A DNA stretch of 26,572 nucleotides from Phycisphaerae bacterium (GTDB taxonomy: Bacteria; Planctomycetota; Phycisphaerae; UBA1845), in contig JBGTDB010000324.1 of assembly GCA_041748515.1 (NCBI GenBank), positions 1 to 26,572 of the forward strand, written 5' to 3'. The number at the start of each line of letters is the position of its first letter. Position 1 is the first letter of the stretch. This document shows positions 1 to 26,572 of this stretch, in pieces. The notes beneath the pieces were generated by a model. That model saw only the letters and a list, made by a program, of their open reading frames with translations. It was not told the origin of the DNA and ran no database searches. Both the position numbers and the translations under genes were made by a program.

Positions 1-739
1 CGGTCCAACCATCGAGATTCAGTGTGCGCGATCCGAAGAACCGAAAGATGATGACTGGCTTGTCGCCCGGAACAGGCGGGGCGCCCGGAGGCGGCCAGAC
101 GCCGGAAATCGTGATCGGCCCACCCGCCGCGCCTTGCTGACGAACCTGCTCTCTTGATTTGTTATCCTCGGGGTCGCCGTCGAACGCTTCGTTGTCGGGC
201 GGTAGCGGCACCAGCGTGGGCAGATCATCGCCGCTGACGTCCTCGACTTCGTCGAACAAATCGTCCGGCGTCGAGTCGAGCGTCGTTTCGTCGTCGCTAA
301 TCACAATCGGGCCGGCCGTGGAGAGTTCGGCGTCTTCGCCGATGGTCACGGTCCCGTTGCCCACAATCAGGAAGATTCCGACCGGCTGATCGCCAAGGGG
401 ATTCTCCGCGTCGGCGTCGCTTGGACCATCGCCGCCGGAGTGAATTGTGCCGTTGATGGTTACGTCGCCGTGGGCAACGATCATGATGCGGCCGTTGGTC
501 GATTCAATCCTGCCGTTGATCGTCGTATGGCCCGTCACCGTGATGACCGCGTTGTTCTCGACGATCACGACATCTCCGGCGGGCAGTAGGAACGCGGCGA
601 GCGTGATGTCTTCGCTGATCGTATCAGGCGGCGGCTCAATAGGCGGCATCGGACAGCCGGTAATAAAAACAAAGGCGATTGATGCCAGTGCGATTCCAGA
701 CCACATTCCTGCTCTTGGAAATGAATTGCCGACTCGCAT
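1..739 (-). CDS. Putative secreted lipoprotein, 3'-partial (runs off the window edge; absent from the ORF track)
   Basis: Manual translation from ATG at 739: MRVGNSFPRAGMWSGIALASIAFVFITGCPMPPIEPPP..., open to position 2. Hydrophobic leader ends in lipobox-like ITG|C. AGGAG lies upstream. Body is beta-rich (VTINGTI-type) with an acidic linker. Confidence 0.8.
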   Translation of the reverse strand, partial: MRVGNSFPRAGMWSGIALASIAFVFITGCPMPPIEPPPDTISEDITLAAFLLPAGDVVIVENNAVITVTGHTTINGRIESTNGRIMIVAHGDVTINGTIHSGGDGPSDADAENPLGDQPVGIFLIVGNGTVTIGEDAELSTAGPIVISDDETTLDSTPDDLFDEVEDVSGDDLPTLVPLPPDNEAFDGDPEDNKSREQVRQQGAAGGPITISGVWPPPGAPPVPGDKPVIIFRFFGSRTLNLDGWT

Positions 740-1025
740 GATTTCGCTCCTGAATGCGACTCCGTTCCTTCGCGGCAGCGACCGATTCCGCCGCGTGCGA
801 TGAGCCGCCACACGATCCGTCGAAGTGTGAGTGGGGCCCAATTCGCTAGAAGGGTACGGCGATCCGCGAGAGCGTCAAGCCCAATGGAGGGAATTGTGCC
901 GAGATTCAGTCATCGTCATTAGCCGGGTGGTTGAGACCGGCATTGCCGCAACGCCCGGCTACGGTCAAGATGCGGATTCGGGACATGCGCCCGATTCAGG
1001 ATTGGCCCTTGGGAGTGAAACCACG

Positions 1026-1544
1026 ATGGATGTTCATGCGGCCTTGAAGGGTCAGTATCACGCGGCGCTGGCCATGCTGCGGCAGGCCATTGAACGGTGT
1101 CCCGATCCCCAATGGAATGGCGGACCGCATACGGTTCCGTTCTGGCGCGTGGCGTATCACACGCTCTACTTCACGCACCTGTATCTACAACAGAGTGAAG
1201 AGTTGTTTCGGCCGTGGGAATCGCACCGCGAGGATTACCACGACCTGCCCTGGCCGCCGGGCAGCGGAAAGGTGATCGACGAGCCGTACACCAAGGCCGA
1301 GTTGCTTGATTACTGGCGGATGGTCGATGGCCGGGTCGATGCCGATGTCGATGCTCTTGATCTGGAGGCCGCGGAAAGCGGGTTTTCCTGGCATCGGACG
1401 ATGCCCAAGTTCGAACATCAACTGCACAACATCCGGCACATCCAGCACCACACGGCCATGCTCGCAGCGCGTCTTCAATCGACCGGGGGCGCAGAGCTCG
1501 ACTGGGTGAGAACAGGCGCGGGGGAATCAGCGCGGGCCCCATGA
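1026..1544 (+). CDS. DinB/YfiT-family protein
   Basis: ATG 1026 follows GGGAG. Motifs FWRVAYHTLYF and HNIRHIQHH give the typical His triad. The ORF-track extension from 831 looks like intergenic sequence. Confidence 0.85.
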   Translation: MDVHAALKGQYHAALAMLRQAIERCPDPQWNGGPHTVPFWRVAYHTLYFTHLYLQQSEELFRPWESHREDYHDLPWPPGSGKVIDEPYTKAELLDYWRMVDGRVDADVDALDLEAAESGFSWHRTMPKFEHQLHNIRHIQHHTAMLAARLQSTGGAELDWVRTGAGESARAP

Positions 1545-1597
1545 AGTGACTTGCGCTTCCGGGGATTTGACGCGGCGATTGTCAATTGAGCCTGATG

Positions 1598-3883
1598 TTA
1601 CAGCAGCCCGTCCGCGGCAAGGGCTTTCAATCGGACCCAGCGACGATCCACTTCGGCCTGCACCTCGGTCGCGAGCGGGGCGTTCTCCGCAGTTGTCAGG
1701 TGCCGATATGCGCCGCCCATCTTTGCAAACGCCTCAGTCACTGGAACTTTCTTGCCCTGCTTTTCGGGATCGACCGTGATGTGCGTGATGCCGTGTTCGA
1801 TCTCGTAGAGCGGATGCATGCAGGCATTCACCATGGCTTCGACCGACGACGGTCCGACGTGCTCGTCCATCCCCCAGTTCAGCGGGCACACCGAAAGCGT
1901 TTTCACGAACGCGAATCCGCCCGCCCGCACTGTCGCCTGCGCCTTTCGAGCCTTGCGAATCATGTCCACGGCGTGCGATTCGGATACCGTGGCGATATAC
2001 GGCGCGAAGGTGCCGCGAAGAATCTCGACGATGTCCTTGTGATGCGTGCGCTTGCCCTGCTGATGTGGGCCGACGAAGGCGTTACTGTTTTTCTGCCCGC
2101 GAAAACCGGTATAGCAAAGCTGCGCCCCCGTGTTCATGTAGCCCTTGTTGTCGTACTCGAACACGATGAACGGGTCGTTCCGAAGGGCCGCTCCGATGAG
2201 CTGGTCCATGCCGATGTCGTCGCCGCCGTCGCCGGTGACCAGAATGACGGTGATCTCCTCGGACAAGTCACCTCGCTTCTGGAACCGACGGATCATCTCA
2301 ACCACACCGGTGGCCGTCGAAGTGCCGTTGTGGAACAGATTGTGGAAGTACGGAACCTTGAAGCTGGTCAGCGGAAACCCCGTCGTGATGACCATGCCGC
2401 AACCGGTGTGGAACAGCATCACAACGTGGCCGTCGATGCCGCGCAGGAACAGGTTCAGATTGCTGAAAATGCCGCAGCCGGGGCACGCACTGTGCTTTTC
2501 GATGCGCGGTGGCATCTGTGACAGCAGCCGCAGATTCACCTTGCCGTCCTGCCCGACGTTGAAACTGCACTGGTCGGCTCGGATCGGCTCGATTGTCGCC
2601 GGGGGGTTGTAGTCGGGATCGCCCGGCCAGGCGCCGTGGTACCACTTCACCCGCTTTTCATTTTCATCGGGGACATTCGGCCACGCGCGGGCCAGCTCGT
2701 ACATCTCGATCGCGTCGTCGTGGGTAAAATTCAGCCCGCCGATGCCGTAGGTCCGCTGAATAATGGTGGCAGCGTTGCCGCGGCGCTGGAGCGTCGCCCC
2801 GATTTCGTTGGCCAGGTAGTTGTCCGCGCCATACTGGCTGGCGCGCTCGGCCACAACGATCCGCTTCGCCTCCCCGATCGCGTCGGCGATTTCTTCCGCC
2901 GGCCAAGGCCGCAGGACCATCGGCACGACCAGGTTTACTGGCTCGTCCCGGCGCGACAATTCGTCGACCGAATCCTTGGCCGCCTCACCGGCAGTATTCA
3001 GCGCCACCAGGCAACGTTCCGCGGAAGCGTCGCCGTACTGCTGCACGCACGTGTATTGCCGACCTGTCAGAGAGGCAAAGTCCTCGAAGACCTCCGCAAT
3101 GACCTCGCGAGCCCGGTCGAACTTCTGGTCCAACTGCACTTTCGAATTGATCAGGTCGTCGTTCATGTACGGCCCGAAGGTGCGCGGATGAGTCACGTCC
3201 AACAAGCTGAATCGGCCATTTTCACCGGCCATCGCCTTCTTGAACGGCGGCGGTCCGACGAACGCCTGCACGTCGTCGCGACTGGCGAATACGTGAATAC
3301 GCCGGTTAGCATGCGACGTGTGAAATCCATCATAAGCGACAATCGCCGGCAGATTCACCTTCTCCGCTACCTTGATCGCGATCAGGTTCATGTCGTACGC
3401 CGCCTGCACCGTGGGGGCGAGGAAGATCAACCAACCCCACCCCAGGGCTGCGTACAAATCGGAATGACCATTTTTGATGTTCAGCGGGCCGGAGACCTCC
3501 CGCGTCGAGAGATTCAGCACCATCGGCAGACCCAGCCCGGCAATCGCGGGCATCTGCTCGGCCTTCAGCAACAATCCGTTGGCGCTGGTCACGTCCACCA
3601 CGCGGCCCCCGGCCACGGCCGCGCCCGCACAAACGGAAATGGCCGCAAGCTCCGAGGTCGCAACAATGAACGCGATGTCCGTTTTGCCTTCGGCGAAGGC
3701 CTTCGATACGACTTCGCCCGCGTCGGACGACGGCGTGATGGGATAGTACCCCTCGGCGTCATAGCCGATGTCGATGATCGCCTGGGCGACGGCCTCGTTG
3801 CCGTTGACCAGAAGGATTCTCTGCGGCGCCGAAACCGTCGACTTCCCCGGACTCTCAAGCGTTGTAATCATGCCATTGGCCAT
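1598..3883 (-). CDS. porA: Pyruvate/2-oxoacid:ferredoxin oxidoreductase, fused alpha+beta subunits
   Basis: Alpha motifs GNEAVA, YYPITPS, R..SGPLNI..HSD, DGFHTSH. Beta motifs ACPGCG, TGCG, GDGG...DNKGYMNTG (TPP binding) and CPLNW. Confidence 0.92.
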   Translation of the reverse strand: MANGMITTLESPGKSTVSAPQRILLVNGNEAVAQAIIDIGYDAEGYYPITPSSDAGEVVSKAFAEGKTDIAFIVATSELAAISVCAGAAVAGGRVVDVTSANGLLLKAEQMPAIAGLGLPMVLNLSTREVSGPLNIKNGHSDLYAALGWGWLIFLAPTVQAAYDMNLIAIKVAEKVNLPAIVAYDGFHTSHANRRIHVFASRDDVQAFVGPPPFKKAMAGENGRFSLLDVTHPRTFGPYMNDDLINSKVQLDQKFDRAREVIAEVFEDFASLTGRQYTCVQQYGDASAERCLVALNTAGEAAKDSVDELSRRDEPVNLVVPMVLRPWPAEEIADAIGEAKRIVVAERASQYGADNYLANEIGATLQRRGNAATIIQRTYGIGGLNFTHDDAIEMYELARAWPNVPDENEKRVKWYHGAWPGDPDYNPPATIEPIRADQCSFNVGQDGKVNLRLLSQMPPRIEKHSACPGCGIFSNLNLFLRGIDGHVVMLFHTGCGMVITTGFPLTSFKVPYFHNLFHNGTSTATGVVEMIRRFQKRGDLSEEITVILVTGDGGDDIGMDQLIGAALRNDPFIVFEYDNKGYMNTGAQLCYTGFRGQKNSNAFVGPHQQGKRTHHKDIVEILRGTFAPYIATVSESHAVDMIRKARKAQATVRAGGFAFVKTLSVCPLNWGMDEHVGPSSVEAMVNACMHPLYEIEHGITHITVDPEKQGKKVPVTEAFAKMGGAYRHLTTAENAPLATEVQAEVDRRWVRLKALAADGLL

Positions 3884-3927
3884 TTTTGAATTCGCAACCT
3901 CAGGTTCGCGATTCTAAATTCGTCAAT

Positions 3928-4875
3928 CTAGATTCCCGGTTCCAGTATTCCGTTGTCTGCAAACGTCAGGGCCTTGCCCTTTTTCGTTTCAGGGCAAGCC
4001 TCGACGCACCTCATGCAGCCTTTGCAGTATCGATCGTCAATGCCGACCATTCGCCCTTCCTGCCAGAGAAGCCCGCCTGGGTCGGAACAGACCGTCAGAC
4101 AGATGCCGCACGAATGGCAAAACTCTTTCGAGAATTGCGGAACGCGCCCGCGCCCGGCAACCCGGTTGTCTCGACCATGCGTGCTGTGGGTCAGGGCGTC
4201 GATCGTGCCGCCGTTGTGCATGTTCAACCAGCCGATCGGGCCCCGCGCGACTTGCGGCGTCGTCAGTGGATAGTCTCCCGGCACGAAATCCGCCGAAGCC
4301 CGCCCGGCCAGGGCTTCATCGAACGCCCGTAGATTCGCCTCGGCCGCACGAGGCCATTGCTTGGCAATTGACGCCCGGATTGGGGCGTCGGGAAAGTTAA
4401 GCTCATGGCAAAGCACCGACAGCAGTGGCATATTCATACGGCTATGAGATTCGTAAGCGATGCGCGTCGCGTCCACGCAGACAATCCGCCCGCTGTGAAG
4501 CTTCAGTGAATTGCGAACCTCCTCCGAGCTGCGAATCGAGTTCACCACGCAAACCGCGTTGGGCAAGAGCCCCCGGCCCAGGTCGAGCGACTCGATCAGG
4601 TCGGCGTGGAAGACGGTCAAGAAGTGCGGCGTGCTTGATGGTCCGGACTGGCGCACGGGTGTTCCCGGTTCGCAAAACCGGACGGAAACATCCGTGGGCG
4701 TTCCTTTTTTCTCCGAGCCGTATCGGGCATCGTATCCGCCATCCAGGCCGAATTGCTCACAGCCGATTTTGAACAGAATTTTCCCGGCCATGTTGGCCCC
4801 GTCTCCGCCCAAGGCGGAGATCAGGACATTGCAGAAGCCCAGATCGTCCTTTTTTGGCAGCCGATAACTGTCCAT
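3928..4875 (-). CDS. porC: 2-oxoacid:ferredoxin oxidoreductase, fused gamma+delta (2x[4Fe-4S]) subunit
   Basis: ATG 4875 follows GGAGGT. Gamma motifs LGGDGA, YGSEKKGTP, N..AF. C-terminal CHSCGICLTVC and CKGCMRCVEACP. Confidence 0.9.
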   Translation of the reverse strand: MDSYRLPKKDDLGFCNVLISALGGDGANMAGKILFKIGCEQFGLDGGYDARYGSEKKGTPTDVSVRFCEPGTPVRQSGPSSTPHFLTVFHADLIESLDLGRGLLPNAVCVVNSIRSSEEVRNSLKLHSGRIVCVDATRIAYESHSRMNMPLLSVLCHELNFPDAPIRASIAKQWPRAAEANLRAFDEALAGRASADFVPGDYPLTTPQVARGPIGWLNMHNGGTIDALTHSTHGRDNRVAGRGRVPQFSKEFCHSCGICLTVCSDPGGLLWQEGRMVGIDDRYCKGCMRCVEACPETKKGKALTFADNGILEPGI

Positions 4876-4971
4876 TGACAACACCTCCGGCAATCGGGAG
4901 AACCGGTTGCAAGTTGCGTGCCACGCCGGAGAAATTGTCACTGGTCCGGAAAAACAGGAAGGTATGGCCGA

Positions 4972-5400
4972 TCAGCGGGCCAGCATCTCAAGAACGCGGT
5001 CGTTTGACGCGAGCGTGGGGCGCATCAGTCGGATCTGCTCGGCCGTCAGCCACTGAACCTCGGCGATTTCGCGGGCATCGGGCTTTACCCGTCCTTCAAC
5101 GTGGCGCACGTGCCAGACGGCCAGAATATGCCGGGAGTCTGTGACCTGGACCGAGCCGAGCCGCCGGACAGGCTCGACCAGAATGTCCAGCTCTTCTTTG
5201 AGTTCGCGAACAACGGCCAGCCGGGGCGTTTCACCCGGTTCCACGTGCCCGCCGGGAAAGCACCACGCCCCCCCCTTGGCCACCCCGGCCGCGCGGCGAA
5301 TAAACAGGTAGGTGTCGCCCTGATTCAGGATCCCAATGACCCCTCGACGTACGCCTTTCGGTTCGACCTCAACTTGGTTTGGCTGGGCTTGGAAACTCAT
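4972..5400 (-). CDS. Nudix hydrolase (MutT-like)
   Basis: Nudix box GGHVEPGETPRLAVVRELKEELDI. Confidence 0.9.
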   Translation of the reverse strand: MSFQAQPNQVEVEPKGVRRGVIGILNQGDTYLFIRRAAGVAKGGAWCFPGGHVEPGETPRLAVVRELKEELDILVEPVRRLGSVQVTDSRHILAVWHVRHVEGRVKPDAREIAEVQWLTAEQIRLMRPTLASNDRVLEMLAR

Positions 5401-5415
5401 TTACCGATGGTCCAC

Positions 5416-5444
5416 ATTATACGAGAGCGTGACAAAATGTTGAA
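5416..5444 (-). promoter_or_regulatory. Putative sigma70 promoter of the Nudix gene
   Basis: Minus strand TTCAAC-17 bp-TATAAT. The -10 box is perfect and lies 15 bp upstream of the ATG; the -35 box is weak. Confidence 0.5.
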
Positions 5445-5509
5445 TCTGATTCGGGCGGGGCTTCGATACACTGCCATTGCCCTCATTTAGAATGACGCGC
5501 GCCCCGCGC

Positions 5510-7162
5510 TTATTTAGTTTGTCGCCGCCGTAAGCGGCCTACAATTTGAACGAACTCGTCAAGCTGGAAGAGCCGGGCACAGAGTGCGTAAATCAGGCCG
5601 CCGGCCGCCACGGCGACTATCGTTCGAGTCGCCGCGCCGAAGTCCGCCGAGCCGAGCGGCGTGAATCGCCCGATGATAGCCAGAATACCGCCCATGATTC
5701 CCGAGGCCGCGAGCATCCGCAGCCCGCCCGATGCAATGTTTGACCATCGTATCACCGGAAGTCGCCGATGCAGAATCATCGCCAGCCACGCAACTTGGAG
5801 CGTAGCGCAAATGGCCGTGGAAAGTGCGAGCCCTCGCTCCTGCATCACCTGCACCAGCGCCAGGTTCATCGCCAGGTTGACCACGACCATAACCCCCGCC
5901 GTGCGGGCGGGCGTCTTGCTGTCCTGCATGGCGAAAAATGTTCGCACCACGATGTGTTGCGCGAAGTAGGCGGACAGGCCGAAACTGTAGAACACCAGAG
6001 TTGCCGCAACGCGCAGAGCGTCATCGGCGTCGAACTCACCACGCTGAAGTATCGCCGCCACGAGCGGCCGGGCGATCAGAATCAATCCGATCGACGCGGG
6101 AAGGGCGATAAAAAGCGACAACCGCACCCCGCGCTCAAAACTCTCGGCCAGCCCCGCCCGATCTCCAGCCGCCGCCCTCGCGGAGAGCAGCGGAAAAATC
6201 GCCGTGGCGATGGAAATGCCGAAGACGCCGAGCGGAAGTTGATAAAGAATCTGGGCATAACCCAGCACCGCCGGGCCGATTCGCTTGCCATCCTCGATGA
6301 TATACAGATACGCAATGATGTTGTCGGCCAGCGCGCTGATCTGTACCGCGGAAAGACCGAGGGCCGTCGGGGCCATCAAGGCGATGACGCGCCGCACGTT
6401 GGGATCGCGCCAGGCCAGGTTAAGCCGTGGCACGAAACTGACCCATCGTAGCGCCCATGCGGTGAAAGCCAGTTGAAGAACGCCCGCGGCCAGCACACTA
6501 ATACAAACCAGGTAGATAAGCGGCCGTTCCGCCAGCCCGAGATACGTTGCTCCCACCAGAACGGCGACGATATTCGCGACGTTGAGCAAGATCGGCGCGG
6601 CCGCCGGAGCCGCGAAGTGCCCGCGAACGTTCAGTGCTCCGCCGATGACCGCCACCAGGCAGATAAACGCCGCATACGGCAATGTGATCGCGGTGAGTTC
6701 CAGAGTCAGGTCGTCGTGCACCCACCGCCATACCGCAATGATGACTTCCGCGCCAAGGAGCCCCGCGCCAAGTACGGCAAACAGAAGGGTCAATATCGCG
6801 CCGACAAACCGCCGAGATGCCTCTTCGCCGGACGTCCGAAGCGTTTGCGTCAGAACCGGCACCATGGCCGACGAAAGTGCGCCTTCGCCAAAGAGCCTTC
6901 GAGCCAGATTTGGCACTTGAAACGCGATTCGGAAGGCGGAAAGATATTCGCTCGTTCCCAGGTAGTAGCCAAACACCCCCTCGCGCACCAAGCCGAGAAT
7001 GCGCGAAACAAGCGTCAGCCCGGCCACGATCGAGACCGATCCGACAAGGCCCCGCCCGGGCAGAGGGGAAGCCGTATCGTTCGGCAAATCCGCGATTGGT
7101 CGGGCTTGGCCCGCTGGCGAAGCCGGGATTAAGCGGGCATCGCCCGGGCAGTCAGTCGGCAT
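5510..7162 (-). CDS. murJ: Lipid II flippase MurJ (MviN)
   Basis: SRILGLVRE, AFRIAFQVPNLARRLFGEGALS, QLPLGVFG and FFAMQDSKTP motifs; polytopic membrane protein. The true start may be 20-30 codons downstream. Confidence 0.93.
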   Translation of the reverse strand: MPTDCPGDARLIPASPAGQARPIADLPNDTASPLPGRGLVGSVSIVAGLTLVSRILGLVREGVFGYYLGTSEYLSAFRIAFQVPNLARRLFGEGALSSAMVPVLTQTLRTSGEEASRRFVGAILTLLFAVLGAGLLGAEVIIAVWRWVHDDLTLELTAITLPYAAFICLVAVIGGALNVRGHFAAPAAAPILLNVANIVAVLVGATYLGLAERPLIYLVCISVLAAGVLQLAFTAWALRWVSFVPRLNLAWRDPNVRRVIALMAPTALGLSAVQISALADNIIAYLYIIEDGKRIGPAVLGYAQILYQLPLGVFGISIATAIFPLLSARAAAGDRAGLAESFERGVRLSLFIALPASIGLILIARPLVAAILQRGEFDADDALRVAATLVFYSFGLSAYFAQHIVVRTFFAMQDSKTPARTAGVMVVVNLAMNLALVQVMQERGLALSTAICATLQVAWLAMILHRRLPVIRWSNIASGGLRMLAASGIMGGILAIIGRFTPLGSADFGAATRTIVAVAAGGLIYALCARLFQLDEFVQIVGRLRRRQTK

Positions 7163-7191
7163 GATGGAAAATGCTATCGGTTCGCGACGAC

Positions 7192-7818
7192 TTAATTCTC
7201 GACCCCTGCGTCCTTGTCGGACGGCCTCCGCGGGCGCAGGAACAGGTGCTGCGGCAGCGATAGGCGGATCTTACCCGCGCCGTACGTGCCTGTATGCACG
7301 GCCGTGGACTGACGGACGTCTTCCACGGTTATCACCACGTCCGGGTCGATCTCTCGCGCCATTCGAATTGTCGCAGGCGTCTGCCGCCGGGGCACGACCG
7401 TCATACACAGCGAAACCGGCCCGTCCCGGCCGCGACCGACAAACGTCGTGACGCCAAGTCCGGCATATCGAAGTCTTTCCGCCACCGCGTTGGCCATGCC
7501 GCGGGAGATGAAGTTGAGCGTCTGAACGCCCATCGCCAGCCGGGATTCAATCCACATCCCAAGGGCATTGCCGGCGGCGAATCCACCGGCGAACGCGAGG
7601 ATATTTCCCACGCGATCCAGGGCAGTCAGAACCCGTGAAACCGCAAAGACCCAGATGAGCAGCTCGAAGAATCCCAGCACGACCGCCAGGGCGCGCTGGC
7701 CGCGAGTCACCGAGATCATCCGGATCGTCCCCAGGGAAACGTCCAGCACACGGGCGAAAAAAATCAAGGCCGGCATCCCGAAGGAATCCGGCCCGAAGAA
7801 ACCATCCGCTGAAAACAT
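7192..7818 (-). CDS. DUF2179/DUF5698 (UPF0316) membrane protein
   Basis: IFFARVLDVSLGTIR, GFFELLIW, YA/FAGGFAAGNALG, and a C-terminal GxGRDG...DPDVVITVEDVR domain. Confidence 0.88.
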   Translation of the reverse strand: MFSADGFFGPDSFGMPALIFFARVLDVSLGTIRMISVTRGQRALAVVLGFFELLIWVFAVSRVLTALDRVGNILAFAGGFAAGNALGMWIESRLAMGVQTLNFISRGMANAVAERLRYAGLGVTTFVGRGRDGPVSLCMTVVPRRQTPATIRMAREIDPDVVITVEDVRQSTAVHTGTYGAGKIRLSLPQHLFLRPRRPSDKDAGVEN

Positions 7819-7939
7819 CGCTGGCTTGCAGTTCTTCCGCCTTACGGCGGAGTTGGGGAGATTTCCGGCCGACGACCGCTAATCTGAGTGTCGAACCGAC
7901 GGCTCAAGCAACCGAACCGAATCGAGCCGGTAAATGAAC

Positions 7940-8398
7940 TTATTCCGGATTCTCATCTGGAACCGGCTGTCGGGTTGGCGGCTCCGTTGGCGCTTCGCCG
8001 CGCGAGGGTTCCTCACCGCCGACCGACTTGACGTCCTGCATGTCCACATACAACAGACCATCCACCTCATAGAGCTTACCCGTCAGCTCAACTTCCTGGT
8101 ACGCGAGCGGTAAAAGCTTGCGAGCCGGGTTTTGCTTGCCCATGCCGATGACAACGACACCATCGTCAATCTCGAGCCCCGCGGGCACGCCCGCCCGAAT
8201 GTTGTCCCTGGTCTCGCGCGTGGGATCGTCCGAGGCGTACTCGCCGCTGAAATACGACTGAAGATCGACAATCCTCCCGATGATGATGACTTCTTCCGGT
8301 CGGGCCGGACGCCGTGGCCGGGCGAAAGCGCTGACCAACGAACCGGCAGTGATGACGGCCGCAATTGCAACAACACTCAGTTTCCAATGCCTGCTCAT
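7940..8398 (-). CDS. Secreted hypothetical protein (152 aa, possible OB-like beta-barrel)
   Basis: ATG 8398 follows GAGGAG. Signal peptide MSRHWKLSVVAIAAVITAGSLVSAFA and a Pro/Glu-rich tail. The ORF-track extension to 8800 is probably not translated. Confidence 0.75.
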   Translation of the reverse strand: MSRHWKLSVVAIAAVITAGSLVSAFARPRRPARPEEVIIIGRIVDLQSYFSGEYASDDPTRETRDNIRAGVPAGLEIDDGVVVIGMGKQNPARKLLPLAYQEVELTGKLYEVDGLLYVDMQDVKSVGGEEPSRGEAPTEPPTRQPVPDENPE

Positions 8399-8679
8399 AA
8401 AATTCACTCCTCGCGCCCCGGGCAGCCTTCGGCATCGACCGATCGCAACCCGTCCCGAGCGATTCACAACACCCCCAAGGGAATCCACCACGGCCCCGAG
8501 CGCCGGAATTGCCCGCACTCTACTCATATTGATCGACGCAAAACGCTGCAATATATCGTCACGGCCACCCAGTAGCCAGCAAACCCGCCCGCTCAAGGCC
8601 GCCCCAGTATCGTCCGAAAAACCGGCAGCGCTCGCTCCGGCAGGCGGAATCCATAGATCATTGAGCCGACGAGGATAAT

Positions 8680-9723
8680 TTGAAAGCATCTTTACTGGAA
8701 CACCTAGAGTGGCCCTTGATGGCCGATGCCGTTGATTCCAACGGAAAGGGCTCCGCTTACCGTACGCGCGCCAATGGCCTCGAAACTGGCGGGATTGCAT
8801 CTATTCTCGACCCAAGAACTGCCATCCAGAAAGGCATTCCTAGTTTTGTAAGTGGCCATACGCTTGAGTCGCAGACCGTTCAATCATTCGACCAGAAGTG
8901 GGCCCGGCACCGTTACTACCGCGAGCACACCCGGCGTTTCTATACCGACTGGTATCTACAACGATACGGGTTTAAAGACCTCTCCGGGCTGAAGCGATTT
9001 CTCGCGGACAAAAAGCTCATTCTCGACGCCGGGACGGGGGCCGGGCGCGACGCGGCCAACTTTGCGGAACACTCCGATGCCATTGTGTATGCCGTCGATA
9101 CCTCTCTGGACGCGCTCCGGATCGCGGCAGAGGAATTGAAAAACCCGCGCATCGGGTTTGTACATGCCGACCTGCACAAACTCCCGTTTCGCGATGCGTT
9201 TTTCGATTTCATCAACTGCGACCAGGTCATTCATCACACACCCGATCCGCGAGCCGCGTTTGGGTCTCTGGCGAAGAAACTCAAGACCAACGGCGTGATC
9301 TGCTGTTACGTCTACAAGAAGAAGGCCGCGCTCAGAGAGTTTGCCGACGATCATGTTCGATCGCAGCTAAGCAAACTTCCGATTGATGACGCACTAAAGG
9401 CGTGTGAGGCGATAACCAGACTTGGCCAATCGCTCGCCGCGATGAACGTAACATTGGAAGTCGAAGAAGACATCGATGTTCTGGGCATTAAAAAGGGCAA
9501 GCTCGATCTTCAGCGCTTTGTCCACTGGAATCTGCTGAAATGCTTCTGGAACGACGAGTTCGACTTTTTCACCAACAACATCATCAACTTCGACTGGTAC
9601 CATCCTGAACATTGCCACCGATTCGAACCGGAGGAGTTTCGGGCCTGGTTTGACTCCGGATGGGAGATCGAGGCATGGGACGTTCAGGACGCAGGCATGA
9701 GTTGCCGGGCGAGAAAGCTCTAA
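8680..9723 (+). CDS. Class I SAM-dependent methyltransferase with degenerate Trm112-like N-terminus
   Basis: TTG follows GAGGA. Motifs ILDAGTGAGR, AVDTS, HADLHKLPF and VIHHTPDP. N-terminal LLEHLEWP...IQKGIPSF. Confidence 0.88.
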   Translation: MKASLLEHLEWPLMADAVDSNGKGSAYRTRANGLETGGIASILDPRTAIQKGIPSFVSGHTLESQTVQSFDQKWARHRYYREHTRRFYTDWYLQRYGFKDLSGLKRFLADKKLILDAGTGAGRDAANFAEHSDAIVYAVDTSLDALRIAAEELKNPRIGFVHADLHKLPFRDAFFDFINCDQVIHHTPDPRAAFGSLAKKLKTNGVICCYVYKKKAALREFADDHVRSQLSKLPIDDALKACEAITRLGQSLAAMNVTLEVEEDIDVLGIKKGKLDLQRFVHWNLLKCFWNDEFDFFTNNIINFDWYHPEHCHRFEPEEFRAWFDSGWEIEAWDVQDAGMSCRARKL

Positions 9724-11490
9724 ATGTGCGGAATTCTGGGCGGGTTCAATGCTGCGTTTGATGAGTCAAGCCTGGTCCGCCTGCGCCATCGCGGACCCGA
9801 TCAGCGAGACCTTCATACGATTCAAATCGACCAGGGCCTGATCACGCTCGGTCAGACACGACTCAACGTGGTGGATCGTCACGACATCGAACTGCCGGTG
9901 CGAATCGGAGACAACGTCGTTCTATTCAATGGAGAGGCCTACAACCACCCGGAACTTCGCGACCAGCTTAAGTCGCATGGCTGGGAGTTTCGTACTCAGA
10001 CCGACACCGAAGTCGTGCTCGCCGCCTATTTGCATTGGGGGCCGGAATGTCTTTCGCGTTTCAACGGAATGTTCGCCATCGCCATTTGGGACGGCCGCCA
10101 GATTTTCTGCGCAAGAGACCGCCTGGGGCAAAAGCCGCTCTACTATCGACGCCGGAATGGCTCATTCGAATTTGCCTCGGAGATCAAGGCCTTCCCGGAG
10201 GCGCAGTTTACATCCCACGAGCTCTTCGAGCTGTTTGAATTCTGTTTCAATGATCATACGCTCTACCGCGACGTTCGCGCCTTGCGCCCGGGGCATTACC
10301 TCATTTTCAATCCGGAAACAGGCACGTGTCGCTCGACGGAATACTGGAACCTCGAGCACCACGTCACCGGCATCGACTACAAGCCCCGCGAGGCCATCGA
10401 AACCTTCATCGCACTGCTCGAGGATTCGGTTCGGCTGCGCATGCGCAGCGACGTGCCCGTGAGCATGTTCCTGGCCGGCGGGCTGGACTCACCGCTGATC
10501 GCCAGGTTGAGCGGCGTCGAAGAAAGCTTTACGTGTCAGTTCGACGAGTTCAAGATCGCCATCAACGAAGAGGAATATGTCAGGGATTTGTCAGAGCGCA
10601 TCGGTTTGAAGGCCCACATGGTGCGGCCGACGCGAGATCAATTCTTCAATGACCTTGAAACGCTCGCGTACCACCTGGAAATGCCCACGGGCTCATTCAG
10701 TGTCTTTGCGCTCTACCGGCTGGCGGCCGCCGCTCGAGGCCGCGGTTACAAGGTCATCCTTTCGGGCGAGGGCTCGGATGAACTTTTCAGCGGCTATGTT
10801 AGAAACGAGCTGCTACTCGGCGAGCCCGCCCGACCAGCGGGAGCCAAGGAAGAGCACTACGCGGGGATGATGGACCGTTATCGCGGGACCGACCTGGCCC
10901 GCTTCTGCCGAATGGCATCGCGGTCGGGGTTGTCTGGCGCGGCTCGCATGGAAGCCTACCTCGCCGACCATTGGAGCCCCGCGCGCACGGCACTTCAGAA
11001 CATCAGCCTCATCGAATCCGGCATCTTCCTCCAGCCGCTTCTGCAAATGGGCGATCGAATGTGCATGGCTCACGGGGTGGAGAATCGCTGCCCGTTTCTC
11101 GATTTTCGCCTGGTCGAATTCGCTTTCTCGCTATCCGATGATCTTCGATTCCGCGAAGGCACCGGCAAGTGGATTGTTCACAAAGCCGCGGAGAAACTTC
11201 TTCCGGCCGGAACCCGACTCCTGCAACGGTCGATCAAGGATGGACTGCCCACGCCGATCAACCTCTGGGTCTTTGGTTCGCACAGCTTCGACCGGCGCCA
11301 TTGGAATTCGCTGATGACCGCCGAGTGCATCAAGTCCATGCAGCGCTCGGGGACAATTCCCCATCCGACCCGAGTGCCGGGCGGACAGGCCGTATCGACC
11401 CCGCGGTCCGCTCCCCGGGGCTATCTCGAATACCGGCCAACGCGCCGCAACCGCCCAACGCCCTATTCAGTCCGGAGTACGCCCCGTTGA
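9724..11490 (+). CDS. asnB: Asparagine synthase-like glutamine amidotransferase (glycan-modifying AsnB type)
   Basis: MCGI N-terminal nucleophile, RHRGPD, FNGE.YN, TDTEV, RDRLGQKPLYY, GGLDS, SGEGSDELFSGY and ENRCPFLD. Confidence 0.92.
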   Translation: MCGILGGFNAAFDESSLVRLRHRGPDQRDLHTIQIDQGLITLGQTRLNVVDRHDIELPVRIGDNVVLFNGEAYNHPELRDQLKSHGWEFRTQTDTEVVLAAYLHWGPECLSRFNGMFAIAIWDGRQIFCARDRLGQKPLYYRRRNGSFEFASEIKAFPEAQFTSHELFELFEFCFNDHTLYRDVRALRPGHYLIFNPETGTCRSTEYWNLEHHVTGIDYKPREAIETFIALLEDSVRLRMRSDVPVSMFLAGGLDSPLIARLSGVEESFTCQFDEFKIAINEEEYVRDLSERIGLKAHMVRPTRDQFFNDLETLAYHLEMPTGSFSVFALYRLAAAARGRGYKVILSGEGSDELFSGYVRNELLLGEPARPAGAKEEHYAGMMDRYRGTDLARFCRMASRSGLSGAARMEAYLADHWSPARTALQNISLIESGIFLQPLLQMGDRMCMAHGVENRCPFLDFRLVEFAFSLSDDLRFREGTGKWIVHKAAEKLLPAGTRLLQRSIKDGLPTPINLWVFGSHSFDRRHWNSLMTAECIKSMQRSGTIPHPTRVPGGQAVSTPRSAPRGYLEYRPTRRNRPTPYSVRSTPR

Positions 11491-12275
11491 GCTCGTTCCA
11501 AGCACCGACCATCGCGGACCTGCCGACGCTCAGCGTGATCGCTCCATGCCTGAACGAAGAGGGCAATGTCGATTTGCTCGCGGACAGGATGCTTTTGGTG
11601 TTCGATGGAATGCGCGTTCCGGCCGAGCTGATTCTGGTGGACGACGCCAGCACCGACGAAACCTGGCGGCGCATCACGGACCGATCCGCCCGCGACCCGC
11701 GTGTTCGCGGCGTGCGCCACGCCTCAAATCAAGGCATCGAGTCTGCCTGGCGAAGCGGTCTTGAAGCCTCGGGCGCGCACCTGGTCTGCCTGATCGACGC
11801 CGATCTGCAAAATCAACCGGAAGACGTACCGCGGCTCTACCAGGCCTATCTGGAGGACGTTCCAGATCTCGTTCAGGGCGTCCGTCATCCGGCCACGTCC
11901 GTCCGTCGCCGACGTTGGTTCAGCCGGGCGTTGAACTTCGTGCTGAACACCACATTCGGCATGAACCTTCGCGACAACAAATCGGGATTTATCCTGACGC
12001 GCCGCGAAGTTATGATGCGTCTCTTGGAGCACCGCCACAACTACCGCTATTTCCAGAGCTTCATCGGCGTGGCGGCCGGGGTCCGCGGCTTCATCATCCG
12101 TGAGGTGGACACGACTTTCGCCCCGCGACATGCGGGTCGGTCCTTCCTGAGCAGCTTTCCGATTCTGGTTTCTTTCAGAATTCTCTGGGAGCTCGCCAGG
12201 TTTCGTGCCGAGACGTGGCAGGTTGCCGCGGGGAACAGGGTCCCTTCCACTCCGGCAACGGCCGTGGAGCTCTAA
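11487..12275 (+). CDS. Family 2 glycosyltransferase (DPM-synthase-like)
   Basis: SVIAPCLNEEGN, VDDASTD, N.G, IDADLQ..P. The TTG start overlaps the asnB stop (TTGA), with GGAG upstream. Confidence 0.88.
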   Translation: MSSFQAPTIADLPTLSVIAPCLNEEGNVDLLADRMLLVFDGMRVPAELILVDDASTDETWRRITDRSARDPRVRGVRHASNQGIESAWRSGLEASGAHLVCLIDADLQNQPEDVPRLYQAYLEDVPDLVQGVRHPATSVRRRRWFSRALNFVLNTTFGMNLRDNKSGFILTRREVMMRLLEHRHNYRYFQSFIGVAAGVRGFIIREVDTTFAPRHAGRSFLSSFPILVSFRILWELARFRAETWQVAAGNRVPSTPATAVEL

Positions 12276-12964
12276 TGCAAACTTCCCCGCTGACCATCAC
12301 GGACGTCGAACGGTGGAACGACACATTCGCCCGCGACCATGACATTGACGAATACTACGCCCGGTCGGGCATGCTCATTCGCTGGATCGAACGTCGCCGC
12401 CTCGCCGACATTCGAACGATGCTCGACGTTTTGCCTGACGACAAGGTTCTCGAAGTCGGCTGCGGCGGCGGGCACGTGCTGCGCATGTTCCCGGAGAACG
12501 AACTCGTCGGAACCGACGTCTCCGGCGAAATGATCCGAAAGGCGCGAAAGAATTTGCAGGGATTCCGAGTGAAGCTGCACAAGGGCGAACTCGACGAATT
12601 GAATCTTCCCAGGGCAAGCCTTGGCCGAATGATCTGCACCGAAGTCCTCGAACACGTCGTCGATCCCGATCGGCTGTTGTCGCAAATGGCCGCCCTGCTC
12701 ACCCCCGGCGGGAGGATTGTCATTACACTCCCCAATGATCGACTGATTGAACGCATCAAGTCTTTCATCTATCGAAGCGGATTGCGGCACCTGCCGCCGT
12801 TTCGCCGCATCTCATGGGGCGGCGACCGCTACCATCTGCATGCTTGGACGGCTCGTGAAATGATCGCGCTACTTTCGTCGCATTTCTCGATTCTAGAGAA
12901 GCGCGCGATCCCCGCCCCCATCCTGCCGATCCGATACGCTTTCGCCTGCACAACATTGACCTGA
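12275..12964 (+). CDS. Class I SAM-dependent methyltransferase
   Basis: VLEVGCGGG, GTDVS, CTEVLEHVVDP, LTPGG. ATG overlaps the GT2 stop (TAATG). Confidence 0.88.
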   Translation: MQTSPLTITDVERWNDTFARDHDIDEYYARSGMLIRWIERRRLADIRTMLDVLPDDKVLEVGCGGGHVLRMFPENELVGTDVSGEMIRKARKNLQGFRVKLHKGELDELNLPRASLGRMICTEVLEHVVDPDRLLSQMAALLTPGGRIVITLPNDRLIERIKSFIYRSGLRHLPPFRRISWGGDRYHLHAWTAREMIALLSSHFSILEKRAIPAPILPIRYAFACTTLT

Positions 12965-13068
12965 TCGACGCAATTTTCACCCGCCTGCTCAGCCTGCCCG
13001 ATCCCCGAATTCAAACGCCGGTCCAGAATCGCACCCCAGCATACTTGTATGCAATGGGAAACAAGACT

Positions 13069-13077
13069 TGGTACAAT
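13069..13077 (+). promoter_or_regulatory. Possible extended -10 promoter
   Basis: TGgTACAAT about 80 bp upstream of ATG 13157. Confidence 0.35.
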
Positions 13078-13156
13078 TGCGCCGCGGCCCGGTGGAATGG
13101 GCATACACAACGAAACACAGAAGGCGAGCGAGAACGCTCAAACCGGAGTTTTATCC

Positions 13157-13723
13157 ATGGCCAAGAGCCCAGAGGAAATGGAAGCGACCATGATCGCGAA
13201 CCTGAAGGAGCAAACGGGGAAATCGCTCGATCAATGGTTGCAGGTTGTTCAGAAGAGCAAAAAGGCCAAGCACGGTGAAATCGTCTCGTTGCTCAAGAGC
13301 GAGCACGGCGTCACACACGGTTACGCCAACCTTATCGCCCACAAGGCCCTCAAGTCGGATGCCGGATCGGCCGTGGGCGACGACGCCCTGGTCGATGCTC
13401 AATACGCCGGGGCCAAAGCCGCCCTGCGTCCGATCTACGACACTCTAGTCACAGAGCTTTCGCGCTTCGGACCCGACGTGGAATTTGCCCCGAAGAAAGC
13501 CTACGTCAGTCTCCGTCGCAACAAGCAGTTCGGAATCATCCAACCATCAACGGCCACTCGAGTTGACGTGGGCATTAATCTGAAAGGCGAGAAGTCGACG
13601 GCCCGGCTCGAAGAATCCGCCAGCTTCAACGCCATGGTCAGCCATCGTGTTCGGATTGGCAGCCCGAATGACATCGATAAGGAACTGATCGGCTGGCTCA
13701 AGAAGGCGTACAAGAGCGCCTAG
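13157..13723 (+). CDS. DUF4287 + DUF5655 domain protein
   Basis: ATG follows GGAG. NLKEQTGKSLDQW...LKSEHGVTHGYAN (DUF4287) and PKKAYVSLRRNKQF...DKELIGWLKKAY (DUF5655). Confidence 0.85.
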   Translation: MAKSPEEMEATMIANLKEQTGKSLDQWLQVVQKSKKAKHGEIVSLLKSEHGVTHGYANLIAHKALKSDAGSAVGDDALVDAQYAGAKAALRPIYDTLVTELSRFGPDVEFAPKKAYVSLRRNKQFGIIQPSTATRVDVGINLKGEKSTARLEESASFNAMVSHRVRIGSPNDIDKELIGWLKKAYKSA

Positions 13724-13757
13724 TCTTGGACCGCAATAGGCGAGAGCTGAAAACCCG

Positions 13758-14426
13758 ATGCGATTCGTGATTGAATACGAAGGGCCGATCTACAATCCCG
13801 CCCCCGCCTGGCACGCCGCTCACCAGTTGGCAGCAGCGGACGTGGGTTGGTCGAGCCTTGACCGGGCCACTTTCTGGCGATTGACCCGCACCAAGGGAAT
13901 TACCGAAGAGATTCTGCCCGCCGCTCGCGACGTCAAGCTCAAGGAATACCGAAAGCAATTCGAGGCACGCCTCGAAAGCAACGAAATCATTGAATTGAAC
14001 GAGTTGCATGACGACATTCGAGACGACCTTACAAACCTGGCCAGGCATGGGGCAAGCACAGTGGTCACCCTTGGCTCCAATTCCGCCGCCAGGGCCGGCA
14101 CCATGAAGCGCGATGGTTTAGAGGGTCTGAAAAATCATCTCGACTCGCTCAATCCCGATCCCCGCCGCCGCCCGGCCGAGCTTACCAGCCTCGCCCAAGG
14201 CGACAGGCGAACGATCGTTGCGGCCGGGACTGACGCCTTCATCCGTTCCGCCAACGATGCGGGGCTCTTTACCGTTGGGATATCCTCAGGGACTTGTAGC
14301 ATCAGCCGGCTCCACGCGGCCGGGGCGGGTGTAGTTTACCAGACCCTGGGTGACCTGGCCGAGTCCCTCCGATCCGGGGCCTCGGACCTGATCCGAGCCG
14401 GCCTCCTGCCAGCTTCGTTGGGCTAA
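13758..14426 (+). CDS. HAD-superfamily-like protein with degenerate catalytic motifs
   Basis: HAD layout is present, but motif I reads VIEYEGPI and motif IV reads VAAGTDAFIRSA. C-terminal AG...VGISSG...LHAAGA. Confidence 0.7.
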   Translation: MRFVIEYEGPIYNPAPAWHAAHQLAAADVGWSSLDRATFWRLTRTKGITEEILPAARDVKLKEYRKQFEARLESNEIIELNELHDDIRDDLTNLARHGASTVVTLGSNSAARAGTMKRDGLEGLKNHLDSLNPDPRRRPAELTSLAQGDRRTIVAAGTDAFIRSANDAGLFTVGISSGTCSISRLHAAGAGVVYQTLGDLAESLRSGASDLIRAGLLPASLG

Positions 14427-14609
14427 GCCGGGGGGTAGTCTCCGCCTTTCCCGGCCTTAGATTCTCAGATTGCCTTCGGGCGGACCTATTGGCAAACTGC
14501 AAGTTTATCAGTCAAAATCCCCCAACCGTACGCTAGGGCAGGGAAACCTGGACTCGATAAGCTCATCTGACCGCCTCTTTCCTGCCCAGGCATTACCAAA
14601 GGCGCATCC

Positions 14610-17036
14610 ATGTCCGATTGCCCGCGATTGGAAGACCTCGAGAACTGGCAGCAGGGCGCGCTGCGCGCCGATCAGGCGGTTCGCCTTCAAGAACATCTTT
14701 CAACTTGCCCGACTTGCCGAGCGACCTATGGCAATCGGTTCGACAATCCGATCGACCGAAACGAAACGGTTGGCATGGAATCAAAAGTATTACCGGCCGG
14801 GGGCGCACCGGCCGCTCCAAATCTTCCCAACCTGATTCGTTCGGATCAGGATGATCTGATACCTCATGGCGAGCAAAGCGGCAGTTCTCCCAAGCGCCGA
14901 GCCGAAAGCTATTACCCGCGTATTGAAGGCTATCGCATCACCGGCGTGCTCGGCCAGGGGGGCATGGGCGTTGTCTATCGCGCAGTTCAGGCGAAGCTGA
15001 ATCGGGCCGTGGCGCTTAAGGTTCTCCCGGCGATGATCGGGAAGGCCAGCCCATCGGCCGTCGCCAGGTTCCGCAGAGAAGCCATCGCCGCCGCCCGGCT
15101 GCATCATACCAATATCGTTCCGATTTATGATTTTGGCGAGTCGCGAGACGCCTACTTTTACGCGATGGAGCTGATCGAAGGACGGCCGGTCAGCGAGCTG
15201 GTCAAGGTCTTCGACGCCGCGAGAATCTCTCAGGCCACGCCCGTCAAGGTGGAGGAAATCGTTCGTCAGGCGGTTTCGGGCACCGCACCGGGTGAGATTC
15301 GTGCGGAGTCCATTTCCGGTACGCGCATCGACGCGCCGATCGGCACGTCGTCCAGCGGCCGAGGCCGGGCCTATCACCAGCAAGTTGCCCGGTGGATCGC
15401 TGACGCGGCCGAGGCGCTCCACTATGCCCACGGCGAGGGCATCATTCACCGCGACATCAAGCCGGCGAATCTGATTCTTTCCACGGACGGGCGGATCATG
15501 ATTACCGACTTTGGGCTGGCCAAGGACGTGGACGAAGATTCCGTCACCGTCACGGGCGCGCTGCTGGGCACGATGCGATACCTTAGTCCTGAGCAGGCCA
15601 TGGCCAAGCGGCTGCCCATGGATCATCGGACGGATGTTTTTTCGCTCGGCGCCACGCTCTACGAGCTGCTTTGTTTTCAACCGGCCGTCCCCGGAGACGA
15701 CGAGAAACAGATCCTCACCGCCATCATCACCCGCGACCCGGTGCCGCCTCGCAAGATTCTGAGCGGCGTACCGGTGGAATTGGAGACGATCTGCCTGAAG
15801 ACGCTGGAGAAGGCGGCCGATGCCCGATACCCAACTGCCCGGGCATTAGCCGAGGATCTGAAGCGGCATCTAAATGACTTGCCGATCGTCACCCGAAAGC
15901 CGGGAATCATCCGCCGCACGAGCAAATTCGTTAAGCGTCATCGGGCGATGAGCGTGGGCGTTGCGGCGGCGGTGTTGCTAAGTGCGGCGGCGGGGCTTGG
16001 GATTCGTGAGCGAGCCCGAAGCATTGCCGAGAAAGTTCAGACCCATCTGGCGCAGGCGGAATCGTTTCTGAAATCGAACGATTGGGACAATGCCATAAGC
16101 GAGTATCGCCTTGCTTTGAACCTCGACGCGAGAAACGTCCGCGCGATGGGGAACCTGGCGCTGGGGCTCAAGGAAAAATACGACCGCCTGCCGGAACCCG
16201 ATTCGACGATACTGGACGAAGCGCTCTACTACTGCGAGCGAGCCATTGAATGGACTTCACATCACGAAGAGGAAGTCGTCAAGCTCTACAATTCCTATGC
16301 TGATATTCTGGTTCTGAAGGAGCGCTTTGATGAAGCCAAGGTCGCCCTCGAAAAAGTATTCGGAGCGGACTTATCCGCGCCTTTTGCCAAATACAATCTG
16401 GCGGGTATCGACTTCCTGGCCGACGATCCGGTAACGGCTGAGCAGACCCTTTCCGAGGTCGTGAATAGTTTTAAAGAGGAAGGGGTCAAGCCCTATTGTC
16501 ATGCATGGTGGGCGCTGGCCATCGTACAACATTACCAAGGCAAACCCGATGCGGCCGACAGCATTGAAAAGGGTATTGATTGTGGCGCCGAAAACCAGGC
16601 GTGGTTCCACCTGGTCAGTGCCCGAGTGAAGCTGACGCTGGATGGACATCTCGACGCCCGCCGTGCTTTGGCTCATGCGATCGTCGCCGACGAGAACGAA
16701 AGTCGCAAGAATCCTCTTTGTAAGCGCTATCTTGCACTGGCGTATCTTCGAAACGGGGAGCCCGCCCAGGCATTGCGCGAGGCTGATCGGGCCATTGAAT
16801 TAGACGACCTTCCGACACCGAATCTGCTGATCAAGGCATTAGCCCTTTTGGAACTCAGACAACCGGACGATGCCCAGCGCGTCTTTCGACAGGCGGAGCG
16901 GGCCTGGCCGGAAGAGTTGAAGGAACCCGGCACCTTCACCCGCCGACGGCACATCGGGCGGCTGTGGTTCGAATCGGCCAACGAACACGACAAGCTCCGC
17001 ACAGAGTTCAAAGCCGCGCACCCCATTCCCGATTAG
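14610..17036 (+). CDS. Ser/Thr protein kinase with N-terminal zf-HC2-like finger, TM helix and TPR region
   Basis: HLSTCPTC, GQGGMGVVY, VALK, HRDIKPAN, DFG, GTMRYLSPEQ, ARY. Hydrophobic VGVAAAVLLSAAAGLGI is followed by helical repeats. Confidence 0.92.
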   Translation: MSDCPRLEDLENWQQGALRADQAVRLQEHLSTCPTCRATYGNRFDNPIDRNETVGMESKVLPAGGAPAAPNLPNLIRSDQDDLIPHGEQSGSSPKRRAESYYPRIEGYRITGVLGQGGMGVVYRAVQAKLNRAVALKVLPAMIGKASPSAVARFRREAIAAARLHHTNIVPIYDFGESRDAYFYAMELIEGRPVSELVKVFDAARISQATPVKVEEIVRQAVSGTAPGEIRAESISGTRIDAPIGTSSSGRGRAYHQQVARWIADAAEALHYAHGEGIIHRDIKPANLILSTDGRIMITDFGLAKDVDEDSVTVTGALLGTMRYLSPEQAMAKRLPMDHRTDVFSLGATLYELLCFQPAVPGDDEKQILTAIITRDPVPPRKILSGVPVELETICLKTLEKAADARYPTARALAEDLKRHLNDLPIVTRKPGIIRRTSKFVKRHRAMSVGVAAAVLLSAAAGLGIRERARSIAEKVQTHLAQAESFLKSNDWDNAISEYRLALNLDARNVRAMGNLALGLKEKYDRLPEPDSTILDEALYYCERAIEWTSHHEEEVVKLYNSYADILVLKERFDEAKVALEKVFGADLSAPFAKYNLAGIDFLADDPVTAEQTLSEVVNSFKEEGVKPYCHAWWALAIVQHYQGKPDAADSIEKGIDCGAENQAWFHLVSARVKLTLDGHLDARRALAHAIVADENESRKNPLCKRYLALAYLRNGEPAQALREADRAIELDDLPTPNLLIKALALLELRQPDDAQRVFRQAERAWPEELKEPGTFTRRRHIGRLWFESANEHDKLRTEFKAAHPIPD

Positions 17037-17190
17037 CCAGAACTTTTCACCTGACATTACCGCAGCAAACTGGTAGTTTAATTCCTAGGTCAAATCGCAT
17101 TAGAACATTGAGATAATTTCAAGTTGATTGTTGAGCCGAGAGCGACGTTCTCGACTTGGTGCATGAGTTGCTACGTTCGGGAGGTGCGTG

Positions 17191-17393
17191 ATGCTGAAGA
17201 ACCGTAATGAATCGCGACTCGCCTTCGCGATGTCGCTCGTCTTTGCCTGCTTGTTATCCACTCGACTATTCGGGGCGGATTGTTTCTGGATCCAATCGGA
17301 CGGCGGGTCGACGACTCGCCGCGGGCCGCCGTCGGGTTCAACGACGGCACCGGCAATGCCCTCTACGTCGGTGGGGATTTCTTGCATACCGGC
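17191..17393 (+). pseudogene. 5' stump of a secreted beta-propeller-type protein (frameshifted, truncated)
   Basis: GGAGG, ATG and signal peptide ...CFWIQSDGG. After a frameshift near 17305-17307 it continues VDDSPRAAVGFNDGTGNALYVGGDFLHTG, then similarity stops. Confidence 0.6.
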
Positions 17394-17990
17394 CGCGAGC
17401 CGATCTCCACCGGGGCTCAGTGCAACGGATCGAACAAAGCCACTGACGTAGGGAACAGGAATAAGTTCCTCCGAGTCAGGTGGCCAGAGGGCCGGCGTGC
17501 CCTCGATGGCAGCGGCGAGCACGACACGCCCGTCATCGGCGACGGCCATTCGTTCGATCACGGTTCCGGCGCGATCGGGTCGGACCGACTGCGCGCCCGG
17601 TTTCCGGAGGTCCCGTCGAAAGATGACGTCGCGTTGAGCCCAAACGATCACCTGCCGATTGGGGCTGACAACCAGGCGATCGGCATCGGGCAGCGGCAGC
17701 CGCGCGAAGGCATCCGGGGACGCGGAATCCGCCAAATGCGACAAGTCCAGATCGCACGCCACGTCGGCGGACGATGAGGCCGCATAAGGAGTTCCGTCGG
17801 CCGCATCCCACCCCATAGCTTCCTCCCCAATACAGGCAGTGATGCGCAGGCTGTTTCCCTCGCGCCGAAAAGCGAGGTTCCTGGCGTCGCCGCCCGCGGG
17901 CAGCGCGATTGCGACCAGGCAATGATCCAGTGCCACCGACAGGTAAAACCACTCCCAACCTCGATGGGATTATGATGCGCCGCACTTCGA
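17388..17990 (-). pseudogene. Internal remnant of a planctomycete-type kinase-WD40 protein
   Basis: Frame reads SKCGAS*SHRGWEWFYLSVALDHC..., i.e. the RGWEWxYL linker with an in-frame stop. WD40-like ARNLAFRREG...WDAADG and VRSVALSPGGDRLAAG follow. No kinase domain and no real start or end. Confidence 0.65.
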
Positions 17991-17992
17991 CG

Positions 17993-19042
17993 TCAGGGCA
18001 GCGAGTACCAGGTCGAGCGGCCCCTGCCACCGCGCTTCAGGTGGCCGGCACCGGTGAGTTCGGCGAGCCTTTTCTTTATCGTGCCTCGGGGTGCTTGCGT
18101 TACGCGAATGATGTCGGCGACGTGAATCTGGCCGTACTCCGTCGCGAGGTCTAGGATGGCTACGGCGAGCTCCGGCATGGTCGAGCGCATGATTCTCTCG
18201 CGCTCGACTTTGGTTTCCAGGTTGCGCTTCTGCCGCTGGAGCGAATTGAGAAAAAACATCAGCCACGCAGACCAGTTGGGGGCCTTTTTCTTGAGCGTGC
18301 CCTGCGTCCGGCGAAGAGCCAGGTAATAGCCCTCCTTGTTCTGCTCAACGATGCTTTCAAGCGAACTGTAGGGCACGTAGGCGTAGCCGTTTTTCAAGAG
18401 GAGCAAGGTGGTTAGCGCGCGGGACAGGCGGCCATTGCCGTCCTGGAACGGATGAATGGCGAGAAAGACGACCACGAAGACCCCGATGGCGACCAGCGGG
18501 TGCAGAGACTTCTCCTTCATCGTCATGTTGAACCAGGCGACGAGTCTTTCCATTTCACGGGGCGTGTCGAAGGGAGACGTGGTCTCAAACACGATGCCCA
18601 CCGATTTGCCCCTGTGATCGAAGGCCTCGACGCTGTTGGGGAATTTCTTGTATTCGCCGCGATGCCGGGCGTCCTTGGTGGAGTGCTTAAGCAGCATGCC
18701 GTGAAGCTGCTTGATGTAGTTCTCGGTGACGGGGATGGCGTCGTAGTTGGAGAACACCGTCTCCATGACCAGGGCGTAGCCGGCGACTTCCTGCTCGTCG
18801 CGCGTCGCGAAGGACTTGGCTCTAACCCGGCCAAGCAACGCCTCGACCTGCCGGTCGGTAAGCTTGGCCCCCTCGATCCGCGTCGAGGAGCCGACGCTCT
18901 CGATGGTCGCGATTTTGCGCAGCTCGCGGAGCCGCTCCGGGGCGAGCTTGCCGATGGCTCGCCAAGCGCCCTTGAACTCGTCGATCTCAGCGATGAGCGA
19001 GAGTATTTCCTGGGTGATGGTGAGCGAGCCGGTGCGGATCAT
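17993..19042 (-). CDS. fic: Fic-family protein (class II-like, C-terminal wHTH), copy 1
   Basis: HPFQDGNGRLSR active motif, inhibitory-type SSTRIEG, C-terminal HTH. Start MIRTGSL at 19042 is preferred over 19060. Confidence 0.92.
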   Translation of the reverse strand: MIRTGSLTITQEILSLIAEIDEFKGAWRAIGKLAPERLRELRKIATIESVGSSTRIEGAKLTDRQVEALLGRVRAKSFATRDEQEVAGYALVMETVFSNYDAIPVTENYIKQLHGMLLKHSTKDARHRGEYKKFPNSVEAFDHRGKSVGIVFETTSPFDTPREMERLVAWFNMTMKEKSLHPLVAIGVFVVVFLAIHPFQDGNGRLSRALTTLLLLKNGYAYVPYSSLESIVEQNKEGYYLALRRTQGTLKKKAPNWSAWLMFFLNSLQRQKRNLETKVERERIMRSTMPELAVAILDLATEYGQIHVADIIRVTQAPRGTIKKRLAELTGAGHLKRGGRGRSTWYSLP

Positions 19043-19073
19043 AGCCACAAATATAGCCAATTAGAGCCAATTA
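19042..19073 (-). repeat. Three tandem ~10-bp repeats upstream of Fic copy 1
   Basis: Minus strand TAATTGGCTC, TAATTGGCTA and TTTGTGGCTA, the last overlapping the ATG. An opposite-strand GTGGCTATAT lies at 19111-19120. Confidence 0.7.
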
Positions 19074-19130
19074 AGCAAGCCGGGACTTTCGGCCCCAATT
19101 GGTCACGAAAGTGGCTATATCATCGCCTTC

Positions 19131-19342
19131 ATGAACGCAACGTAAACGATCGGATCGCTGGCAAGGGCAGCACGCACTCCGACCTCGACGGTGCGATACT
19201 ATGAGCGTTGCGGCCTGTTGGAACCACAATCGCGCAGCCGTGCCAACTACCGGGTGTACGACGAGCACGCGCCGTGCGGCGATCGCATTTTGTTCGCTCC
19301 GCACAAGCTGCAGGTTTACGATGTACAACGGGCTTCACGGTG
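19131..19342 (+). pseudogene. MerR-family regulator pseudogene
   Basis: MNAT*TIGSLARAARTPTSTVRYYERCGLLEPQSRSRANYRVYDEHA, then a frameshift to VRRSHFVRSAQAAG..GFT. Contains a stop at codon 5 and a frameshift. Confidence 0.8.
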
Positions 19343-19576
19343 GGTTGCTCTCCGACGCACACGTTGCACACGAGCACGACCGGCGAGAAATTCGGCAAAG
19401 CGCGACGTAGCCTTTCCGAAGAGGAGTTGAGCAAGCGGCCCAACCAGATCGCCCGGCTGTTCGAGCAATCCAGCCACCCGAGGCGGCTAGTTTCCGCGGG
19501 TATTCAAGCAGGGTCACTTTGACGTAACGGGCGGCAAAAATATGGCGAGCAATGAACTACGCGGTACCATTCCCCT

Positions 19577-21402
19577 GTGGCCCTGCGTGAATACAAACGA
19601 AAACGCAATTTCGATGTGACCAGCGAGCCGGGCGGTTCGAAGAAAAGAAAAACAGCGCAGCACCTGTTCGTAGTGCAAAAACATGCGGCTACCCGCCTGC
19701 ACTACGATTTCCGCCTGGAGTTCGATGGCGTGCTAAAAAGTTGGGCAGTGCCCAAAGGGCCGAGTCACCGCAGCTTGCAACCCGCATGGACGTGGTGCCC
19801 GAAGGCGACGATTGGATCCACGAAATCAAACTCGACGGTTATCGAATCCTCTGCGTCCTGGATAACGGGAGCGCGCGCCTTCTATCGCGCAATGGGTTGG
19901 ATTGGACAGATAAGTTTCCTGAAATCGCCAAGACCGTAACTTCACTGGGCGTCAATGGTGCGATCATCGATGGCGAGGTGGTGGCGCTAAATCCATCCGG
20001 TGTGCCGGATTTTCAGGCACTACAAAACCGGCTGAAAGGCACCACGGAGACACCATTGGTGTACTTTGCATTCGACCTAGCCTTCTGGGAAGGCTACGAC
20101 TTACGACGCGTAACGCTGATTGAGCGGAAGAAGGTGCTCAAGAAGTTGATCGCTTCGTTTGGCAAGGGTCCCTTGCGTTACAGCGATCACATCGCCCGCG
20201 AAGGATCGAAGATGCTGAAAGAAGCATGCCGGCTCGGCGTGGAAGGCATTGTTTCGAAGCGCGCGGACAGCCTCTATCTCTCAAAGCGGAACCTTGATTG
20301 GATCAAGATCAAGTGCAAGAGAGGTCAGGAGTTCGTAATCGGAGGCTTCACTGACCCGAGCGGCTCCCGCCAATCGTTCGGGTCGTTATTGGTTGGATAC
20401 TACGACGATAGCGGCCACCTACGTTACGCGGGGCGGGTCGGCACCGGCTTCGACGACGCTGGTTTGACCCAGCCAGGGGCGAAACTTCGGAAGCTAGAAA
20501 TCCCAAAGAGCCCATTCGTCGACGCCCCCCGCAGCCGGGGTTTTCATTGGACCCGCCCTAAGCTGGTTGCAGAAGTCGAGTTCTCGGAAATGACGCGAGA
20601 TGGGAAGTTGAGGCATCCCGCTTTCAAAGGTTTGCGACAAGACAAGCCAGGCAGGGAAGTTGTGCTAGAAGAATCCTCGGCAGGGCGAAATGGCAAGGCG
20701 AATAAAATCTCCGCCGCATCATTCATCGAATCTCCTGGTAAGCGAGCGCCTTCAACGAAACCTCTTTCGAACAACCTGGTCGCGGGCGTCTCCCTCACGA
20801 ATCCTGACAAGGTCTTTTACCCCGACGACGGTGTGATGAAGCGCGACCTTGCCCTTTATTACGAGGCCCTCGCTGAAGTGATGCTTCCACATGTTGCAGG
20901 CCGCCCATTGATGATCGTTCGGTGTCCCGAAGGCATTGGCGGAAAGTGCTTCTACCAGAAGCACCTGAACACTACGCTCCCTCCGGCGTTTCGCGGTGTC
21001 GAGATCCAAGAAAAGAAAACTCGTGGAACTCACCTTGTGCTCGATGACGTGCGCGGACTAGTCTCGCTGGCGCAGATGGGGGTTCTCGAAGTCCATACCT
21101 GGGGCTGTCGGGCAGATCAAATCGAACGACCGGATCGACTCATCTTTGACCTCGACCCATCGCCGGAGGTAGCGTGGGACGCCATCGCCGAGGCGGCCTT
21201 CTTGTTACGCGCCCTACTATCAGAGCTGGATCTCAAGAGTTTCGTTAAAGTTTCGGGGGGTAAAGGGCTACACGTCGTGCTTCCAATCGAACGGCGATAC
21301 ACGTGGGAACATCGCCCCGCCAGACTTACGCACTGGCTTACGCAAAGGCATGGCCGGGTATGGCCGGAAAGGTCCGGGAAAGGCACTTTGTACAGATCGT
21401 GA
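19577..21402 (+). pseudogene. ligD: NHEJ LigD remnant (PE stump, ligase+OB, truncated polymerase)
   Basis: PE motifs [35 protein letters not shown] end at 19765. Out-of-frame junction to PQLAT at 19768. Ligase motifs [27 protein letters not shown]. Pol motifs FDLDP and SGGKGLHV; similarity ends near 21310. Confidence 0.88.
21325..21368. repeat. Tandem short repeats left of att copy 1 (arm-site-like)
   Basis: CTTACGCA at 21325 and 21337; ATGGCCGG at 21350 and 21360. Confidence 0.55.
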
Positions 21403-21419
21403 AACCGAGGCCGGGAAAG

Positions 21420-21450
21420 TCGTAACCTTCGGTGCCACCGAAGGTTACGA
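21420..21450. repeat. Perfect 31-bp palindrome (one central base); terminator or protein-binding dyad
   Basis: TCGTAACCTTCGGTG-C-CACCGAAGGTTACGA, ending 10 bp from the att core. No strong U-tract on either strand. Confidence 0.8.
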
Positions 21451-21460
21451 ACGATCCGAA

Positions 21461-21484
21461 GAATGGAGGCGGGGGGAATCGAAT
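21461..21484 (-). repeat. att core copy 1: 3'-end fragment of tmRNA (ssrA), or tRNA-Ala
   Basis: Minus strand A-TTCGATT-CCCCC-CGCCTCCA-TTC gives T-loop, 3' T-stem and acceptor strand with U70/A73 alanine-type identity. The 5' T-stem is absent. Identical to 24109-24132. Confidence 0.85.
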
Positions 21485-21616
21485 TCGACACCGAAAGGCG
21501 GTGAAAACCGCGTTTTCCAACCAAAAAATGCGGATTTGCCGAGGGTTACGCGAAAAGTCGACCTGACCACTTGCGACCCATGAAGACTCTTCAAAACCAT
21601 CAGAGACCCCTTTTTG

Positions 21617-21634
21617 CGTGTACCTATCGTGTAC
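21617..21634. repeat. Tandem CGTGTAC x2 (arm-site-like)
   Basis: cgtgtac-ctat-cgtgtac, 11-bp period, about 130 bp inside att copy 1. Confidence 0.55.
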
Positions 21635-21709
21635 TTCGACCGACGCCTCGCTGCTTTCCCATGCTCGTCCCGGTGGCCTGAAAGTGTTGTTCCCCTGAGA
21701 GTTCCAGCG

Positions 21710-21749
21710 GAATTGGCTACTCGCCGATGAATCGGCTATTATTCGGCTA
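21710..21749 (+). repeat. Three ~10-bp repeats upstream of Fic copy 2
   Basis: GAATTGGCTA (21710), GAATCGGCTA (21729), TATTCGGCTA (21740). Confidence 0.7.
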
Positions 21750-21769
21750 CTGGCCACGAGAAAAAAACG

Positions 21770-22816
21770 ATGTCGACCCTGAACCCTGAACGCCTGCACG
21801 ACTTGTCTATACCGTTGAGTACGAGTTGGCTGCTGTCCGCCTGCATGGAAGCCAAGGGCAAACAGGACCTATGGATCCGCCAAAAGCCAGAAGTGTTGGA
21901 GGCCCTGCGCGAACAGGCCATCGTTCAAAGCGTCGAATCATCCAATCGGATCGAGGGCGTAACGGTTGACCGAGATCGCCTGCGGCCCCTGGTGCTTGGC
22001 CAGGCGAGGCCGCGCGATCGCTCGGAGGAAGAGGTGGCCGGTTATCGCAAGGCGATCGATTGGGTGTTCACGCGAAAACGTCGAGTAGCCATCGAGCCGC
22101 ACGTCATTCAGCACCTTCACGCCCTGGCACAAGGTGGAATGTCGGGGGACGCTGGCAAGTGGAAGCGCAGGGATAACGAAATCATCGAGATTCTGCCGAG
22201 CGGCGACCGCCGCGTACGCTTCAAGCCCACTCCGGCCAAGGCAACGCCGCAGGCGGTGGCGAAACTCTGCCGTGACTATCACGCCGCTTGTGAGGGAGAA
22301 CCAACGCCTGCGCTGATCGCCGTCGGAACCTTCGTGTTCGATCTGCTTTGCATTCATCCCTTTCGCGACGGCAATGGCCGCGTGTCGCGATTGATCACGA
22401 CCATGCTGCTGTTGGAACAGGGATTCGAGGTGGTCCGGTACATCAGCCTCGAACGACTCGTTGAGGAAAGCAAGGCAGATTACTACAGCGTTCTGGAAAG
22501 ATGTTCAACGGATTGGCACGCGGGCAAGAACGAGATTGTTCCGTGGTGGAACTACTTCCTCGGAACGATTCGGCGTGCGTACGATGAGTTTGCGGCGCAC
22601 GTGGAATCCTCCGACCGCCGCTCAGCCAAGGGTGACCTCGTACGCCGAGCGGTCCTGGATCAGGCGGGGCCGTTCTCACTGGCGGAATTGCACGGCCAAC
22701 TTCCCGCCGTCAGCGTCCAACTCGTCAAGAGAGTCCTGGCGGAAATGAAGGCGGCGGGCGAGGTTCAGCTCAAGGGCCGAGGACGCGGAGCACTTTGGGA
22801 ACGAATCTTGCAATAA
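21770..22816 (+). CDS. fic: Fic-family protein (class II-like, C-terminal wHTH), copy 2
   Basis: HPFRDGNGRVSR, SSNRIEG, EEEVAGY, and C-terminal HTH ...GRGRGALW. Confidence 0.92.
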   Translation: MSTLNPERLHDLSIPLSTSWLLSACMEAKGKQDLWIRQKPEVLEALREQAIVQSVESSNRIEGVTVDRDRLRPLVLGQARPRDRSEEEVAGYRKAIDWVFTRKRRVAIEPHVIQHLHALAQGGMSGDAGKWKRRDNEIIEILPSGDRRVRFKPTPAKATPQAVAKLCRDYHAACEGEPTPALIAVGTFVFDLLCIHPFRDGNGRVSRLITTMLLLEQGFEVVRYISLERLVEESKADYYSVLERCSTDWHAGKNEIVPWWNYFLGTIRRAYDEFAAHVESSDRRSAKGDLVRRAVLDQAGPFSLAELHGQLPAVSVQLVKRVLAEMKAAGEVQLKGRGRGALWERILQ

Positions 22817-22843
22817 CAATGGCTGCTCGAACGAACCAGTTAG

Positions 22844-23362
22844 ATATGCATCGACGCCGAGTGCGTGGGGCGGCAGCGCCGGCGTGTGCAAGATCGACGT
22901 CAAGCCGTAGCCAAAAAGAAGAACCATGAATTCGGACGGCGTCAGAAGCTGATGGAACACGCAAACCGTTGGCACGACGCCCAATGCATTCGCGACTACC
23001 TTTCCGCCTTGCAGGTGGCCATCGACGCGGAGCGGGTACATCCCGTCGACGAAGCAGGCTTCCGCGAGTGGTTCGACTGGGCAACCTAGTACGCCGATTC
23101 GATCGACCCGATCCTTCAAGCACCTTACCCGGATGAAGAGCACGAAGATCCCGTCCACACGCCCATGACGGAGCTTAACCTCACGGCCCGAGGGCGCGCC
23201 GTCATTGCCGAACTGGAAGTTGGCGATTCGGACGAACTGGCGCGGTTGCCGTTGGGCCGGATCAGTGAAGCCTGCGGCTACTATGACTCGGCAACCCGGC
23301 AGGAGATCCAACGCGTACTGGAGGGCTTGGGCTACGCGACCGCGAAGTTCGAGGACCACTAA
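22844..23362 (+). pseudogene. 5'-truncated gene with internal TAG; C-terminal RNAP alphaCTD-like domain
   Basis: ORFs 22865-23089 and 23165-23362 are one frame: ...WFDWAT*YADSIDP...MTELNLTARGRAVIAELEVGDSDELARL...TRQEIQRVLEGLG. Confidence 0.55.
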
Positions 23363-23602
23363 GGCTGGTGACGGGCACGATGGACGACCCCCGCGATGCT
23401 CGGAGGCACGGGCCGCCCCACCCTAACACGCAGGAATGCGAAGCCTTCAAAATGAGGGAAAGCGCGGTTACATTGAGGGTGGCGTACCTGGGGCCGGCCC
23501 ACGATGTCGGAGGTGGAGGGTAAGATGCAATCCGGCACGAGGGTCCAACGCCGAGTCGCGTGACCGAGGTTCGTGGAACGTGGCCACTCCATGAGGGCAA
23601 GA

Positions 23603-23716
23603 ATGGGAACGGAACGGATTAAGACCTTCGTTTACCTCAACGCCGAGAAATCGAGCGTCTACCGCGCGGTTATGCGCGTCTTCACGGAGGCAAAGGCGAG
23701 ATTCGCGTTGCAACTG
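23603..23716 (+). pseudogene. jetA: 5' stump of TIGR02677/DUF2397 protein (type II Wadjet JetA)
   Basis: MGTERIKTFVYLNAEKSSVYRAVMRVFTEAKARFALQL resembles, from recall, the F.Y..AE....YRA.MR.F..AK.RF.L.L N-terminus. Similarity ends after 38 codons. Confidence 0.65.
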
Positions 23717-24108
23717 CCGACCGGTGTTTGCCACCACCTTTTGCTGGTGACACGCCGGCTCCCGATCCTCTTTATATTCTCATTTCTTGTCAGCCGGCTT
23801 TAACCGGGCTTGCGCGTGCTCCTCCCGAAGCGGCGTTGCTCGGCCACCTTTCGATGCACGACTTGTAACACGGTACCGATCAAACGAACTTTCCAATCAC
23901 CGCTTTCAGCCGGCCATGACCCTCGATTGGCTATTCAAGACAAGGTCTTCAATGGTCTCGTATGGTCTGAAGCGTGAGGGAGTTGCGAATCCCCCCGCCC
24001 TTCGGCGTAAACACCGAAAAAATGGGGATATCTGACCCTTCATGAGGCGAGCACACGCATTTCTTGGTGTGCGAGAAACTCATAACCTATTGTAAATAAA
24101 TGACTTAC

Positions 24109-24132
24109 GAATGGAGGCGGGGGGAATCGAAT
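24109..24132 (-). repeat. att core copy 2: 3'-end fragment of tmRNA (ssrA), or tRNA-Ala
   Basis: GAATGGAGGCGGGGGGAATCGAAT, 24/24 identical to 21461-21484. Confidence 0.85.
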
Positions 24133-24338
24133 CTTCCTCGAATTCCTCGGAAAATAAGCCCAATTCTAAATCGCGCGGCACAGAATCCGGCACACTTAGC
24201 AAGGCTTCGCATCCGGTCGCAGCCCACGGAACCGAGTTGCAAATTGTCGTTGATGCTTGGTCATCGCTACCGGCTGCGCTGCGCGCACGCATCCTCGGAA
24301 TGGTCGAAGGCGCGACCGCCGCACGGGAGGAGGATTGA
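24111..24338 (+). CDS. att-initiated small ORF with C-terminal VVDAW..LP...RA.IL.MV helical motif
   Basis: ATG lies within the att core. The stop is 3 bp before the next ATG and the last codons supply its GGAGGAGG RBS. The N-terminal half may be non-functional. Confidence 0.45.
   Translation: MEAGGIESSSNSSENKPNSKSRGTESGTLSKASHPVAAHGTELQIVVDAWSSLPAALRARILGMVEGATAAREED
24176..24194. repeat. Tandem CGGCACA x2 (arm-site-like)
   Basis: cggcaca-gaatc-cggcaca, 12-bp period, 43 bp inside att copy 2. It also encodes GTESGT. Confidence 0.55.
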
Positions 24339-24341
24339 TCG

Positions 24342-24716
24342 ATGGATTGGTCAATGCCCGACATCCCGGCCAAGTATCGCAAGCTCTATGAGCGAGCCCG
24401 AGCCGGTAAGCCCAAGGCGGCGATTCGAGCGCATTGCCTGATGTGCGTGGGCTGGGAGCCGGCTGAAGTCGAACGCTGCACAGCCACGGGCTGTCCGCTC
24501 TACTCACTCCGAAACTTGGCCGCTCAGGCCGCGACCGAAGCGGGAGATAGGGCCAAACGGCGGGAAAGGGCCCTCAAGGCCGGTCATCGACCCCCGAAAC
24601 CTGCCCCAGTAGATGGGCACGGTGCCCAGGAAGTCGGCCCGATTTTGAACGCTACGGAACCTCTTCGTGGCAAATCCTTGCCGGAACCCGTTTTGGAGCA
24701 AACTGGCATGAAATGA
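24342..24716 (+). CDS. Small phage-type Zn-finger-like protein
   Basis: AIRAHCLMCVG...VERCTATGCPLY..R (C2-C2) with a strong RBS. Confidence 0.75.
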   Translation: MDWSMPDIPAKYRKLYERARAGKPKAAIRAHCLMCVGWEPAEVERCTATGCPLYSLRNLAAQAATEAGDRAKRRERALKAGHRPPKPAPVDGHGAQEVGPILNATEPLRGKSLPEPVLEQTGMK

Positions 24717-24717
24717 A

Positions 24718-24761
24718 AAACCCGCTCCGGTCCAATTCCACTCGGACACCGGGGCGGGTTT
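24718..24761 (+). promoter_or_regulatory. Hairpin immediately upstream of the Prim-Pol start
   Basis: AAACCCGCTCCGGT-16 nt-ACCGGGGCGGGTTT, 14-bp stem with one G-U pair in RNA. Confidence 0.55.
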
Positions 24762-24765
24762 GGGA

Positions 24766-26007
24766 ATGACGGCGATGAGTATACGACCATGTACGACCAA
24801 AGACCAGTCCGCGCGGCATGCACCCCGGAAATCCAACGAGGCGAGTCTGAAAACGGAAGGCCTTTCCTACCTTGCACGGGAATGGTCCGTGATCGCAGTC
24901 AAGGACAAGAAGGCGGTCGGCCGCTGGAAGGAATTCCAGTCACGCCGGCCCAGCGTCGAGGAACTCGAAACCATGCTCGGCGTGGCGGGCGTGACCGGAA
25001 TCGCAGTGATCTGTGGTCCGGTCAGCGGCGGATTGACCTGCCGCGACTTCGACGATCCGGCCGCATACGAGCAATGGCGGCAAGTCCATCCCGACCTGGC
25101 CGCTACATTGCCAACCGTGAAAACGGGACGGGGCTACCACGTCTACTTCCGCAGCACAGTGCGGTCGATTCGGCACCTTGATGATGGCGAACTGCGAGGG
25201 AACGGCTGCTGTCTGCTGCCACCGTCAATTCATCCGTCGGGGAGTCCGTACGCCTGGATTGTGCCGCTTCCCGCGGCTGAATTGCCGTTTGTCGATCCGG
25301 TGCAATCCGGTCTTGTACCCGTTGGGACAGAGAGGACAGAGTGGACAGAGTGTACGGAGAAGGACAGAGTAACTGAAAGCAATGGTGGGGTTTGTCACTC
25401 CGGTGCTACGCAACACGTCACACGCATTCGCAACGGAACCGATATTCGTGATCTCGAAGAGCGCATCGAGCAGGCGATCCGGGCGACCCTGCCTCAGCGT
25501 CCCGGCGAACGAAACCGGCGTATCTTTGACCTGGCGCGGCACCTGAAAGGGATGCCGGAGCTTGCGGGGGCCGATCTACGAGACCTGCGGCCCATTGTGG
25601 GGCAGTGGCATTCTCTGGCGCTCTCGGTGATCACGACCATGCCATTCGAAGATACCTGGGGTGACTTCCAGTATGCCTGGGCGAATGTTCGATTTGCCAA
25701 GGGGGACGATCCCGTGCAGACCATTTTGCAACGTTCCGAAGGGCGGCCTTTCCCAGTCGAGGCGGACCTTTACGAGGCGGTCAATACCAGACGACTTCTG
25801 CGGTTCTGTCGCGAGTTTCAGCGAGAAGCCGGCGAGAACCCCTTCTTCCTGTCATGCCGAAAGGCAGGCGAACTCTTTGGGATGGATCACCGAACGGCTG
25901 CACGACGGCTCAAGGCAATGTGCGGGGACGGCCTGCTGGAGGTCGTCGAGTCCGGCGGAATGCGGGCCAACCGCTATCGGTATCGTGGGATTTTGGATGA
26001 GGCATAG
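24766..26007 (+). CDS. Bifunctional DNA primase/polymerase (Prim-Pol) with PriCT-like and C-terminal HTH regions
   Basis: K.....W..FQ, GIAVICG..SGGL..RDFD, VKTGRGYHVYF, LRG....LLPPSIHPSG..Y.W, GERNRRIFDLARHL, and C-terminal SCRKAGELFGMDHRTAARRL. Start is 24760, 24766 or 24775. Confidence 0.88.
   Translation: MTAMSIRPCTTKDQSARHAPRKSNEASLKTEGLSYLAREWSVIAVKDKKAVGRWKEFQSRRPSVEELETMLGVAGVTGIAVICGPVSGGLTCRDFDDPAAYEQWRQVHPDLAATLPTVKTGRGYHVYFRSTVRSIRHLDDGELRGNGCCLLPPSIHPSGSPYAWIVPLPAAELPFVDPVQSGLVPVGTERTEWTECTEKDRVTESNGGVCHSGATQHVTRIRNGTDIRDLEERIEQAIRATLPQRPGERNRRIFDLARHLKGMPELAGADLRDLRPIVGQWHSLALSVITTMPFEDTWGDFQYAWANVRFAKGDDPVQTILQRSEGRPFPVEADLYEAVNTRRLLRFCREFQREAGENPFFLSCRKAGELFGMDHRTAARRLKAMCGDGLLEVVESGGMRANRYRYRGILDEA

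Positions 26008-26572: not shown

Follow-up and report, generated by a model that had tools for sequence, protein, structure and literature searches.

Displaced ssrA 3' ends at a probable tandem island array in a hot-spring planctomycete

CIMEs of the ICESt1/ICESt3 family are found at the fda locus of Firmicutes, and their mobilisation has been shown experimentally. Tandem islands at ssrA, the tmRNA gene, were already described in Dehalococcoides, with integrase-less members included (McMurdie et al. 2011, PMC3146451). The signature searched for by Islander is an intact tDNA and, oriented like it, a fragment of its 3' end that has been displaced; the tmRNA gene was the most enriched target, and 125 tandem cases with at least two islands were found (Hudson, Lau and Williams 2015, PMC4383910). 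The myxophage Mx8 IntP/IntX system is reported to have attP within int itself, so that int acquires a different 3' end when the phage integrates and regains its own on excision; the catalytic domain is unaffected (Tojo 1996; Magrini 1999, via PMC4383910 and PMC6070905). In the archaeal SSV-type 'suicidal' integrases, the att site also lies within the integrase gene, which is split on integration (PMC8371274).

In our study, the window was the whole analysed stretch of 26,572 nucleotides, which is one whole contig (C324; JBGTDB010000324.1) of the MAG of a planctomycete from a hot spring. The MAG comprises 554 contigs with a completeness of 76%, and more than one strain may be represented in it. 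The window was found to contain two apparently displaced ssrA 3' ends, R1 and R2, with island B between them and a partial island A beyond R2. The arrangement is like that of the Dehalococcoides islands (PMC3146451) in the T-loop crossover, in a single base immediately before the repeat that is consistently unlike ssrA, in the presence of members without an integration module (read there as cis-mobilisable) and in the overlap of the att repeat with a recombinase gene. The Dehalococcoides islands, from Chloroflexota, use the serine recombinase DsiB and carry reductive dehalogenase cargo (PMC3146451), whereas here we found a candidate tyrosine integrase, Fic and Prim-Pol cargo and a planctomycete host. 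Islander requires an integrase of its own for each array member (PMC4383910), whereas island B is without one; of the Islander-type signature, the displaced fragments are present and the intact tDNA lies off this contig. Island B resembles CIMEs (a concept cited in PMC3146451) in being a short unit between functional-looking att sites, without recombination or transfer genes, and in its tandem position beside an element that would have an integrase and use the same site, the evidence here being only metagenomic. An Mx8-like layout, with attP inside int, is seen here at the sequence level, and its targets are ssrA or various tRNAs. No close relation in sequence to Mx8 was seen: no myxophage was present among the 12 phage matches listed for the C380 integrase (tblastn), all of at most 29% identity. 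The SSV-type split detaches the catalytic domain, and the gene is thereby inactivated (PMC8371274), whereas here only a non-catalytic C-terminal tail would be lost. Since none of these principles is new, the value of the locus lies in annotation and in its use as a test system, and not in discovery. It is a clean, checkable island array at a tmRNA gene in Planctomycetota, a phylum with little-studied mobile elements, and it unites an integrase-less mini-island, arms with covarying arm-type repeats and a family of self-cut and restored integrase genes. It would also account for the frequent annotation, next to tRNA and tmRNA genes of these genomes, of short 'hypothetical' ORFs and of integrases with odd C-termini.

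R1 (21461-21484, minus strand) and R2 (24109-24132, minus strand) were found to form an exact 24-nt direct repeat, GAATGGAGGCGGGGGGAATCGAAT. No further copy with up to 3 mismatches was present in the window, and none of 100 dinucleotide shuffles of the window yielded even one such repeat. When the scan was relaxed to a 22-mer with as many as 6 mismatches, it recovered only R1 and R2 along with one match at chance level. The reverse complement of the repeat contained A, TTCGATT (T-loop) and CCCCC (3' strand of the T-stem), followed by CGCCTCC (3' strand of the acceptor, with U70 opposite G3), A (discriminator) and TTC. The first base of this reverse complement is A, and ssrA has G at the same place; since this base differs, the identity with ssrA covers 20 nt of the gene and 3 nt downstream of it. 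The single tmRNA gene of the genome (C476:3698-4026) stops at the contig end in ...GGGACGGGGGTTCGATTCCC. This truncated ssrA shares 10 nt with the repeat, the break falls inside the core, and joining the two in silico gave a canonical 346-nt tmRNA in ARAGORN. The 20-nt core, from T-loop to discriminator, was identical to the tmRNA 3' end ...GGGGGTTCGATTCCCCCCGCCTCCA in 19 of 28 relatives; the tmRNA ends of the remaining 9 differed by 1-3 bases, mostly through compensating T-stem changes. The repeat is thus supported as a displaced 3' end of ssrA. R1, which includes the downstream TTC, would be the outermost attR-type junction and adjoins the LigD flank, whereas R2 would be the second displaced end, at the junction of island A and island B. 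The sequence-only reading had claimed two identical 24-bp repeats whose reverse complement begins in the T-loop and continues through T-stem and acceptor, and had named ssrA as their source. The repeat and its layout were confirmed by the shuffles and by reading the sequence, and the source by the relatives, the 10-nt overlap and the ARAGORN join.

The flank outside the array contained LigD, with ligase and Prim-Pol domains (19741-21402, plus strand; PF21686, PF04679 and PF01068). LigD was found as a syntenic neighbour of ssrA in G222 only and was not used as evidence; in 28 other relatives it was absent from the 1.5 kb preceding ssrA, and in 20 of the 28 also from the sequence following ssrA, over 20 kb or less. 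The spacer between LigD and R1 (21403-21460) contained a 31-nt palindrome (21420-21450) with a self-complementary match of 97%. This spacer is likely a terminator shared by both sides and would represent the original sequence downstream of ssrA. Hairpins of this kind come after ssrA in the relatives. An exact-pattern scan of JGI metagenome contigs found nothing for the LigD flank with R, whether as an empty or an occupied site, or for R with arm B. No contig-end overlaps of at least 12 nt were found among C324, C476, C282 and all other contigs, and no contig overlaps joining C324, C380, C476 and C282. We infer that C324 is physically linked to ssrA (C476) and the C380 integrase. The sequence-only reading had placed an intact minus-strand ssrA and an integrase to the right of the window; such a position would fit the break of C476 inside the core and the C380 integrase, the relatives of which adjoin ssrA.

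Island B (21485-24108) is a 2.6-kb att-bounded unit without an integrase. Its ends, R1 and R2, are identical, and its ORFs were only a Fic gene, a broken ORF and a DUF2397 stump. No recombinase or integrase domain was found in any ORF of the window, hence none in island B, which corresponds to the definition of a cis-mobilisable element in being bounded by att on either side and lacking genes for recombination or transfer. The sole intact gene was the Fic-family gene of 348 aa (21770-22816, plus strand; PF02661, E 9e-14; phrog_5978, E 3e-42). No record with an exact match to the Fic protein was found. Its nearest homologues (86-89% identity) were present in unrelated contexts, with neither core nor arm beside them; because only the gene and about 100 nt upstream were common, they are uninformative on island B as a unit. 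The Fic gene was followed by a broken open frame (22865-23362, plus strand) with an in-frame TAG at 23090-23092 and no family match in Pfam or PHROGs, and by the DUF2397 gene stump (23573-23803, plus strand), which matched profile positions 1-30 of 483 of PF09660 (E 6.6e-6) with a score below the gathering cut-off. Two soil runs from the metagenomes of another study, X2 and X4, covered 21461-24127 only, and LigD had no coverage in them. One X4 contig joined position ~24000 to 21461, head to tail. Island B was thus seen without its flanks in X2 and X4, and no empty site was found. On this contig-level evidence, island B seems to be a discrete unit that moves on its own.

The part of island B next to R1 is arm B (21485-21640, minus strand), a non-coding P arm of about 150 nt. 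It contained the direct repeats CGTGTAC at 21617-21623 and 21628-21634, with 11-nt spacing, and this pair is a candidate for arm-type integrase sites. Arm B was 80% identical to C282:17785-17955, and, of 100 other genomes from the family, 9 contained R together with arm B. Both repeats were found to change jointly across genomes, from GTACACG to GTACCCG. The integrase P0004, which is 79% identical to that of C380, reads via the ssrA core directly into arm-B-like sequence.

Island A (24133-26572, partial) runs off the contig end. It contained a gene for a 124-aa Cys-rich protein (24342-24716, plus strand) without a family match in Pfam or PHROGs and with an 84% identical copy in C143, followed by a gene for a Prim-Pol replication protein of 415 aa (24760-26007, plus strand; PF09250, E 2e-15; phrog_1156, DNA primase). 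The region 24266-24758 was 92% identical to C143, where it lies beside a displaced tRNA-Glu fragment. A sister island was found in the same genome: C408 contains tRNA-Glu and an integrase reading through it, and C143 contains the displaced tRNA-Glu fragment, the same tail and the 124-aa gene. The 20-mer GCGGCACAGAATCCGGCACA (24175-24194, plus strand) contained CGGCACA twice, with 11-nt spacing, and is a candidate arm-type site of island A. The same 20-mer terminates contig C380 inside the integrase tail. Its translation is AAQNPAQ in C380 and RGTESGT in island A; because the reading frames differ, the 20-mer is conserved at the DNA level. The sequences of arm A and arm B are unrelated. The integrase end of island A is missing from the window and the C380 integrase runs off its contig; this integrase is the candidate for that of island A. 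The earlier proposal of island-like units was upheld by the Fic gene, the gene stumps, the Prim-Pol gene and the severed integrase tail, and by the occurrence of island B alone elsewhere.

The tail ORF of 75 codons (24111-24335, plus strand), with its ATG inside R2, had no Pfam or PHROGs match. By sequence comparison it is identified as the severed C-terminus of an integrase from a planctomycete family in which attP falls within the int gene. It had 40 homologues, nearly all of them small ORFs, and in 24 of 39 cases the start of the homologue lay in the antisense of a T-loop, read in the frame of the tail ORF. The conserved motif of the severed tail was DPDLAxVVxAWPxLPxAIRAxILAMV. The free form, an int ORF running through the core into a coding tail, was seen in two relatives, P0073 and P0043, which continue into sequence of the tail ORF; P0073 is an attP-form relative, and its contig (L067) is circular, 8.3 kb long and free of tRNA genes. 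P0003, which is 79% identical to the C380 integrase, reads the ssrA core as MEAGGIE, in the same frame as the tail ORF, and the C408 integrase and the C143 tail have the frame PPRGFEPLS in common. The integrated form, ending in antisense tDNA, was seen for the integrases of G018, G009 and C408, and a T-loop-antisense motif was present within the last 40 residues of 95 of 120 members of the integrase family. In G018 and G009, ssrA is immediately followed by a convergent gene for a C380-like integrase, the ORF of which extends about 62 nt into the ssrA antisense strand. A C408-like integrase was found directly downstream of ssrA in G028, and a displaced fragment 15 kb downstream of ssrA in G013. 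Complex prediction of the C380 integrase with the tail ORF gave a score of 0.00, with a partner pLDDT of 45, and counts as evidence in neither direction.

R1 and R2 are very probably junctions of the attR type, produced when mobile elements integrated site-specifically at the 3' end of ssrA. A tyrosine integrase would recombine the element-borne ssrA end with the chromosomal ssrA, with the ssrA identity starting at the first T-loop base; the copy of the element would restore ssrA, and the old end would be displaced to the far side of the element. Repeated integration would give, on the ssrA strand, the order ssrA, island A, R2, island B, R1 and LigD flank. Because island B has both att ends and an arm but no integrase, it would have to move in trans, through a related integrase. 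Island A would be a small Prim-Pol element served by a large planctomycete integrase family. Since the int reading frame crosses attP, integration would sever the conserved tail of about 75 residues and leave it at R2, and excision would restore it, as in the Mx8 design. We infer the order of the integration events and any present-day activity. Two successive integrations are the simplest history, though one of several. It is also conceivable, if quite improbable, that the att partner chosen (R2 or R1) decides the C-terminal tail of the integrase and that the Fic mini-island is a hitchhiker on the integrase of its neighbour. If so, recombination with R2 would restore the 75-residue tail and free island A alone, whereas recombination with R1 would give a 13-codon dead end and free A and B together. 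The integrase-less Fic mini-island would then exploit, and perhaps damp, the integrase of its neighbour and would travel between hot-spring and soil planctomycetes.

Other origins of the repeats were also considered. The repeat could derive from a tRNA-Ala gene with a G3:U70 acceptor, since U70 in the acceptor strand is common to tRNA-Ala and tmRNA. However, this genome has three tRNA-Ala genes, with the 3' ends CGTCTCCA, CGGCTCCA and TGGCTCCA, and they differ in their T-arms too, whereas the tmRNA genes of the 19 relatives match the repeat at 20 of 20 positions. The sequence-only reading had pointed to the ssrA and tRNA-Ala genes as the place to look for the 3' sequence of the repeat, and it was found to be absent from tRNA-Ala and present in ssrA, as judged from the relatives and the join; the tRNA-Ala origin was therefore ruled out, with next to no probability remaining. 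The core and arm B might also be read as the gene of a structured small RNA with a tRNA-like 3' end and no att site, as a 172-nt non-coding module ending in T-arm/acceptor sequence is conserved in 10 genomes. The RNAalifold consensus, however, was only -4.4 kcal/mol with an unfavourable covariation term (+0.74), the module is without a 5' acceptor strand, and the covariation observed is that between the two direct repeats, a protein-binding signature; this reading was rejected in view of the missing conserved RNA fold and is very unlikely. An assembly artefact, a chimeric contig joined through the short repeat, would be in keeping with the fragmentation of the MAG, but separate Logan contigs span R2 (22493-24276, run X1, which is probably the source sample) and R1 (21402-21579, run X3) with no differences, which makes it highly improbable.

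The remaining alternatives accept integration at ssrA and concern what came before or after it. The array may have been orphaned, in that an ssrA-type integration made R1 and R2 and the block has since moved away from the live ssrA; rearrangement or carriage inside another element would be the routes, and ssrA would then not lie to the right of the window. A third copy of core and arm B was indeed found in C282, where its neighbours are ordinary-looking genes, a giant FG-GAP gene and a TPR gene, and ssrA is absent; modules and ssrA are on separate contigs in G152 and G198; and G182 has a pair of modules, separated by 4.7 kb, well inside a 247-kb contig, with no ssrA found in the assembly, so core and arm B modules can be orphaned from ssrA. 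Here, however, R1 and R2 are perfect over 24 nt, whereas the cores are decayed in the orphaned copies of G182, G197, G151 and G224; the tail ORF and genes of island A are intact, and the ssrA contig C476 breaks exactly in the core, as expected where several contexts come after ssrA. We consider an orphaned array unlikely. A serious possibility, though still on the unlikely side, is a single entry, in which A and B arrived as a composite (accreted) element or B is what deletion left of a once complete element; in that case two integrations in this lineage could not be read from the array. The broken ORF and the DUF2397 stump of island B are in line with such a history, as are the accretion and joint mobilisation described for tandem ssrA islands in Dehalococcoides (PMC3146451), but runs X2 and X4 contain island B and lack island A, and arm A has no sequence relation to arm B.

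Island B also contained a degenerate inverted copy of the ssrA T-arm/acceptor (I3; 23976-23999, plus strand), which was 83% complementary to 24116-24139, and variant contigs were found to break at 24000. The ssrA-proximal end of island B (24079-24108, minus strand) forms an imperfect hairpin and is not an integrase tail. The core together with this flank showed 81-97% identity to the ssrA 3' flank in G008, G025, G005, G007, G016 and G011. A 35-nt similarity was also found between 24076-24110 and C217, where it lies amid a cluster of GTAACTGGGTT repeats without tRNA.

The 24-nt sequence was found as an exact direct repeat at 21461-21484 (R1) and 24109-24132 (R2), with no third copy present in the window at ≤3 mismatches and no copy seen in 100 shuffles of the window. 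On the minus strand, the repeat contained A, TTCGATT (T-loop), CCCCC (3' T-stem strand), CGCCTCC (3' acceptor strand, U70), the discriminator A and TTC. No tRNA or tmRNA gene was found by ARAGORN in the window, which is a whole contig of a metagenome-assembled genome of 554 contigs and 76% completeness. The sole tmRNA gene of this genome (C476:3698-4026) reached the final base of its contig and stopped within the T-loop at ...GGGACGGGGGTTCGATTCCC; this end overlapped the repeat by 10 nt, as did no other contig end in the assembly. The tmRNA ended in ...GGGGGTTCGATTCCCCCCGCCTCCA, the C476 end extended by the repeat, in 19 of 28 relatives of the same family or order, and differed by 1-3 bases, mostly compensating T-stem changes, in the remaining nine. 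C476 joined to R1 or R2 via the overlap gave a 346-nt tmRNA with the tag GNSYAMAA, which was accepted by ARAGORN. The sequence-only reading had reported two identical repeats whose reverse complement begins in the T-loop, and would have been refuted had the ssrA and tRNA-Ala genes of the genome lacked this 3' sequence; the repeats were confirmed, and ssrA fitted, whereas all three tRNA-Ala genes had other ends. The overlap, the ends of the relatives, the canonical join and the differing tRNA-Ala ends together mark both fragments, by sequence match, as ssrA 3' ends. The ssrA identity of both copies began at the first T-loop base, since both contained A where ssrA has G.

Island A, which runs from 24133 to the right contig end and is partial, started with a 75-codon tail ORF (24111-24335, plus strand, ATG within R2), after which came genes for a Cys-rich protein of 124 aa and for a Prim-Pol protein. 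No integrase was found in the window. Besides an HTH gene, contig C380 contained a tyrosine integrase running off the contig end in ...EKAAQNPAQ; its final 20 nt, GCGGCACAGAATCCGGCACA, had a single further copy in the genome, at 24175-24194 and 42 nt away from R2. The shared 20-mer was read as AAQNPAQ in the integrase frame and RGTESGT in the tail frame, and is therefore conserved as DNA. Its two CGGCACA repeats, 11 nt apart, are probably arm-type sites on both arms and are candidates for that role. In G018 and G009, ssrA was immediately followed by a convergent homologue of the C380 integrase (34% identity), whose ORF extended ~62 nt into ssrA antisense (...WRRGESNPRPAT...). The family was very large, with 4,630 matches in Planctomycetota, most members being of 430-459 residues, and the T-loop-antisense motif (G-F/I/L-E) was present within the last 40 residues in 95 of 120 members. 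In P0003 (79% identical to the C380 integrase), the ssrA core was read as MEAGGIE, which is the frame of the tail ORF at R2. The homologues of this ORF (n = 40) were nearly all ORFs of 40-150 residues that started in antisense T-loop sequence, contained an RGTESGT or GGAESGA motif and ended in DPDLAxVVxAWPxLPxAIRAxILAMV; the T-loop motif was in frame in 24/39. The integrases P0043 and P0073 continued through the core into the conserved tail. The 8.3-kb contig of P0073, with a HTH_17 gene and a primase, represents the attP form because it is circular (ends overlapping by 30 nt) and contains no tRNA.

The non-coding arm adjoining R1 (arm B, 150 nt) was found elsewhere together with the core. Window 21464-21634 was 80% identical to C282:17785-17955; the module at C282:17785-17958, a third core copy with arm B, occupied a 490-nt interval whose neighbours were a TPR gene and an FG-GAP/dockerin gene of 1634 aa, and represents either an attR that was orphaned or a further piece of this array. 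The core-plus-arm module (172 nt) was present in 9 of 100 other family genomes, representing 8 genera. P0004, an integrase 79% identical to that of C380, read VEAGGIE through the ssrA core directly into arm-B-like sequence, which makes arm B the far arm of an attP used by the C380-type family. The far end of arm B contained two GTACACG direct repeats (21617-21623 and 21628-21634, 11 nt apart), which jointly became GTACCCG in five genomes of the alignment, as co-evolving arm-type integrase sites would look; they are candidates. A conserved RNA fold for core plus arm B was unsupported by fold analysis. In G008 (C35), a degenerate second ssrA end, GGGGTTTTCGTTCCCCCCGCCTCGAC, was observed ~150 nt downstream of ssrA, after a hairpin resembling that of island B and a stretch similar to arm B, and looks like an integrated attP remnant without cargo. 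In G182 (C41:138341-144537, mid-contig), two core-plus-arm modules were separated by 4.7 kb, and the core of the second had decayed; tRNA-Gly(CCC) came next, with a convergent integrase. This 94%-complete assembly yielded no tmRNA gene.

A tandem array arising from integration into ssrA is the best reading of these observations. Island B (21485-24108), nearest the old flank, would be the earlier member, and island A would have been added later on the ssrA side, its integrase gene presumably losing its tail at R2 on integration. No overlaps were found among the contig ends of the assembly, including C324 (the window), C380 and C476, and the order C324, C380, C476 is an inferred linkage. The block may instead be orphaned, away from ssrA; this is unlikely, and the weight given to it comes from the modules away from ssrA on C282 and, beside a tRNA-Gly island, in G182. 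No empty integration site was found. A sister case to island A is provided in the same genome by C408 and C143. C408:4046-5577 contained tRNA-Glu(TTC) and an integrase ORF running antisense through the tRNA (...PPRGFEPLSPA*), and C143:1508-2222 contained a displaced tRNA-Glu fragment whose frame continued into the conserved tail, the 124-aa gene coming next. The C143 copy of window 24266-24758 was 92% identical, and that island was flanked by AIM24 and Lgt genes.

Island B measured 2,624 bp from R1 to R2 and contained, besides arm B, an intact Fic gene (21770-22816), a frame interrupted by a TAG codon, a DUF2397 gene stump of 30 profile positions, an inverted degenerate core copy (23976-23999) and an AT-rich hairpin region adjoining R2. 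No recombinase was found among its genes and ORFs; it would depend on an integrase supplied in trans, and the array may still be active. Four public runs supplied Logan contigs, which were aligned to window 17000-26572. A contig of the hot spring run X1, probably the source sample, crossed R2, and one of X3 (same study, different sample) crossed R1, both with no differences. Coverage by the soil runs X2 and X4 of a different study was essentially confined to 21461-24127. A 587-nt X4 contig contained ~23947-24000, then 108 bases that did not align (as long as 24001-24108), the core and 21485-21886; this order reads as a head-to-tail junction, such as a circular form or a tandem duplicate would give. 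The evidence that island B moves as a whole unit is good but not conclusive, because contigs, not reads, underlie it and the copy in X4 has diverged.

The finding is real, the sequence-only reading of a tandem array was sound, and the array belongs to already known kinds. Previous studies reported tandem ssrA islands in Dehalococcoides, bounded by a 20-bp repeat with a T-loop crossover, some of them integrase-less and interpreted as cis-mobilisable (PMC3146451); the window array resembles these in its tandem ssrA islands and integrase-less member. The Islander survey ranked tmRNA first for enrichment as a target and listed 125 tandem arrays (PMC4383910). In phage Mx8, the int gene is known to span attP and to change its C-terminus on integration (PMC4383910, PMC6070905). 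A review described gene-splitting integrases as only archaeal, meaning the inactivating SSV type (PMC8371274).

The last ~560 nt of the window, past the Prim-Pol gene, contained no clear genes. Summed contig depth over 25960-26572 in X1 and X3 was 2-4x that elsewhere in the window; contigs broke at 26011, and one X1 contig linked 24758 to 26011 without the Prim-Pol gene. This right end probably occurs in other elements of the sample as well, and that would account for the contig break. A GTAACTGGGTT repeat cluster was also found on C217 of the same genome (2400-2520), surrounding 35 nt of sequence that resembles window 24076-24110.

To the left of R1, LigD (19741-21402) was followed by a 31-nt palindrome (21420-21450). 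In G222 (C232:2305-3929), a LigD homologue, with a Prim-Pol domain 48-59% identical, preceded ssrA by 650 nt on the same strand. The window LigD faces the displaced ssrA end. The G222 neighbourhood was not observed in 28 other relatives, and may reflect coincidence, rearrangement or LigD as island cargo. The Fic gene of island B and a second one outside the array (17993-19060), which also contained a DIP2311-like C-terminal domain, were diverged, on opposite strands, 2.7 kb apart and 42% identical over 94 residues.

What the first reader, a model, noticed from the sequence alone, without database searches (positions are those of the whole stretch)
24109..24338. ORF whose start codon is inside the att core: possible recombination-controlled gene or swappable integrase tail
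Seen: the ATG at 24111 is antisense of the tmRNA 3' end. The 75-codon frame runs through the arm-like repeat (GTESGT) to ELQIVVDAWSSLPAALRARILGMVEGA and is coupled to the next gene (stop 24338, ATG 24342). Upstream there is no SD and an in-frame TAA at 24093. The same core at 21461 gives only 13 codons. Established: attP within coding sequence changes protein C-termini in Myxococcus phage Mx8 integrase and mycobacteriophage BPs repressor. Recall, unverified: this DAW..LP helix motif recurs near planctomycete att sites. Inference: on excision the element's other end supplies an RBS or an in-frame upstream gene, possibly the integrase, switching on this domain and the downstream replication operon.
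Basis: partly seen in the sequence, partly recalled or inferred. Interest (0 to 1): 0.72.

Follow-up and report, generated by a model that had tools for sequence, protein, structure and literature searches.

The report
Orphaned tail of a split integrase
The 75-codon frame that starts inside the tmRNA attachment-site copy is most likely the cut-off end of a mobile element's own integrase gene. It would rejoin that gene only when the element excises, a switch known from myxophage Mx8 but here part of a very large, apparently undescribed planctomycete family.

Summary
A 24-nt exact repeat (21461-21484, 24109-24132) is the antisense of the tmRNA 3' end. The ATG at 24111 lies inside it and opens a 75-codon frame that ends 3 nt before the next gene.

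- The C-terminal motif is protein-coding, with third-position wobble.
- It defines more than 8,000 sequence clusters.
- It sits just inside antisense tRNA/tmRNA fragments, about 50-fold enriched.
- In six complete relatives, joining the element ends in silico puts the integrase frame through the core into this tail. A circular 8.3-kb relative and other contigs carry the fusion naturally.

In this genome, the integrase on contig C380 ends with the same 20-mer arm repeat found inside ORF75. A 79%-identical integrase reads the tmRNA core in ORF75's frame.

The fusion is not shown for this element itself, because assembly breaks separate the parts. The ATG is probably a by-product of tRNA geometry, and no Shine-Dalgarno (SD, ribosome-binding) sequence precedes it. 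Activation of the downstream replication genes on excision remains inference.

The design is known from Mx8, but there is no sequence similarity to it. This scan has already noted the same planctomycete family on other DNA.

The parts
24109..24132 (-). att core, copy 2: displaced 3' end of tmRNA (T-loop to A73 plus 3 nt). It is the junction between the integrase-less segment A and element B.
   Evidence: Exact 24-nt repeat. Matches the tmRNA end on C476. A Logan contig of the probable source run spans 22493-24276 with 0 differences.
21461..21484 (-). att core, copy 1: outermost displaced tmRNA 3' fragment, followed at lower coordinates by a perfect hairpin (21420-21450) that looks like the native tmRNA terminator.
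24111..24338 (+). ORF75: orphaned 3' end of an attP-spanning integrase gene. It comprises core codons, arm-repeat codons, the conserved two-helix tail and the stop.
   Evidence: Homologues. The same tail is fused in frame to integrases in relatives.
24175..24194 (+). P-arm arm-type site: two CGGCACA repeats 12 nt apart, read as R-G-T-E-S-G-T.
   Evidence: The 20-mer occurs only twice in the 3-Mb assembly; the other copy is the last 20 nt before the end of integrase contig C380. Paired, co-varying repeats flank the core in every relative examined.
24234..24314 (+). Conserved tail motif ELQIVVDAWSSLPAALRARILGMVEGA.
   Evidence: Invariant L, W, LP and A in 27 tails. Wobble-dominated variation. 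Two helices with pLDDT 71-83 in the AlphaFold model of the fused relative P0078.
24325..24334 (+). Shine-Dalgarno-like GGGAGGAGGA for the next gene, inside the last codons of the tail.
   Evidence: Read from the sequence.
24342..24716 (+). Cys-rich 124-aa gene of element B. A 92% identical copy on contig C143 follows a tail built on a different tRNA core.
   Evidence: No Pfam or PHROG hit.
24760..26007 (+). Prim-Pol replication protein of element B.
   Evidence: PF09250, E 2e-15. phrog_1156 DNA primase.
21485..24108 (.). Segment A between the two cores. It holds a different 'A-type' arm (21485-21640, GTGTAC repeats at 21616-21634), a Fic gene (21770-22816), 1.3 kb without a recognisable gene, and a P'-like end (23965-24108). 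No integrase.

Best explanation
ORF75 is the detached 3' end of the integrase gene of a small replicative integrative element (element B: tail, Cys-rich gene, Prim-Pol and further genes) inserted in the tmRNA gene of a planctomycete.

In this element family the attachment site attP lies inside the integrase gene. After the catalytic domain the frame continues through about 100 codons overprinted on regulatory DNA. In order, these are arm-type repeats, the replacement terminator for the tRNA gene, the antisense of the tRNA/tmRNA 3' end, and a second set of arm repeats. The frame ends in a conserved two-helix tail (..DLxxVVxAWxxLPxAxRAxIxxMV..).

Integration cuts the gene at the core. The integrase is left reading into the antisense of the target gene, and the tail is left at the far junction, where the window shows it. 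Excision rejoins them.

Shown:
- the anatomy in the window;
- that the tail is coding and att-associated;
- the in-frame fusion in relatives;
- the shared arm repeat and shared core frame with the C380-type integrase.

Inferred:
- that this copy rejoins C380's integrase in frame;
- that the tail changes integrase activity or direction, as reported for Mx8;
- that in the circle the integrase transcript runs on into the Cys-rich and Prim-Pol genes.
For: 1. Five tRNA-Cys islands and one tRNA-Phe island have the tail at one end and an integrase at the other, reading into the intact antisense tRNA. Joining the ends at the repeat gives one frame from integrase to tail, whereas the integrated gene stops 2 codons after the core.
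2. Natural fusions exist: L054, L043, L046 and P0165, and P0048 and P0078. P0078 lies on a Logan contig with a 30-nt terminal overlap, so it is a circle.
3. The C380 integrase has more than 4,300 homologues. In 98 of the 120 listed, a G-[FLIV]-E-x peptide (antisense T-loop) lies at the C-terminal end, so the frame stays open into the antisense tRNA.
4. P0008 (79% identical to C380's integrase) reads the tmRNA core as S-M-E-A-G-G-I-E, the same codon phase as ORF75. Sibling pairs with two other cores also share phase.
5. The 20-mer GCGGCACAGAATCCGGCACA occurs only at window 24175 and at the end of C380. The repeats on the two arms co-vary in every element checked.
6. Motif codons have entropy 0.60/0.32/1.24 at positions 1/2/3, with 2,806 synonymous against 1,270 non-synonymous single-difference codon pairs.
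7. The tail profile finds 8,286 clusters and hits 53 of 279 genomes of the order. Antisense T-arms occur at 2.96 per kb upstream of the tails against 0.057 per kb elsewhere.
8. The AlphaFold model of P0078 shows a beta-sheet N-domain, a core-binding domain and a catalytic domain. Residues 394-481 are disordered (pLDDT under 50), followed by two confident helices.
Against: - The fusion is not seen for this element. C380 runs off its contig 20 nt into the arm repeat, the tmRNA contig stops inside the core, and no attP junction of element B appeared among Logan contigs.
- I found no natural tmRNA-core fusion carrying this tail. L084, the closest tail, has in-frame stops just upstream.
- L058/L059 and P0009 join the integrase to the other (A-type) arm, which lacks the motif.
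- Two natural junctions are out of frame (L053, L047).
- Long open frames are common in these GC-rich genomes. Three that looked like fusions were not integrases.
- The five tRNA-Cys islands are one lineage, not five independent tests.
Confidence: 0.85

Rival explanations
1. ORF75 is an autonomous small gene, translated from the ATG in the core while the element is integrated. It could act, for example, as a free tail peptide in trans on the truncated integrase or on another partner. This could hold in addition to the split-gene reading.
For: An ATG is present here and in the close tmRNA-type homologues P0001 and P0003. Many database orphan tails start with M at the tRNA end. The frame is intact and under purifying selection.
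Against: No SD precedes the ATG, whereas the next gene has a strong one. No promoter-like site was found in 23700-24800. The codon is the antisense of C72-A73-N74, so it is xTG by geometry: among 98 integrase homologues it encodes M 43, V 33, I 14, L 5. The tRNA-Cys branch reads the core in another phase with no start there. Purifying selection is equally explained by use in the fused form.
Confidence: 0.1
2. Excision supplies only a promoter or RBS from the far end of the element. ORF75 is then a separate, recombination-switched gene and is not fused to the integrase.
For: The far end of this element was not recovered, so an unfused arrangement cannot be excluded directly. L084 shows stops just upstream of a tmRNA-type tail.
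Against: Relatives show fusion, not a separate start. The integrase frames of the closest relatives pass through the core in ORF75's phase.
Confidence: 0.04
3. The frame is a chance ORF over non-coding attP arm DNA, and conservation reflects binding sites only.
For: The first 28 codons are the core and arm repeats, which are constrained as DNA. A 75-codon open frame is about 9% likely by chance (my estimate at 60% G+C).
Against: Variation is concentrated at third positions, and the stop is conserved 3-15 codons after the motif in 27 diverse tails.
Confidence: 0.02

Closest known systems
Myxococcus phage Mx8 integrase, IntP/IntX (Tojo et al. 1996 and Magrini et al. 1999, as cited in PMC4383910 and PMC6070905)
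   Same: A tyrosine integrase whose attP lies in the 3' part of its own gene, antisense to a tRNA 3' end. Integration gives the gene a new 3' end. The Mx8 Int tail also passes through an antisense T-arm (..STGLEP..).
   Different: No detectable sequence similarity (BLASTP E 0.97; no tblastn hit). The Mx8 tail has no WxxLP motif. Here the target is tmRNA, the host is a planctomycete, the element is a small Prim-Pol replicon rather than a 49-kb phage, and the tail is one motif conserved across thousands of clusters.
SSV-type integrases of archaeal viruses and plasmids (PMC7253208, PMC8371274)
   Same: attP lies inside the integrase ORF, so integration splits the gene.
   Different: In the SSV type the gene is cut into two inactive halves. 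Here only a tail beyond the catalytic tyrosine is exchanged, so the integrated gene keeps all catalytic parts.
Integration-dependent immunity of mycobacteriophage BPs (own knowledge: Broussard et al. 2013)
   Same: attP inside a coding sequence changes a protein's C-terminus according to integration state.
   Different: In BPs the affected gene is the repressor. Here the upstream partner in relatives is the integrase, and the tail shows no repressor or HTH family.
Tandem genomic islands at tmRNA genes (Islander, PMC4383910)
   Same: Displaced 3' fragments mark the ends of successive insertions. The crossover lies in the T-loop/T-stem sublocation.
   Different: The inner segment (A) has no integrase, and the outer one is only partly on the contig.

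Membership tests
Integrase gene spanning its own attP (Mx8 IntP/IntX design) | The recombinase is a tyrosine integrase. | tested here: met
   C380: PF00589 and phrog_1. The homologues all carry PF00589.
Integrase gene spanning its own attP (Mx8 IntP/IntX design) | There is no stop between the catalytic domain and the att core, and the core is read antisense to the tRNA/tmRNA (in relatives). | tested here: met
   In 98 of the 120 listed homologues an antisense T-loop peptide lies at the C-terminal end. P0008 reads the tmRNA core.
Integrase gene spanning its own attP (Mx8 IntP/IntX design) | The same feature in this genome's own element. | tested here: inconclusive
   C380's frame is open to the contig end, about 130 nt short of the core by comparison with L058. 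No contig bridges the gap.
Integrase gene spanning its own attP (Mx8 IntP/IntX design) | The excised form continues in frame into a tail encoded at the other end of the element. | tested here: met
   In silico for six islands. Natural in the circular L060 and in L054, L043, L046 and P0048. Exceptions are L053 and L047.
Integrase gene spanning its own attP (Mx8 IntP/IntX design) | The tail swap changes integrase activity. | not testable with these tools
   Known for Mx8 only from the literature (PMC6070905).
Mx8 Int protein family (sequence homology) | Significant sequence similarity to Mx8 Int. | tested here: not met
   BLASTP E 0.97. Mx8 was not among the tblastn hits.
Planctomycete WxxLP-tail elements (family defined here and in earlier scan notes) | The WxxLPxx[VIL][RK]AxI motif is followed by a stop within about 15 codons. 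It lies within about 70 codons of an antisense tRNA/tmRNA 3' fragment, with a 12-nt-spaced direct repeat between them. | tested here: met
   Window. Family.
tmRNA-targeting genomic island | A displaced fragment is identical to the 3' end of the genome's tmRNA gene. | tested here: met
tmRNA-targeting genomic island | There is an integrase inside the island. | tested here: not met
   There is none in the window. The candidate lies on another contig (C380).
Integration-dependent immunity (BPs type) | attP lies inside the repressor gene. | tested here: not met
   The upstream partner in relatives is the integrase. The tail matches no family.

The most novel reading that the evidence does not exclude
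The tail works as a state sensor with two outputs. Fused to the integrase in the circle, it is needed for integration or blocks re-excision. Left behind in the chromosome, it is translated on its own from the xTG codon that the tRNA/tmRNA end creates, and acts in trans on the truncated integrase or on the element's replication proteins. In the circle only, integrase transcription also runs through attP into the Cys-rich and Prim-Pol genes. Excision, replication and re-integration would then be coupled by one recombination event.
Probability: 0.12. Interest if true: 0.65.

Novelty: new member of a known kind. Interest (0 to 1): 0.5.

Why it matters
- **Annotation.** Thousands of short "hypothetical proteins" next to tRNA or tmRNA fragments in Planctomycetota are explained as the severed ends of integrase genes. 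Many integrases in this group are annotated with C-termini that are really antisense tRNA.
- **Island mapping.** The tail motif plus the paired arm repeats is a precise marker for the attR junctions of these elements.
- **Biology.** If the tail controls integrase activity, as reported for the Mx8 tail swap, this would be a widespread built-in way to make integration self-limiting. The family offers many natural variants to test how an exchangeable peptide beyond the catalytic tyrosine tunes a tyrosine recombinase.
- **Overprinting.** About 100 codons simultaneously encode arm sites, a terminator and half a tRNA gene.

Tried and rejected
- ARAGORN and Rfam found no tRNA or tmRNA in the window. 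The tmRNA gene is on another contig.
- The genome-contig scan with the tail alignment gave nothing.
- Complex prediction of the C380 integrase with the 40-residue tail gave no verdict. It is evidence neither for nor against binding.
- Laying Logan contigs of four runs showed the integrated junction but no attP junction of element B and no extension of C380. Contigs drop rare forms, so this says nothing about excision.
- A search of the assembly for the missing piece between C380 and the core found nothing.
- Long open frames upstream of tails in three genomes of the order looked like fusions but are not integrases.
- The 1.3 kb before core 2 (22800-24110) holds no degraded integrase.
- The Mx8 primary papers (PMC93897, PMC178153) are not held, so Mx8 facts rest on PMC6070905 and PMC4383910.
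- Literature searches for this arrangement in Planctomycetes found nothing relevant.

Full report
**What is in the window**

The window is a whole contig (C324) of a 3.0-Mb, 554-contig, 76%-complete metagenome-assembled genome. A 24-nt exact direct repeat lies at 21461-21484 and 24109-24132. Its reverse complement is T-loop, T-stem 3' strand, acceptor 3' strand with U70, and A73.

The genome's only tmRNA gene (Rfam RF00023, 107 bits) is on contig C476. That contig ends inside this very sequence. ARAGORN and Rfam find no RNA gene in the window, so both copies are displaced fragments.

- ATG at 24111;
- 75 codons to the TGA at 24336-24338;
- next ATG at 24342;
- in-frame TAA at 24093;
- 13 codons from the other copy.

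No GGAGG-like element precedes the ATG. GGGAGGAGGA sits before the next gene, so this organism does use Shine-Dalgarno sequences.

A Logan contig from the probable source run (hot-spring metagenome) covers 22493-24276 without a difference. The junction is therefore not an assembly artefact.

**ORF75 has relatives, and they sit at att sites**

Four proteins are 63-77% identical. A paralogue on contig C143 keeps the C-terminal half but has a different N-terminal half. It is followed by a 92%-identical copy of the next gene.

In each of these, the N-terminal part is the antisense translation of a tRNA or tmRNA 3' end: MEAGGIE, LETKGFEPS, MEPARLE or PRGFEPL.

A metagenome scan with the alignment returned 32 loci. 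Twenty-four have a strict antisense T-arm within 300 nt upstream of the motif, a density of 2.96 per kb against 0.057 per kb elsewhere in the same loci.

A profile of 27 tails finds 8,286 clusters at E of 0.001 or better among 1.84 billion representatives. The best 150 are all short ORFs with the motif at their C-terminus. ORF75 alone hits 53 of 279 genomes of the order.

**The tail is coding**

Over the 24 motif codons of 27 diverse tails, the entropy at codon positions 1, 2 and 3 is 0.60, 0.32 and 1.24. Codon pairs differing at one base are 2,806 synonymous against 1,270 non-synonymous. The stop follows 3-15 codons after the motif in all of them.

**The upstream partner is the integrase**

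Six loci hold a complete island. The tail is at one end, and at the other an integrase on the same strand reads into the antisense of an intact tRNA-Cys or tRNA-Phe.

Joining the two ends at the direct repeat gives one frame running from the integrase, through the core, into ..VVEAWSSLPPAVRAGILAMVxASR and a stop. The integrated gene instead ends two codons after the core (tRNA-Cys) or inside the tRNA (tRNA-Phe).

The same fusion occurs naturally in several sequences:
- L054, L043, L046 and P0165;
- P0048 and P0078.

P0078 lies on a Logan contig of 8,365 nt with a 30-nt terminal overlap. That is a circular element, with HTH_17, primase-DUF3987 and integrase genes.

There are exceptions. L053 has a one-base frame shift between core and tail, although its relative P0143 is in frame. 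L047 has the tail in another frame.

**Link to this genome**

Contig C380 carries an HTH gene and a tyrosine integrase. The integrase frame is open for 393 codons up to the contig end. Its last bases, GCGGCACAGAATCCGGCACA, are identical to window 24175-24194. This 20-mer occurs nowhere else in the assembly.

C380 reads these bases as A-A-Q-N-P-A-Q. ORF75 reads them as R-G-T-E-S-G-T. They are therefore DNA elements, not a protein repeat.

Every element examined carries the same pair of 12-nt-spaced repeats on both sides of its core, and the repeat differs between elements: GTGCCCAC, GTGACCAC, GCGGCGCA, and here CGGCACA. This is what arm-type integrase sites would look like.

The AlphaFold model of P0078 has a three-stranded N-terminal domain of the kind that binds such sites in lambda Int (the comparison is from my own knowledge).

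C380's integrase has more than 4,300 homologues in Planctomycetia and Phycisphaerae. In 98 of the 120 listed, a G-[FLIV]-E-x peptide, the antisense of the T-loop, lies at the C-terminal end.

P0008, 79% identical to C380's integrase, reads the tmRNA core as S-M-E-A-G-G-I-E. That is the codon phase of ORF75. Two sibling specificities show the same agreement between integrase and tail.

**What is not shown**

The ~130 nt between C380's end and the core are missing, and nothing in the assembly or in the Logan contigs bridges them.

L058/L059 and P0009 join this integrase type to the other kind of arm, the one that follows core 1 in the window. There the frame stops after 11 codons or runs on without the motif. 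The closest tmRNA-type tail, L084, has stops just upstream.

If an integrase sits next to the intact tmRNA and reads in this phase, it would acquire 57 tmRNA-antisense codons after G-I-E. This is an inference.

**The start codon**

The codon is the antisense of C72-A73-N74, so it is xTG whenever the integrase uses this phase. In 98 homologues it encodes M 43, V 33, I 14 and L 5. The tRNA-Cys branch uses another phase and has no start there.

With no SD and no promoter-like site, independent translation is possible but not indicated.

**Structure and mechanism**

In the P0078 model, residues 394-481 are disordered (pLDDT under 50). The last 29 residues form two helices with pLDDT 71-83. The disordered stretch is the part overprinted on the arm repeats, the antisense of a terminator hairpin (the recurrent ..EKTPVLPGFA.. 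peptide) and the core.

I infer that the tail is an exchangeable module that modifies integrase activity, as reported for Mx8. There, integration creates a new 3' end of int and alters the enzyme's specificity rather than inactivating it (PMC6070905). Islander explicitly allows for integrases that extend across attP (PMC4383910).

Coupling of the tail stop to a co-directional gene is seen here and in some relatives but not in others.

**Comparison and novelty**

Mx8 Int shows no similarity to this family, and its tail lacks the motif. The design is the same; the family is not.

I found no paper on this arrangement in Planctomycetes. Earlier notes of this scan describe the same family on other genomes, so this window adds a tmRNA-targeting member rather than a new principle.

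Noticed in passing
window 19741-21402: The LigD-like gene (ligase plus Prim-Pol domains) stops at profile position 178 of 254 of its Prim-Pol domain, about 90 nt before the hairpin that follows core 1. The gene appears truncated at the edge of the island array.
   Followed up: partly
window 21485-21640; C282 12313-12407 and 17882-17955; L058 2926-3020: A second kind of arm ('A-type', with GTGTAC repeats at window 21616-21634) follows the tmRNA core. In the window it bounds a 2.6-kb integrase-less segment with a Fic gene. In C282 two copies bracket a 1,634-aa gene with no integrase. In L058/L059/P0009 it follows a C380-type integrase. These may be integrase-less passengers that use the same att site.
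   Followed up: partly
window 24132 joined to 21503 (soil run X3, contig of 9,570 nt): A relative's contig joins the sequence just before core 2 to the A-type arm after core 1, with 18 differing bases between. Segment A therefore occurs either as a circle or as a tandem repeat.
   Followed up: no
window 23976-23999: An inverted, imperfect copy of the core (CGAATCCCCCCGCC; 83% complementary over 24 nt to 24116-24139) lies 110 nt upstream of core 2. Its origin is unexplained.
   Followed up: no
window 24342-24716 and 26022-26572: Summed contig depth is two to four times that of neighbouring sequence in the source run. One Logan contig skips 24759-26010, giving a variant without the Prim-Pol gene. 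Several related elements coexist in the community.
   Followed up: no
window 17993-19060 (-) and 21770-22816 (+): There are two Fic-family genes in opposite orientation, one in the flank and one in segment A. They share 73% nucleotide identity over about 107 nt.
   Followed up: no
P0126, P0127, P0133, P0162, P0204: Some database ORFs carry two copies of the tail motif in one frame. This is as expected from tandem junctions, or it could be duplication of the module.
   Followed up: no
L060 5535-5565; integrase homologues P0019-P0125: The recurrent integrase peptide ..EKTPVLPGFA.. is the antisense of a hairpin plus T-run that would terminate the restored tRNA gene. The protein sequence here is dictated by a terminator.
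   Followed up: partly
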